From contig JAKZTE010000010.1 of NCBI GenBank assembly GCA_047517285.1, positions 10,852 through 74,851 on the forward strand: a stretch of 64,000 nt of DNA, read 5' to 3'. Below, in pieces: positions 1 through 64,000 of the stretch. A program made the position numbers and the translations under genes. The notes below the pieces were generated by a model. It made no database searches and was not told the DNA's origin. It saw only the letters and a program-made list of their open reading frames with translations. The first letter of the stretch is position 1; each line of letters begins with the position of its first letter. The stretch comes from Nitrososphaerales archaeon (GTDB lineage Archaea; Thermoproteota; Nitrososphaeria; Nitrososphaerales; UBA57).

Positions 1-1
1 T

Positions 2-145
2 CCTGTTGTATCAAAAATTATTCGTTCTAAATACGAAATTCCAGATGTAGAACTCAGTAAAATGGACGTATTATCAAAGACTATGTTTACATCATTCAAT
101 GAATTATCAAATAAGGAGGTAGCAGCTGTTGTCGACACAAAATAG
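2..145 (+). CDS. atpA: A-type ATP synthase catalytic subunit A, C-terminal fragment (gene begins upstream of window)
   Basis: Frame 2 is open from the window edge to TAG 143-145 (..[35 protein letters not shown]..). It resembles the helical C-terminus of archaeal subunit A and sits where atpA lies in atpA-atpB-atpD operons. It overlaps the atpB start by 17 nt. Confidence 0.55.
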
Positions 146-1526
146 ATCTTCTGGTTTAGAGTATACTAATATTTCTGAAATCAAAGGGCCATTGTTAGTT
201 ATCAATGGAGTAACTAATTCTGCATTCGACGAACTAGTTGAAATTACTACTCCAGCTGGCGCAAAACGTTTAGGTCGTGTTCTTGAAATTGGCGGAGGTA
301 CAGCTGTTGTCCAAGTCTTTGAGGGTACTACTGGTCTGTCTGTTTCTGAAACAAAAACTCGATTCTTAGGCAAAACAATGGAAATTCCAGTTTCTGATCA
401 ATTATTGGGTCGTGTGTTCGACGGTCTCGGAAGACCTATTGACGGCCTTCCTGATCCTGTAGGAGAGAAATTCCTTGATATAAATGGTGAATCAATAAAT
501 CCCGAACGTAGAGACTTTCCAGAAGATTTCATTCAAACTGGAGTTTCATCTATTGACGGACTCAATACTCTTGTCAGAGGTCAAAAATTGCCAATCTTCT
601 CCGGTGCAGGACTTCCACATAATCTTTTGGCCGCTCAAATTGCACGTCAAGCTACTGTTCCAGGTAAGGGCGAAGAATTCGCTGTAGTCTTTGCCGCAAT
701 CGGTGTTCAAAATAGTGAAGCTGCATTCTTCCGAAAATCATTAGAAGAAAGTGGCGCACTAAAAAGAAGTATTTTATATATTAATCTAGCAGACGATCCT
801 GCAATTGAAAGAATCATTACTCCTCGTGTTGCACTTACTGCCGCTGAATATTTGGCATTTGAAAAGGACACTCATGTTCTTGTTATAATTAGTGACATGA
901 CAAATTATGCAGAGGCCTTAAGAGAAATTAGCGCTGCTAGAGAAGAGGTTCCAGGAAGAAAGGGATATCCTGGTTATTTGTATACTGATCTTGCAACAAT
1001 CTACGAACGTGCTGGAAAGATTAAAGGAAGCAAAGGAAGTCTTACACAAATCCCAATTCTTTCTATGCCCTCAGACGATATTACGCACCCAATTCCTGAT
1101 CTTACTGGTTATATTACTGAAGGTCAAATTGTCTTGGGACGGGATTTGCATAGAAAAGAAATCTATCCCCCTGTGAATATTCTTTCTTGTCTAAGTCGTT
1201 TGATGAAAGAAGGCGTAGGAGAAGGAAAAACACGTAACGACCATCAAAATGTTAGTAGTCAATTATATAGTGCATATTCTCGAGCATTAGAATTAAGGGC
1301 TCTTGCTGAAATTGTAGGAAAGGCGGGTCTGGCTCCAAATGATATTAAATATTTAGAGTTTGGCGACTTGTTTGAAAGTAAGTTCCTTAAACAAGGCTTT
1401 GATGAAAATCGAACACTCGAAGATACATTGGGGATTGCATGGAATTTATTCAGTACATTACCTGTTGATGAATTAACTAAAGTCAAACAAGATGAAATTG
1501 ATTCATATCTGAAGGTAACTAAATAA
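129..1526 (+). CDS. atpB: A-type ATP synthase subunit B
   Basis: 465-aa ORF with a TTG start. The N-terminal barrel ([28 protein letters not shown]) and the nucleotide-binding core (..[45 protein letters not shown]) are typical of archaeal A1/V1 subunit B. Confidence 0.95.
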
Positions 1527-2179
1527 TGTCAAGTTCTAACAAACGTCCACCACCAACCAAAATTGAACTAATCAAAGTTAAACGAAGCCTCGTTGTTGCA
1601 AAGTCTGTATATAAAATCCTCGAAGACAAAAGAGACGTTCTTCTTAAAAATATCGACGAAATGATTGACGAAGCAGGAAAAGCAAGAAAAGAAATGTCCG
1701 AACCATTGTCTAATGCATATAGGTCATTATTTAATGCATACATGTCAATAGGTTCGTCTAAACTTGAATCAATTGCATTAACATCTCCTTCACATATCGA
1801 TATTGACGTTAATGTTAAAGTCGTTGTAGACGTGCGAATTCCTACTATTTCAATTAGCGAAAAAGAAATTGGTATAAATTATGGATTTGCCGACTCTGAT
1901 TCCAAATTAGACGATGCAACTCAAATGATGCGACTTGCACTACCTAGAATCTTACGTGCTGCAGAATACGAAAATTCAATTCTCGAGCTTGCTAGATCAC
2001 TTGAAAAAACTCAAAGATTACTTAACGCATTAGATTATGTAATAATGCCCGGCTACGATGAATCAATTAAATATATCTCTTCCATATTGGAGGAAAGGGA
2101 AAGAGAAGACTTTACAAGATTAAAACATGTTAAAAAAGTACTTGAACGTAAATTAGCGCTGCTAGAGAAGAAGAGGTGA
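1526..2179 (+). CDS. atpD: A-type ATP synthase central-stalk subunit D
   Basis: 217-aa coiled-coil protein whose start overlaps the atpB stop (TAATG). PTKIELIKVKRSL.. at the N-terminus and ..LNALDYVIMP..EREREDF.. at the C-terminus match subunit D. Operon position also fits. Confidence 0.85.
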   Translation: MSSSNKRPPPTKIELIKVKRSLVVAKSVYKILEDKRDVLLKNIDEMIDEAGKARKEMSEPLSNAYRSLFNAYMSIGSSKLESIALTSPSHIDIDVNVKVVVDVRIPTISISEKEIGINYGFADSDSKLDDATQMMRLALPRILRAAEYENSILELARSLEKTQRLLNALDYVIMPGYDESIKYISSILEEREREDFTRLKHVKKVLERKLALLEKKR

Positions 2180-2184
2180 AATTT

Positions 2185-2310
2185 ATGGATGATAAAGAAT
2201 ATGTAAAATTAAGTGAAAAAATTAAAAAGCAACACGACTCAGATATTAATGACCTAAAAAAAGAAATCATTTCTGCAAAAGCTAAGGCTTATAAAGAATT
2301 GGAAAAGTAA
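2185..2310 (+). CDS. Unannotated 41-aa charged helical micro-ORF between atpD and atpK (possible small ATPase stalk subunit; hypothetical)
   Basis: ATG 2185 to TAA 2308-2310 encodes MDDKEYVKLSEKIKKQHDSDINDLKKEIISAKAKAYKELEK. It starts 5 nt after the atpD stop and ends 19 nt before the atpK start. It is below the 60-aa cutoff of the ORF track. Confidence 0.3.
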   Translation: MDDKEYVKLSEKIKKQHDSDINDLKKEIISAKAKAYKELEK

Positions 2311-2329
2311 TTATGAACATAAGGAGTTA

Positions 2330-2644
2330 ATGAAAATAAACTACAAAATATCTTTTATAACGTTGATAATAATTGCAACACTGTTCCTTCAGTTTGTGCC
2401 TTTGGCATATGCACAAGAAGAAGGTGACTCATTCGCAGACGGAATGAAATACCTCGGTGCAGGAATTGCATTTGCAGGAGCTTCTCTCGCTGCAGGAATG
2501 GCAATTGGAAAAGCAGGTTCAGCTAGTTTAGCTGCAGCCGCAGAAAATGAAAACCTAAAAACATACGGTATGATCATTACTGCACTTGCAGAAGCCGTTG
2601 CTATCTACGGAATAGTTGTCGCTCTATTAATATTGGGAAGCTAA
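2330..2644 (+). CDS. atpK: A-type ATP synthase proteolipid (c/K) subunit with N-terminal hydrophobic extension
   Basis: 104 aa. A Gly/Ala-rich helical hairpin (GAGIAFAGASLAAGMAIGKAG ... ITALAEAVAIYGIVVALLILG) carries the conserved carboxylate in helix 2. AAGGAG lies 4 nt upstream of the ATG. Confidence 0.85.
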   Translation: MKINYKISFITLIIIATLFLQFVPLAYAQEEGDSFADGMKYLGAGIAFAGASLAAGMAIGKAGSASLAAAAENENLKTYGMIITALAEAVAIYGIVVALLILGS

Positions 2645-2649
2645 GATAA

Positions 2650-2862
2650 TTAATAATTAATTATTTTTGCTAATTTCATTATTAGTAGAATCGCTATTAT
2701 CAGTCCTATAACTGGCAGGACGAATGGAATAATTATTGATGCGGGGTTATCTATGGCCTCGTGTAAATATATTCCCACTAATGCCCCAGTTAATGATAGT
2801 GATGTTACGAGTATTGTCGGAACAATCCTAAACCCTTTTTTTATTATCCTATTTCTCACCAA
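2650..2862 (-). CDS. Hypothetical small membrane protein (2 predicted TM helices)
   Basis: 70-aa ORF with two hydrophobic stretches. I recognise no family. Confidence 0.35.
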   Translation of the reverse strand: MVRNRIIKKGFRIVPTILVTSLSLTGALVGIYLHEAIDNPASIIIPFVLPVIGLIIAILLIMKLAKIINY

Positions 2863-2878
2863 TGTAAATTTTTGTTTA

Positions 2879-3340
2879 TTACTTTAGTATTTCTTCTGTT
2901 AATGAAATTCTAGTACAATATCTGCATTTCAATCTTGGCGGATCATCATTAATTATCAATAATTCGGAGATAATTGGCTCGCTTGAATTCGAAATACATG
3001 TTGGATTTTTACATTTGAATACTCCTGTAAATTTCTCTGGTAATTCTACATTTCTTTTCTCTGTTATCTCATAATTCTCAATTATGTTGATGGTTGAATG
3101 CGGTGTTATCAAAGCTAGTCGATTTGTCTCCTCTACTGCCAGTATCCTGTTCTCAATTTTTATTATGTCTTTCTTACTATATTGTTTACTTGAAACATTC
3201 ATTGCCACCGTCACTTGATTTCCATCTATTCCATTGATGTCAAGGGCAGATAGCACATTAAACGCTCTTCCTGCTACAATATGATCCAATACTGTGCCGT
3301 GTTTTATCCTGTTTATTCTCAAATCATATGTTTCTGTCAT
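2879..3340 (-). CDS. pyrI: Aspartate carbamoyltransferase regulatory subunit
   Basis: 153 aa. N-terminal allosteric domain (IKHGTVLDHI) and C-terminal zinc domain (CKNPTCISN ... KCRYC). Adjacent to pyrB. Confidence 0.9.
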   Translation of the reverse strand: MTETYDLRINRIKHGTVLDHIVAGRAFNVLSALDINGIDGNQVTVAMNVSSKQYSKKDIIKIENRILAVEETNRLALITPHSTINIIENYEITEKRNVELPEKFTGVFKCKNPTCISNSSEPIISELLIINDDPPRLKCRYCTRISLTEEILK

Positions 3341-3381
3341 TTCTTAATTCATTCTACTTATTGCAACATTTATATTAATGT

Positions 3382-4329
3382 GTGTATACATTAATCAAAA
3401 GATTGAAAAATCCATTTTATAACCGCGATATTGTTTCGATAAAGGATTTTCAACGTCCTGATTTAGACTATTTGTTTAAAGTCGCTGATAACCTCAAAAC
3501 AAATTTGCCTAATGATTCGCTACGCGGCAAATCTATTGGACTGATGTTCTTCGAACCTAGTACACGAACTAGGCTGAGTTTTGAATCTGCTATGAATTCA
3601 TTAGATGGCACGTCAATCAACTTTGGAGATCCTTCAAGTACCTCTACACAAAAAGGGGAAAATCTTAGTGATAGTCTACTTACTATGGACCAATACGTTG
3701 ATGCTATAATATTACGTCATGCAAGTGAAGGCGTATCGAGATACGCTTCCGAAATATGCCACAGCCCAATTATTAATGCTGGTAGTGGAAGTGAAGAACA
3801 TCCTACACAAGCGATGTTGGATGTTTTTACCATAATGAATGAATGCGGTAAAGTCGACGGATTAAATATTGCTATCTTTGGCGATCTTAAATATGGAAGA
3901 ACCGTTTATTCACTTTTATACGCTCTTTCTAATTATAGACCAAATATCCATCTTGTTTCTCCTAAACCTCTTCAACTTCGGTCAGACCCTCTTCTAGAAC
4001 TTCAAGACCGATTAAATATAACAACTCATGATAATCTTCAAGATATAATTTCTGATCTTGACGTGGTTTATACCACTAGGATTCAAAAAGAACGTTTTCC
4101 TGATCTGCAAGAATATGAAAGAGTAAAAGGTTCTTATAAAATTGATATGGATCTATTAAATCAAGCAAAAGAAAATCTTATTCTACTTCATCCTATGCCC
4201 CGTTCTGATGAGATACCTAGTGAAATCGATCACACTGCATTTGCAAAATATTTTAATCAGGTAAGTTATGGGAAATTAATCAGATCTACATTACTTTATC
4301 TTATCTTTACAGAAAATTCATCTTTCTAA
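3382..4329 (+). CDS. pyrB: Aspartate carbamoyltransferase catalytic subunit
   Basis: 315 aa with the ATCase motifs FFEPSTRTRLSFE, HPTQ and HPMPR. GTG start; the true start could be a few codons downstream. Confidence 0.93.
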   Translation: MYTLIKRLKNPFYNRDIVSIKDFQRPDLDYLFKVADNLKTNLPNDSLRGKSIGLMFFEPSTRTRLSFESAMNSLDGTSINFGDPSSTSTQKGENLSDSLLTMDQYVDAIILRHASEGVSRYASEICHSPIINAGSGSEEHPTQAMLDVFTIMNECGKVDGLNIAIFGDLKYGRTVYSLLYALSNYRPNIHLVSPKPLQLRSDPLLELQDRLNITTHDNLQDIISDLDVVYTTRIQKERFPDLQEYERVKGSYKIDMDLLNQAKENLILLHPMPRSDEIPSEIDHTAFAKYFNQVSYGKLIRSTLLYLIFTENSSF

Positions 4330-6728
4330 CCACAGCTAGAATAAGCACAAGATAAACATTTACTACAGCCTTCTGCATATATCAGACTCATTTCTCCACA
4401 CTCTGTACATTTACTTCTATTATTTGTATTTGTACCTGATATTTCTAATACTTCCTTCTCTATTTCTTGTTTGTCTGTAATTGTTACTTCCGATTCTGCA
4501 TGTATTGAATCTGCTAATGCATGAGCAACTGCATCTGGAACTGATCTAATTGGAATACTTGTACCTTTTGTCTGATGCCAAGATATATTCTTTGTTTGTA
4601 TTCCCCTCATTGTCTTTATTATTGATTTAACATTAACATCTGACTGTAATGCTATTGAAATCAGTCTACCCATTCCTTCATATGCTGCCTTTTCTTCGTC
4701 CCCTGATTTTCCTCTTTCTATGAATACTTCTCTTGGATTTCCTTCTTGATCTTTATTTATTGTTATGAATAATCCGCTATTTGTATAGGTAAATCTATAA
4801 GTCCTTCCTATAAGGTATTCTGGCCTTTTATATCCTCCAGGAAGTACGTGCGTAGATCGATTATCCGATTTATTTCCACGAAGGTTTTTAGTCTTATCGG
4901 TTTCTAAAACCTGAACATCTAGACATCCATCTCTGTATACTGTTATGCCCTTACAATGCGTGTTATAGGCTAATCTATATGACTCATTTACATCTTCTTT
5001 GGTTGCTTCATTCGCAAGGTTTATTGTTTTACTTACTCCGTCATCAACAAATTCTTGAAAAGCCGATTGCATGAGAACGTGTTGATTTCCAGATAAATCT
5101 GCTGCAATTGGAAACATTTCTTTTATTTCTCTAGGAACCCAGGATATATTCTGAATACTTCCTCCGTTTTCAGAAATCTCTTTTATCTTTTCTTTATCTA
5201 GAATGATATTATGGTCTTCTAATGTTATTGCAAATGATTCATTTAGGTAATGAAGTTCTTCGAAGTCTTCACTTCTTTCTTTAATCCTTGAATGCCTGAC
5301 AAAAACTAGAGCAAAATGAGGTTCTATTCCTGGCGAACAGTTTGCTATTGTTCCAATCGAACCTGTAGGGGCGATAATCGTACAGTTCACATTTCTGACT
5401 TCTCTTCCAACCTTCGCAAAATCACTCTTGTCCCAATATGGGAATGTACCTCTGGTTTCTGCTAACTCTTCAGACATTTTCCAAGCTACCTCTGAAATAA
5501 ATTTCATTAATTCTCTTGAAAAACGAAATGATTCTTCTGAACCATATCTCATTCTCAATTTACTTAATAAATCTGCCAATCCCATTACACCTAGTCCTAA
5601 TCGCCTCATGTTATGCGATAGTTCTTCAATTTCTTTTGTTGGATATTTATTCTTTGTAACAACATTGTCAAGAAAGTGTATTGCATTTCTTGTACATTCT
5701 CGAAGTTTATCCCAATCTATGCCATCATTGTCTGCATTGGTGAATTTTGCAACATTTATAGAACCTAGATTACAACTTTCATTTGGCAGTAGTGGGACTT
5801 CACCACATGGATTCGTTGATTCAATTTTAAAATACTCTCTAACTGGATTCGATCTACTGTTATTTATTTTGTCTATAAAAATTAATCCTGGATCCGCACA
5901 TTCCCATGCACAATCAATAATTTTCTGCCATAGTTCTTTTGCTTTGATTCTTTCACCTTCCCCTCCACATAACTTACATTTTACTTCGTCTTCTGACGGA
6001 TAGACATTTTTTCTACATTTATTACATTTCAAAACTTCTCTTCCAGTTCTTGGATTAATAAATTTATGATATTCTTCTTTTTCCAATCTACTCATAAAGT
6101 TGTCAGTTATTGCCACTGAAACATTAAATTCTTTCATAACTTTTGCTTCTTCTGGCAGTTTCATGTTATTACGTTTCATTTCAATAAATTCTACCACATC
6201 TGGATGTTCGATATTTACTATTCCCATATTTGCTCCTCTTCTTTTTCCTCCTTGTTTGATTACTTGTGTACATTTATCAAACAATTGCATAAATGATACA
6301 GGTCCTGATGCTACTGATCCCGTGGAACCTACTTGGTCTCCTTCCGGTCTTAGCTTTGAGAATGAAAAACCTGTTCCCCCTCCTGTTTTTTGTACTATGG
6401 CCTGAGTTTTTACTGCATCTAGTATTGAACTAGTATTGTCCTCTACAGGTAATACAAAACATGCTGATAACTGCCCTAATGGCGCTCCTGCATTCATTAG
6501 CGTTGGAGAATTTGGTAAGAATTCAAAACTCTTCATCATTTTATAAAATATTTCCTTGGATTCTTCTTTATCAAAGTCCTGATATTCTTCATCTGCACTT
6601 GCTATCGCTCTTGCAACTCTTCTGAATAATTCATCTGGCTTTTCTTGTTTTCCATCTTCAAATTTTAACAAATATCTGGCCTTCAAAACTTTCATTACAT
6701 TTTCGGATAAAGTATCATTAATCTCCAT
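4326..6728 (-). CDS. nrdJ: Ribonucleotide reductase, class II (adenosylcobalamin-dependent)
   Basis: 800 aa. It has class I/II core motifs (LSACFVL, STNPCGEVPL, ESCNLGSIN), no ATP-cone, and the Cys-rich C-terminal tail (CTECGE..CSKCLSCAYSSCG) typical of class II enzymes. No intein-sized insertion. Confidence 0.9.
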   Translation of the reverse strand: MEINDTLSENVMKVLKARYLLKFEDGKQEKPDELFRRVARAIASADEEYQDFDKEESKEIFYKMMKSFEFLPNSPTLMNAGAPLGQLSACFVLPVEDNTSSILDAVKTQAIVQKTGGGTGFSFSKLRPEGDQVGSTGSVASGPVSFMQLFDKCTQVIKQGGKRRGANMGIVNIEHPDVVEFIEMKRNNMKLPEEAKVMKEFNVSVAITDNFMSRLEKEEYHKFINPRTGREVLKCNKCRKNVYPSEDEVKCKLCGGEGERIKAKELWQKIIDCAWECADPGLIFIDKINNSRSNPVREYFKIESTNPCGEVPLLPNESCNLGSINVAKFTNADNDGIDWDKLRECTRNAIHFLDNVVTKNKYPTKEIEELSHNMRRLGLGVMGLADLLSKLRMRYGSEESFRFSRELMKFISEVAWKMSEELAETRGTFPYWDKSDFAKVGREVRNVNCTIIAPTGSIGTIANCSPGIEPHFALVFVRHSRIKERSEDFEELHYLNESFAITLEDHNIILDKEKIKEISENGGSIQNISWVPREIKEMFPIAADLSGNQHVLMQSAFQEFVDDGVSKTINLANEATKEDVNESYRLAYNTHCKGITVYRDGCLDVQVLETDKTKNLRGNKSDNRSTHVLPGGYKRPEYLIGRTYRFTYTNSGLFITINKDQEGNPREVFIERGKSGDEEKAAYEGMGRLISIALQSDVNVKSIIKTMRGIQTKNISWHQTKGTSIPIRSVPDAVAHALADSIHAESEVTITDKQEIEKEVLEISGTNTNNRSKCTECGEMSLIYAEGCSKCLSCAYSSCG

Positions 6729-7080
6729 ATCTACTCAACTCACTGGGACAATTTACTATGCAGTCGAAGTATATGAGCATTTAACAAATTATCCGGTAAA
6801 TGCACGTGCGTTGAAATACAACTAATTAAATTAACACTTTGTTCATCTTTTTTATACCATTCAAAAACTAAACTATTCATATCACTCTATGGATAAATCT
6901 GTATTTGATATTGTGATGTAGATTTTTTTGACAAGATATTTCTCCTTGCACTCTAGTCGCATTTCATTTATACATGAAAATACCTGTTAATCGATTCAAT
7001 CAGTTTGTTTTGAACCTTGTTTTTTATTAATATATTGTTATTCGGTCAATTGTTTCTGACTTACTGATTATAAAAATACA

Positions 7081-9162
7081 TTACCTGACCGGGTATTCTT
7101 GCAATGATGTTGAATTACAATTACTGCATTTTTCTGTGTTGTGTACGTTCTTCGCAGCACATGATATACATACTTTTAATCTACAGTAATATTTGAAGAA
7201 CGTCACTTTCTTTGCTACTTTTGCAGTTATTTCCAAAAAATTCTTAATTGTCGAATTCGACAAATCCAGATAAATAGCATGCCCTCCTTTGAATTTATTC
7301 ATATAGGCACATACTTCTTCGATCTTTTCTGGTTCATCCAAATTCAATATTACTGATTGTTGATATTCTTTCGATTCTGATTTTATAATGACTCTTGCTT
7401 TTCCGAATTTCTCTATATCGATATTTGTAAATCTTTTTGCAGAATCATCCGCTATTGAAGATAATCCGAATTCTTCGCCTAATTTCTTACCTGACTTAGA
7501 TATTTCTTCCATGGCCGTGTCTACTATCTTTCCGGCCAATTTTCCCCTCTCTTTAGCAGTAGCTTTTGTACCTAGAAGACTGTCTATCGCTTCATCTAGT
7601 CCTGTTAAATTAATTATGAGTGGTATCTTTTGGTTAGAAATAATTCCTGTATTGATATTCAACAATGGCAATAGTCCTTTGCCAATCATATCATCAATTA
7701 TTTCTCTCCTTGTCGACAATGCAGATATTGCTGTTTTTAAAATTAAATTAACTTTTGCTCTAAAATACGTATCATCTTTATTCGATTCATATGCAAGTCT
7801 TGGTAGGTTTATTGACACTGCATGTAATACAATATTTCCACTTGCATTATTCTTTACAATGGACTTGTTTATTCCTGTATATGAAAAATTATTCTTTGGA
7901 TCTGCATTTATTGCAATATATCCACCTTTCTTAATAATCCCAAATATTTTCTTAGATAATTCTGTATTTTGTGAATCTATTTGCGGTATGATTAATGTTA
8001 TCTTTGGAATGGCAACTGTTTGTATATACGACTCATAACTTTCTAAAATTAATTTATATATCTTTGAAAGTTGTTTCTCATCTATTTTTAAATTCTTCTG
8101 AACAGTAAGATTTATTGATATACACGGATCACTGCCATCTGATACAACTTGCGAAATCATTTTAAACATTTGTATTATGTTTTCTTTTGAACTTGCTAGT
8201 GTTTTATTATCTAAGAAACTGATTATATATTCGATAAAGTTATTATAAGATAGCTCTACGTTTATTTCTTTACTTAGTTCAGTAGTCAGCAAAACGATAT
8301 TCATAATGCTGTTTGAAAAGTTTTCAGCTTTGCTGATTTGAACCGAACTCAATAACTTCCCTTTTATTTTTATTCCTTGCGTTGGAAGCGAACCCAAATT
8401 CACAAAAATGGTATCTGGTTTCAAACCCCAGACACCTAAATTAGAAATGTGAATATCTCCTGATAAATGAGCATCTGTTACATCTCTTGATAATTGATTC
8501 AGTAGTAGATATTCTGAAAATACCTCCTTTGAGGTTTGTGTTATTAGCGATGAAACTCCGTTATCGCTCCTTGTACTCTGTTTTAACATCTGCGTCACAT
8601 CGTGAATAGGCAATCCAATTCTTGTTAATTTATGCCTATACTCTTCATATCCGTGTTCTATTAGTAATGCATTTACTATTTCCCTAATCAATGGCGCAGT
8701 CAGATAGCTTGTCTGAAACTTATACAATCTTGCTTCTGCTTCGCTTGTCATTTTTTGCGCTAAATCTACAGGCATTCCTGCTTCTTTGACTAATGCTTGT
8801 AGAATCTTATCTGGCTTGAACTCTTCCATCATTTCTTTAGACGTTCTAACATAAATCTTTCCACTTTCTATTACACTCTGTTCCTCTATTTGCCTGGTTA
8901 AATTCAGAATCAATCTTCCCAAGTTTGTTACTGTATACCTCCTTTCTGATCGGTTTAATGTAACCAGCATCTGTTTAACTAGCTTTCTTAGATGATATGC
9001 AAATTTACCTGATTCTTTTTTCGACTTAAACCCCGCAAGTGTCTTTAACTCAGAATAACTTAGGGGCCCTTTTGCATTTAATATACGTAAAATATCTAGA
9101 CGATTTGACGAAGCAATTACAGAATAAATAGTCCTTACCCTTTTTGACGTTCTGTAAGGCAT
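7081..9162 (-). CDS. wHTH (ArsR-like) + ATP-cone + degenerate NrdD-like domain + C-terminal zinc ribbon; putative nucleotide-sensing regulator
   Basis: The ORF is open to TTG 9171, but I prefer ATG 9162 because a TATA-like element lies ~25 nt upstream. Domains read from the translation: SNRLDILRILNAKGPLSYSELKTLAG..YTVTNLG; IYVRTSKEMMEEFKPDKILQALVKEAG..EEYRHKL; RDVTDAHLSGDIHISNL; VSINLPRLAYES; C663/C668/C671/C682/C685. There is no glycyl-radical motif. Confidence 0.65.
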   Translation of the reverse strand: MPYRTSKRVRTIYSVIASSNRLDILRILNAKGPLSYSELKTLAGFKSKKESGKFAYHLRKLVKQMLVTLNRSERRYTVTNLGRLILNLTRQIEEQSVIESGKIYVRTSKEMMEEFKPDKILQALVKEAGMPVDLAQKMTSEAEARLYKFQTSYLTAPLIREIVNALLIEHGYEEYRHKLTRIGLPIHDVTQMLKQSTRSDNGVSSLITQTSKEVFSEYLLLNQLSRDVTDAHLSGDIHISNLGVWGLKPDTIFVNLGSLPTQGIKIKGKLLSSVQISKAENFSNSIMNIVLLTTELSKEINVELSYNNFIEYIISFLDNKTLASSKENIIQMFKMISQVVSDGSDPCISINLTVQKNLKIDEKQLSKIYKLILESYESYIQTVAIPKITLIIPQIDSQNTELSKKIFGIIKKGGYIAINADPKNNFSYTGINKSIVKNNASGNIVLHAVSINLPRLAYESNKDDTYFRAKVNLILKTAISALSTRREIIDDMIGKGLLPLLNINTGIISNQKIPLIINLTGLDEAIDSLLGTKATAKERGKLAGKIVDTAMEEISKSGKKLGEEFGLSSIADDSAKRFTNIDIEKFGKARVIIKSESKEYQQSVILNLDEPEKIEEVCAYMNKFKGGHAIYLDLSNSTIKNFLEITAKVAKKVTFFKYYCRLKVCISCAAKNVHNTEKCSNCNSTSLQEYPVR

Positions 9163-9178
9163 TGAGGACAAGATATAC

Positions 9179-9190
9179 TATATAAATAAA
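9179..9190 (-). promoter_or_regulatory. Candidate TATA box for the wHTH/ATP-cone gene (leaderless or near-leaderless transcript)
   Basis: The minus strand reads TTTATTTATATA, ending 17 nt upstream of ATG 9162. The spacing fits archaeal TATA-to-TSS geometry. Confidence 0.3.
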
Positions 9191-9273
9191 ATATGCATTT
9201 AAAGCTTAAGTTATTTTGACCTAATTCTATCAAATCTAGATATGCTTTTTTATTTTGACAATTATACGTTATT

Positions 9274-9349
9274 GGGGCGGTTGTCTAGTCTGGTCTAAGA
9301 TGTTTGCTTTGGGAGCAAGTGATCGGGAGTTCAAATCTCCCTCGCCCCA
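9274..9349 (+). tRNA. tRNA-Pro (UGG), no intron
   Basis: Cloverleaf read by eye: acceptor GGGGCGG/TCGCCCC (one G-U pair), anticodon stem TTTGC/GCAAG with loop TTTGGGA (anticodon TGG), T arm GGGAG-TTCAAAT-CTCCC, discriminator A. CCA is not encoded. Confidence 0.9.
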
Positions 9350-9360
9350 TACAATTCTCC

Positions 9361-10782
9361 TTATTTTATAATTAATCTTATAGGAATCGATTGTGTTATT
9401 TCTTGACTCTCTACACTTATCATTATTGTATATATTCCAACATCTAGATTCTCTGCTTTTATCAAAATTGGTATTTCCTGTATTGTATCGAATTCACTAT
9501 CTATCTGTTCAAATGTTATAGAAACATTTTCTAGCAATCCATTTATTGTAAACGTTCCAGAACTTCTCATATCTACCATTATCATATCCTTCGGTTCAAT
9601 TATCAATGTGATTTCTTTTAGTCCATTTCTATTCATGTGAATTTCCCTTGTAGATGCTTCGATAGTAAATTCGAGAGTCTTTTGCGCATCTAGTACTGCA
9701 ATCTTATTTTCTGTCCACTCAGTAAACCAGATATTTCCTTGATTATCTATGTCAAATTGAAGTGGATTAGATATTCCTCCCCAGTCAAAATTTTTTGTAG
9801 GTATCTCGTATTCAATCAATATCTGATTGGCCATATCAAATTTTGCTATAGTATTTGACTGGTGAATGTTCATCCAAATATTTCCATCTTTATCAAATTT
9901 GTTCCAATAAGGTAGCGTTGTTGTAAAGTCTGATTTACTTGCAGACGTGACAAATTTTGTATACGTGTTATTTTCAAGATTAAATAAAACAAATTGACTA
10001 GACCCATGATCATTTATCCATATTTTATTATCCTTTATTGCTATACCTACTGGGGATGTTATACCTTCAGGTAATTTATAGGAAGTAAATTCTCCATCCT
10101 TATAATTCCCTAGATGCCCTTCAATTGGCCATGTAAGCATTGTAAACCAAATCCTTCCTTCATTATCTGTTGCAATACCTCCTAAAACCTCTAAATCTAT
10201 TTCTGGCGTAATTTCACTTATTCCATTACTTGTATTCGAAGATAATTTATTCTTATCTAATATTGCAATCTTCTTTCCAAATATTTCTGAAACTATTATA
10301 TTATCTTCAGTATTAATTATCTGAACCGGATATGCATTTTCAGTAGGTAAAATATAATGTTCAAATATATTTTCTGATTTTATGTATCTCCATATAAAAT
10401 TATTTTGATGATCGGTGAACCAAATATCGCCATCAATTGCAATCATACTCCACGATTGGATATTTGAATAAACATCTGAAATTATAAATTCATTAAATGA
10501 ATCTTCTTCTGGATTGTACGAAGCTATTTTACTGTGATTGTTCTCTATGAACCATACTGTCCCCTCACTATCGATTGTTATTGCAACTGGGGCCGAACAT
10601 TTACTCGGTATTACGTATTCTTTGATGTATCTGTTGTTATTTTCATATCTTAAATTACAACTATCTTGAACTTCCTCCTCTGGATCATTATTCGAATTAT
10701 CGATTAATTGTGTTCCTATTATTAATCCGAAAATTATCGGTATTATTAATACCATTGCCAATATTCTTCTTGTTATTACCAA
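9361..10782 (-). CDS. Membrane-anchored or secreted beta-propeller repeat protein (Vgb / streptogramin-lyase-like repeats) with C-terminal Ig-like region
   Basis: 473 aa with an N-terminal hydrophobic anchor. Six to seven repeats of the blade motif xIWFT/I(E/D) are visible (TVWFIEN, DIWFTDH, RIWFTML, KIWINDH, NIWMNIH, NIWFTEW). Confidence 0.55.
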   Translation of the reverse strand: MVITRRILAMVLIIPIIFGLIIGTQLIDNSNNDPEEEVQDSCNLRYENNNRYIKEYVIPSKCSAPVAITIDSEGTVWFIENNHSKIASYNPEEDSFNEFIISDVYSNIQSWSMIAIDGDIWFTDHQNNFIWRYIKSENIFEHYILPTENAYPVQIINTEDNIIVSEIFGKKIAILDKNKLSSNTSNGISEITPEIDLEVLGGIATDNEGRIWFTMLTWPIEGHLGNYKDGEFTSYKLPEGITSPVGIAIKDNKIWINDHGSSQFVLFNLENNTYTKFVTSASKSDFTTTLPYWNKFDKDGNIWMNIHQSNTIAKFDMANQILIEYEIPTKNFDWGGISNPLQFDIDNQGNIWFTEWTENKIAVLDAQKTLEFTIEASTREIHMNRNGLKEITLIIEPKDMIMVDMRSSGTFTINGLLENVSITFEQIDSEFDTIQEIPILIKAENLDVGIYTIMISVESQEITQSIPIRLIIK

Positions 10783-10867
10783 AATCTCTTATTTACACCC
10801 CTCATTTTTATTATATTGTAGAAGCCTTTTAATTTATTATAAGCTACTCAAATCAATAATAAATAAT

Positions 10868-10986
10868 GCCGGGGTTGCCGAGCCAGGTCAAAGGCGCTGG
10901 ACTTAAGATCGCCCTTCTTGGAGGGCCAAGTATATGACATCCCGTCACTTAGGTGTTCGTGGGTTCAAATCCCACCCCCGGCACCA
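10868..10986 (+). tRNA. tRNA-Leu (UAA) with 31-nt intron at the canonical 37/38 position; CCA encoded
   Basis: Acceptor GCCGGGG/CCCCGGC, D arm GCC-GAGCCAGGTCAAA-GGC, anticodon stem CTGGA with loop CTTAAG|A (anticodon TAA). The insertion spans 10908-10938. Long variable arm TCACTTAGGTGTTC, T arm GTGGG-TTCAAAT-CCCAC, discriminator A followed by CCA. One U28-C42 mismatch in the spliced anticodon stem. Confidence 0.8.
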
Positions 10987-11030
10987 TCTTTGTAGAAAGA
11001 CTAATACCTATGCTATTGCGAATATAATTC

Positions 11031-11237
11031 ATGTCAATTGTAATAAATCGTAAATTTGATTCTGATTTAATGTTTCGAGCTATCGGAATAATATTGATTA
11101 TTCTAGGTTTATTGTCTGCTAATTATACTTCTTCTACTCAAACACTTGCCCCTCAAATAGTTCCAATATATTATTTCATCTCCGCAGTGCTCATCTTGTC
11201 AGGATTATTTGGCCTTATTTCTGTCATCCGCGATTAA
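11031..11237 (+). CDS. Hypothetical small membrane protein (2 TM)
   Basis: 68-aa ORF with two hydrophobic helices. No recognisable family. Confidence 0.35.
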   Translation: MSIVINRKFDSDLMFRAIGIILIILGLLSANYTSSTQTLAPQIVPIYYFISAVLILSGLFGLISVIRD

Positions 11238-11271
11238 ACTATAAATCATATTATTCACTGATTAATGCTAA

Positions 11272-12353
11272 ATGATTCGAACAGTAATTCTTGGAGTGGG
11301 CAATTCAGTAAGTGCATTAGTGCACGGTATTGAATATTATAAGAAAATATAAAATAACAAAGATAAAACTGATGAATATGGACTTTGGCATCCATTAGTT
11401 GGTAATTATAAAATATCTGATATTGATTTAGTCGGATATTATGATATTGAAGAAAATAAAATCGGCCTTGAACTTCACAAAAGCATATTTTCCCCTTCCA
11501 ATAAATTATAAAAATTTGTTGATCTGGACGCATCTTCAATCAATGTTGAACCAGGACTCTTATCTGATCGCGCTATGAACGAAAACCTTCAATCTTCTAT
11601 TAACTTCTCAAATGAATGTGGCTTCGATCCATTTATGTAATCTGAATTCCATGATTCACTGAAAAAGAAAAATCCTGATATTGTAATTAATTTGATTTCA
11701 TCAGGTCTTCATAAAAGATCTGAGAAATATGCAGAAATATCTGCGGATATCGGTTCTAATTTTATTAATGCTACGCCTACTAGTATTGCAACTAACGAAT
11801 CATTCATAACGACTTTCAAAGATAAAAAACTGATTGTTGTAGGAGACGATTTAACGAGTCAATTCGGCGGAACTGCATTTCATAAATGACTAATGAATCT
11901 GATGCACGAACGCGGCATACGAATAAACAAAAGTTATCAATTAGATGCAGGAGGAGGCATTGAGACAAATAATACTGTGGAAGAAGATTTGCGCGTATTG
12001 AAACGTAAAGTTAAGTCTACTACTATTGAATCAGAATTGCCCTATGACGTTAAAACCGTTTCAGGTACTACTGATTATGTTGATTTTATGGGTAATTCTC
12101 GAACTAATTACTTGTGGCTTGAATGTGATTCATTTCTTGGTTCCAAAGTTCGATTCGATATTTATTTGAGAAGTACTGACGGACCTAATGCCGGCGTATT
12201 GCTGTTAGATATAATTCGCGGTATTGATATTCACACGATATGGCTGAATATGGACCCATTGAAGAACTGTCTAATTTTGGGTTTAAATCAACAATTACTA
12301 AGAATGATCTTAGACAATCATATCAGAATTTCTCAAAAAAATATATTCTATAG
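11272..12353 (+). pseudogene. myo-inositol-1-phosphate synthase pseudogene (4 in-frame stops + 1 frameshift)
   Basis: A single reading frame from ATG 11272 spells MIPS landmarks: ILGVGNSVSALVHGIEYYK; LIVVGDDLTSQFGGTAFHK; ERGIRINKSYQLDAGGG; GTTDYV; DGPNAGVLLLDIIRG. It is interrupted by TAA 11350-52, TAA 11509-11, TAA 11638-40 and TGA 11887-89. The conserved C-terminus (EYGPIEELSNFGFKS..) continues in another frame after ~12230 and ends at TAG 12351-53. Confidence 0.75.
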
Positions 12354-12367
12354 TTAATATAATTGAG

Positions 12368-12455
12368 CGCCGTCTACAGGATTTTCATTTGTAATCTTGA
12401 ACCTGCGACCAGTTGATTAACAGTCAACTGCTCTACCACGCTGAGCTAAGACGGC
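12368..12455 (-). tRNA. tRNA-Asn (GUU) with 14-nt non-canonical intron in the T-loop
   Basis: The reverse complement reads GCCGTCT-TA-GCTC-AGCGTGGTA-GAGC-A-GTTGA-CTGTTAA-TCAAC-TGGTC-GCAGG-TTCAA[GATTACAAATGAAA]AT-CCTGT-AGACGGC-G. Removing 12383-12396 restores a 7-nt TTCAAAT T-loop. Confidence 0.8.
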
Positions 12456-12614
12456 TAACGACACTCAAAATACGAACGATGCAATTATTTATATCAATTT
12501 CTTTTATTTTCTTTATACCTCTAATTTATTACTTTAACCTAATTGTCGGTTTTGTCAAAGGATTATTACATTGATTTGTAAATGAATCTTGTTCGTAATA
12601 ATTATTGATTTATT

Positions 12615-12686
12615 ATGTCCTGGAAATTAGTTCACAAGAGAATGCGAAAAAAGAGTAAAACAAAGGCTCTTGATTGGCAACAATAG
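12615..12686 (+). CDS. Candidate 23-aa basic micro-ORF, ribosomal protein eL41-like (tentative)
   Basis: ATG 12615 to TAG 12684-86 encodes MSWKLVHKRMRKKSKTKALDWQQ. The K8-R9-M10-R11 string and overall length and charge resemble eL41 (MRAKWRKKRMRRLKRKRRK..). It lies in the 249-bp gap between two tRNA genes. Confidence 0.3.
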   Translation: MSWKLVHKRMRKKSKTKALDWQQ

Positions 12687-12704
12687 ATTCTTCTTAATTA
12701 TATG

Positions 12705-12806
12705 TGGGCCCGGTGGGCTTCGATCCCACGACAAACCGATGTCTCGATTATTATATGAGTCGGTCACTTTTGGCGAAATTCTTCTACCAAGCTGAGTTAC
12801 GGGCCC
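12705..12806 (-). tRNA. tRNA with CAU anticodon (elongator Met or Ile2) carrying two introns (D-arm 15 nt, anticodon loop 13 nt)
   Basis: The reverse complement reads GGGCCCG-TA-ACTC-AGCTTGGTA-GA[AGAATTTCGCCAAAA]GT-G-ACCGA-CTCATA[TAATAATCGAGAC]A-TCGGT-TTGTC-GTGGG-ATCGAAG-CCCAC-CGGGCCC-A. Removing 12768-12782 and 12741-12753 gives a 74-nt cloverleaf. G1-C72 argues against an initiator tRNA. Confidence 0.75.
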
Positions 12807-12901
12807 TGTTAATTTTATTGCCTAGTCTTGTTTTTAGGTTTATTTGTTATATTTATCTTCTGTTTATTTTCCGCAGTACTTAACTCAAAGTACTGTATAA
12901 T

Positions 12902-13948
12902 GTGATTGATAAAGAATTGTTCAAAGGATGTTATACTGCCCTCATAACTCCATTTACTGATGATTATCAAGTTGATTATGCGGGTCTCTCTAAACTCATT
13001 GAATTCCAAATATCAGAAAATATCTCCGGTATTCTTATTGCTGGAACTACTGGAGAAAGCCCAACATTGTCTTGGTCTGAACATGAAAAAATCATTAAAA
13101 CCGTGTATGACGTTGCAGGAGAAAAAACCGTTATTATTGCCGGGACTGGTAGCAATAATACCTCTGAAAGTCTAAAAGTTACACAATTTGCTTACGATTT
13201 AGGCATAACTAATATTTTACTTATTGACCCATATTATAACGGACCTAGTTCACTTGAGATTCGTAAAGAGTACCTAGAAATTATTGCAAAAAAGTTTCCT
13301 TCTGTTAATATTATTCCCTATGTCATACCCGGACGTACAGGAACTCAATTATTGCCCCAAGATCTTGCAATGGCATATGCCAATTATCCTAATATTAATA
13401 CTGTAAAAGAAGCCACTGGCAATTTTGATAATGCTAAACTAACTAGAAAACTCTGCGGTAAAGATTTTTGCATTCTGTCTGGAGATGACGATAAGACTGT
13501 ATCATTAATTCAGGACGAAGAAATCAAATCTACTGGTGTAGTATCGGTTGCTTCGAATTTAGTTCCTGCGGCAATTACTGAATTGGTTAGCATGACTCTG
13601 AAAAACGATTCTCAATATTCAAATCTTGAAAAATCTATCTCTCCTTTATTCAAATTGGTTGGCGTTCAAACAATTGAATCAACTAATTTTGGCGATGTAG
13701 TTGTTAAATCACGCAATCCTGTTCCAACAAAAACACTAATGCGAATTATTGGTTTACCATCAGGACCTTCACGACAGCCTCTTGGGCTAGTTACTAAACA
13801 AGCATTAAAATTTATACTTGAACAATCTAAATTAGTTTATGAAAATAGTGATTTATTCAAGCCTATTGAAAGCTTTTTCGACGTTAATATTCAGGAAAGA
13901 TTATACTCTGATAAATATATAGATGGATTATATTATGAATCGTACTAA
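12902..13948 (+). CDS. dapA: 4-hydroxy-tetrahydrodipicolinate synthase (long form with C-terminal extension)
   Basis: 348 aa with a GTG start. DapA/NAL-family N-terminus (TALITPF..VDY..L..LIEFQI..GILIAGTTGESPTLS..EH). Followed by dapB. Confidence 0.88.
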   Translation: MIDKELFKGCYTALITPFTDDYQVDYAGLSKLIEFQISENISGILIAGTTGESPTLSWSEHEKIIKTVYDVAGEKTVIIAGTGSNNTSESLKVTQFAYDLGITNILLIDPYYNGPSSLEIRKEYLEIIAKKFPSVNIIPYVIPGRTGTQLLPQDLAMAYANYPNINTVKEATGNFDNAKLTRKLCGKDFCILSGDDDKTVSLIQDEEIKSTGVVSVASNLVPAAITELVSMTLKNDSQYSNLEKSISPLFKLVGVQTIESTNFGDVVVKSRNPVPTKTLMRIIGLPSGPSRQPLGLVTKQALKFILEQSKLVYENSDLFKPIESFFDVNIQERLYSDKYIDGLYYESY

Positions 13949-14729
13949 AATCTGTATTGTTGGAGCTTGTGGAAGACTTGGCAGGTCAATTATACAGGAA
14001 AGTATCGAAAATTTCGAAATTGTTGGAGCAGTCGAAACCGCAAATAGTCCAAATATTGGCAAATCATTAAATAATCTTGGTATTATCGAGTCTGACATTC
14101 AGATAACAAGTTCTGACAATTTATCTTCTGCTATCTCAAAAGCTGATGTTACTATTTCTGCTACTGTTCCTGATTCTGAGCTTGTTAATGCACCTGTCTA
14201 TGTAGAAAACAATAAAAAAATTATTATTGGCACGACTGGTTTTTCTGAAACACAATATTCCGAACTTGTTTCTATTCTTGATCAAAAAGTCCCTTCTATT
14301 ATCACTTCAAATTTCTCTATTGGAATGAACTTCCTATATCGACTATCTGAATTAGTTGGCCTATTACCTGAAGAATTTGAAATAAGTATTAATGAAAAAC
14401 ATCATTCTAAAAAAATCGACTCGCCTAGTGGAACTGCACTTTCACTCGCTAAAATAATCTCTGAATCTAGAGGATATGAAAATCTTATCTTTGACCGTAG
14501 TAAACATGGAAAACGCGAAAAATCCGAACTTGAAGTTACATCCGAACGAATAGGCGGCACTCCTGGAATTCATGAAATTAATATTGCTGGCCAATATGAG
14601 ATCCTTAGACTCGAACATACTGCATTCTCTAGATTGGCATTTGCCAGAGGCGCACTATCTGCAACTCATTGGCTTCATAATATCTCTGAACCGCGAATTT
14701 ATAGTATGCAAGATGTAATATCTCGTTAG
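13935..14729 (+). CDS. dapB: 4-hydroxy-tetrahydrodipicolinate reductase
   Basis: Rossmann N-terminus KICIVGACGRLG and the catalytic motif EKHHSKKIDSPSGTA. The ORF is open from ATG 13923; I prefer ATG 13935. Confidence 0.88.
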   Translation: MNRTKICIVGACGRLGRSIIQESIENFEIVGAVETANSPNIGKSLNNLGIIESDIQITSSDNLSSAISKADVTISATVPDSELVNAPVYVENNKKIIIGTTGFSETQYSELVSILDQKVPSIITSNFSIGMNFLYRLSELVGLLPEEFEISINEKHHSKKIDSPSGTALSLAKIISESRGYENLIFDRSKHGKREKSELEVTSERIGGTPGIHEINIAGQYEILRLEHTAFSRLAFARGALSATHWLHNISEPRIYSMQDVISR

Positions 14730-14739
14730 TGAAATAAAT

Positions 14740-16023
14740 ATGTGGAAAATACAAACTCCTCTAAAAAATATTAATGGAAAACTTTTTTTTGCAAATGTCA
14801 GTACTAGTAAACTCGCCAGTAAATTTGGCACTCCGTTATTCGTTACTGATTCTGAACGAATTATTTCTAATTATAATAATCTTTATTCTGCTTTCTCTTC
14901 ACATTATGATAAATTCAAGATTAATTATGCCGTGAAAGCTAACAATAATCTATCTGTCCTCAAATTATTCAATTCTTTAGGAAGTGGCGCTGATTGTTCT
15001 TGTCCTGAAGAAATATTCCTTGCTAAAAAAATTGGCTTTTCTAGTAAAGATATTATGTATACTGGAAATTATAATTCTGACGATCAACTCTCTTATGCAT
15101 TAAAACAAAAAATCATAATTAATATTGATAGTTCGTCTATTCTTCCTCGACTTCTTAAGATCGGAACTCCAAATTCCATTTCTTTCAGAATCAATCCTGG
15201 AATTGGCAGTGGTTCACATAGTGTCTTAGTTTTTGGTGGAAAAAACACTAAATTCGGCATGAGTAAAAAAGATTCTGTTGCCGCTTACCGTCTTGCAAAA
15301 AAATCAGGAGTGAAAAAATTCGGCATACATATGATGACCGGATCATCAATTCTTGATTCCTCTTATTTCAAAAAAGCGACTAGTAAATTGATTGATATTG
15401 CCGTCGAAATTGTCGAAGAATGTAAAATCTCACTTGATTTCATTAATATTGGTGGTGGATTTGGTATTCCGTACAAGCCTCCGGAAAAACCACTTGATAT
15501 AAAGAAAGTTGGTTCCGATATCGGTAAAATTTTTAATGGCAAGAAATCTTCTAAGATTCTTGACAAACCTTGGCTGTTTGTTGAACCTGGCAGATATCTT
15601 GTCGCGGATTCTACTATTTTATTAACTAATGTTCATTCAATCAAAAAAGGCCCAGTAAAATACGTTGGTACAGATGCAGGAATGAATACATTACTTCGCC
15701 CTGCATTATATGACGCTTATCACCATGTTGTTAATGCTAGTAGACTAAATTCTCGAAGTAATGAATCTGTACACATCTGCGGACAAATCTGTGAAAATAC
15801 TGACATTCTTGCCAAGAATCGAAAGCTTGGTAGTATAAAAGAAGGTGATTTATTGGCAATTCTTAACGCTGGAGCATATGGATTCTCGATGAGTTCACAA
15901 TATAATACTCGACCACGAGCTGCGGAGGTAATGATTAATAAAAAAAATTCTAAAATAATTCGACAACGCGAAACTATAAATGATTTAATAAAGGGACAAA
16001 AAGTTGTTACGTGGTTTAAATGA
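14740..16023 (+). CDS. lysA: Diaminopimelate decarboxylase
   Basis: 427 aa in the PLP-dependent Orn/DAP/Arg decarboxylase family (FGTPLFV.., YAVKANNN, GGGFGIPY, EPGRYLVA). Sits in the DAP-pathway cluster. Confidence 0.9.
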   Translation: MWKIQTPLKNINGKLFFANVSTSKLASKFGTPLFVTDSERIISNYNNLYSAFSSHYDKFKINYAVKANNNLSVLKLFNSLGSGADCSCPEEIFLAKKIGFSSKDIMYTGNYNSDDQLSYALKQKIIINIDSSSILPRLLKIGTPNSISFRINPGIGSGSHSVLVFGGKNTKFGMSKKDSVAAYRLAKKSGVKKFGIHMMTGSSILDSSYFKKATSKLIDIAVEIVEECKISLDFINIGGGFGIPYKPPEKPLDIKKVGSDIGKIFNGKKSSKILDKPWLFVEPGRYLVADSTILLTNVHSIKKGPVKYVGTDAGMNTLLRPALYDAYHHVVNASRLNSRSNESVHICGQICENTDILAKNRKLGSIKEGDLLAILNAGAYGFSMSSQYNTRPRAAEVMINKKNSKIIRQRETINDLIKGQKVVTWFK

Positions 16024-17174
16024 AAACTTCTACTAGACTCAATTCTCTTCCACCATATCCTTTCGCTAAGCTTGAAAATCTAATCTCTAAAAAACGCCAA
16101 GAAGGTATTGACCTGATAAGTTTTGGTATTGGGGATCCTGATTTAACCACTCCTGATTTTATCAATCAATCTTTAGTCGAAGGACTTTCAATTCCAGGTA
16201 ATCATAATTATTCATCCAGTGCAGGTGAAAAATCATTTCGAGATAGCATATCTTCTTGGTTTGAAAAACGCTTCAATGTATCTCTTAATCCCGACGAAGA
16301 AATATGCGCCTTAATTGGTTCAAAAGAAGGACTCGCCCATATTTTCCGCGCATTTCTAAATTCTGGTGACACAATTGCCGTACCTAACCCTGGATATCCC
16401 CTCTATGAGCATGGCGGCACAATGTTAAATGACTTTAAACCTTTGATTCTTGATCTATCCGAAGAATCTAATTATATTCCGCAAACCACTCAATTACAAG
16501 AATCTGATTTTTCCGGCATCTATCTGAACTATCCTAACAACCCTACCGGCGCTGTCATACAGACTTCCGAACTTAATAATATTGTCAATATTTGTAATGA
16601 AAAAAATGCTATCATAGTGTATGATAATGCTTATTCTGAAATCACTTATGGTGGTTATGAAGCCCCTTCTATACTTCAATGTGATAATGCACGTCAAAAT
16701 AGTATCGAGTTTCATTCTCTCTCTAAAACTTTTAACATGACTGGTTATAGAATTGGTTTTGCTGTTGGCAATAAGACTCTGATCGACGGACTTAAAAAAA
16801 TAAAGAATCAAATTGACTCTGGCTCACCAAAATTCATCCAACATGCAGCTTCAACTGCTCTAGATAGTTACAATAATGGTATTCCTCCTAAAGAAATTCT
16901 TGACAATATAAAAACCTATGAAAATAGAATGTCTCTTCTTTCAGACGGTTTATCAAAGCTTGGATATGAAGTAAAAATTCCATCTGGCACATTTTATTTA
17001 TGGATGAAGGTTAATGAAAATTGCGAAAGCTTTGCAATGAAATTGTTAGATAACGGAATAGTCGTTACTCCGGGCTCTGGTTTTGGAAATGCCGGCGATA
17101 ATTACGTTCGATTCTCACTTACTGTCACAGAATCCAATATATCAAAAGCTTTGGAAAAAATTCCTTCATGTTGA
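16020..17174 (+). CDS. dapL: Class I aminotransferase, probable LL-diaminopimelate aminotransferase of the 'direct' type
   Basis: 384 aa. LPPYPFAKL..LISFGIGDPD.., NPGYP, NNPTG and SLSKTFNMTGYRIG (PLP lysine) mark a fold-type I aminotransferase. The substrate assignment rests on the overlap with lysA and the dapA-dapB neighbourhood, so it is an inference. Confidence 0.55.
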   Translation: MKTSTRLNSLPPYPFAKLENLISKKRQEGIDLISFGIGDPDLTTPDFINQSLVEGLSIPGNHNYSSSAGEKSFRDSISSWFEKRFNVSLNPDEEICALIGSKEGLAHIFRAFLNSGDTIAVPNPGYPLYEHGGTMLNDFKPLILDLSEESNYIPQTTQLQESDFSGIYLNYPNNPTGAVIQTSELNNIVNICNEKNAIIVYDNAYSEITYGGYEAPSILQCDNARQNSIEFHSLSKTFNMTGYRIGFAVGNKTLIDGLKKIKNQIDSGSPKFIQHAASTALDSYNNGIPPKEILDNIKTYENRMSLLSDGLSKLGYEVKIPSGTFYLWMKVNENCESFAMKLLDNGIVVTPGSGFGNAGDNYVRFSLTVTESNISKALEKIPSC

Positions 17175-17181
17175 AAATTTA

Positions 17182-17188
17182 TTTTTTT
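17182..17188 (+). terminator. Oligo-T tract, candidate archaeal terminator of the lysine operon
   Basis: A T7 run (within TTTATTTTTTT) starts 8 nt after the dapL stop codon. Confidence 0.3.
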
Positions 17189-17209
17189 GACCTGAAGTAA
17201 TTCGATTAA

Positions 17210-17746
<537 letters not shown>

Positions 17747-17761
17747 TCAGGTCCCTGTCTA

Positions 17762-18076
17762 ATGCCCCACGACTTTTCTGAAGACGATGTTTTAGAAGCA
17801 ATGTCAGAGGTAGTAGATCCAGAAATTAACGTTCCCATTCTTGAAATGGGCGAAGGTAATGGCTTGATTGACGAGGTTAACATTTCTGAAGATAATTCCG
17901 TTGAAGTCAAATACCATGCAACAACTCCTTACTGCCCTCCAGTTTTTGCTTTACAAATTTCCATGGATATTAAGAAAAGTGTCGAAAAAATGGATAAAAT
18001 TGGAAGTGTTAAAGTGATTGTGTCAGGACATTCTATGTCTCAACAAATAAACGATAAAATTAATGAATCTGTTTAA
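17762..18076 (+). CDS. DUF59/MIP18-family Fe-S assembly-related protein
   Basis: 104 aa. ..VLEAMSEVVDPEINVPILEMG.. and a conserved TTPYCP motif are typical of the SufT/PaaD-like DUF59 domain. Confidence 0.7.
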   Translation: MPHDFSEDDVLEAMSEVVDPEINVPILEMGEGNGLIDEVNISEDNSVEVKYHATTPYCPPVFALQISMDIKKSVEKMDKIGSVKVIVSGHSMSQQINDKINESV

Positions 18077-18376
18077 TTATGGCATATATGCCTTCTCATA
18101 AACACCTGAATTAAATCCTAAACATTCTTGATGAATCCAGCCTGCCTTGATTAACTTTCCATTACTTATTCCTTCATTCCAGTAGGTCCTCCTTCCGCCA
18201 TCCATTTGTTGTTTTGTTATTCTCTTTTCACACATTGTACAAATAGTGGCATATTTGAGATCCTCTTGATCCATTTCTGACGTTGCTGTCATTTTTGCTG
18301 GAACTCTTATCACTCCATCGAGTTCATCGAGCCATTTTCTTGATTCTCCTTCCCAACGCCTTACTGGTATCTTCAA
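18077..18376 (-). CDS. Hypothetical protein with CxxC ... HxxC motif
   Basis: 99-aa ORF with a TTG start, containing CTMCEKR ... WIHQEC. I recognise no family. Confidence 0.4.
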   Translation of the reverse strand: MKIPVRRWEGESRKWLDELDGVIRVPAKMTATSEMDQEDLKYATICTMCEKRITKQQMDGGRRTYWNEGISNGKLIKAGWIHQECLGFNSGVYEKAYMP

Positions 18377-18481
18377 TATGTTATTTTATACTTTGTTCAA
18401 ATATTTATTGATTATTCTATATGCTGGTAAAATATTCTTTTTCTAATTAATCTTTATACCTCCCAAATTGTTCCATAGCCT

Positions 18482-19693
18482 ATGGAAGATAAAAACTCTA
18501 ATTTCGAATTCCGTTTTCCTCTAATAATACTGAAAACTCAGAAAGGTCAAAGTTTACTAGAAAAACTTTCTAGATTTCGTTTTATATCAATTTTAAGTTG
18601 GATATCTCTTATTCTCATGCCTATTTTCTCGATTCTTGCTGTTTCTATACTATTACTGACTGCTTCTGTATACTTGTCTTTTCCAGAGGTCCGTGAAATT
18701 GCTCGTGAAACAGGCCCACAAGGCGCCTTGTTAATTCCTGGAATAAACCCATATCTTCCAATAATTTATGGTTGGATAGCTATATTCATAGGCCTTGTAA
18801 TTCATGAACTTTCTCATGGCGTAGTTGCTAAAGCTGTAGACATTCCTGTACGTTCTTCAGGAATACTGTTCTTTCTATTCTTGCCAATTGGTGCATTTGT
18901 CGAAGTTGACGATACCAAACTAGATTCCGCATCTTTCAAAAAATCAGGTCGTATAATTGCTGCTGGTGCTGGAAGTAATATTGTCGTTGGGCTTATTGCC
19001 TTAATCCTTCTAGTAGGCGTTGTCAATACTATGGAACCTGTAGCTGACGGTATTCCTGTTAGTAAAATTGTTGTTGATTCACCTGCTAATATTGCTGGAT
19101 TACTCCCTGGCGATATTATTACTCATCTTAATGATATTCCTGTCGATGATTCCACTGTCTTTTCACAGAACTTTAATAATTTCAGCCCCGGCGATGAGAT
19201 TATTCTTACAGTTAATAGACAATCAGTTCAATATGACTATGAAATAATTCTTTCAAGTAGACCAGAAAATCCCGAAGAACCTTTTATTGGAATAATGAGG
19301 CCCTCTGTCGACATAAATGATTCTTTGCATAGATACCAAAATGGAATCTCGCTTTCCACCGATTTGTTGTTGTATTTCTCCTTTCCATCCGGTGATAGTT
19401 ATTCTATACCTTTCTCAACTTCTATGCAAAATTTTTATACGTCTAGTTTAGGAAATCAATATATTGTATTTTCAAACCTACTTTTCTGGATATGGTTTAT
19501 TAATTTCAATCTGGGTATTTTTAATTCACTTCCTCTTGGACCATTGGACGGAGGTCAAGCATTTAAACGCGGATTAAAATCTGTTACTAGAAATAAATTA
19601 TCTCAGAATAATGTTAACTATATCAGTAGAATAGTCTCTATTTCTATACTTATCTTAATTCTGTCTATGTTTCTTCTTCCTTATCTTCCCTGA
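18482..19693 (+). CDS. Site-2 protease (peptidase M50) with PDZ domain
   Basis: 403 aa, multi-TM. HELSHG zinc motif, PDZ-like segment (VDSPANIAGLLPGDIITHLNDIPV), and NLGIFNSLPLGPLDGG. Confidence 0.85.
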   Translation: MEDKNSNFEFRFPLIILKTQKGQSLLEKLSRFRFISILSWISLILMPIFSILAVSILLLTASVYLSFPEVREIARETGPQGALLIPGINPYLPIIYGWIAIFIGLVIHELSHGVVAKAVDIPVRSSGILFFLFLPIGAFVEVDDTKLDSASFKKSGRIIAAGAGSNIVVGLIALILLVGVVNTMEPVADGIPVSKIVVDSPANIAGLLPGDIITHLNDIPVDDSTVFSQNFNNFSPGDEIILTVNRQSVQYDYEIILSSRPENPEEPFIGIMRPSVDINDSLHRYQNGISLSTDLLLYFSFPSGDSYSIPFSTSMQNFYTSSLGNQYIVFSNLLFWIWFINFNLGIFNSLPLGPLDGGQAFKRGLKSVTRNKLSQNNVNYISRIVSISILILILSMFLLPYLP

Positions 19694-20935
19694 TTATATT
19701 ATATAGGACTCGCCATAGTCCTTCTGTTCTTGCGTTTGCGTATCAATATTTATCTTCATGCCCTGTAGTGCATATTTAGCTACTTTGTCATCAATCTCTT
19801 TTGGCATATCGATTAACCCTTCTAACTTTTCATGATCTAGCTTAATCTTCACGGCACCTAAAAGTTGATTTGAAAATGACATTGACATAACTTCTGGCGG
19901 ATGTCCTTCTGCAGCTACTAGATTTGCAATTCTTCCTTTTGCAATTAACATTATTTTTGTTCCATCTTCTAACTGATATTCTTCTAAATGATCTCTAACG
20001 ACCTTGACATTCTTTGCTATGCCCTGTAGAAATTTTACATCTATTTCTAGGTCAAAATGTCCTGCATTTGCCAATATTGCACCATCTTTCATATTCTTGA
20101 TACTATTGCTATCGATTACATGTTTCTGCCCAGTCGCTGTAATGAAGATGTCTGATTCTTTAGCTAATTCATTAATCGGCTTTACCTGAAATCCATCCAT
20201 TACTGCTTCTATTGCTCTTATTGGATTAATCTCAGAAACGGAAACTATTCCTCCTAAACCTTTTGCCCTTGCTGCTATTCCTCTTCCTACCCATCCATAT
20301 CCACAGACAGTGATTTTCTTACCCGCCATTAATAATGCAGTAGATCTTAAAATTCCATCAAATGTACTTTGACCTGTTCCATAACGATTATCGAATAGAT
20401 GTTTGGTATATGCATTATTTACCGCTATAATTGGATACTTTAATTTGCCACTTTTCTCCAACGCTTCTAATCTTACAACTCCGGTAGTTGTTTCTTCCGT
20501 TCCCCCTATTACATTGAGCTGTTCAAATTTACTATTCTGATGTAATGTAATATGTGCATCAGAACCATCATCCATTATGATTTCCGGTTCTGCCTCTAAT
20601 GTTGCATCTATACATTCTTGATATTCTTTATCATTTTGCCCTCTCCATGCAAAAACATTAATTCCTTCTGAATCAAGATATGCCGCAATATCATCTTGCG
20701 TTGATAGTGGATTTGCACCTGCAAGATAAACATCTGCTCCTAACTCCTTTAGTCCCATTGCCAATACTGATGTTTCTTTTGTTACATGCAGACATACTGC
20801 AATTTTTGTTCCATCAAATGAAAAATTTTCCGCAGTCTTATCAATTGTTGTAACAAGCCCTGGCATATTATTTCGTGCCCATTCATATGATTTTCTACCT
20901 TTTTCCGCTAATTTTTTATCTGTAATTCTACTCAT
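19694..20935 (-). CDS. ahcY: Adenosylhomocysteinase
   Basis: 413 aa. Archaeal-length SAH hydrolase with an NAD-binding GYGWVGRG motif and conserved substrate-domain motifs. Confidence 0.93.
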   Translation of the reverse strand: MSRITDKKLAEKGRKSYEWARNNMPGLVTTIDKTAENFSFDGTKIAVCLHVTKETSVLAMGLKELGADVYLAGANPLSTQDDIAAYLDSEGINVFAWRGQNDKEYQECIDATLEAEPEIIMDDGSDAHITLHQNSKFEQLNVIGGTEETTTGVVRLEALEKSGKLKYPIIAVNNAYTKHLFDNRYGTGQSTFDGILRSTALLMAGKKITVCGYGWVGRGIAARAKGLGGIVSVSEINPIRAIEAVMDGFQVKPINELAKESDIFITATGQKHVIDSNSIKNMKDGAILANAGHFDLEIDVKFLQGIAKNVKVVRDHLEEYQLEDGTKIMLIAKGRIANLVAAEGHPPEVMSMSFSNQLLGAVKIKLDHEKLEGLIDMPKEIDDKVAKYALQGMKINIDTQTQEQKDYGESYII

Positions 20936-20981
20936 TTGTTATCCTCACATTATTCCTAACAGAAATATTCATTTCTTTTAT

Positions 20982-21773
20982 TTAAATTGCTCCATCCAAA
21001 GCATTTGCACATAAACAATCCCTATTTTTATTAATTTCTGGAATGATATTCTGAATTATACTGCTGGTTTTTTCTACATTCTTTTCTAATGTTTTCAATA
21101 CCTCGTGATGAGACACTACTGTTTCCGCCCATACATCATAATCTGTAATTGTAGCAATTGCCAAATAACAAATCTGTGATTCTCTCGCTAAAACACATTC
21201 AGGAAATAACGTCATATTTATTGTATCTGCTCCCCAATTTCTGAACATGTTTGATTCCGCTCTTGTTGAAAATCTAGGACCTTCAATGCATACTTGTGTA
21301 GCTCTGTCATGAATACTGTAATTTAATTTCTTACCTGCTGAAACTGCCAATTTTCTCAGATCTGGACAAAATGGGTCTGCAGTTGATATATGCGCTACAG
21401 TACCTTGGTCATAAAATGTACTATCTCTATCCTTTGTTCTATCTATGAACTGATCAGGTATTGCTATGTGTCCTGGTTCCATTTCTTCTCTTAAACTTCC
21501 AACTGCGCACGGCGCAATTATTCTCTTCACTCCTAATTCCTTTAATGCCCATATATTTGCACGAAAATTAATCTTATGCGGAGGAACACTGTGTTTCTTC
21601 CCATGTCTTGGAAGAAATACTACCTTCTTCTCATTGAATTCTCCTATTGTTAATGAATCTGAAGTTTTTCCATATGGGGTTTCTACGTCTATTGTCTCCT
21701 TGTTTGAAATAATATCAGTATTATAAATTCCTGTTCCGCCAATTATTGCAATTTCTATATCCACATTAATCAT
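20982..21773 (-). CDS. mtnP: S-methyl-5'-thioadenosine phosphorylase
   Basis: 263 aa. IAIIGGTG.., FLPRHGKKHSVPPHKINFRANIWALKELGV are typical of the MTAP/PNP family. Confidence 0.88.
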   Translation of the reverse strand: MINVDIEIAIIGGTGIYNTDIISNKETIDVETPYGKTSDSLTIGEFNEKKVVFLPRHGKKHSVPPHKINFRANIWALKELGVKRIIAPCAVGSLREEMEPGHIAIPDQFIDRTKDRDSTFYDQGTVAHISTADPFCPDLRKLAVSAGKKLNYSIHDRATQVCIEGPRFSTRAESNMFRNWGADTINMTLFPECVLARESQICYLAIATITDYDVWAETVVSHHEVLKTLEKNVEKTSSIIQNIIPEINKNRDCLCANALDGAI

Positions 21774-22275
21774 ATCCTACGATTGAAAATATTTTATATT
21801 CTGATAAAATCTTTCTCGCATTAAGAAATTTCAGTTCAATTAAAAACCCTAATCCAACTATGTTTCCATCTAATGCTTCTATCATCTTTACTGCAGCTTC
21901 TACTGTTCCGCCCGTTGCTAATAAATCGTCTATAACTAGAATATTTCTACCTTTCAGTGATTCATTCTTTATCTCAATAGAAGCAGTTCCATATTCTAAT
22001 TCAAAATCTCTCGAAATAGTCTCTCCAGGGAGTTTTCCTTTCTTCCTTATTGGTATAAAGCTAATTTTTAATCTATTTGCCAAAGCAGCTCCAAATACAA
22101 ATCCTCTTGATTCTATTCCTATTATTGTATCAATCTTTCCCCTAAATTCCCTCTCAAATTCTTCTAGAATATATTGAAATGCATCTGGATTATCTATTAC
22201 TGGCCACATATCTTTGAATACTATTCCTTGTTTTGGATAGTCTGGGTAATCTTTGATTATGCCTCGTATATTCAT
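21766..22275 (-). CDS. apt: Adenine phosphoribosyltransferase
   Basis: DYPDYPKQGIVFKDM and the PRPP loop ILVIDDLLATGGT. The ORF is open to TTG 22287; I prefer ATG 22275. It overlaps the mtnP start by 8 nt. Confidence 0.88.
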   Translation of the reverse strand: MNIRGIIKDYPDYPKQGIVFKDMWPVIDNPDAFQYILEEFEREFRGKIDTIIGIESRGFVFGAALANRLKISFIPIRKKGKLPGETISRDFELEYGTASIEIKNESLKGRNILVIDDLLATGGTVEAAVKMIEALDGNIVGLGFLIELKFLNARKILSEYKIFSIVGYD

Positions 22276-22355
22276 AATCAATATCAAGTAATACTTTGCA
22301 TATAATTATTCGTATTTAATTGGAAACAATTATATTCTTTTGTCCTTATCTTCAT

Positions 22356-22778
22356 ATGATAATGAAAGACGATTCTTATGAAACGCTATTAACAAGGATT
22401 GAAGATGAGTTATCTAAAGTTGAAGTTAAGAAAAAAGATAGAATTGAAATTCCTAAAGCCGTGACCTTCTGGAGTGGCCAAAAAACATATTTTAGAAATT
22501 TCTCATTATACCCTAAATTATTGAGGAGGACTGCCGAACATTTCTTGGCGTTTCTATCAAAAGAACTTGCTACTTCTGCATCGCTTGATGGGGATAGGGC
22601 TATTTTTATTGGTCGAAAAACTCCCGATTCATTTGATTTCATACTCAAACGCTATATACGTCAATACGTTAATTGTTCTGTCTGCAATAGTTATGATACA
22701 TCTCTAGAAAAAGTCAAACGACTATATTTCATTACTTGCGACGCCTGTGGAGCAAAAACAACTGCAGGTTCAAGATAG
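22356..22778 (+). CDS. eif2b: Translation initiation factor aIF2 beta subunit
   Basis: C-terminal zinc ribbon CSVCNSYDT..CDACGA and the eIF2beta/eIF5 core. The ORF is open from TTG 22320; I prefer ATG 22356. Confidence 0.88.
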   Translation: MIMKDDSYETLLTRIEDELSKVEVKKKDRIEIPKAVTFWSGQKTYFRNFSLYPKLLRRTAEHFLAFLSKELATSASLDGDRAIFIGRKTPDSFDFILKRYIRQYVNCSVCNSYDTSLEKVKRLYFITCDACGAKTTAGSR

Positions 22779-22779
22779 C

Positions 22780-23091
22780 ATGCCTTCTAATTCATTTCAT
22801 TTTCGTTCAATTAAAAATCAAGAGGTCAATATTGTCAATATATGCGATACTGAGATTGTTGGTAAAACTCTTTCTGAAGGAGAATTTGAGATTGAAATTT
22901 CTGAGGATTATTTTGGCGGAATTCAAATTGATGAAAATAGGGCCATTGAATTATTAAAAACCTCTAATACGTTAAATCTAGTCGGAAATAATATCGTTGA
23001 TTTAGCTATTGAATTGGATTTAGCATCTTCTGACTCTATTAAATTTATTGAAAACATTTCATTCGTTATAATTTATAAATTCATACAATAG
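22780..23091 (+). CDS. DUF424-family protein
   Basis: ~103 aa starting at ATG 22780, 1 nt after the aIF2beta stop. ..VNICDTEIVGKTLSEGEFEIEISEDYFGG..LNLVGNNIV.. matches the archaeal DUF424 pattern and its usual position next to aIF2beta. Confidence 0.6.
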   Translation: MPSNSFHFRSIKNQEVNIVNICDTEIVGKTLSEGEFEIEISEDYFGGIQIDENRAIELLKTSNTLNLVGNNIVDLAIELDLASSDSIKFIENISFVIIYKFIQ

Positions 23092-23128
23092 AGTTTAAGT
23101 AATAATTTTCCCAATGTAAAGTGATTTA

Positions 23129-23440
23129 ATGGGTAAGCGGAAAGTTCTAAACGAAAAGTCACTTAAAGATATAGTTTTACCACAGGAGGGCGAAATGTTT
23201 GGTCGTGTTCTCAAGCATTTAGGAAGCGAGTTAATTCAAATAAAATGCGCAGACGATAAAATCCGTATTGGACGAATACGCGGCAAACTAAAACGCCGAG
23301 TCTGGATTCGTGATAACGACGTTGTCATAATTGCTCCATGGGACTTTAAATTTGACGAACGCGGCGATATACTTTGGAGATATACTATTGGACAAGTTGA
23401 ATGGCTTCAAGCACAAGGACATCTTCCAAAGGACTTGTAG
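23129..23440 (+). CDS. eif1a: Translation initiation factor aIF1A
   Basis: 103 aa with an S1-like OB fold: EGEMFGRVLKHLG..IRGKLKRRVWIRDNDVVIIAPWDF. Confidence 0.9.
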   Translation: MGKRKVLNEKSLKDIVLPQEGEMFGRVLKHLGSELIQIKCADDKIRIGRIRGKLKRRVWIRDNDVVIIAPWDFKFDERGDILWRYTIGQVEWLQAQGHLPKDL

Positions 23441-23443
23441 CGT

Positions 23444-24235
23444 ATGTCGTCACAAATAGACAATCGCGCCATTAAAAAAGCACTACACAAAATTAATAAT
23501 TATGAAAAATCAAACCGATCAAAGAAAAAACGCTCAGAGGATTTTCAGGTTTTTCAAGACGTCTTCAATAAACCAACTCTTCTAACTCTTTATTCTATGT
23601 TTAATAATGGAACTCTTTCGTATATGAACGGTATTGTTAATTCTGGAAAAGAATCAAATATATTTTGGGGTGTTACTCCAGAAGGTAACGACGTTGCCGT
23701 TAAAATCTATCTTACCGTTGCTTCTGAATTCCGTAAAAGACTTCAGTATATCCAAGGAGACAATCGTTTTAGAAACATCAATACAAATGGACATAAGTTG
23801 ATTGAATTATGGGCAAGAAAAGAATTTAAAAATCTATTTAAAGCTCATTCTATAAACATTCCTGTTCCTAAACCCATTGCCGTAAAACGCAACGTTCTCG
23901 TAATGGAATTCCAAGGAATCAATGGTTCTCCTTTTCCTACTCTTTCTGAAACTGAGGTCTCTGAATCTGATTTAGTTGAAATTCTAGACCTAGTTACTAT
24001 GTTATATCAAAAATCCCATCTTATTCATTCTGATTTATCTGAATATAACGTATTCAAAAATTCCAGTGATTTAATTTTATTTGATTTCGGTTCTGCAGTA
24101 GATGTTTCTCATCCTATGTCTAAAGATTTCTTACTACGCGATCTAAAAAACCTGCATAGATTCTTTTCTAAACGTGGAATCCCTGTATTTGATGTAGAAA
24201 AGAAGTTTCTGGAGATAACCGAAAATGATATTTGA
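23444..24235 (+). CDS. rio1: RIO-type serine/threonine protein kinase (Rio1-like)
   Basis: 263 aa. GKESNIF, VAVKIY, REFKNL, IHSDLSEYN and the DFGSAV kinase motifs. Confidence 0.85.
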   Translation: MSSQIDNRAIKKALHKINNYEKSNRSKKKRSEDFQVFQDVFNKPTLLTLYSMFNNGTLSYMNGIVNSGKESNIFWGVTPEGNDVAVKIYLTVASEFRKRLQYIQGDNRFRNINTNGHKLIELWARKEFKNLFKAHSINIPVPKPIAVKRNVLVMEFQGINGSPFPTLSETEVSESDLVEILDLVTMLYQKSHLIHSDLSEYNVFKNSSDLILFDFGSAVDVSHPMSKDFLLRDLKNLHRFFSKRGIPVFDVEKKFLEITENDI

Positions 24236-24794
24236 CAAAACAATTCGAATACCTATAGACCGCGTTGGTTCTGTAGTAGGTAAATCTGGAAAAACTAAAT
24301 TATGGATAGAAGAAAAATGTCATGTGAATCTAGATATAGATAGTCGTAGTGGCGAAATTCATATTTCTACCGGCGATGAGATTTCTAATCCACTTCTTGC
24401 CGTCGACTTAACTCAATCTATTGCTCATGGTTTTTCTAAAGTTAACGCATCTAATCTACTCGACGAAGATAAATTCCTCTCCATAATCGACCTTACACAA
24501 TATTATAAAAAATCATCTAACTCTATGTCTAGAATTAAATCGCGTGTAATTGGACAAAATGGTAAAGCTCGGAAAGTTATGGAAGAAATTTCTAATACAA
24601 ATATCGCTGTTTACGGACATTCAGTATCTATAATCGGTTCATTAGAACAAATTAAATTAGTTGAAAATGCTATTAATTTACTCATTTCCGGCTCTCAACA
24701 TAAAACTGCTTATGACTTACTGCAAAAAAGTCGGACTCAAGCAAAATTAGATAGACTACAATTATGGGAGGATGGCCCTGTTGTCGAAAAATAA
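24225..24794 (+). CDS. KH-domain RNA-binding protein (Dim2/Pno1-like)
   Basis: 189 aa with two KH-like modules (VGSVVGKSGKT.., RVIGQNGKARK). Sits in the conserved archaeal aIF1A-Rio1-KH neighbourhood. Confidence 0.7.
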   Translation: MIFDKTIRIPIDRVGSVVGKSGKTKLWIEEKCHVNLDIDSRSGEIHISTGDEISNPLLAVDLTQSIAHGFSKVNASNLLDEDKFLSIIDLTQYYKKSSNSMSRIKSRVIGQNGKARKVMEEISNTNIAVYGHSVSIIGSLEQIKLVENAINLLISGSQHKTAYDLLQKSRTQAKLDRLQLWEDGPVVEK

Positions 24795-26322
24795 AACTAC
24801 TTTTTCTGGTATTTCTCCTAGTGAATTCTTCTATCGAAATAGAGATTTGGCAGGTTTTAGTAATCCTGCTAAAGCTTTGTATACTGCCACTCGAGAATTA
24901 GTGGAAAATTCTCTTGATGCATGCGAATCTTCTGAAATTCTTCCTAGTATCTATGTTCGAATGACTCCTATTGTCGATCACTTGGATAATTCCGAGCCTA
25001 GAACATATCAACTCAAAGTCAGTGATAATGGACCTGGCATTGATCCTGTTAAAGCTCCTGATGCATTTGGCCGTGTTTTCTATGGAAGTAAATACAAACT
25101 CAGACAAGCTAGAGGTATGTTTGGTATGGGCGGAACTATGGCTGTTTTATACGGTCAAATCACTACTAGCAAACCCGTGGTTATTTATACATCAACAGAC
25201 GGTAAAAAATTCCACAAGTTTACATTAAGGATAGATATACAAAAAAATGCACCTGTAATCATAAATAAAGAAATAATCGAAGGCAAAGGTTCTACTGGTA
25301 CTACTGTCGAATTGTTACTTACAGGAGATGCATTTCGTGCATCTACCAAAGTTCATGATTATTTCTTAGAATCTGCATTGGTTACTCCCTATGCAGAAAT
25401 AACTTTTATTGACGCTCAAGGTAAAATGTTCTATTATCCGAGAAGCACTAATACATTACCAAAACCTTCCGAAGAAACCCAACCTCATCCACATGGTTTT
25501 GATTTCGAAGGTATGAGAAGACTTATTGAAGACACCGGCGATAAAAGTCTTCATAAACTACTTATGAATAATTTCCATCGTGTTGGCGCTACTACTTCTA
25601 CAAACTTCTTTAAATTTGCTAAAATCGATCATACATCTAGTCCTAAAGATCTATCATACGAAAATATCGTGCAAATGGTAGATGCTATGCATAGTTATGA
25701 ATCATTTCTTCCTCCTGACTCTCATTGTTTGTCCCCTCTTGGCAAAGATATACTAAACGCCGGTATAATGAGTGAACTTTCTCCTGAATTCTCTACTATT
25801 GCTATACGACCTCCATCTGCATATTCTGGTTTTCCATTTATTGTAGAAGTTGGATTGGCATATGGGGGAAATGTCGGTAGTGGAGGCGTAAAATTATTCC
25901 GTTACGCGAATCGTATTCCATTACTATACGATGAAGGCAGTGATATTGCCTGGCAAGTAGTAAAAGATTTAGCAATTGATAAGAAACGAGCATATAAAAT
26001 TCCTGATAACGCTCCACTTGCTCTGATTACTCATGTATGTTCAACTAAAGTTCCGTTCAAAACCGCTGGAAAAGAATTCCTTGCTGATAGACCCGAAATT
26101 GAAAGAGAATTAAAGAATGCTGTTCGAGAAGTTCTTAGAAAACTTCGTTTACATTTGTCTCGTAAATCTTCAGAAGAGGCAGTAAAAAGAAGGCGTGATA
26201 TATATTCCAAATACCTTCCACTAATTGCAGAATTTTCAAAAGACCTGTCGGGGAAAAAAGACCTACCTAATTTCCAGCCAATGCTTAAAGCATATCTTGA
26301 AGAATCAGAAGGTAATAATTAA
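24772..26322 (+). CDS. top6B: DNA topoisomerase VI subunit B
   Basis: 516 aa. GHKL ATPase motifs (ELVENSLDA, DNGPGI, GMFGMGG) and a transducer domain. Confidence 0.93.
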   Translation: MALLSKNKTTFSGISPSEFFYRNRDLAGFSNPAKALYTATRELVENSLDACESSEILPSIYVRMTPIVDHLDNSEPRTYQLKVSDNGPGIDPVKAPDAFGRVFYGSKYKLRQARGMFGMGGTMAVLYGQITTSKPVVIYTSTDGKKFHKFTLRIDIQKNAPVIINKEIIEGKGSTGTTVELLLTGDAFRASTKVHDYFLESALVTPYAEITFIDAQGKMFYYPRSTNTLPKPSEETQPHPHGFDFEGMRRLIEDTGDKSLHKLLMNNFHRVGATTSTNFFKFAKIDHTSSPKDLSYENIVQMVDAMHSYESFLPPDSHCLSPLGKDILNAGIMSELSPEFSTIAIRPPSAYSGFPFIVEVGLAYGGNVGSGGVKLFRYANRIPLLYDEGSDIAWQVVKDLAIDKKRAYKIPDNAPLALITHVCSTKVPFKTAGKEFLADRPEIERELKNAVREVLRKLRLHLSRKSSEEAVKRRRDIYSKYLPLIAEFSKDLSGKKDLPNFQPMLKAYLEESEGNN

Positions 26323-27440
26323 TGCCTAAATCTAAAAAACAAACCAAACACTCCAAACGTCAGAATGACATAGAAGAACAGAAAGTCCAAATTAGATCTC
26401 AATTAAAACAACTTGGAGAAAAAATTTATTCTGATTTGAACTCTCAGAGATTTCCTACAATCCATTTTCCTAGTAGATCGGTAAGAAATATCGTCTATGA
26501 CAAAAAAACTAAACAATATATTCTTGGTTCTAATACAGTAACACGCACTGCGTCAAATATTAAACAGATTCGCTCAGTCACTCAATTAACTTGGCTTGCA
26601 TTTTTTGCCAACGAATTAATGTCTAATAAAAAATCATCTACACTTCGAGACGTCTATTACTCCTCACAAGCTTATGCGGTTGATTATACAGATCAACCTG
26701 AATCTGATTCAATTATTACAGATCTCGAATCTGTCATTTCTACTGCCAGAGAACGACTAAATATCTACCCTGAAGAACGCTCTGCAATATTCGGAGACCT
26801 AGATATTGAATATACTGTTCCTGGTTATGAGGGAAATAGAGCAAATCTCTCTTCACATCCTGACGGATATCTAATTGGACCTAGTCTTAGCACTGCTGAT
26901 TTTGTTGGTACATCTGCTGAAATGATCATTGCCATAGAAAAAGGAGGCCTCTTCAACAGATTTATCGAAGAGAAAGTTCATTCTAAATACAAAGCTATAA
27001 TCATAGATACTGCTGGACAAGCTCCTCGCACTACACGATATATGCTGAAACGTTTACACAAAGAACTTAATCTTCCTGTATACATCATGACTGATGGCGA
27101 CGTCTACGGCGAACATATTGCAATGGTTATCGTCTCTGGCTCTGCTGGCGCTGCACACCTACGTGATTTGACTGTACCTTCTGCGAAATGGCTAGGTATC
27201 TGGGCCTCTGATATTGCCAAATATAAATTGCCTACAATTCCTATGACTGAAATGGATTTTAAACGAGTCTCTGAATTAAAACGTGACCCTCGATACCAAA
27301 AAGGAGTATGGAATAAAGAACTTGACGTATTCCTGGAAATCAAAGCAAAATGTGAATTGGAAGCTTTTAGTAAATACGGATTAACGGCTATTGTAGATAA
27401 ATATCTGCCTGAAAAATTAGAGCAAGCAAAAAGTATGTAG
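26322..27440 (+). CDS. top6A: DNA topoisomerase VI subunit A (Spo11 family)
   Basis: 372 aa. The 5Y-CAP region carries the catalytic Tyr (LRDVYYSS) and a Toprim domain (IIAIEKGG .. MTDGDVYG). Its start overlaps the top6B stop. Confidence 0.93.
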   Translation: MPKSKKQTKHSKRQNDIEEQKVQIRSQLKQLGEKIYSDLNSQRFPTIHFPSRSVRNIVYDKKTKQYILGSNTVTRTASNIKQIRSVTQLTWLAFFANELMSNKKSSTLRDVYYSSQAYAVDYTDQPESDSIITDLESVISTARERLNIYPEERSAIFGDLDIEYTVPGYEGNRANLSSHPDGYLIGPSLSTADFVGTSAEMIIAIEKGGLFNRFIEEKVHSKYKAIIIDTAGQAPRTTRYMLKRLHKELNLPVYIMTDGDVYGEHIAMVIVSGSAGAAHLRDLTVPSAKWLGIWASDIAKYKLPTIPMTEMDFKRVSELKRDPRYQKGVWNKELDVFLEIKAKCELEAFSKYGLTAIVDKYLPEKLEQAKSM

Positions 27441-27445
27441 TCTTG

Positions 27446-27718
27446 TTATTGTATCTGTAACTCTGCAGATCCGCCTGCGCAATCTACCTCTCCCATAACT
27501 CTTCTGATGAATGATTGACATGAAAAACATTCTACAAAGTTTCTTTCTTCATCTAAAACTGGACAATGAATTGCTTCTTTTTTTAATTTTCCAATCTTTT
27601 TTGCACTTACTACTCCCTTTAATGACTCTGTAACTTCTTTAGGCACCCTCTTTGGTTTCTTACCCTCTGGATAATTATACACTTTTACTTTGAATTTTGT
27701 TTCTGGTGCTTCACTCAT
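27446..27718 (-). CDS. Hypothetical small basic protein with 4 Cys
   Basis: 90-aa ORF with a Lys-rich N-terminal half and a Cys pattern HCP..x11..CFSC..x12..C. No family recognised. Confidence 0.45.
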   Translation of the reverse strand: MSEAPETKFKVKVYNYPEGKKPKRVPKEVTESLKGVVSAKKIGKLKKEAIHCPVLDEERNFVECFSCQSFIRRVMGEVDCAGGSAELQIQ

Positions 27719-27773
27719 ATAATTTACTTCAAAAATTACTTTATAATCTTATGTTTTATTATTGAATTATATT

Positions 27774-28574
27774 CTAGCTAATTATTTGTAATAGATAAGG
27801 CGTTAACAACAACATGCCTACCATCATAGAAAATATCCAAAATTTAATTCTTTGTGCAATCTTCATGAAACTACTTATTGAAATTAATCCTGAAATACAT
27901 GAAAACATTATTGCAATAATTAATTCAATATATTGTAAATCCTGAATACCTTCAAAAACTATTACGTACAGATTTGCTAATAGCACAGCTGGAATACTCA
28001 TAATAAACGACAACCTTAATGCCGTACTTGGACTAAACTTCTTAAATAGCAAATACGAAGTTGTTATTCCTGATCTTGAAATTCCCGGTATTACTGCTAA
28101 TCCCTGAAGTATTCCTGTTATTATTGATACCTCGTGTTTTAGATTCTCTGTGTTTTTTAAATCAGATTTGATCGATTTCTGTATTATTCCTGTTATAATC
28201 AATCCTATTCCTATAATTATAGTAAAAAATGCATTTTCTGCTACCTCTAAAAGACTAGAAAATAAAATAATACCCACTACACTCGACGATATCGTTGATA
28301 AAATCATAAATGTCGTCAATGAATTAACTTCATCATTATATCCAAATTTATAATTCTTAAAATTCGAAGCTATCTGAATAATCTCCTTTCTAAAATATAT
28401 ACAAGCTGATATTACAGTTCCTAAATGTAAAATTATTGATAATTTAAGTGCGTTCTCTATATTGTAATCGAATAGCTCTGACATCAAAATAATAATATTT
28501 CCCTGGCTTGATATTGGCAACCACTCGATTATTCCTTGTACGATGCTGATAATTATTATCTGAAATAAATCCAT
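27774..28574 (-). CDS. uppP: Undecaprenyl/polyprenyl-diphosphate phosphatase (BacA/UppP family)
   Basis: 266 aa, multi-TM. EWLPISSQGN and PGISRSGITT signature motifs. Confidence 0.85.
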   Translation of the reverse strand: MDLFQIIIISIVQGIIEWLPISSQGNIIILMSELFDYNIENALKLSIILHLGTVISACIYFRKEIIQIASNFKNYKFGYNDEVNSLTTFMILSTISSSVVGIILFSSLLEVAENAFFTIIIGIGLIITGIIQKSIKSDLKNTENLKHEVSIITGILQGLAVIPGISRSGITTSYLLFKKFSPSTALRLSFIMSIPAVLLANLYVIVFEGIQDLQYIELIIAIMFSCISGLISISSFMKIAQRIKFWIFSMMVGMLLLTPYLLQIIS

Positions 28575-28611
28575 CTATTGTTTACACGTTATACAAGAAT
28601 AAATAATTAAT

Positions 28612-30051
28612 CTAATATGATTTTGCAAAATAAACCGAGTTTGTTGCATCATTTCCACAAACAATACACGATGAATTAATTGCCTCATCTTCAATCAGTC
28701 GTACGTCTGCTCCAGTTTCATCTTTTACCTTATCTTCACATTCTCTGCTACCACACCAAGCTGATTTAATAAAACCTTTATCCTTGGTTAATCTCTTACA
28801 TAATTCGCTGTATTCATCACTCTTGAATATCATCTCACTATGTTTCATCTTTGCACTCTCAAATAGCTCATCTTGAATTACTTCTAATTCTCTCATTATG
28901 CGGTCTGCTGGATTATCGCTAATGGCGATATTCTTCTTATCTCGTGAATTTCTTTTTACTACTACTAATGAATTATTATCTAGATCTTTTGGACCTATTT
29001 CTACCCTTATAGGAACTCCCTTCATCTCCCATTGATTAAATTTCCAGCCTGGTGTATGATGTTCACTTGAATCTACATGACTTCTAACTCCTTTTTCATC
29101 TAATTGTTCCTTTATTTTCTCGATTACTTTGATTATTTCATTCTTCTTATCCTCATCATAATAAATTGGAATAATAACTACCTGTATAGGAGCTATTTTT
29201 GGAGGCAATATCAATCCCTTGTCATCTCCATGAATCATTACCAATGCACCCATTAATCTCCAAGATACTCCCCAAGATGTCTGCCATACGAAATGCGGTT
29301 CTTCATCTTTTCCTAAGAAACTTATTTCAAATGGTTTCGAAAAATTCTGTCCTAGTTGATGCGATGTTCCCATTTGCAATGCTTTTCCATCTGGCATAAT
29401 TCCTTCTAATGTTAATGTATAATCTGCCCCGACAAATTTCTCTTTGTCACTCTTTTTCCCCGTTAATATTGGTAAAGCTAAATATTCATTTACAAAATCT
29501 TTGTATAATTTCAACATTACGTTAACTTGTTTTTCTGCTTCCTCTCTAGTTTCATGCGCTGTATGACCTTCTTGCCATAGAAATTCAGATGTTCTAATGA
29601 ACGGTTTTGTATCTTTTATTTCTGCTCTTAACACAGAGTTCCAAAAATTTAATTTTAATGGTAAATCTCTCCAACTCTTTATCCATTTTGCATATGATTC
29701 ATACGCTATTGTTTCTGAAGTCGGTCTTATTGCTAATTTATTCTCTATATCATTGTCTCCTGTTTTAGTTACCCAAAAAACTTCTGGAGTAAAACCTTTG
29801 AAATGATCTGATTCTCTATTTAATAATGATTCTGGAATCAACAATGGAAAATACGCATTTTTTGTTCCATCTTTTTTAAATTTCTTATCTAGAATTGATT
29901 GTATATTCTCCCATATTGAAAAACCATATTCCCTTAAAATTATAAATCCTTTTACTTGCGAATAATCAATTAATTCTGCTTTTAATACCGTCTGAGTATA
30001 CCACTCTGAAAAATTCTCATCTTTTTTTTCTGTTATCCCAATCTTAACCAA
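28612..30051 (-). CDS. proS: Prolyl-tRNA synthetase, archaeal/eukaryotic type
   Basis: 479 aa with class II aaRS motifs. C-terminal zinc-binding domain ending ..CIVCGNDATNSVYFAKSY, with the invariant terminal Tyr. TTG start. Confidence 0.93.
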   Translation of the reverse strand: MVKIGITEKKDENFSEWYTQTVLKAELIDYSQVKGFIILREYGFSIWENIQSILDKKFKKDGTKNAYFPLLIPESLLNRESDHFKGFTPEVFWVTKTGDNDIENKLAIRPTSETIAYESYAKWIKSWRDLPLKLNFWNSVLRAEIKDTKPFIRTSEFLWQEGHTAHETREEAEKQVNVMLKLYKDFVNEYLALPILTGKKSDKEKFVGADYTLTLEGIMPDGKALQMGTSHQLGQNFSKPFEISFLGKDEEPHFVWQTSWGVSWRLMGALVMIHGDDKGLILPPKIAPIQVVIIPIYYDEDKKNEIIKVIEKIKEQLDEKGVRSHVDSSEHHTPGWKFNQWEMKGVPIRVEIGPKDLDNNSLVVVKRNSRDKKNIAISDNPADRIMRELEVIQDELFESAKMKHSEMIFKSDEYSELCKRLTKDKGFIKSAWCGSRECEDKVKDETGADVRLIEDEAINSSCIVCGNDATNSVYFAKSY

Positions 30052-30147
30052 TTTATCTCAACTATTCACGTGTAACGTAACATCTTTTTTTTTCTAATAT
30101 ATATTATTGATTATGCTACATTATCATAGTAGACATACGTCCTAAAG

Positions 30148-30155
30148 TTTATATA
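30148..30155 (+). promoter_or_regulatory. Candidate BRE/TATA element upstream of tfb
   Basis: AAAG-TTTATATA lies 76-83 nt upstream of the tfb ATG. A second AT-rich TATA-like stretch (TTAAATAT, ~30197-30204) lies ~30 nt upstream and would give a leaderless mRNA. I cannot tell which is used. Confidence 0.25.
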
Positions 30156-30230
30156 TGACATCGACACAACAACCGGAAGTATAGGTATGCAAATACTTAA
30201 ATATTAAAAATAAAAATATGTGAAATTTAT

Positions 30231-31160
30231 ATGAAAGAAGAATTAGGTTCGTTACCAAGTCGTCCCTCTGTGGATCGATGCACGCGTTGTGGAAAAGGTC
30301 CAATCGTTATAGATTCATCAGGCGGAGAAATGACCTGTAGTAAATGTGGTTTTGTTATTGTAGATAAAATCGAGGAAGAAGGTCCTGAATGGAGGGCATT
30401 TTCCAAAGAAGAAAAAGACGATCGAGCTAGAACTGGAGTCCCCTCTTCACTTGCTATGCACGACATGGGTCTTGCTACTGTTATTGGCGCAGAAGACCGT
30501 GACGCTGCAGGCAGATCTTTACCTGCTTCTATGAAAGCCGCAATTGAAAGATTACGTACCTGGGATGGACGAAGTCAAGTCCATGAACCTGTAGATAGAA
30601 ATCTCCGACAAGCATTTAGTGAATTAGATAGATTAGCTGATAAATTAAATCTTAGTGACGCTGTCATTGAAAAAGCCGCTTATATCTATCGAAAAGCTCT
30701 TGAGAAAGGTCTAGTAAGAGGCCGTTCTATTTCTGCACTTATTGCAGCTTCTCTTTATGCCGCATGCCGCGATACCGAAACTCCTAGAACATTAAAAGAT
30801 GTAGCAGCCGCATGTAATATTAAGAAAAAAGACATAGCACGTTGTTATAGATTACTTCTTCGTGAAATGAATTTGAAAATGCCTGTTGTAGATCCTACTA
30901 AATGTGTTTCAAGAATTGCTAGTAAAGCTGGTTTATCCGAGAAATGTAAAAGAAGCGCTCTGGTAATCCTACGTAAAGCTGAAGCTACAAGAACTTCTGC
31001 TGGAAAAGATCCAATGGGTCTAGCAGCCGCTGCATTATATGTTGCTTGTGTAATGGAAGGAGAAAGTAAAACTCAGAAAGACGTAGCAGAAGCTGCTGGA
31101 GTTACTGAAGTTACTATTCGTAACCGATATAAAGGCCTAAAATCCGCATTACAACTATAG
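30231..31160 (+). CDS. tfb: Transcription initiation factor B (TFIIB homologue)
   Basis: 309 aa. N-terminal zinc ribbon CTRCG..CSKCG, B-reader/linker, and two cyclin-fold repeats. Confidence 0.95.
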   Translation: MKEELGSLPSRPSVDRCTRCGKGPIVIDSSGGEMTCSKCGFVIVDKIEEEGPEWRAFSKEEKDDRARTGVPSSLAMHDMGLATVIGAEDRDAAGRSLPASMKAAIERLRTWDGRSQVHEPVDRNLRQAFSELDRLADKLNLSDAVIEKAAYIYRKALEKGLVRGRSISALIAASLYAACRDTETPRTLKDVAAACNIKKKDIARCYRLLLREMNLKMPVVDPTKCVSRIASKAGLSEKCKRSALVILRKAEATRTSAGKDPMGLAAAALYVACVMEGESKTQKDVAEAAGVTEVTIRNRYKGLKSALQL

Positions 31161-31163
31161 ATA

Positions 31164-31595
31164 TTATTTGTCTTTGTTACTCATATCTACCAATTCCACA
31201 CCTGTTTCTTTGGCAAACTCGAATATCTTTTCATCTTTATAAAATTCTCCAAAATATATCTTTTCTATTCCGCTGTTAACTATTATCTTGAAACATGGCC
31301 AGCATGGACTGGCTGTAAGATAAATACTTGAATTCTTTATCTCCGTACCATTCATGGCTGATTGGGCTACCGCATTAACTTCTGCATGAACTGTTCTTAC
31401 ACAATGATCGTTTTCCATAAGATGCCCAATTTCATCACAATGTTTTATTCCTCTTATGCTCCCATTGTACCCTGTCGAAAGTATCACCTTGTCTCTAACT
31501 ATTACTGCCCCCACACTCTTTCTATCACAAGTTGATCTTTTTGATACTTGTTGTGCAATTTCCATAAAGTAATTGTTCCATGTAGGTCTTACCAT
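31164..31595 (-). CDS. dCMP/CMP deaminase (zinc-dependent)
   Basis: 143 aa with HAEVNA and PCWPC zinc motifs. Confidence 0.85.
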   Translation of the reverse strand: MVRPTWNNYFMEIAQQVSKRSTCDRKSVGAVIVRDKVILSTGYNGSIRGIKHCDEIGHLMENDHCVRTVHAEVNAVAQSAMNGTEIKNSSIYLTASPCWPCFKIIVNSGIEKIYFGEFYKDEKIFEFAKETGVELVDMSNKDK

Positions 31596-31625
31596 GTTCT
31601 TACTTAGTTTTTTCCCTATATTAAA

Positions 31626-31835
31626 TTATTTCTCAAAGTACGCTGTTCCTAAATAACTGCATTTTCTACAAATATATTTCTGCGGCATTAGCCATTCAAG
31701 TTGTTCATTCAGTATTTCTAATTCTGCTGTACAAGATGGGCAAATTTTTGTTTTCGAACTTAATGTTTTACGTCGAGTTTTTAGATTGTTGATTTGATTT
31801 AATTCTTCTTTTAATTTCTTTATCCTTTCAAACAT
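31626..31835 (-). CDS. Hypothetical coiled-coil + zinc-ribbon protein
   Basis: 69 aa with CPSC ... CRKC. Tightly packed between the SUI1 and dCMP deaminase genes. Confidence 0.4.
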   Translation of the reverse strand: MFERIKKLKEELNQINNLKTRRKTLSSKTKICPSCTAELEILNEQLEWLMPQKYICRKCSYLGTAYFEK

Positions 31836-31841
31836 CTTTCT

Positions 31842-32147
31842 CTATTGTACCTCTATAGAAGATTCACTGAAACCTAAGTTTACCAAATGCGCTTTCAATA
31901 CGTCTCTGTGATCCCCTTGAAGTATTACTAAATGGCCTTTTCCAGAACCTCCACATGCTAGTATATTCTTTAATTTCTTCGCAATTTCTGCAACATCTGT
32001 ACTCTTAGAAGCTAATCCTTCAATTATTGTTGTTGGTTTTCTAAATCTTCTCATTTCTAACCTTACTATTATTCTAGAATCTTCTTTTTCTAATTCCTGA
32101 CATACGCAGAGATCCATTGGTAGACCACATTTATTACATACTTCCAT
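31842..32147 (-). CDS. Translation initiation factor SUI1/aIF1
   Basis: 101 aa. N-terminal CxxC..CxC knuckle and SUI1 core (IVRLEMRRFRKPTTIIEGL..LKNILACGGS..ILQGDHRD). Confidence 0.88.
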   Translation of the reverse strand: MEVCNKCGLPMDLCVCQELEKEDSRIIVRLEMRRFRKPTTIIEGLASKSTDVAEIAKKLKNILACGGSGKGHLVILQGDHRDVLKAHLVNLGFSESSIEVQ

Positions 32148-32409
32148 GAATTTTTCCCCATATTATTATAAAATATTTGTCACTGACGTTTACAGTTCTT
32201 AACAGTTGTATTCCCTTCTTCGACTCACAGCATAATGAAGAAATAAACTTCATACATAAGTATTATTGTTATATATAAAGACGAAAATATTTGATAAAAT
32301 ATTATATATTTTAGTATTGTGATATTATGCCCCATTATTTAACCTCAGTGACTATCTTGCCATATCTCGAATTTGGACTATTCTTAACCTTATAAATTGT
32401 CTTTACCTG

Positions 32410-33123
32410 ATGATTATTGTGCTTGGGTCATATTTTGTATTTGCCGAATATAAGATAATAGAGGGCTTGCTTTATCTTATAGGCTCATTTATTGGCTATC
32501 GAATTCTCAGAATCGCAAGAGAAGGCTATAGAAATACGCGTAGCCCTACTTTACTCAGACTTACTATATCTTTTATTGCATTGACAATCGGATTTTTTAT
32601 TACTGGATTTACCTACATATTCCCTAGATTTCTCTATCTTACTTTCCAATATGATATACTTCAACTCCGTCTCGAATTTCTTGGAATCTCTATCGCTCTG
32701 ACTTCTTTGTTTCTTATAATTGCAGCATCATTTGAACTATTTGGCTACTTTGTTTTAGCATTGGGTCACGGAATCAAATCATATAGAAAATCACTACTAG
32801 CTCCTGCTGCATTTGGATTCCTAACTACAATATCCGTATTGTCTATTCTGAAGTCAATTTCGTTTGTTTTTCTTCTTTATGGATCGTTTGAAACCTTTAT
32901 CTCTTATTTAGAGTCAAAAAAACGCCCAATTCTCTTCATGTTCCTTGGATTTTCTTCATTAGCCGCCGGTGAATTTATAAGATGGATGGCCTTATTCTAT
33001 TCCGGGTTAAGTCCGTTGATGATAGCTTCTATTTTGGTCAAATTAATTGGATTCATAATGCTTTATACGCCAGTGAGTAGTTTTAACACATACAAAGGAA
33101 AAGAAAATAATGTCGGTATATAG
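32410..33123 (+). CDS. Hypothetical integral membrane protein (about 7 TM)
   Basis: 237-aa hydrophobic ORF with no recognisable family. Its 3' end overlaps the following wHTH gene by 14 nt. Confidence 0.45.
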   Translation: MIIVLGSYFVFAEYKIIEGLLYLIGSFIGYRILRIAREGYRNTRSPTLLRLTISFIALTIGFFITGFTYIFPRFLYLTFQYDILQLRLEFLGISIALTSLFLIIAASFELFGYFVLALGHGIKSYRKSLLAPAAFGFLTTISVLSILKSISFVFLLYGSFETFISYLESKKRPILFMFLGFSSLAAGEFIRWMALFYSGLSPLMIASILVKLIGFIMLYTPVSSFNTYKGKENNVGI

Positions 33124-33397
33124 AACTCAAGTTAAAATTGTCGCTGATGTATTAACATCAATTAATGATGGAAATGAAGGAGAATCCGGATTAGGAATTA
33201 CTAGAATAATTCAAAAAGCAAATCTTTCCTATGCTCGAGCTACAAAAATTATTACACGTTTAGTTGATTCTGGTTTAATCGAACAAGTTACAATAGACAA
33301 TAATCAAAGATACATCCTAAGCCATAAAGGAATTGAATATCTACGATCCCACTCTGATTTCGCAGATTTCGCAGAAAGCTTTGGAATGAAATTATAA
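33110..33397 (+). CDS. Small winged-helix DNA-binding protein (archaeal HTH_45-like)
   Basis: 95 aa. ..IVADVLTSI..GITRIIQKANLSYARATKIITRLVDSGLIEQV...RYILSHKGIEYL fits a short archaeal wHTH regulator. Confidence 0.55.
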   Translation: MSVYRTQVKIVADVLTSINDGNEGESGLGITRIIQKANLSYARATKIITRLVDSGLIEQVTIDNNQRYILSHKGIEYLRSHSDFADFAESFGMKL

Positions 33398-33407
33398 AAT
33401 CTTATAA

Positions 33408-34247
33408 ATGAAACTTGGCGTTCATGTATCTATTGCAGGTTCTATGGATTTATCAATAGACCGAGCAAGATCTCTTGATCTTAATACTTTTCAAATATTT
33501 ACAAGAAATCCCCGAGGTTGGAAATTTTCCGATCTTAAGGAATCGAACGTAGTAAATTTCAAAAATAAAATATTATCTGAAAATATTTCCACAGTAGTTT
33601 GCCATATGCCTTATTTACCTAATCTCTCTTCACCAAAAGAAGACGTTCACGATATGTCGATAAATGCTCTAAGTTCTGAACTTGAACGTTGCAACACGCT
33701 TGGAATCGAATACGTTGTTACACATGTCGGAAGTCATCTTGGCACGGGTTTAGAAAAAGGTCTTGATCGTGTAGTAAAAGCTTGTAATGCCGCACTTTCT
33801 AATTCTTCAAATAATACTATGATTGTCTTAGAAAATACTGCCGGTACAAAAAATAACGTTGGATCTAAATTCGACGAATTAAAATATATTTTTGATAATG
33901 TTAATGATAAATCTCGTATTGGATTCTGTTTTGATACGTGCCATGCTTTTGCCGCTGGCTATGACCTATCTACGAGTAAATCTGTTATAGACACTCTTAA
34001 CAAATTTGACCAGATAATTGGACTGAAATATCTTAAAGTTGTTCACTTAAACGATTCGAAAGGTGAATTGGGCAACGGATTGGATAGGCATCAGCATATT
34101 GGTAGAGGATTTATCGGCGAAAGTGGTTTCCGGGAACTTTTGAAAAATTCAATAATTAAACAATTACCTTTAATCCTTGAAACTCCAATAGACGAAACTT
34201 TCAACGACGAATATAATATAAATCAAATTTATTCTCTGGCAAATTGA
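33408..34247 (+). CDS. nfo: Endonuclease IV (AP endonuclease, TIM barrel)
   Basis: 279 aa with an Nfo-like N-terminus (LGVHVSIAGS..FQIFTRNPRGW), HMPY, and metal-ligand motifs LENTAG, DTCH, HLNDSK. Confidence 0.88.
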   Translation: MKLGVHVSIAGSMDLSIDRARSLDLNTFQIFTRNPRGWKFSDLKESNVVNFKNKILSENISTVVCHMPYLPNLSSPKEDVHDMSINALSSELERCNTLGIEYVVTHVGSHLGTGLEKGLDRVVKACNAALSNSSNNTMIVLENTAGTKNNVGSKFDELKYIFDNVNDKSRIGFCFDTCHAFAAGYDLSTSKSVIDTLNKFDQIIGLKYLKVVHLNDSKGELGNGLDRHQHIGRGFIGESGFRELLKNSIIKQLPLILETPIDETFNDEYNINQIYSLAN

Positions 34248-34302
34248 TTTTTCCTGCCACTATGTATATATTAGATTAATCCCACATTTCTATTGGGGTA
34301 AA

Positions 34303-34569
34303 GTGACCAAGGTCTCTGAGTTCAAAATTGACTTGTTAATATCACCTAAACCCGAACTTCGTAATCCGGAAGGGGATACAATTTTACAAGATTTATTATT
34401 ACGTAATAATTTTGATTATGTAACTTCAGTTAGTGTGTCTAAAGTAATTCAATTAATTGTTAAAGCCGATAATCTTGGCGATGCTAAAAATAAAGCCGCT
34501 ATTATTTGTGATGAACTGAGACTTTACAATCCTTTGGTTAGTTCTTGTACAATTCGAGGAACTGAATGA
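34303..34569 (+). CDS. purS: Phosphoribosylformylglycinamidine synthase subunit PurS
   Basis: 88 aa with a GTG start and ..RNPEGDTI... Immediately precedes purQ and purL. Confidence 0.8.
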   Translation: MTKVSEFKIDLLISPKPELRNPEGDTILQDLLLRNNFDYVTSVSVSKVIQLIVKADNLGDAKNKAAIICDELRLYNPLVSSCTIRGTE

Positions 34570-34570
34570 C

Positions 34571-35284
34571 TTGAACGTGGCTATAATTCAATTTCCTGGA
34601 ACTAACTGCGATATGGATACATATCGTGTTTTTAATGATTATCTTGAAATTGATGTTACTTTATTCTGGCACGAAAATACCGACAATCTTGAAAAATACG
34701 ATGCAATAATCCTTCCTGGTGGTTTTTCTTATGGCGACCGTCTACGCGCAGGAATTATTGCTGCATATAGTCCCGTCATTAAACAACTCAAAAAGATTTC
34801 TCTTAAAGGCAAACCTATCATTGGTATTTGTAATGGATTTCAAATATTGGTGGAATCCGGTTTACTTCCTGGAGCATTATTAACTAACTCTAACCTCAAA
34901 TTTATTTGTAAATGGGTGAATCTCAAAGTCGAGCATAATAATCTTTTTACTAATTCACTTCAATCTGGTTCAGTGATACATATGCCTATTGCACATAATG
35001 AAGGTCGATATTATGTTAGTGATGATAAACTTCAAGAACTTGAAAGAAATAATCAAATAATCCTTAGATATTCTGATTCTGACGGTAATACTTCCATGGA
35101 CAATAATCCTAATGGTTCAATCTCAAATATTGCAGCCGTATCAAATGCAAACGGTAATGTTCTAGGTATGATGCCTCATCCCGAACGCGCATCTGATCCT
35201 TTACTTAGCCCTTATTCTACCAACAACGGTATTGAAATCTTTCGTTCGATGATATTGTCTCTTGAGGTTATGCTAAAAGAATGA
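34571..35284 (+). CDS. purQ: FGAM synthase glutaminase subunit PurQ
   Basis: 237 aa. IIQFPGTNCD, GGFSYGD, GICNGFQ (catalytic Cys), MPHPER. Confidence 0.92.
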   Translation: MNVAIIQFPGTNCDMDTYRVFNDYLEIDVTLFWHENTDNLEKYDAIILPGGFSYGDRLRAGIIAAYSPVIKQLKKISLKGKPIIGICNGFQILVESGLLPGALLTNSNLKFICKWVNLKVEHNNLFTNSLQSGSVIHMPIAHNEGRYYVSDDKLQELERNNQIILRYSDSDGNTSMDNNPNGSISNIAAVSNANGNVLGMMPHPERASDPLLSPYSTNNGIEIFRSMILSLEVMLKE

Positions 35285-37491
35285 GCACTATTGAATCAAT
35301 AGATCATTCTCTTACTGATAATGAACTAGAATACATAGAAAAATCTCTTAATCGCAAACCCAACAATGTCGAACTATCAATGATTGATGCACAATGGTCT
35401 GAACATTGTAGCTACAAATCATCTAAATCACTTCTTAAACTTCTTCCTACTAAAGGCAAGAGAGTCTTATTTGGTCCGGGTTATGAAGCAGGAGTATTGG
35501 ATGTAGATAATGGGCAAGTACTTACAATGCATATCGAAAGTCATAATCATCCTTCTGCAATAGACCCATATGGCGGAGCTGCTACCGGAGTGGGAGGTGT
35601 TTTACGTGATATTCTATCAATTGGAACACGACCTATTGCAGTTCTTGACTCGCTACGATTTGGTAATTTGAGTAATCCAAATAATCGTTGGTTGCTCCAG
35701 AATGTCGTTCGTGGAATTGCTGATTACGGAAACTGCGTTGGAATCCCTACTATCGGAGGCGAACTTTCTTTTGATAGCTGTTTTGATACAAATTGCCTAG
35801 TGGATGTTGTATCCATTGGCGTAGGCAAGAAGAAACAATTGATCTTTTCTGAAGCAAAGAACGTTGGTGATATTCTTGTATTATTGGGAAATAGTACTGG
35901 CAGAGATGGAATTCACGGCTCCTCATTTGCATCAAAAGATTTAGAAGACATACCTACCGACAGATCCGCAGTACAAATTCCTGATCCATTCATTAAAAAA
36001 CTCATCATAGAAGGTACGATGGATGCCATAGACGCCGGCCTTGTTTCTGGACTCAAAGACCTGGGCGGAGGAGGCTTGGCCTGTTGTTTGTCAGAAGTTA
36101 GTGATATGGGTAAGACTGGGGTTGAAGTGGATCTTGGAAAAATTCATTTACGTGAATCTGGAATGGAGCCATATGAAATTCTTATTTCTGAATCACAGGA
36201 AAGAATGCTGTTCATAATAAATCCTGATAATCTTGATACTATCTCAAAGTGTTTTGATAAATACAATTTACAGTATTCTATTATTGGAAAAGTTACTGGC
36301 ACAAAACATGTAGTTATTATTAATAATGGCGATATGATAGTAGATCTACCTACTGAACTAATTGCTAATGCTCCATTAATTAACTGGCCGAAGACTAAAC
36401 CGAAGCATCTCGATAGTAAATCTGTTTCTAAACCTGAACTACCTGTCGACATAAATGAAACATTGCTGAAAGTTCTATCTTCTCCAAATCTTGCCGACAA
36501 ATCATGGGTTTTTCAGCAATACGACCATGAAGTTGGAACTAATACAATAGTTAAACCTGGTGAATCTGGTGCATCTGTAATCCGAATCGCACCTGAAAAA
36601 TTTATTGCTATTTCTGTTGACGGTAATCCCTCCCATTGTTATCTTGATCCTTATAATGGTGCGGCAGGAGTTGTTGCAGAAGCAATGAGGAATGTAATAT
36701 CTGTTGGCGCTGAACCTATCGCTATGTTGGATCATTTACAATTTGGAAACCCTAGTAATTCTGATGTATTTTGGACATTTAATGAAACGATTAAATCTAT
36801 TTCAGATTTCTGTTCTTATATTGGAATACCTTGCGTTGGTGGAAAAGTTAGCTTCTATAACGAAGACGCAAAGACCCACAAGGCTATTAAACCAAGCCCT
36901 GTAATCTCTGTTGCTGGATTGATAAAAGGCGAACATAACCTTAGGACTAGGAAACTTCATTCTTCTCGACCTCTTATTGTTATGGTTGGCGAAACATTTG
37001 ACGAGCTAGGAGGATCCGAGTATTATTCATCTACTGGACATGGTCAAGATGGCATTGTTCCACAATTGAACTTCGAACTTGAAAAACGTGCTCAAAAACT
37101 TGTTCGTGACTGTATTAAAGTTGGATTATTTGGCGCAGTTAACGATTGTTCAAAAGGCGGTTTAATTCATTCTCTTTTACAAATGTGCACTATTAGCGAC
37201 ATGGGAGCTTCAATAGATCTTTCTAATATACCTTCTAATTGTAAACGTTGGGATGAGTTGCTGTTCTCTGAGTCTCATTCACGATTTATTACAACCATTA
37301 AAAAAGAGAATTTCACCAACTTGCTTAATATATCTAGAAATCACGACATTCCTGTTTCAATAATAGGTTCAATTGGCGGTCATAATCTACAAATTTACAA
37401 TAAGGACGACAATCTATTCTCTTATGATCTTGATTATATCCGATCTTATGCATATGATAGTTTATCTAAATTTATGGGCGGTCAGCTATGA
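35281..37491 (+). CDS. purL: FGAM synthase subunit PurL
   Basis: 736 aa with the duplicated PurM-like fold. ..QWSEHCSYKSS.., ESHNHPSAIDPYGGAATGVGG. Confidence 0.93.
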   Translation: MSTIESIDHSLTDNELEYIEKSLNRKPNNVELSMIDAQWSEHCSYKSSKSLLKLLPTKGKRVLFGPGYEAGVLDVDNGQVLTMHIESHNHPSAIDPYGGAATGVGGVLRDILSIGTRPIAVLDSLRFGNLSNPNNRWLLQNVVRGIADYGNCVGIPTIGGELSFDSCFDTNCLVDVVSIGVGKKKQLIFSEAKNVGDILVLLGNSTGRDGIHGSSFASKDLEDIPTDRSAVQIPDPFIKKLIIEGTMDAIDAGLVSGLKDLGGGGLACCLSEVSDMGKTGVEVDLGKIHLRESGMEPYEILISESQERMLFIINPDNLDTISKCFDKYNLQYSIIGKVTGTKHVVIINNGDMIVDLPTELIANAPLINWPKTKPKHLDSKSVSKPELPVDINETLLKVLSSPNLADKSWVFQQYDHEVGTNTIVKPGESGASVIRIAPEKFIAISVDGNPSHCYLDPYNGAAGVVAEAMRNVISVGAEPIAMLDHLQFGNPSNSDVFWTFNETIKSISDFCSYIGIPCVGGKVSFYNEDAKTHKAIKPSPVISVAGLIKGEHNLRTRKLHSSRPLIVMVGETFDELGGSEYYSSTGHGQDGIVPQLNFELEKRAQKLVRDCIKVGLFGAVNDCSKGGLIHSLLQMCTISDMGASIDLSNIPSNCKRWDELLFSESHSRFITTIKKENFTNLLNISRNHDIPVSIIGSIGGHNLQIYNKDDNLFSYDLDYIRSYAYDSLSKFMGGQL

Positions 37492-38906
37492 AAGAAAAAT
37501 GTGGTTTATTTGCAGCATTCTCCAATTCCAAAACTGATGTTATACCTCTTGTAACAATCGGTTTGCGAGGTCTGCAACATAGAGGTCAAGAAGCTTGGGG
37601 CATCGCCACTTCAACAATGAGTCCTTTCAAACAAAATGGACTCGTCACTGATAATCTGGAACAATCTGCTCAAGTTCTTCAACAAATGAAAAGTAGTGTT
37701 GCAATTGGTCATGTGAGATATTCTACCGCCGGCGGCACATCTCTTTCCAATGCCCAGCCTTTCTCTATAAATAAAAAATTCTGTATAGCACATAACGGAA
37801 CTGTTTGCGATCTTACTTCTGTAAATACTAAGATTACTGGCCAAAAACCTAGAAGAATCAATGATACATCTATAGTTGGTAAAAGATTATTGGCTATTCT
37901 GAAGACAAATAACTTCGATTGGTTTAAATCAATAGAATTATTATGCGACGAACTAGTTGGGGCCTATTGTTTTGTAATCTTAACTCCTAATAATGAAATA
38001 TACGCATTTAGAGATACTCGTGGTTTTCGACCTTTATGTATTGGGTGGCATAAAAAATCAAAAACATATTTAATATCTTCTGAAAGCTGTGGATTCTCAA
38101 TGATTGGCGCTGAATTGAAACGTGATGTTCAGCCTGGAGAAATAGTTAAAATCTCAAATAAAGGCTTAGAGTCGTATTCATTTTCACGAGGAGAAAGAAC
38201 TGCCCATTGCTCTTTTGAATATATTTATTTTGCACATCCTAGTTCTGTCATTGATAACATAAGTGTTTATGAAAGTCGACGTAGATTGGGTAAAATGCTG
38301 GCTGAACTGTATGATGACGTAAAAGGCGATGTTGTTGTTCCTGTTCCTGATTCTGCACGACCTGCTGCTCTTGGCTTCTCTGAAAAATCAGGAATTCCTA
38401 TGGTGGAAGGATTAATGAAAGACAGATATGCAAAACGCGGAAGCCAAAGAAGCTTTATTCAACCAAAATATAAAGAACGCCTAAAAATAAATCGTTGGAT
38501 TATGCCTGTTAAGAGTGCAGTCAATGGAAAAGATGTTATTGTTATCGACGATAGTATAGTTCGTGGAATAAGTTCTAAAGCTATTGTTAAAACACTTCGT
38601 ACTTCTGGCGCAAAAAGTGTTAAAATTCTTGTTACTTATCCTCCAATTCGTCATCCTTGCCGTGCTGGCATTGACTTTCCGACACACGAAGAATTGATTG
38701 CATATAATACGTCTGGTAAAAATTCTGATATAGATACTGTAAATAAAAATGTAAGTAAATCTGTTAACGCAGATTTTGTTGGTTATAATACTGTGGAAAA
38801 TCTTGCTCTTGGCATCGGAAAAAAAACCTCTGAATTGTGTATGGCTTGTCATGATGGAGAATACGGCGTTCTTAATCGTAATCTTAGTAATGACAATGCG
38901 GAGTGA
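37488..38906 (+). CDS. purF: Amidophosphoribosyltransferase
   Basis: 472 aa. Ntn Cys after a short propeptide (MKEK-CGLF), PRTase loop VIVIDDSIVRG, and C-terminal Cys ligands. Confidence 0.93.
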   Translation: MKEKCGLFAAFSNSKTDVIPLVTIGLRGLQHRGQEAWGIATSTMSPFKQNGLVTDNLEQSAQVLQQMKSSVAIGHVRYSTAGGTSLSNAQPFSINKKFCIAHNGTVCDLTSVNTKITGQKPRRINDTSIVGKRLLAILKTNNFDWFKSIELLCDELVGAYCFVILTPNNEIYAFRDTRGFRPLCIGWHKKSKTYLISSESCGFSMIGAELKRDVQPGEIVKISNKGLESYSFSRGERTAHCSFEYIYFAHPSSVIDNISVYESRRRLGKMLAELYDDVKGDVVVPVPDSARPAALGFSEKSGIPMVEGLMKDRYAKRGSQRSFIQPKYKERLKINRWIMPVKSAVNGKDVIVIDDSIVRGISSKAIVKTLRTSGAKSVKILVTYPPIRHPCRAGIDFPTHEELIAYNTSGKNSDIDTVNKNVSKSVNADFVGYNTVENLALGIGKKTSELCMACHDGEYGVLNRNLSNDNAE

Positions 38907-38918
38907 TTTATTCTGAAT

Positions 38919-40163
38919 GTGTTAGTCATAGGAGGGGGTGGAAGAGAACATGCTATTTGTGTTTCAATTTCAACTTCAAATCTTCTTGATACACTTTATT
39001 GTGTACCTGGCAATCCTGGTATTGAAGACGTTGCAATCTGTATTAAAGGGGACATAATGAATAATGATTTTATACTTGATGTCTGTAAAGAAAACTCAAT
39101 TGACTTTGTAATTGTTGGACCTGAAGCTCCTCTTACAAATGGAGTTGTTGACATACTCAATAGTGAGGATATCTATGTTTTCGGCCCTGATTCAAAAGCT
39201 GCTGAACTAGAAGGTTCAAAAATTTTTATGAAAGATCTTTGTAAAAAATATGAAATTCCTAGTGCTGCTTACGAGACTTTTTTTGATGCAGATTCTGCAA
39301 TTTCCTATATTGAATCTCAAAATATGCCTATAGTCATCAAAGCCAATGGCTTAGCTGCTGGCAAGGGAGTTATTATAGCTCATGAAAAATACAAGGCTAT
39401 ACAAGCTGTCAATGATATGTTAATTAACAACAAATTTGGTTCGGCAGGAGATTCTATAGTTATTGAAGAATTTTTAGAAGGACGTGAAACTAGTTTCTTT
39501 ATCATTTCAGACGGAAATACGGTGCTTCCTTTGGGATTTGCTCAAGATTATAAACCAATTTTTGAAGGAAATAAAGGACCCAATACTGGAGGCATGGGAT
39601 CTTATAGCCCTGTTGAATACGTCGATTCTACTTTAGGAAAAGAAATTTTATCTCTTGCTCAAAAGACAATTGACTCGATGAATAAAGAAGGTCGTACATA
39701 TCGTGGCGTTCTATATGTTGGATTGATGCTTACTGAAAACGGACCAAAGATATTAGAGTACAACGTACGTTTTGGAGACCCTGAATGCCAAGTACTCCTT
39801 CCACGTATCAAAAATGACTTGTTAGAAATCTTATTTCTCTCAAGTAAAGGCGAACTGGATGTAGTTACTGATTATGAACTATACGATGATTCAACTATTT
39901 GCGTTGTTATATCTTCTCCCGGCTATCCTGAAAAACCAATAACTGGATCTGAGATAGTTATTGAAAATAATTATAATATATTACATGCCGGAACTGAAAA
40001 GAAGAGTAATAAATTATACTCAAAAGGAGGCCGTGTTTTAAATCTACTTGGCAAAGGTTCTACCCTTTCACTTGCTAGGGACGAAGCATATAAATTAATA
40101 AATGGCATAACATGGAAAGATATGTATTATAGAAGGGATATAGGTTTAATTGAAAATGAGTAA
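38919..40163 (+). CDS. purD: Phosphoribosylamine-glycine ligase
   Basis: 414 aa with a GTG start. VIGGGGREHA and an ATP-grasp core. Confidence 0.93.
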   Translation: MLVIGGGGREHAICVSISTSNLLDTLYCVPGNPGIEDVAICIKGDIMNNDFILDVCKENSIDFVIVGPEAPLTNGVVDILNSEDIYVFGPDSKAAELEGSKIFMKDLCKKYEIPSAAYETFFDADSAISYIESQNMPIVIKANGLAAGKGVIIAHEKYKAIQAVNDMLINNKFGSAGDSIVIEEFLEGRETSFFIISDGNTVLPLGFAQDYKPIFEGNKGPNTGGMGSYSPVEYVDSTLGKEILSLAQKTIDSMNKEGRTYRGVLYVGLMLTENGPKILEYNVRFGDPECQVLLPRIKNDLLEILFLSSKGELDVVTDYELYDDSTICVVISSPGYPEKPITGSEIVIENNYNILHAGTEKKSNKLYSKGGRVLNLLGKGSTLSLARDEAYKLINGITWKDMYYRRDIGLIENE

Positions 40164-40599
40164 CAAAGTAGCTGTAATTTCCGGTAGTAAATCTGATTCA
40201 AATATTACTGATTCAATTGGCAAAATCTTTAATGACTTTGGAGTTGATCATGAGATTCGTGTAATTTCTGCACATCGCAATCATGATGAATTACAAGAAT
40301 ACGTGTCGAATTCAGACGCTGATATATTTATTGGCGTTGCAGGTCTTTCTGCTCATCTTCCTGGAGTTTTATCTGCTCTTACTACTAAACCTGTTATTGG
40401 CGTTCCCGTTGAAGCTAAATTAGGCGGAATTGATTCATTACTTTCTATCGTACAAATGCCACCTGGAATTCCAGTAGCTACTGTTGGAATTGATAATGGA
40501 AAAAATGCAGCTTTATTGGCTATAGCTATATTGTGCTTAAACGACAATAATCTTCATGACAAACTATTAGAATATAGAAAAAGCTGGAAAACAAAATGA
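40150..40599 (+). CDS. purE: N5-CAIR mutase / AIR carboxylase catalytic subunit PurE
   Basis: 149 aa. VISGSKSD, SAHRN, AGLSAHLPGV. Confidence 0.9.
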   Translation: MKMSNKVAVISGSKSDSNITDSIGKIFNDFGVDHEIRVISAHRNHDELQEYVSNSDADIFIGVAGLSAHLPGVLSALTTKPVIGVPVEAKLGGIDSLLSIVQMPPGIPVATVGIDNGKNAALLAIAILCLNDNNLHDKLLEYRKSWKTK

Positions 40600-41441
40600 G
40601 CCATGTAAATTCTGACTATTCTCTGATTAAACAGGGTAAGGTAAAATCTGCTTATCAATCTTCAACTAATCCTGATAATATTTTGTTTGACTTTTCAGAC
40701 CGTATCTCTGCATTTGACGTAATTCTTCCCACTGCTATTCCTGAAAAAGGCGAGATCTTATGTAAATTTGCAAAATTCTTTTTTGATAATCTACATGTAG
40801 ATCATCACCTAATCGATATTGTTGATTCTACCCAAATGATAGTTAAAAAACTCGATATGATTCCTATTGAATGCATTGTTCGTGGTTATCTCTATGGCGG
40901 TCTATTTGAACGAGTTAACAATGGTGAAATCAAAGTAGACTGCGATAATGTTTTAGCTACCCAATTATCAGAACCTATTTTCGATCCTACTACTAAATCT
41001 GATATTAAAGATGAACCTATAACTGAATCTGAAATTCTTTCTCAGAATATTGTTTCAGAAGATGAATTGAATTACTTAAAAAATACTTCTATTGATATTT
41101 ACAAAAAAATTCTTGACATGGCATCTAAATCCGGTTTTCTTATTGCTGATCTGAAACTCGAATTCGGCAAAGATAGATCTGGTAATATTCTTCTTGCTGA
41201 TTCAATTGGCCCTGATGAATTTCGATTATGGTCTCTTGACAAATATGAAATTGGAAAAACTCAGGAAAGTTTTGATAAACAAATTCTTCGTGATTGGCTT
41301 ATTGATTCTGGTTATAAAAAACAACTTGACGACGCAAGGAATAATAAAGTAGAATTACCTAATCCACCTGTACTTCCGCAAGACCTTGTAGACTTGATTC
41401 AAGAACGCTATATAATAGCTTATGAGAACTTCTCAAAATAG
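40596..41441 (+). CDS. purC: SAICAR synthetase
   Basis: 281 aa. GKVKSAY.., DRISAFD, LADLKLEFG. Confidence 0.9.
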   Translation: MSHVNSDYSLIKQGKVKSAYQSSTNPDNILFDFSDRISAFDVILPTAIPEKGEILCKFAKFFFDNLHVDHHLIDIVDSTQMIVKKLDMIPIECIVRGYLYGGLFERVNNGEIKVDCDNVLATQLSEPIFDPTTKSDIKDEPITESEILSQNIVSEDELNYLKNTSIDIYKKILDMASKSGFLIADLKLEFGKDRSGNILLADSIGPDEFRLWSLDKYEIGKTQESFDKQILRDWLIDSGYKKQLDDARNNKVELPNPPVLPQDLVDLIQERYIIAYENFSK

Positions 41442-42494
41442 TTGAAAATGAATAAATCATGGTCATATAAAAAAGCAGGAGTTGATATACGTAGTATCAA
41501 GTCTAGCCATTCTGTTATATCTAAATTACTCAATCCAACCCTTTCACTTCGAGATGGAAGAATTGGCGAAGTAGTCAACGGCTCGGGTCACTATGCAGGC
41601 GTTGTAAAACTACGTAATAATGAATATCTTGCATTACATACTGATGGCGTTGGAACTAAAGTTCTCATCGCTCAACAATATTCAAAATTTGATACTGTTG
41701 GAATCGACTGTATTGCAATGAATGTAAATGATCTCATCTGTGTTGGAGCTGAGCCAATATCTCTCGTTGATTATATTGCACTGAAAAAAAACAATCCTTT
41801 ACTATTGAAAGAAATAACCAAAGGATTAGCTAAAGGTTCCAAGCTATCTGCAACTCCTATTATTGGAGGCGAGACTGCAATAATGCCTGATGTAATTGAA
41901 GGATATGGAAATAAAGCATTTGATCTTGCCGCATCAGCTATTGGTATAATAAATAAAAAAACTAACATGCTTAATCGAAAAATTAAATCCGGTGATATAA
42001 TTATTGGTCTTAGAAGCTCTGGCATTCATTCAAATGGCGCCACACTTGCACGAAAAGTCCTATTGAATAAATATTCTCTTCGTAAAAAAATATACAAATC
42101 AAAACGCTTGGGCGACATTTTGCTTGAACCAACAATAATCTATTCACAAGCTATTATGACAATTCTTAATAACGTTAAATCAATTCATGGACTCGCTCAC
42201 ATAACCGGTGGAGCATTCACTAAATTACCTCGTATAGGTTCAAGTTCTATAGGATTCTCTATCGACCTGCCCGAACCTCCATTGATTTTTGATTTGATTC
42301 AAAGAACTGGTAATATCTCAAACAAAGAAATGCATAGAACGTTCAATATGGGCTATGGATTTGTTATTGTCTGCCCAAAATCTCAACACAATAATGTCGT
42401 TTCTATCCTGGACGAATATAAGATAAAGAACGACGTTATCGGAGAAATATTCTCTGGTTCGGGCGTGAAAGTTAACGGTAAATCCGTGCTATAG
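41442..42494 (+). CDS. purM: AIR synthetase (phosphoribosylformylglycinamidine cyclo-ligase)
   Basis: 350 aa. YKKAGVDI, HTDGVGTK, DCIAMNVNDL, GGETA. Confidence 0.92.
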   Translation: MKMNKSWSYKKAGVDIRSIKSSHSVISKLLNPTLSLRDGRIGEVVNGSGHYAGVVKLRNNEYLALHTDGVGTKVLIAQQYSKFDTVGIDCIAMNVNDLICVGAEPISLVDYIALKKNNPLLLKEITKGLAKGSKLSATPIIGGETAIMPDVIEGYGNKAFDLAASAIGIINKKTNMLNRKIKSGDIIIGLRSSGIHSNGATLARKVLLNKYSLRKKIYKSKRLGDILLEPTIIYSQAIMTILNNVKSIHGLAHITGGAFTKLPRIGSSSIGFSIDLPEPPLIFDLIQRTGNISNKEMHRTFNMGYGFVIVCPKSQHNNVVSILDEYKIKNDVIGEIFSGSGVKVNGKSVL

Positions 42495-42508
42495 TTGAAT
42501 AATCTGAT

Positions 42509-43552
42509 TTATTGATGTATTCTACACGAATCTTCTGGATCTGTGTTCGAATATGTACAAGTAAAGCAGTTATTCTTTGATTCTTTTAATCTCTTGTCAA
42601 ATTCTTCTTCTTCATATACTCCAAATTTGTTGTAAACGCTCTTGTATTTTGCAGCATTGTCTCCAAATAACAATACAATCTTTCCCTCAAGTTTGTTTAT
42701 GGTCTTGTTTAAAGCCGCTAAAACAGATCCAGTTGACGGCCCTGCAAATAAATTCTCTGCCGATGATAGTTTCTTTATCATATCAAAAGATTCTTTGTCA
42801 GTAACTGTTATCTTTTCATCAATTACTTCCATCCTTCTTTTTAATAGTTCTGGTTTCTCTGATTCATCTAGGTTTCTTAAACCCTGTATGTTGTGATTTT
42901 TCTGTGGTTCCGCGGCAATTATCTTGATATCTGGATTCTTTTCTTTCAAATAAGTCCCCACTCCTGTAATTGTCCCACCTGTTCCAATTCCTGTTATGAA
43001 TGCACCTACTTCACCATTGGTCTCTTCCCAAATTTCTGGTCCAGTTCCATAATAATGCGATCTAAAATTCGCATCATTGTTGTATTGGTTTGGGGAATAA
43101 TATTCACCTGGGTGGTTTTTTATTAATGCTGAAGCCAATGCTATTGCCTGATCTGTTCCTGGCCCAACTCTTGGACATAAATCATCTTCTGTCTCCAGAA
43201 GTTTTGCCCCATTTGCCTTTAGAATATTCTTTGTTTCATCACTCATTCTTTCTGGCACTGCCAATTCTATTTTATACCCTAGTGATTTTGCAAAATGACT
43301 TAATGCAACTCCTGTATTCCCAGAAGTTGGTTCAATTAATGTTGTTTTATCTCTAACTAGATTCCCTTGTTTCTCTCCTTCGTTTAACATCCATGATGCA
43401 GGTCTTGCTTTTACAGAACCTGAAGGATTACACCATTCAATTTTTGCATATACTTCTCTTAAATCAAATAAATTGTTTAATCTAACAAGTGGTGTATTGC
43501 CTACTTCTTTTACTATGTCTTCTGCATTAGATATGTCTGATTGCGCCTGCAA
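42509..43552 (-). CDS. PLP-dependent cysteine synthase family enzyme (CysK/CysM/O-phosphoserine sulfhydrylase-like) with Cys-rich C-terminal tail
   Basis: 347 aa with a TTG start. GNTPLVRL, NPSGSVKARPA (PLP lysine), TSGNTG, GIGTGGTITG. An extra ~45 aa end in ..NNCFTCTYSNTDPEDSCRIHQ. Confidence 0.75.
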   Translation of the reverse strand: MQAQSDISNAEDIVKEVGNTPLVRLNNLFDLREVYAKIEWCNPSGSVKARPASWMLNEGEKQGNLVRDKTTLIEPTSGNTGVALSHFAKSLGYKIELAVPERMSDETKNILKANGAKLLETEDDLCPRVGPGTDQAIALASALIKNHPGEYYSPNQYNNDANFRSHYYGTGPEIWEETNGEVGAFITGIGTGGTITGVGTYLKEKNPDIKIIAAEPQKNHNIQGLRNLDESEKPELLKRRMEVIDEKITVTDKESFDMIKKLSSAENLFAGPSTGSVLAALNKTINKLEGKIVLLFGDNAAKYKSVYNKFGVYEEEEFDKRLKESKNNCFTCTYSNTDPEDSCRIHQ

Positions 43553-43669
43553 CTCTTTTCATTTATCATGCCGTTATATCATTATATAAATCCTTCTTCA
43601 AAATACCCGTTAAATAAAAATTGATAACAGGTGTTATAGCTTTATATTATTTAATTTTGGTAAAGGAAT

Positions 43670-44425
43670 ATGCAATCTACTCTTGATATAAAGGACCTTC
43701 ATGTGTCTGTAGAAGGTAAGCCAATTCTCAAAGGTTTGAGCTTAACAGTTAACAAAGGCGAAAATCATGCAATTATGGGACCAAATGGATCTGGTAAAAG
43801 TACATTGGCAAATACTCTGATGGGCCATCCAAAATACGTAGTCGATAAAGGCGATATATTAATCGACGGTGAAAATATTGTTAAACTTTCTCCCGACAAA
43901 AGAGCAAAAAAAGGACTCTTTTTAGCATTTCAATACCCACACGAAGTTTCAGGCGTCAGCGTTTTTAATTTCCTCCGTGCATCATTTAATTCTATATCCG
44001 AAACACCTGACGGTAAACCCTTGTCTATCATTGGTTTTAGGAAATACCTTAGAGAAAAAATGGAAATTCTTGGTATAGACGAATCTTTTGTTAAAAGATA
44101 TATAAACGAAGGTTTTTCTGGCGGCGAAAAAAAGAAAAGTGAAATTCTTCAAATGGCCGTTCTCAAACCTAAAATCGCGGTTCTTGACGAAACTGATTCT
44201 GGTTTGGATATAGATGCATTGAAGGTTGTTTCTGAGGCAGTAAACACAATGTCCGGACCTGATCTTGGAATTATATTAATTACTCACTACCAACGTATAT
44301 TGAAATATGTGAAACCCGAATTCGTTCATGTATTGATGGATGGAAGAATTGTAAAATCTGGTTCCATGTCTTTAGCTGAAGAACTTGAAAACAAAGGTTA
44401 TGATTGGATTCGTGAATCTCTATAG
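43670..44425 (+). CDS. sufC: Fe-S cluster assembly ATPase SufC
   Basis: 251 aa. Walker A GPNGSGKST, the ABC signature variant FSGGEKK, and Walker B AVLDETDSGLD are typical of SufC. Confidence 0.92.
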   Translation: MQSTLDIKDLHVSVEGKPILKGLSLTVNKGENHAIMGPNGSGKSTLANTLMGHPKYVVDKGDILIDGENIVKLSPDKRAKKGLFLAFQYPHEVSGVSVFNFLRASFNSISETPDGKPLSIIGFRKYLREKMEILGIDESFVKRYINEGFSGGEKKKSEILQMAVLKPKIAVLDETDSGLDIDALKVVSEAVNTMSGPDLGIILITHYQRILKYVKPEFVHVLMDGRIVKSGSMSLAEELENKGYDWIRESL

Positions 44426-45654
44426 TGCGTAGTAACATTTTTCAAGATATTAAAAACGATTTTCCTATATTCTCAAATCAAATTAATGGAAAAGATTTTG
44501 TTTATCTTGATAGTGCTGCCACCACTCAAAAACCAAATGACGTGATTGACTCGGTTGTTCATTATTATAAAAACTGTAACTCAAATATTCATCGTGGAAT
44601 ATACTCAATTAGTATTGAAGCAACAGAGCTTTATGAAAATGCTCGTAGTAATATCGGCAAATTCATAAACGCTAAATCGCCTCATGAGATTGTATTTACA
44701 CGTAATGCAACTGAATCTGTAAATCTAGTAGCTAATACGTGGGCGTCTCAGAATTTGAAGGAAGGGGATTCTATTATTCTTACCGAAATGGAACATCATA
44801 GCAATCTTGTACCTTGGCAAATTCTTGCTAAAAAACTAAATCTTAAACTCAATTTTATTGAAATTCAACCTGACGGCGAGCTAATTCTTGATAAATTGGA
44901 TAATTTGTTCCAAGAAAACGCAAAATTTCTTTCACTTACTCATGTATCTAATGTTTTGGGAACCATTAATCCAATTAAGAATATCATATCGAAAGCCCAT
45001 GAACACGGAATTACTACTCTTGTCGATGCAGCACAATCAGTTCCTCATATGCCTGTTAACGTTCAAGATTTAGACAGTGATTTCTTTGTCTTTTCAGGTC
45101 ATAAAATGCTAGGCCCTTCTGGCATAGGTGTTTTACATGCAAAGAAAACACTTCTTGAAAATATGGAACCATTTCTTTATGGAGGTGATATGATTTCCAA
45201 TGTTAGTTTACGAGAAGCTCAATGGAACGACGTCCCTTGGAAATTTGAAGCTGGAACTCCTAATATTGCCGGCGCTATTGGTTTGGGGAAAGCAGTAGAT
45301 TATCTCAATCACATTGGTATGGATGCTATCCACAAACATGAACAAGAATTATATAATTATGCTATTGATAGATTTTCTGAATTAAAAGATTTCAAAATAT
45401 TCGGTTTAGAAAACAAACATTCCACCGGAGGAGTCATATCATTCTCCTATTCTGATTTTCATCCTCATGATATTGCAACAATTCTTGATGGTGAATCTAT
45501 AGCTGTACGTGCTGGCCATCATTGTGCCCAGCCTCTTATGGAAAAACTGGGTGTTCCTGCTACTACGAGAGCGAGTTTTTATGTTTATAATGACACATCA
45601 GATATTGATAAATTATTTAATGGTTTACAAAAAGTAAGAAGTGTATTGACTTAA
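44425..45654 (+). CDS. sufS: Cysteine desulfurase, SufS subfamily
   Basis: 409 aa with a GTG start. HHSNLVPWQ, SGHKM (PLP Lys), RAGHHCAQP (catalytic Cys loop). Confidence 0.92.
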   Translation: MRSNIFQDIKNDFPIFSNQINGKDFVYLDSAATTQKPNDVIDSVVHYYKNCNSNIHRGIYSISIEATELYENARSNIGKFINAKSPHEIVFTRNATESVNLVANTWASQNLKEGDSIILTEMEHHSNLVPWQILAKKLNLKLNFIEIQPDGELILDKLDNLFQENAKFLSLTHVSNVLGTINPIKNIISKAHEHGITTLVDAAQSVPHMPVNVQDLDSDFFVFSGHKMLGPSGIGVLHAKKTLLENMEPFLYGGDMISNVSLREAQWNDVPWKFEAGTPNIAGAIGLGKAVDYLNHIGMDAIHKHEQELYNYAIDRFSELKDFKIFGLENKHSTGGVISFSYSDFHPHDIATILDGESIAVRAGHHCAQPLMEKLGVPATTRASFYVYNDTSDIDKLFNGLQKVRSVLT

Positions 45655-46058
45655 TGAGCGAAGATATTTACAAAGAAATTATTCTTGATCACTATAGGAA
45701 CCCTAGAAATAAAGGTAGAATTAGCGGTGCTGAAATCTCCGCTCAGGATAATAACCCTGTTTGCGGCGATAGACTTTCTATTGATATTAAACTTGAAGAT
45801 AACGTTGTTTCAGACATAAAATTTGACGGTGAAGGATGTGCAATCAGTCAGTCTTCTGCGTCTATACTTACTGAGATGCTTATGGGTAAAACTGTCGACG
45901 AATTGTCTAAATTTACCAAAGATGAATTATTGGAAGAACTGGGAACTCCTTCATTAGGGCCTGCTCGAATAAAATGCGCTCTTCTTTCTCTTAAAGTCCT
46001 TAAAATTGGCACGTATCAATATCTTGGTGCCGAATTACCTTCTGATTCCGACAATTAA
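45654..46058 (+). CDS. sufU: SufU/IscU-type Fe-S scaffold or sulfurtransferase (NifU N-terminal family)
   Basis: 134 aa. HYRNPRNKG, NPVCGD, GEGCAIS, ARIKCALL. Confidence 0.85.
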   Translation: MSEDIYKEIILDHYRNPRNKGRISGAEISAQDNNPVCGDRLSIDIKLEDNVVSDIKFDGEGCAISQSSASILTEMLMGKTVDELSKFTKDELLEELGTPSLGPARIKCALLSLKVLKIGTYQYLGAELPSDSDN

Positions 46059-47323
46059 ATAATAATTTTGTCTCCTAATTCTGGAGCTATTGCGTCGTAA
46101 CCATAATCTTTTTGCACTTTTTGCACAAAACTCGTTGCTTGTTCTTCTTCTCCGTGTACTGCCACTATTGTGGGATTTCCCTTTATTCCATCAATCATTT
46201 CGAATAATTGTTTACTTCCACTGTGTGATGAAAAATTAAAATGTTCAAACCTACCTTTTATCTTCTTTAATTTTCCGTCTACTTTAACCATCTTCTTTTC
46301 TAATAATGTTCTTCCTGGAGTTCCTTCTGCTTGATAAGAAACTAAAGAAATAGCATTCTTCTTATTCATTGCAATACTTCCTTTATAAAAAGATGATAAT
46401 CCTCCAACCATCATTCCTGCTGGAACTATTATCACTCCCGGCGTATTCATTAATTCTTTTCTTTGTTTCCAATTCCTTGCTTCAGTCAATCCATTAATCA
46501 TTCGTTTAAATAATTCTGAATCTCCTAAAAATTCTAAATTTTCTAATAAAATACGATTTGTTTTTAATGCCATCCCGTCCATTGTTACTGGCAATGAATA
46601 ATTATGAGATTTTAGAACACATGCAACCTCTTGTGATCTACCTACCGCAAATGCTGGCACTAATAGGGTTCCTCCTCCTTCTGTCACATCTTTGGCAAAG
46701 CTTACGAATTCTTTTTCTACATCTTCTCTATCTGGATGATCATTGACCCCGTATGTCGATTCTGTGATAAGTAGGTCTACTTCTCCATATTTCGTATCTG
46801 CTCCTTTCACCAAATTTTGATCAGATGAATTTATATCTCCTGTATAAACTACTCTTTTTCCTTCACCTTCGATAATTACGCTCACACTTCCTGGCATGTG
46901 ACCTGCATTGATAAAATTTACCTTTATATCTCCTATATTGAATTCTGAATTCATATCTATGTTAACCATACTTTCCTTCATTTTCTCTAATTCTTGATGC
47001 TGATATGGAAGATATTGTTTTGTAACATCATTTGATAGATTAATAAAATCGTCTATTAGTAGGTCGCATATCTGAGATGTTGGCTTCGTACAATAAGTCT
47101 TAATATTGTTTGATAGATAAAACGAAGGAACTCCTCCACTATGATCTAAATGCGCATGACTTAGTATGATTGCATCAATCTCCTTCGGATTAACGTGCAA
47201 TGGCCATGTCATAGGCCGTCGTATTTGCACTCCATAGTCCAAAATTATCTTTTTATTCTCAATTTCTAATAAAAAAGCCGATCTACCAACTTCTCTAGAT
47301 GCACCTAATGTAGTCAGTTTCAT
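46055..47323 (-). CDS. Metallo-beta-lactamase / beta-CASP ribonuclease (aCPSF2-like, no KH domains)
   Basis: 422 aa. HAHLDHSG motif, then beta-CASP motifs and C-terminal ..VHGE. Confidence 0.7.
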   Translation of the reverse strand: MKLTTLGASREVGRSAFLLEIENKKIILDYGVQIRRPMTWPLHVNPKEIDAIILSHAHLDHSGGVPSFYLSNNIKTYCTKPTSQICDLLIDDFINLSNDVTKQYLPYQHQELEKMKESMVNIDMNSEFNIGDIKVNFINAGHMPGSVSVIIEGEGKRVVYTGDINSSDQNLVKGADTKYGEVDLLITESTYGVNDHPDREDVEKEFVSFAKDVTEGGGTLLVPAFAVGRSQEVACVLKSHNYSLPVTMDGMALKTNRILLENLEFLGDSELFKRMINGLTEARNWKQRKELMNTPGVIIVPAGMMVGGLSSFYKGSIAMNKKNAISLVSYQAEGTPGRTLLEKKMVKVDGKLKKIKGRFEHFNFSSHSGSKQLFEMIDGIKGNPTIVAVHGEEEQATSFVQKVQKDYGYDAIAPELGDKIII

Positions 47324-47365
47324 TAATAATCAGTAAGATTTTTAGTCATCTGGAATATATAATCA

Positions 47366-48073
47366 TTGATGATTTCTGCTAAGTTATTCCCAGAAGATTT
47401 AGACGTACAAGGAATGTCCCTTATTACTGGTTTCCATGGAATTGGTTCTACCGGATTTCTTGCTCTTAACCATTTAATTAATACTCTTAAACCTGAAAGA
47501 ATTGGTGTTTTTGAAACTGACTACCTATCTCCTATTTCATCAATTAATTCAGGAAAAATTGTTACTCCTTTCGAGATATATAAAAAAGACAATCTTGCAT
47601 TCCTTCGTATTGCTGTTCCTCCACTACAAGGCAACGAACTTGTTTTTCTACGTAAAGTCTGTGAGATTATTCTTGAAAAGAACTTTAAAGAATTAATTCT
47701 ATTAGGCGGACTTGATGCACAACTTAAAAAAGACGATTCAAATTTTAGATATGTTAAGACTTCTTCATATGAATTACCTACATCTCTAGTTGATTCTACT
47801 CCTCTTGAAGATGAACGAATTATAATTGGCCCTGTGGCCCAAATGTTGAATTTTATGGAAGTTCGTGACTTTCCTACACTTGGATTATTGCCTTTTGCAA
47901 CTTCAATTCGTTTAGATCCTCGTGCCGCTTCTGAAGCAATTAATATACTTTCTAAGATGTTTGATATCACTATTGAAGTAGATTCACTTCTTGAACAAGC
48001 AGTTGAATTAGAGAACGACCAGCCTGATCTAATTGAGAATATAAAATCAAACCCGTCGAATATCTATTCTTGA
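47366..48073 (+). CDS. PAC2-family protein, probable proteasome assembly chaperone (PbaA/B-like)
   Basis: 235 aa. GFHGIGSTGFLALNHL.. core, ..DPRAASEAINILSKMF.., and a C-terminus ..NIYS that fits the HbYX proteasome-docking motif. Confidence 0.5.
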   Translation: MMISAKLFPEDLDVQGMSLITGFHGIGSTGFLALNHLINTLKPERIGVFETDYLSPISSINSGKIVTPFEIYKKDNLAFLRIAVPPLQGNELVFLRKVCEIILEKNFKELILLGGLDAQLKKDDSNFRYVKTSSYELPTSLVDSTPLEDERIIIGPVAQMLNFMEVRDFPTLGLLPFATSIRLDPRAASEAINILSKMFDITIEVDSLLEQAVELENDQPDLIENIKSNPSNIYS

Positions 48074-49632
48074 TTATTTAATATCTCTTCTAACTCTGAA
48101 TATACGAGACTTGACTCGCAATCTATCACTTTCTCTGGTTTTAATTCCCTCACAATAAAGTCAATTACTCCTTGATCCAGTCTTTTATCTTTCATAAATA
48201 TAATCGATTCTGGGTTCAATACATTGAATTGATTTCTTATTGTAGAAACTAATTCATCTCTTACAAGTGTGTCCTTTCTAATTTCCATTGAACTTTCTAT
48301 ATGCGAAATTGGATAAATATCGGTAATTTGATATGGCACAAATCCTATTGGCGAAATTATATAGCCTATTATGTAGTCTGCTTGATTATTCTCTAACAAT
48401 TTCTTTAATTTATTATTATAAAGTAATGGTTTATTTTTCGTCACAGGAATAATAATTATTTTCTGCCTCTCAAATTTCTTGAAAAATTCTATGATTCTAT
48501 TCTGATAATTTCTTAATTCTGGCCTTCTATTGTCTGGAAATGATGAAAGAAACATCCCTTTCGATTTGAACCTCTTCTGAAAAGTCGTTATCTCGTCTAT
48601 ATTATTTGAGATATATACAAATGCATCCCACATTTTTGGGTGTGATCTTGAACGCATACCTACATATTCCCATAATCTTCCTTCTCTAATTGCCTGTCTA
48701 GTGGATACTATCTCTTTCCACAATAACCATAAATTATGCGTACCAATTGCTTTGATTCTTTCAAGATGTTCCAATTGCCTCATTTCTCTTACTGAATATT
48801 TATTACATGTTTCACAAATACATGGAAGATATTCTAATTCATCTATATTCCGTGTTCCGTTTTCTGTCATGTATCTTCCATGTTTTGCATATAGTATGTA
48901 TGATGCAGAATCAAATGTATCACATCCTAAAGCTACTGCCATGGAAAGTGGAAGTGGATGGCCCAACCCAAACAAATGAAGTGCTTTATCTACTGGAATA
49001 TTTTTCTTTGCTGTTATGATCATCTTTGCCAATAATGTGTAATCATAATTCTCCATAATCTCTGTTGGACTTCCTAATGCATACATATCGAAATTCATCT
49101 TTGACAATTGTTTGGCAGAAAATTCAACTAAATCTAAAAATTTACCTCCTTGGATTGGACCCATCCATATTGATTTATGTTCTATATTTTTAAGAGTAAT
49201 TTCACACGATTGCAATGTTTTGGACACGCTGTCTCTGGCTGTTTCCCAATTATCTGCTAAACTTGTTGGTTTATCTAATACATTGCAGAAATCTGAATCA
49301 ATACCTTCCTGAAATCTTGCTATTTCTATCTCTCCTACGTCTACTTTTCCATATTCTAATACTTGATATCCTCCTGAATCTGTCATAATTGGTCCTTCAA
49401 ACTCAACAATCTTGTGAATGTTCTTCTTTATTGCTTCTTCACCATATTTCTGCCACGTAATATACGAATTTGTCATTACAGCTTCAAATCCCATTCTTTT
49501 GATTAAACTCGTTTCAATTACCTGATTTGCTGGGTGCAATACTGGCAATAACGCAGGAGTCTGCAAGTTCCCATTCTTTGTATGTAGTTTACCTATTCTG
49601 GCAGCTAGATCAGTTGATTTAATTTCAAACAT
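48064..49632 (-). CDS. tgtA: Archaeosine tRNA-guanine transglycosylase (arcTGT), short form lacking an obvious PUA domain
   Basis: 522 aa. FEIKSTDLAARIGKL..TPALLPV, TNSYI, DSGGYQ, zinc site CICETC..H. Close by eye to the Pyrococcus ArcTGT catalytic domain. Confidence 0.85.
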   Translation of the reverse strand: MFEIKSTDLAARIGKLHTKNGNLQTPALLPVLHPANQVIETSLIKRMGFEAVMTNSYITWQKYGEEAIKKNIHKIVEFEGPIMTDSGGYQVLEYGKVDVGEIEIARFQEGIDSDFCNVLDKPTSLADNWETARDSVSKTLQSCEITLKNIEHKSIWMGPIQGGKFLDLVEFSAKQLSKMNFDMYALGSPTEIMENYDYTLLAKMIITAKKNIPVDKALHLFGLGHPLPLSMAVALGCDTFDSASYILYAKHGRYMTENGTRNIDELEYLPCICETCNKYSVREMRQLEHLERIKAIGTHNLWLLWKEIVSTRQAIREGRLWEYVGMRSRSHPKMWDAFVYISNNIDEITTFQKRFKSKGMFLSSFPDNRRPELRNYQNRIIEFFKKFERQKIIIIPVTKNKPLLYNNKLKKLLENNQADYIIGYIISPIGFVPYQITDIYPISHIESSMEIRKDTLVRDELVSTIRNQFNVLNPESIIFMKDKRLDQGVIDFIVRELKPEKVIDCESSLVYSELEEILNNQE

Positions 49633-49715
49633 TCCTAATTTCTTTCTATTGATGTCTTATTTTTACTTTTAATATCCAATAAAATATTTAATTATTATCT
49701 GTTTGGTTCTTAATT

Positions 49716-50012
49716 ATGAGCAATAATCAAAATCGAGACATCCCTGACGAAACTGAATACAACATGCTTGTATCTAAGGCAAAAGGTCCCGAAGAGGTAA
49801 TTTTTGAATTAGAAGACGGTTCCATAATTAAAATTCGTGTTAATATTGATAGGGCTGGAGTATCTACAGATGGCTCTAAACATTATAATGTACAAGCTTC
49901 AATGTCAGTAAATGTTATTCCTCCTGATCGAAAATATAAATTAACTAAACCTGGCGTAAAATCTGACAAGTCTGTCTCTGATAAATCTGTCATGTCAAAA
50001 CCATACAAGTAG
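49716..50012 (+). CDS. Hypothetical protein
   Basis: 98-aa ORF with no recognisable family. The C-terminus carries a short DKSV repeat. Confidence 0.4.
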   Translation: MSNNQNRDIPDETEYNMLVSKAKGPEEVIFELEDGSIIKIRVNIDRAGVSTDGSKHYNVQASMSVNVIPPDRKYKLTKPGVKSDKSVSDKSVMSKPYK

Positions 50013-50029
50013 TATTGCTTAATTCATAA

Positions 50030-51433
50030 TTATTCTTGATTACGTTTTATTCTAGTTCCTTTTTCAGTATCTTCTACAACATATCCTCTTTTTAATAATT
50101 CATCTCTGATCTTATCTGATTTATTCCAGTCTTTCTTTTCTCTTGCTCCGTCTCTTTCTCTTATCAGCTGTTTTATCTCATCATCTAATTTTATTGTTTC
50201 ATTAGACAATATTCCTAATATGCTATTTATTTTCTTAAAATAATCTAAAATCTCCGATTTATTCTCTTCTAACACTTCATTATCGTCTAAATATTTGTTT
50301 AGATCCCTTACAAATCTGAATACTGATGCTAAAGCAACAGGCATATCCAAATCATCATCCATGGCATCTTCAAAGGAATCTATAGATTCTTTAGTGATTT
50401 TTGATAAAATATCATTACATCCTGTTTCTGTTCCAAGTGATTTGACTTTCGAGTACGACTCTTGTATTCTGTCAATATTTTCTTTTGCTTGTTTTATTCC
50501 ATCAAAAGTAAAATTCAGTTGTGACCTGTAATGTGAAGCAATTAACAAGAATCGAATATGATTTGCATCATGTCCTTTCTCTAATAAATCTCTTAACGTA
50601 AAGAAATTACCTTCTGACTTTGACATCTTTTTACCTTCAACTATCAGGTGTTCTGCATGAATCCAATACCCCACAAATTGTTTCTTTGTAACTGCCTCTG
50701 TCTGCGCTATCTCATTCTCATGATGCGGAAATATTAAATCCACTCCACCTGCATGAATATCAATTTCATTACCGAGTATCTTTGTTGACATTACTGAACA
50801 TTCAATGTGCCATCCTGGCCTTCCTTTTCCTAATTTTCCTTCCCAATACACATCTCCATCATCATTATCCCATGATTTCCACAATGCAAAGTCTTGCGCA
50901 TTGTCTTTTGTATATTCATCTTCATTCAATCTAGTTTTGTTCCTTGATTCGTTAATTTCTAATCCTGATAATCTTCCATAATCTGTAAATTTATTAATCG
51001 AAAAATAATACGATCCTTCACTTTCATAACAATAGCCTTCATTTTGTAATTTTATTATGTGATTTTCTATGTCTTGAATATATTCTGTTGCTCGAGGATA
51101 TAGCGACGCTTCTCTTATATTCAAACTCTTCAAATCCCTGAAGAATTCATCTGTGAACTTTTCTGTATAGTCTTTTAATGTTGTGTTGTATTTTCTTGAC
51201 GAACTTATGGTTTTATCGTCTACATCAGTTATGTTCATAATAAATTTTATTTCATATCCTTTGTATTCCAAATATCTTGTTAATATATCTTCAAATAGAA
51301 ATGTTCTGAGATTTCCAATATGTGCATAATCGTATACTGTTGGCCCACAACAATATACTGTTACTATATTGCCATTTTTTGGCCTAAATACCTCTTTAGT
51401 CTTTCCTAACGAATTAAATAATCTTAATTCCAT
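50030..51433 (-). CDS. cysS: Cysteinyl-tRNA synthetase
   Basis: Class I motifs HIGNLRTF and KMSKS. The ORF is open to TTG 51469; I prefer ATG 51433 (MELRLFNSLGK..). Confidence 0.93.
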   Translation of the reverse strand: MELRLFNSLGKTKEVFRPKNGNIVTVYCCGPTVYDYAHIGNLRTFLFEDILTRYLEYKGYEIKFIMNITDVDDKTISSSRKYNTTLKDYTEKFTDEFFRDLKSLNIREASLYPRATEYIQDIENHIIKLQNEGYCYESEGSYYFSINKFTDYGRLSGLEINESRNKTRLNEDEYTKDNAQDFALWKSWDNDDGDVYWEGKLGKGRPGWHIECSVMSTKILGNEIDIHAGGVDLIFPHHENEIAQTEAVTKKQFVGYWIHAEHLIVEGKKMSKSEGNFFTLRDLLEKGHDANHIRFLLIASHYRSQLNFTFDGIKQAKENIDRIQESYSKVKSLGTETGCNDILSKITKESIDSFEDAMDDDLDMPVALASVFRFVRDLNKYLDDNEVLEENKSEILDYFKKINSILGILSNETIKLDDEIKQLIRERDGAREKKDWNKSDKIRDELLKRGYVVEDTEKGTRIKRNQE

Positions 51434-51589
51434 TATCTGTGTATCTGCAAAAGTGATATTTATATACAAATCACCCTCATCATAATTTGAGTGTAATATG
51501 AAACAATGTACAAGTTACCGTTACTGGTTTTTCTCATATTCCTAGTTCGCACTCTAATCTAATTGTCTATTTTTGGTGTGTCATGTGTG

Positions 51590-52351
51590 ATGAATAATCT
51601 TAATCGTAATGGAAAAATCCTTGCAGTTACCCTAGACCACGGTCTGACCATTGGACCTGTACCTGGTTTAATAAATATGAATGAAACAGTTGATGCAATT
51701 CAGAAAGGAGGGGCTTCTGCAGTAGTTGCTCATAAAGGCATCTTCAAAATTCTTGATTCACCACTTAATATCGGTAAAATAGTTCATTTATCTGCAAGTA
51801 CTAGTCTTTCTGTTTTTCCTGACGATAAAGTAATTGTAGGAAGCCCAGAATTATCACAAGAAAATGGCGCTGATGCAATTTCTATTCATGTTAATATCGG
51901 TTCTAGTCACGATCGCAATATGCTTGAAGATCTAGGATTGATTGCCGACGCATGTACCGAATTAAATCTGCCACTTCTTGCTATGATGTATCCTAGAGGT
52001 GAAAATATTCCAAATCCGTTTGACTCAAAAGTTGTCGCACATGTTGCACGTATTGGCGCGGAATTGGGTGCAGATATTGTTAAAACTCTATACACTGGCG
52101 ATTCAGATAGTTTTCGCTCTGTGGTTGACGGATGCCCAGTTCCTGTTGTAATTGCCGGCGGCCCACAAGTTAGTACTGATAAAGAATTACTCGATATGGT
52201 AAAAGGAGCAATCGACGCTGGCGCCGCAGGAATCTCTATGGGTAGAAATATCTTTCAACATTCTAACCCTGAAAAGATTACTAAAGCTATTTCTAATATC
52301 ATTTTTGATAATGGTTCTGTAGAATCTGCTATGGAGGTTTTGTCGAATTGA
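51590..52351 (+). CDS. aroA': 2-amino-3,7-dideoxy-D-threo-hept-6-ulosonate (ADH) synthase, class I aldolase family
   Basis: Strong by-eye similarity to Methanocaldococcus ADH synthase (..DHG...GP..G, ISIHVNIGS, LLAMMYPRG, AHVARIGAELGADIVKT.YTGD.DSFR.VV.GCPVPVVIAGGP, GRNIFQH). The ORF is open from TTG 51563. Confidence 0.82.
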   Translation: MNNLNRNGKILAVTLDHGLTIGPVPGLINMNETVDAIQKGGASAVVAHKGIFKILDSPLNIGKIVHLSASTSLSVFPDDKVIVGSPELSQENGADAISIHVNIGSSHDRNMLEDLGLIADACTELNLPLLAMMYPRGENIPNPFDSKVVAHVARIGAELGADIVKTLYTGDSDSFRSVVDGCPVPVVIAGGPQVSTDKELLDMVKGAIDAGAAGISMGRNIFQHSNPEKITKAISNIIFDNGSVESAMEVLSN

Positions 52352-53424
52352 CCAAAAAACCACGTACTATAATCGTAGAACCTATAATTCCTAAAGCAGA
52401 ATTGGATGATTTCAGTCAGTTGCTCTTTGAATCTGGAATAAAAAGCCTATTCTTGCCTGACCTGGACAATTCTGATGATTTCTCTAAATTTGAAACCTAT
52501 TCGTTCTCTGAACATGCCGATGTTAAGGTTGTCGACTCTAAAACATTGAGCGAATCTGAACCTGATAAGAGGTTTTCTTATTTCGCTACTCTGAACGACA
52601 ATTCTAATCTTGATGAAATCGTTAATGCTGCCAAAAATAATGCAGAATCTGTAATCATTGAATTTGAAGAAAATACCGAATGGAAGATTATTCCACTGGA
52701 GAATCTCATTGCTGAATTACACGGCTTGAAAACTAAGATCTTTACTGTAATAAACGATCCGTCAGAAATTAAGATGATGTTTACTATCTTGGAACTTGGA
52801 GTTGACGGCGTCTTACTACGCACTTCAAACCTAGAAGATGTAAATAAGTTGAATTCTGAACTGAACGAACTTTCTAAAATTGATTTATCTGTTGCTGAAA
52901 TTATTGAAATTAAGGAAGTTGGTATGGGAGAACGCGCATGCGTTGATACAGCTTCCATGTTGAGTCAGGGAGAAGGATTGTTGGTTGGCAATCAAGCAAA
53001 TTTTATGTTCCTCATGCATAATGAATCAGCAGGTTCAGGGTTTACTTCTCCTAGACCATTTCGTGTAAATGCAGGTGCTGTGCAGTGCTATACATTATTG
53101 CCTGACAATCGTACTAAATATCTATCTGAACTAGAAAGCGGCACTGAAGTAATGATTGTTTCACATGAAGGTTCTGTACGTACTTCTATTGTAGGACGAT
53201 TGAAAATTGAAAGTAGGCCTTTATTTCTTGTACGGGCTAAATCTGAAGATAAAATCGGCGGTGTTTTGATACAAAATGCAGAAACTATTGCCTTTGTTAA
53301 AGATAATGGCAAGCCTATCTCCACAACTTCACTTAAAGTTGGCGACAAAATTCTTGTTAAGACTGAACCAAATAAGGGAAGACATTTCGGTATGGAGGTA
53401 GACGAATACATCCTTGAAAAATAG
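52348..53424 (+). CDS. aroB': 3-dehydroquinate synthase type II (archaeal)
   Basis: 358 aa. The length, the overlap with the ADH synthase gene, and the position ahead of aroD fit archaeal DHQS-II. The direct motif evidence is moderate. Confidence 0.75.
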   Translation: MTKKPRTIIVEPIIPKAELDDFSQLLFESGIKSLFLPDLDNSDDFSKFETYSFSEHADVKVVDSKTLSESEPDKRFSYFATLNDNSNLDEIVNAAKNNAESVIIEFEENTEWKIIPLENLIAELHGLKTKIFTVINDPSEIKMMFTILELGVDGVLLRTSNLEDVNKLNSELNELSKIDLSVAEIIEIKEVGMGERACVDTASMLSQGEGLLVGNQANFMFLMHNESAGSGFTSPRPFRVNAGAVQCYTLLPDNRTKYLSELESGTEVMIVSHEGSVRTSIVGRLKIESRPLFLVRAKSEDKIGGVLIQNAETIAFVKDNGKPISTTSLKVGDKILVKTEPNKGRHFGMEVDEYILEK

Positions 53425-54112
53425 ATTTCAAGATCCTAAATTCTGCGTTTCAATAACTGCTCCTAATACTTCTAAATTAATGTCCGACGTTAATTCCGCA
53501 TTTAAATCTGGCGCACATCTTGCTGAACTCCGTTTGGATTCATTGAATTCATTTTCCATAGATAAAATTCAAGCATTATCCGACGTCCATAAGAACAAAC
53601 TTATTCTCACTTTTAGAGGCAAACATCAAGGCGGGCTTTCTAGTATCTCTGAACCCGATCGGCTTCAAATCTTGATAGAATTACTCGACATAAAGAACTC
53701 AATAAAAGACATTGAATCTGATACCTTCAATAAAAATTATTCCTTATTCAAGAATGAAAAAAATCTAATCATTTCTTGGCATAATTTCAAATCTACTCCT
53801 TCTACAAATTCTTTAGAACGCCTAATAAAAAATATTTCTAGCAAACTTACTCATCCAAAGCAAATCATAAAAATTGTAACATATGCAAATTCTTTGAACG
53901 ATTGCAATAAAGTCTTTAATTTATATTCTAGGTTTGAAAAATCCAAGTTCCAATTATTGGCATTTTGTATGGGTGAAACTGGTTCAATAACAAGAATTCT
54001 ATCTCCGGTGCTTGGCGCTCCTTTCATATACTGTTTCTCAGGCAATAAAGCAGTGGCTCCTGGCCAAATTAAGCTGGATACACTGGCGGAAATATATTCA
54101 AACTTTGTATAA
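53414..54112 (+). CDS. aroD: 3-dehydroquinate dehydratase, type I
   Basis: 232 aa with a TTG start. ..AELRLDSL.., ..ILTFRGK..GG.., ..IISWHNF. Operon context also supports the call. Confidence 0.75.
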   Translation: MKNRFQDPKFCVSITAPNTSKLMSDVNSAFKSGAHLAELRLDSLNSFSIDKIQALSDVHKNKLILTFRGKHQGGLSSISEPDRLQILIELLDIKNSIKDIESDTFNKNYSLFKNEKNLIISWHNFKSTPSTNSLERLIKNISSKLTHPKQIIKIVTYANSLNDCNKVFNLYSRFEKSKFQLLAFCMGETGSITRILSPVLGAPFIYCFSGNKAVAPGQIKLDTLAEIYSNFV

Positions 54113-54118
54113 TAGTTT

Positions 54119-54964
54119 GTGATTATTATGGAAAATAATTCTGATCAAATACTATATTGTTTATTGGGTAATGAAATAAAAAATTCCTTGTCCCCTACCA
54201 TTCATAATAACTTATTAAAATCCAACAACTTGAATGGCCTATACATGACAATCAATGTTGATTCTGCTAATCTGAAAGGTGTCATTGATACACTTTGTAA
54301 ATTGAATTTTCGTGGATTTAATGTAACAATTCCCCATAAAACTAATATCCTGAAACACCTTGATTCTCTTGATCCTCTTGCTCAAGAAGTAAACGCAGTT
54401 AACACAATCCTACACGATAACAAAAAATTAATTGGATATAATACGGATGTAGAAGGATTCATGACTCCTCTTCACGGCAAGATTAAGAACTTTGATAATA
54501 AAAAAGCAGTTATTCTTGGAGCCGGCGGAGCTTCTAAAGCTGTATTACATGGTCTTATACGAGCAAATTGTAAAGAAATTATAATTCTTAATCGCAGTCT
54601 TGAAAATGCTAAAGCAAATATCTCAAGACTCAATTCTGATATTTCTATATCCTGTGATAAATTAACTCAACAGAACATTGATTCTTTATCTGATATCGAT
54701 ATTCTAGTCAATACTGTCCCTTTGAATAAAACTAATACAAGTTTCATGTTCAATGAGAAATTAAATATAAAAATTGCATATGACTTAGAATATGTTCCAA
54801 AAGAAACAAATTTCATAAAACAGATGAAAAGCATTCATGCCGATGTTATTTATGGATATGAAATGTTAATCGCCCAAGCAAAGTTGTCATTCAATATTTG
54901 GACTGGAATATCTTCGAACACTGATTCTCTTAATGCTAAAATATTGAATTTATTGGGTGAATGA
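54119..54964 (+). CDS. aroE: Shikimate dehydrogenase
   Basis: 281 aa. ..SLSPTIHN.., GFNVTIPHK, NTD..GF, GAGGASKA. Confidence 0.85.
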   Translation: MIIMENNSDQILYCLLGNEIKNSLSPTIHNNLLKSNNLNGLYMTINVDSANLKGVIDTLCKLNFRGFNVTIPHKTNILKHLDSLDPLAQEVNAVNTILHDNKKLIGYNTDVEGFMTPLHGKIKNFDNKKAVILGAGGASKAVLHGLIRANCKEIIILNRSLENAKANISRLNSDISISCDKLTQQNIDSLSDIDILVNTVPLNKTNTSFMFNEKLNIKIAYDLEYVPKETNFIKQMKSIHADVIYGYEMLIAQAKLSFNIWTGISSNTDSLNAKILNLLGE

Positions 54965-55814
54965 TATGAAAACTTTGTCAATTGTTCATGGTGCAATATC
55001 AATAGTAAATGCTATAGCTACGGGTCAAGGTTCTGCATTGGGTATATCGTTGGAGACATGCGCAGAGGTTACACTCACTTCTGATAATCTTGTCGAAGTA
55101 ATTATTAATAATGATAAATCTGAAAATACTGGATTAGCTCAAGAATGTTTTAAATTAGTCAAAATGAAAACTTCTGAATCATGCGGCGCCAAGATTACTG
55201 TTAATTCTGACATACCAATCGGACGAGGTCTAAAAAGTTCAAGCGCAGCTGCCACTGCAATTATTTTATCTTGTTTAAAGGCCTTTGAAATTACAATGAC
55301 TGAAAAAGAAATCCTTGATTTATCTGTTCAAGCCTCGAAAAATTCCGGCGTAACAATTACTGGAGCTCTTGATGATACAGCTGCATGTTTTCTAGGTGGT
55401 CTTGTAGTTACTAATAACTTATCTAATGAGTTATTATCGCGCGTTATCGTCGATGACGATTATTCAATATTGATTCATGTTCCCGATCATAAATCCTATA
55501 CAAAAGACGTAGATTATTCTGGCTCTGACGAATTCATTCACTCTCTTGACACACTAATCTCTATGACTTTAGAAGGAAATTACCTTAGTGCTATGTCTCT
55601 TAATGGCATGATATATTCTAGAATCTTAAAACAATCAAACGAATCTGCAATTCTTGCACTAAAAAACAACGCTCTAGCTGCTGGTCTATCTGGCACTGGT
55701 CCTTCCGTCGGTGTGATTTGTCTATCTGAAAACAAGTCATCTATACTTGATTCATGGAAAAATCTCGACGGTGATATTATAAATGCTAAAATTAATAATG
55801 GAAAAGGACTGTGA
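54957..55814 (+). CDS. aroK: Shikimate kinase, archaeal GHMP-kinase type
   Basis: 285 aa. GHMP motif PIGRGLKSSSAAATA, with the position between aroE and aroA. Confidence 0.8.
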   Translation: MNDMKTLSIVHGAISIVNAIATGQGSALGISLETCAEVTLTSDNLVEVIINNDKSENTGLAQECFKLVKMKTSESCGAKITVNSDIPIGRGLKSSSAAATAIILSCLKAFEITMTEKEILDLSVQASKNSGVTITGALDDTAACFLGGLVVTNNLSNELLSRVIVDDDYSILIHVPDHKSYTKDVDYSGSDEFIHSLDTLISMTLEGNYLSAMSLNGMIYSRILKQSNESAILALKNNALAAGLSGTGPSVGVICLSENKSSILDSWKNLDGDIINAKINNGKGL

Positions 55815-55818
55815 TTTA

Positions 55819-57096
55819 ATGGATAGCGTCATTGTAAAACCCTCAATCCTTAAAGGAACTATAAAACCCCCAAACAGCAAAAGTTACACTCATAGAGCAC
55901 TTTGTTTAAGTGTATTATCTAACTCCCCTACTCTGATTGTTGATCCATTACTCTCTCGTGATACTCGTGCAACCTTAACTTCCTGCATAAATCTCGGCGC
56001 TGAAGTTGATAATCTTGAATCTTCGTTGGACTTTACCCCTCCTTCTGTATTATCTAATCCTGGAAAATTCCACGTAGAAAATTCTGGAACTACTCTGCGT
56101 TTCTTAACTTCTATTTCTGCTTTAATCCCTGAAGGTTTAACTAAACTCGACGGTGATTCTAGTATTCAGAAACGCCCTATGCAACCCTTGATTGATTCTC
56201 TAAATGACCTTGGCGTCTCTTGTAAATCTATTGCCGACGACGGAACCCCTCCTATTGTTGTTGAAGGAGGAGGAATAGAAGGCGGATATACTGAGATTTC
56301 TGGCTCAATATCTTCACAATTCATCTCATCCTTGTTAATTTCATGTTCTAAAGCCGATAATGAAACTACTATTAAATTAATTGAACCAGTTGTATCTGGA
56401 CCATATATTGATTCTACTCTTTTTATGATTGATAAATTCGGCGGGCTAGTTACAAAAAATAATAATCTGTTTACAGTCGAACCCAGTAAATATTCTTGCA
56501 ATAAAATTAATATTCCTAGTGATTTCTCTGCAGCTGCATTTCTTTTTGCAGGCGCAATACTTTCTCATGGCGAAATTACGGTAATTATGGACGGACAAGA
56601 TATGCCTCAATCTGATAGAAATATTATAAATATTATTTCTCAAATGGGCGCCTCTGTAATAAATAACGACGATTCATCATTTACTGTTTCCTCTGAAGGT
56701 AATTTGAACGGCGGAACTTTTGACTTATCTTCATGCCCTGATTTATTACCTGCTGTTTCTGTCTTATCATTAATTTCATCTAACTCTGTTAAAATTACTG
56801 GTATTGAACATACTAAGTATAAAGAATCAAATCGTCTGAAACTTATCTCATCTGAATTGAAGAAAACCGGAGCTAATATAATTGAATCTGATGATACTTT
56901 GATTATCGAAGCTCCAAATTCTATAAAACCCTGTAGGCTTAATTCTTATGACGACCATAGATTGTTTATGGCATTCTCATTAATCGGCCTAAATTCAGAG
57001 GGAATTGAAGTTATCGGAAGACAAAGTATTGATGTTTCTTATCCTAATTTTATTGATGATATAAATTCACTCTCGGGAAAACTGGTGATTAATTGA
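55819..57096 (+). CDS. aroA: 3-phosphoshikimate 1-carboxyvinyltransferase (EPSP synthase)
   Basis: PPNSKSYTHRAL, NSGTTLRF, RPM.PL, DHRLFMAF. The ORF is open from 55783; I prefer ATG 55819, 4 nt after the aroK stop. Confidence 0.9.
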   Translation: MDSVIVKPSILKGTIKPPNSKSYTHRALCLSVLSNSPTLIVDPLLSRDTRATLTSCINLGAEVDNLESSLDFTPPSVLSNPGKFHVENSGTTLRFLTSISALIPEGLTKLDGDSSIQKRPMQPLIDSLNDLGVSCKSIADDGTPPIVVEGGGIEGGYTEISGSISSQFISSLLISCSKADNETTIKLIEPVVSGPYIDSTLFMIDKFGGLVTKNNNLFTVEPSKYSCNKINIPSDFSAAAFLFAGAILSHGEITVIMDGQDMPQSDRNIINIISQMGASVINNDDSSFTVSSEGNLNGGTFDLSSCPDLLPAVSVLSLISSNSVKITGIEHTKYKESNRLKLISSELKKTGANIIESDDTLIIEAPNSIKPCRLNSYDDHRLFMAFSLIGLNSEGIEVIGRQSIDVSYPNFIDDINSLSGKLVIN

Positions 57097-58190
57097 TGAC
57101 TTGGAGTACTCTTGGCGAACGTTTTGCATTGACTGTTTTTGGAGAAAGTCACGGACATTCAATTGGCTGTGTCATCAGCGGATGCCCTTCTGGCGTTCCA
57201 ATTACTTCCAAAGAAATACAAAAAGAATTAGACCTTAGAAAACCTGGTATCTCTAAACTCACTACTCAGAGAAAAGAACAAGACCAAGTTGAAATATTAT
57301 CTGGCATTTTTAACGACTATACAACAGGTTCTCCAATATGCATGACCATCAAAAATAAGGACACTCGATCTGAAGATTATGACAATATTATGAAAACTCC
57401 GCGTCCTGGTCACGCAGATTTCACAGCCTGGGAAAAATACGGTGGATTTAATGATTATCGGGGCGGAGGCCATTTCTCTGCCCGACTTACTGCCTGTTTT
57501 GTAATGGGGGGCGTAGTCGCAAAAAAACTACTAAAAACAAGTTTTAACACGGATATTATTGCTTATGTGAAAGAAATTGGAAAGATAAAATCATCATCTG
57601 ATTTTAAATCTGCCAAGAAAAATCGATATTCCAACGACGTTAGATGCCCTGATTCAAGAATTGCAAAAAAGATGTCTAATGCTATAATTAAAGCAAGAAA
57701 ATCCGGAGATAGTTTGGGCGGTGTTATAGAATGCCAAATAATTAATGTACCCGTTGGCCTTGGCGAACCTATATTCTCTGCACTTGATTCAGAAATCAGC
57801 CGTGCTATGTTCTCCATTCCTGCTGTCAAAGGCGTTGAATTTGGTAAAGGCTTCGAATCTACTAAAATACTTGGTTCTGAGAATAATGACCAATATTCCG
57901 TTACTAGAAAAAAAATTACTACTAAAACCAACAATTCTGGAGGCATCTTGGGAGGCATATCTAACGGAATGCCTATTGAATTCAGAATTGCATTCAAACC
58001 TCCTTCATCAATATTGAAGAAACAATCTTCATTTAATCTTAAATCAAAAAAGGCCGAAGACCTTGTTGTAAAGGGTAGGCATGATCCGTGTGTATTACCT
58101 AGAGCGGTGCCAATTGTTGAAAGTGTAGCTGCTTTAGTACTTGCCGATCATGGTTTACGTTCTGGACAAATAAATTCTGTTATTAAATAG
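57093..58190 (+). CDS. aroC: Chorismate synthase
   Basis: 365 aa. FGESHG, RPGHAD, GGGHFSAR, GGISNG, GRHDPCV. Confidence 0.93.
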   Translation: MMTWSTLGERFALTVFGESHGHSIGCVISGCPSGVPITSKEIQKELDLRKPGISKLTTQRKEQDQVEILSGIFNDYTTGSPICMTIKNKDTRSEDYDNIMKTPRPGHADFTAWEKYGGFNDYRGGGHFSARLTACFVMGGVVAKKLLKTSFNTDIIAYVKEIGKIKSSSDFKSAKKNRYSNDVRCPDSRIAKKMSNAIIKARKSGDSLGGVIECQIINVPVGLGEPIFSALDSEISRAMFSIPAVKGVEFGKGFESTKILGSENNDQYSVTRKKITTKTNNSGGILGGISNGMPIEFRIAFKPPSSILKKQSSFNLKSKKAEDLVVKGRHDPCVLPRAVPIVESVAALVLADHGLRSGQINSVIK

Positions 58191-59341
58191 TGGTTGATTT
58201 GAACGACAAGAATAAATTAAAGCAATCCAGAAAATCTATTGAAAAAATCACTATTGAAATCCTAGGCCTTCTTTCTCAGCGTCTTGAATTAGGTCGTGAA
58301 GTTGCTGTTTTAAAAAATAACTTAAACTTGCCACTGGTCGATCCTGCTCAAGAACAAAGATTATACAAATCCATACAAAAAGAATCTGAATCTCTTAACC
58401 TGAATAAAAATTTCAGTAAAACTCTCTTGAAATTAATTATAGACGAAACTATTTCCCGCGAACAGAATCATTTGATGAAACTCAGAACTCCACAAAAGAA
58501 GAAGATTGGAATTATTGGCGCTAGTGGAAATATGGGCAAGTGGTTTACAAAATACTTCTCTGAAAATGGCTATTCAGTTGGTCTTTACAGCAGAAAGTTA
58601 AAAACAAAAAAAAGTCAAAAATCTAATATCTTTAAATCTATTCGAGACTGTGTTCTTCAATCTGACATTATTGTTATAAGTGTTCCAATTGAAACTACTA
58701 ACAAAATTATTAATGACGTATTAAAACACTCTGACGACACTAAGGCTATTATTGAGATTTCATCTATGAAAAAACAAATAATTTCTAACCTGAAAAAATC
58801 GTCTTACAGTTCTACTAAGTTAATGAGTATTCATCCATTATTCGGTCCTGGTGCAAATATATTCAAACCTCAGAAATTCATTCTCGTTCCAATTAAATCT
58901 GCAATATCTGAAAAAAAACTATTCAACACTCTGTTTCCAAATTCTAAATTGGTAGTCTGTACTGCTAATCAACATGACAAATCTATGGCTTATGTCATAT
59001 CACTTGTTTATTTTCTTAATTTATCATTCATATTATCACTGGATAAAATTCCCCATCTAAAAGATATTTCTGGAACTTCATTCACTATACAATATTTACT
59101 CGCATCTGGTATACTACATGATAGTCCGGAAGTAATCTCTTCCTTACAAATGAGCAACAAACAATTTAACGAAGTTTTGTTAAATTTTACTTCCAATGTT
59201 AATTCTATTGAAAATCTAATTGCTAAAAACGATAATGACCAATTCATTAAAATAATCAAAAAAGTCAAAAAACAGATAACATCTAATAAAAAATCATATG
59301 CAGATCTCTATCAACTGGTAAATAGTATAGATTCCTTCTAA
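58190..59341 (+). CDS. tyrA: Bifunctional chorismate mutase (AroQ) / prephenate dehydrogenase
   Basis: 383 aa. The N-terminal ~90-aa AroQ helix bundle (LKQSRKSIEKITIEILGLLSQRLELGREVAVLK) is followed by a Rossmann motif IGIIGASGNMGKWF and a PDH core (HPLFGP). Confidence 0.8.
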   Translation: MVDLNDKNKLKQSRKSIEKITIEILGLLSQRLELGREVAVLKNNLNLPLVDPAQEQRLYKSIQKESESLNLNKNFSKTLLKLIIDETISREQNHLMKLRTPQKKKIGIIGASGNMGKWFTKYFSENGYSVGLYSRKLKTKKSQKSNIFKSIRDCVLQSDIIVISVPIETTNKIINDVLKHSDDTKAIIEISSMKKQIISNLKKSSYSSTKLMSIHPLFGPGANIFKPQKFILVPIKSAISEKKLFNTLFPNSKLVVCTANQHDKSMAYVISLVYFLNLSFILSLDKIPHLKDISGTSFTIQYLLASGILHDSPEVISSLQMSNKQFNEVLLNFTSNVNSIENLIAKNDNDQFIKIIKKVKKQITSNKKSYADLYQLVNSIDSF

Positions 59342-59350
59342 TAACAAATC

Positions 59351-59358
59351 TTTATATC
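59351..59358 (+). promoter_or_regulatory. Candidate TATA box of the rRNA operon
   Basis: TTTATATC begins 10 nt after the tyrA stop. The GC-rich leader begins ~25 nt downstream (~59381), consistent with a TSS there. Confidence 0.35.
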
Positions 59359-59474
59359 CTGAATACACGTAAATAAATTTCTGCGTTTCGCTTGGCGGCG
59401 TCGTAGTTGAGTTACGCACGGAGATTTGCTAACGCAATGACATTACGACCTCCAGATTCGCAAACAAAAATGAC

Positions 59475-59494
59475 GATTCAATATAATTTGAATC
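59475..59494 (+). repeat. Perfect 7-bp inverted repeat with 6-nt loop in the 16S leader (GATTCAA-TATAAT-TTGAATC)
   Basis: Read directly from the sequence. The function is unknown. Confidence 0.8.
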
Positions 59495-59498
59495 TGAT

Positions 59499-59536
59499 AT
59501 ATGATATCTTGTTTTAGAAATTAGAACTGTACTTCC
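59499..59536 (+). other. 5' strand of the 16S rRNA processing helix
   Basis: 59499-59511 (ATATGATATCTTG) pairs with 61085-61097 (CAAGATGTCATAT, one G-U pair). 59512-59517 (TTTTAG) pairs with 61075-61080 (CTAAAA). 59525-59533 (AACTGTACT) pairs with 61062-61070 (AGTACAGTT). Confidence 0.65.
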
Positions 59537-59540
59537 AATG

Positions 59541-61041
<1,501 letters not shown>

Positions 61042-61058
61042 TAGAATAAATAGTGATA

Positions 61059-61097
61059 GGGAGTACAGTTTTGACTAAAAATTTCAAGATGTCATAT
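61059..61097 (+). other. 3' strand of the 16S rRNA processing helix
   Basis: Complementary to 59499-59536, as detailed for the 5' strand. Confidence 0.65.
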
Positions 61098-61106
61098 TTA
61101 AATGCA

Positions 61107-61129
61107 ACTCTTCAAAGATCTTGAAGAGT
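61107..61129 (+). repeat. Perfect 9-bp inverted repeat hairpin in the 16S-23S spacer (ACTCTTCAA-AGATC-TTGAAGAGT)
   Basis: Read directly from the sequence. The spacer (61042-~61195) contains no tRNA. Confidence 0.8.
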
Positions 61130-61195
61130 GAAGGACGTAGTGTTTAACACAATTATCGTCGTGTATAGTTGCGTATAGCGTATAGAGATGATCAT

Positions 61196-64000
<2,805 letters not shown>

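Follow-up and report, generated by a model that had tools for sequence, protein, structure and literature searches.

The gene at 7081-9171 of the window (the whole 64-kb stretch of DNA that was analyzed) probably encodes a nucleotide-sensing transcription factor that resembles NrdR, controls its own gene, and arose from a duplicated class III ribonucleotide reductase (RNR). The gene family is currently annotated as anaerobic ribonucleotide reductase, and no published description of a winged helix-turn-helix (wHTH) domain joined to an ATP-cone and a dead NrdD was found in the full-text literature outside subscription journals. The control of RNR expression in archaea is essentially uncharacterized, and NrdR has been described as rare in archaea (PMC9110341). 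If the assignment is correct, the protein would be the missing RNR regulator of a whole clade including the ammonia-oxidizing archaea, which are among the most abundant microbes of oceans and soils. It would also be a clear case of a pseudoenzyme that has taken on a new role as a ligand-sensing transcription factor, and of convergence with bacterial NrdR in the use of an ATP-cone for sensing. The assignment accounts for the "anaerobic ribonucleoside-triphosphate reductase" annotations in aerobic ammonia oxidizers, which need correcting, and is directly testable, with candidate operators defined and cultured relatives in existence.

Domain architecture and lost catalytic elements

The coordinates of the gene agree with the original prediction of a 696-aa open reading frame immediately 5' of nrdJ on the same strand, with a 352-bp spacer. 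The length of 696 aa holds for the longest reading frame, which starts at TTG 9171; the real start is probably ATG 9162, giving a product of 693 aa, because homologues begin with MPYRT. The three protein families predicted from the sequence were all recovered by profile HMMs, with Pfam matches that each exceed the gathering cut-off: DUF7347 wHTH for residues 15-89 (E 2e-10), where HTH_20 also matched, ATP-cone for residues 106-178 (E 2e-8), and NRDD for residues 204-689 (E 5.6e-39). The NCBIfam NrdD equivalog models, on the other hand, score far below their cut-off (104 bits versus 326). In an initial full-length structure model the N terminus was poor (pLDDT below 50) because the alignment there is nearly invariant; a second model, with Bathyarchaeia sequences added to the alignment, resolved this part (pLDDT 82), and its Foldseek matches are ArsR/SmtB repressors and NrdR ATP-cones. 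The features of the locus are collected in Table 1.

Table 1. Features of the regulator locus, with positions in the window
Feature	Position	Strand	Basis or remark
Regulator gene: wHTH, ATP-cone, predicted dead NrdD core, zinc ribbon	7081-9171	-	
ArsR-like wHTH, residues ~15-95	8887-9129	-	Pfam DUF7347/HTH_20, model, Foldseek
ATP-cone, residues ~104-190	8602-8862	-	Pfam PF03477, Foldseek to NrdR cones, dN/dS
NrdD-fold core, catalytic residues gone	7207-8562	-	Pfam, model, Foldseek, alignment
Four-Cys zinc ribbon (C668, C671, C682, C685)	7105-7185	-	Invariant cysteines
nrdJ, class II (B12-dependent) RNR with TSCPD domain, no ATP-cone	4326-6728	-	Presumed regulated target
pyrB	3382-4329	+	
pyrI	2879-3340	-	
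Imperfect palindrome GTCAG-N6-TTGAC, candidate operator	7045-7060	-	20 nt past regulator stop codon
Conserved TTGTCAA, candidate half-site	6928-6934	-	Mid-spacer
Promoter-like block before nrdJ: TTAAATGCTCATAT, 19 nt, TTGTCC	6746-6784	-	
Promoter-like block before regulator: TTAAATGCATAT, 19 nt, TTGTCC	9166-9202	-	
Two direct GTCAAAATAA repeats (9259-9250 and 9220-9211)	9211-9259	-	Upstream of regulator TATA-like box

The wHTH model matches NolR, CzrA, and CadC in Foldseek, with TM values of 0.75-0.77 to CzrA and NolR. The recognition helix SGKFAYHLRKL is invariant, and its FAYHLRKL corresponds to S-x-H-L-x-x-L in ArsR. The similarity to the ArsR/SmtB family extends to matches with HTH_20 (27.9 bits against a cut-off of 27), HTH_5, and NF033788, with the NCBIfam ArsR score below its cut-off. 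Unlike ArsR/SmtB proteins, the regulator has no metal-sensing site: residues 1-100 contain no Cys and a single His (H60, in the recognition helix), and neither the alpha3N Cys nor the alpha5 His/Asp/Glu metal/metalloid site of that family is present. The sensor would instead be the fused ATP-cone and pseudoenzyme. The domain is predicted to bind DNA.

Of all parts of the protein the ATP-cone is under the tightest constraint (dN/dS 0-0.003); it belongs to the "VRTS" subtype, as do the cones of intact archaeal NrdD. In a by-eye alignment, the NrdR nucleotide contacts R51, E56, F58, and K62 correspond to the conserved R109, E116, F118, and K122, whereas Val stands at the position of the phosphate-binding Lys50 of NrdR, so that four of the five contact positions are kept. 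The cone is predicted to bind ATP/dATP.

The remainder of the protein shares with NrdD the ten-stranded alpha/beta barrel fold, the AH..G.IH and NLPR motifs, and the four-Cys zinc ribbon. The predicted fold is borne out by the AlphaFold model of the core (pLDDT ~85), which matches Thermotoga maritima NrdD in Foldseek (4coj, E 1e-21). In contrast to NrdD, a wHTH has been added and each catalytic element is gone. Both radical-relay cysteines are absent, as had been proposed: T254 occupies the position of Escherichia coli C175, the second active-site Cys, which is Thr, Ser, Val, Asn, or Ala throughout the Nitrososphaerota family, and at the position of C384, the finger-loop thiyl-radical Cys, different alignments place I434 or K436. 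Residues 240-260 and 420-450 contain no Cys at all. The NxN substrate flap at the cone-core junction, described for NrdD in PMC11226230, is deleted in all regulators, and its ENAN motif is present in every intact NrdD aligned. The glycyl-radical domain (R-[VI]-x-G-[YF]) is likewise missing, as predicted, because the reading frame terminates 11 residues beyond C685, short of the Gly-loop position; all relatives of ~690 aa stop at the same place. The zinc ribbon itself was correctly recognized, with its four cysteines invariant, although C663, originally counted as a member, is not conserved and lies outside the zinc site. No NrdG homologue was found within the 64-kb window, in line with the reported lack of an activase gene there. 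Judged from its sequence, the NrdD part is catalytically dead.

Linkage to RNR genes, conservation, and expression

An RNR gene lies directly downstream of the regulator on the same strand in all 71 of the Nitrososphaerota loci with enough sequence to be informative, so that the synteny survey bears out the proposed linkage. The linked RNRs are of varying subtypes with 30-45% mutual identity, some with an ATP-cone of their own and some without. The original prediction was thus right that the NrdJ of the window has no ATP-cone, but this supporting point does not hold generally, since many linked RNRs carry one. In all four Bathyarchaeia loci the order is regulator, Grx/Trx, intact NrdD, pyrB, and pyrI, with flanks as in the window, where pyrB and pyrI likewise form a conserved synteny block after the RNR gene. 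Because the neighborhood is the same but contains an intact NrdD in Bathyarchaeia, one RNR gene appears to have been exchanged for another while the regulator stayed in place. The regulator is not beside an RNR gene in one locus of Caldarchaeales and one of Nezhaarchaeota. Neither intact catalytic cysteines with a glycyl-radical loop nor a lack of conserved RNR linkage was encountered.

Intact reading frames of constant length for the regulator occur in at least 540 species genomes of Nitrososphaerota, and the family extends to Bathyarchaeia, Caldarchaeales, Conexivisphaerales, and Nezhaarchaeota. All domains of the regulator are under strong purifying selection, with dN/dS values of 0.05-0.11 overall, 0.015-0.07 for the wHTH, ~0 for the cone, and 0.065-0.16 for the core. 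The regulator is also found in metatranscriptomes, where RNA-library contigs cover both its gene and nrdJ. No RNA-library contig spans 6855-7385, which argues weakly for separate transcripts, as contigs are no proof of absence.

Candidate operators at the regulator and RNR promoters

In the regions that precede the regulator and the RNR gene, GTCAA/TTGAC ranks first of 512 5-mers and is often palindromic. Relative to the rest of the intergenic DNA in these loci the enrichment is 4.6-fold (p 5e-63, a value inflated because the loci used are phylogenetically related), and TTGAC palindromes number 19 in the 22.9 kb of regulator and RNR upstream regions versus 1 in 630 kb elsewhere. The candidate sites are laid out as GTCAA-N6-TTGAC, as TTGAC-N5-GTCAA, or as repeats flanking the TATA box. 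The count in the window is modest, with two sites per region; no other 150-nt stretch of the window contains four or more TTGAC/GTCAA sites. No GTCA-N8-TGAC occurs in the window other than the palindrome past the regulator stop codon, which is conserved in loci L002-L006. The promoter-like blocks before nrdJ and before the regulator mirror each other, the latter ending 4 nt ahead of ATG 9162, and both promoters contain TTAAATGC(N0-2)ATAT (2 matches versus 0.18 expected). The region of the direct repeats is common to the regulator promoter and that of a divergent tRNA-Pro. In the four Bathyarchaeia loci TTGAC is not enriched, despite a similar recognition helix; these loci have TACAAAATTTTATACAAC in common instead, four loci being too few to define a motif.

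As to the sign of regulation, the TTGAC sites of soil lineages lie just downstream of the TATA box, which suggests repression; those in the window lie upstream of it, a placement that fits either repression or activation. An RNA element in the spacer was rejected: neither the window nor eight related loci gave an Rfam match, and the long inverted repeat ATGAGAC...GTCTCAT of loci L007-L010 shows sequence conservation but no compensatory changes, so that a DNA site fits better than an RNA structure.

Proposed function and alternative explanations

The view that the protein is an ex-enzyme turned regulator is supported by the TTGAC motif shared between the two upstream regions, the purifying selection, and the Bathyarchaeia paralogue beside an intact NrdD. 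In the proposed mechanism, the NrdD body would have kept the dimeric state of class III RNRs, and the pair of wHTH domains on the dimer would be held out to TTGAC half-sites ahead of both the RNR gene and the regulator gene. The cone, placed between the DNA-binding domain and the body, would read the ATP/dATP ratio, and this reading may alter the domain arrangement or the oligomeric state and thereby promoter occupancy. The expression of RNR and regulator would therefore keep pace with the demand for dNTPs, as it does under NrdR in bacteria. Several points weigh against a transcription factor of this kind: the motif might belong to another factor, it is modest in number in the window and not enriched in the Bathyarchaeia loci, the cone has Val for Lys50 of NrdR, and the gene stands apart from RNR in the Caldarchaeales and Nezhaarchaeota loci.

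It is possible, if rather doubtful, that the dead body is more than a scaffold for dimerization and retains the RNR allosteric machinery, and that the regulator reads the balance of several dNTPs besides ATP/dATP. Such a body would have kept the specificity site of the dimer interface, and perhaps also the former active site near the highly conserved NLPRLAYESN.D..YFRAK block, with the regulator staying in place while its target went from the oxygen-sensitive class III enzyme of Bathyarchaeia to the B12-dependent class II enzyme of ammonia oxidizers. If this is true, the regulator would couple the entire allosteric sensing of an RNR to a promoter, and the exchange of targets would record the passage of the lineage from anaerobic to aerobic life.

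A nucleotide-sensing transcription factor could have its main regulon outside RNR or reaching beyond it, for example in DNA replication, the cell cycle, or pyrimidine synthesis, with the adjacency being mostly inherited synteny. The conserved neighbors pyrB and pyrI, and retention of the gene with no adjacent RNR in two loci, agree with this. Such a regulon is unlikely, however, because the motif clusters in the regulator-RNR spacer and upstream of the regulator, is not enriched in the remaining intergenic DNA of these loci, and reaches four or more sites in no other 150-nt stretch of the window. We consider it distinctly unlikely that the protein acts on RNR by a non-transcriptional route, as a dead NrdD that binds the catalytic RNR or as an allosteric or chaperone subunit that, for instance, supplies a cone in trans. 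The strict adjacency to RNR genes and the cone-less NrdJ of the window would fit such a partner, and there is precedent for ATP-cones on a separate RNR subunit (PMC5794259). Against it, the wHTH ranks with the best-conserved parts of the protein, a DNA motif is common to the upstream regions of both genes, and the linkage spans class II and class III RNRs, whose folds differ at any putative interface. A cone in trans for a cone-less NrdJ was rejected as a general explanation, since the linked RNRs of many lineages have their own.

The retained fold, NLPR motif, and zinc ribbon, with a core under purifying selection, could also be read as a divergent RNR or another radical enzyme that uses different residues. 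The loss of Cys at either radical position, of the NxN flap, and of the glycyl-radical domain, the lack of an activase in the window, an aerobic host lineage, and the low NCBIfam equivalog scores make this highly improbable. That the gene is a vestige of an ancestral nrdD, in decay and no longer functional, as its missing catalytic residues and truncated C terminus might suggest, is hardly credible given the constant-length reading frames in at least 540 species, the low dN/dS values, the almost invariant N-terminal domains, and the RNA contigs over the gene.

Comparison of the proposed transcription factor with NrdR reveals in both an ATP-cone fused to a DNA-binding module, a gene linked to RNR genes, and repeated or palindromic boxes (candidate boxes in our case) at RNR promoters and at the own promoter; ATP/dATP sensing would be a further likeness, and the regulator cone model superposes on NrdR cones. 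The two nevertheless differ in most other respects. NrdR consists of ~150 aa, in which a zinc ribbon serves as the DNA-binding domain and is followed directly by the ATP-cone, whereas the 693-aa regulator has an N-terminal ArsR-type wHTH and a cone that descends from an archaeal NrdD cone rather than from NrdR and is followed by a dead NrdD body of ~500 residues and the NrdD zinc ribbon. The TTGAC box is unrelated to the NrdR box sequence, and no NrdR profile in Pfam or NCBIfam matches the regulator. A broader parallel is provided by "trigger enzymes," enzyme-derived or bifunctional regulators such as PutA, BirA, and NadR, in which an enzyme scaffold is combined with a DNA-binding domain and metabolite binding controls transcription of the same pathway. 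The regulator resembles them in this design, but its enzyme half appears dead and is presumably kept only for its allosteric or dimerization properties.

Domain architecture and catalytic residues of the proposed regulator

The gene of the putative transcription regulator (hereafter the regulator) is located directly 5' of nrdJ, the class II ribonucleotide reductase (RNR) gene, on the same strand and across a 352-bp gap, and profile searches (Pfam and NCBIfam) found no ATP-cone in NrdJ, both as originally predicted. The 696-aa extent first given to the regulator assumes a TTG start. Homologues start (MPYRT...) at the residue that corresponds to Met4, and the corresponding ATG at 9162 follows a TATA-like TTTATTTATATA by ~20-30 nt, indicating that the true product is probably 693 aa. 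The ArsR-type winged helix, ATP-cone and NrdD region that had been assigned by eye were all recovered by Pfam, each match exceeding its curated cut-off: the archaeal winged-helix family DUF7347 at residues 15-89 (E 2e-10, with HTH_20 also matched), ATP-cone at 106-178 (E 2e-8) and NRDD at 204-689 (E 5.6e-39, profile positions 7-531 of 562). The NCBIfam NrdD equivalog models match weakly, scoring 104 bits where the cut-off is 326, so that the regulator is kin to NrdD without scoring as a member. In an AlphaFold2 model built from an alignment of 24 family members the core has a pLDDT of ~85, and every top PDB match is a class III RNR, the T. maritima enzyme (PDB ID 4coj, E 1e-21) ranking first and those of T4, P. 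copri and S. thermophilus next, in keeping with the proposed NrdD ancestry. The N-terminus was poor in this model because the alignment hardly varies there. With Bathyarchaeia relatives added to the alignment, residues 1-215 were modelled again at a pLDDT of 82, giving a winged helix, a long linker helix and an ATP-cone. The modelled winged helix is canonical and has three helices, with residues 51-66 as recognition helix and residues 70-81 as beta-hairpin wing, and the modelled cone consists of a beta-hairpin (107-117) followed by helices. This model matches the ArsR/SmtB repressors NolR, CzrA and CadC (TM 0.75-0.77, rmsd 2.5-3.1 Å) as well as the ATP-cones of NrdR and P. aeruginosa NrdA. This ArsR-like winged helix holds no cysteine and a single histidine, indicating that an ArsR-type metal site is absent.

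Alignment of the regulator with E. coli NrdD (MG1655 record), four intact archaeal NrdDs and many family members places T254 at the position of E. coli C175 and either I434 or K436 at that of the thiyl-radical C384, with no cysteine near either site. The protein ends 11 residues past the last zinc-ribbon cysteine, an end point common to all ~690-aa relatives, and its alignment to T. maritima NrdD reaches enzyme residue 616, just short of Gly621, which we take to be the glycyl-radical glycine. The NxN flap, described as closing over the substrate in P. copri NrdD (PMC11226230), reads ENAN in all intact NrdDs of the alignment and has been deleted from all the regulators, and the IHIHD motif conserved in NrdD is IHISN in the regulator. 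Retained are the AH..G.IH block, the NLPR motif and zinc cysteines C668, C671, C682 and C685; C663, also counted in the ribbon by the original prediction, is not conserved. No NrdG-like or second NrdD-like sequence was found within the 64-kb window. The predicted absence of both radical cysteines, of the glycyl-radical loop and of a nearby nrdG thus held on closer comparison. The regulator is an NrdD homologue that lacks four catalytic features by which NrdD is defined, and judged from these residues its NrdD part is catalytically dead.

Linkage to RNR genes, distribution and selection

The synteny survey proposed with the original prediction was made on the best 80 related loci, 9 of which end within ~1.1 kb of the regulator; in all 71 with enough downstream sequence an RNR large-subunit gene lies directly 3' on the same strand with no intervening gene. 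The linked RNRs are 30-96% identical to the window NrdJ and are mixed, some being TSCPD proteins without a cone, others carrying their own ATP-cone and some containing inteins, indicating that the linkage is independent of RNR subtype and of the RNR lacking a cone. In seven loci (L015, L022, L026, L038, L045, L048 and L075) the linked RNR ORFs are 1110-1486 aa, 350-700 codons above the rest, and tblastn matches to them are split in pieces, which fits intein insertions. The window NrdJ has an internal CxxC...CxxC insertion at residues ~232-262 (KCNKCRKN...CKLCGGEG) and, past TSCPD, a Cys-rich C-terminal tail at ~770-800 (CTECG...CSKCLSCAYSSCG); the Zn-ribbon-like Pfam matches seen were only weak.

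Among 5.8 billion proteins searched, >100 clusters share the regulator architecture (687-703 aa, 46-95% identity), and when one genome per species was scanned, at least 540 genomes proved to carry relatives. The best 80 are nearly all labelled Nitrososphaerota and include Nitrosopumilaceae, Nitrososphaerales, Ca. Nitrosomirales and the non-ammonia-oxidising Gagatemarchaeum. The window (G+C ~34%) is archaeal and carries an archaeal 16S-23S rRNA operon. Among the matches listed in the one-genome-per-species scan, the genomes nearest to it are marine Thaumarchaeota/Nitrososphaerales MAGs, and seawater metagenomes hold near-identical DNA. The dN/dS values computed against four relatives are 0.05-0.11 for the whole regulator gene, 0.015-0.07 for the winged helix, 0-0.003 for the ATP-cone and 0.065-0.16 for the dead core, indicating that the two N-terminal domains are most constrained and that the core is clearly under purifying selection too. 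Both the regulator gene and nrdJ are covered in part by contigs of four metatranscriptomic libraries. The regulator gene is maintained and is not a relic. In two MAGs (L052:3131-5452 and L062:5961-8383) the regulator frame breaks off ahead of the zinc ribbon and the C-terminal part lies in another frame; this may be a frameshift introduced in assembly or a true pseudogene.

Proposed mode of action and candidate operators

The regulator is most likely a transcription factor that senses adenine nucleotides and acts as a dimer on the RNR gene and on its own gene. The ATP-cone would bind the nucleotide, and the body left from the dead RNR would be the scaffold for dimerisation and signal transmission. 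What computation shows is the architecture, the lost catalytic elements, the purifying selection, the synteny and the enriched motif; DNA binding, nucleotide binding, dimeric state and sign of regulation are all inferred here. Such a protein would resemble bacterial NrdR in its working. In a by-eye alignment the NrdR nucleotide contacts R51, E56, F58 and K62 correspond to R109, E116, F118 and K122 of the regulator cone, and the K50 position is Val; the same cone subtype also occurs in intact archaeal NrdDs. The regulator differs from NrdR in its DNA-binding domain, size and box sequence and matches no NrdR model (Pfam, NCBIfam), which places it outside that family. NrdR is described as rare in archaea (PMC9110341). 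The proposed role of the regulator falls under ATP-cone-based RNR transcription control, which is a known kind; full-text searches found no published description of the winged helix, cone and dead NrdD combination, and public labels for these proteins are "anaerobic ribonucleoside-triphosphate reductase", "ArsR family transcriptional regulator" and "helix-turn-helix domain-containing protein". The family is phylum-wide, ecologically prominent and open to direct test.

To look for candidate operators, 53 non-redundant 200-nt regions 5' of the regulator and 49 spacers between it and the RNR gene were set against other intergenic DNA of these loci. By far the most enriched of 512 strand-collapsed 5-mers is GTCAA/TTGAC (189 versus 73, 4.6-fold, binomial p 5e-63, a value inflated by the shared ancestry of the loci), and TTGTCAA and GTCAAAA are enriched 10.7- and 20.8-fold. 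The density of GTCAA/TTGAC sites per kb is 7.0 5' of the regulator and 9.4 in the spacer compared with 1.7-2.8 elsewhere, at least one site is present in 50/53 upstream regions and 46/49 spacers, and the motif persists where spacers are otherwise unalignable. The 22.9 kb of regulator-upstream and spacer DNA hold 8 copies of TTGAC-N5-GTCAA and 11 of GTCAA-N6-TTGAC, compared with 0 and 1 in the remaining 630 kb of locus sequence. Regulator promoters of soil Nitrososphaerales carry TTAAATAC-ww-TTGAC ~15-20 nt 5' of the start codon, with TTGAC directly 3' of the TATA box, and in other lineages TTGAC-N27-TTGAC flanks the TATA box. The window elements are weaker than these. Both window promoters carry TTAAATGC(N0-2)ATAT followed by TTGTCC (2 matches versus 0.18 expected, none elsewhere in the window), a pattern defined post hoc from the data. 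Metatranscriptome contig X27 (window 6739-6847) covers nrdJ and extends to 6847, 119 nt 5' of its ATG; if RNA-derived, it would imply a long nrdJ 5' leader or a promoter further upstream than the TTAAATGC block.

A second conserved spacer element, (C)GTCTCAT/ATGAGAC(G), has its 7-mer enriched 15.7-fold and often forms an inverted repeat ~47 nt apart around a central TTCAAGTCAA; it is absent from the window spacer. The sequence of both arms is conserved and compensatory changes are absent, which suggests a DNA site more than an RNA stem. The TTGAC motif is not enriched in the four Bathyarchaeia loci (L082-L085), where spacers between the regulator and grx/nrdD share a TACAAAATTTTATACAAC-like sequence in its place, which may be a different operator for this branch.

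Coordinates of genes and candidate elements in the window and in related loci (L-numbers)
Feature	Position	Strand	Remark
pyrI	2879-3340	-	follows nrdJ
pyrB	3382-4329	+	follows nrdJ
nrdJ	4326..6728	-	RNR all-alpha, barrel and TSCPD domains
TTGTCAA	6934-6928		candidate element in spacer
GTCAG-N6-TTGAC	7060-7045		sole GTCA-N8-TGAC in 64 kb
Regulator ORF	7081..9171	-	696 aa from TTG
Two GTCAAAATAA repeats	9259-9250, 9220-9211		5' of regulator
tRNA-Pro	9273-9350		divergent from regulator gene
473-aa ORF	9361-10782	-	just past tRNA-Pro; N-terminal hydrophobic segment, repeated W/F-rich units, beta-propeller-like
tRNA gene	10868-10983	+	Rfam, not called by ARAGORN; 116 nt, so intron probable
tRNA gene	12390-12455	-	Rfam, not called by ARAGORN
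16S-23S rRNA operon	59541-64000		archaeal
(C)GTCTCAT/ATGAGAC(G) spacers	L007:3410-3520, L008:2985-3095, L009:6035-6145, L010:7365-7475
TACAAAATTTTATACAAC-like spacers	L082:8310-8400, L083:8307-8571, L084:7310-7400, L085:7301-7499		Bathyarchaeia

Wider family and proposed origin

When 1.8 billion cluster representatives were searched exhaustively without a profile, 196 clusters matched at E <= 1e-30. Besides the ~690-aa type, these relatives include proteins of 740-780 aa, from Bathyarchaeia by their source labels, that have the same order of winged helix, cone and NrdD, lack the C175-equivalent cysteine and retain a degenerate C-terminal glycyl-radical domain (e.g. SRISAKY or SRSLAKY versus SRVTGYY in intact enzymes). 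The gene order in 4/4 Bathyarchaeia loci is regulator, glutaredoxin or thioredoxin, NrdD, then pyrB (opposite strand) and pyrI, and in two of the four the NrdD is intact, with the C175-equivalent cysteine, further Cys in the finger-loop region and SRVTGYY. The window matches these loci in order and strands, with nrdJ replacing Grx and NrdD. The order and orientation of pyrBI after nrdJ are those seen after nrdD in L082, L084 and L085; L083 has an intervening hydrolase gene, and pyrB alone falls within the locus. On this gene order the RNR-pyrBI neighbourhood is deeply conserved. The regulator cone and linker (VRTS..., PLIRE.VN, YRHKLTRLG.P.YD) also match intact archaeal NrdDs. The simplest history would be a duplication of nrdD, gain of the winged helix by one copy, gradual loss of catalytic parts in that copy and, later, in the aerobic lineage, replacement of the target gene in situ by a class II RNR.

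Further relatives are carried by Caldarchaeales (Aigarchaeota), Conexivisphaerales and Nezhaarchaeota; in Caldarchaeales they are shorter still, at 525-600 aa, and their NrdD part is barely detectable. The single examples from Caldarchaeales and Nezhaarchaeota have no adjoining RNR, and the one from Conexivisphaerales adjoins a convergent RNR gene.
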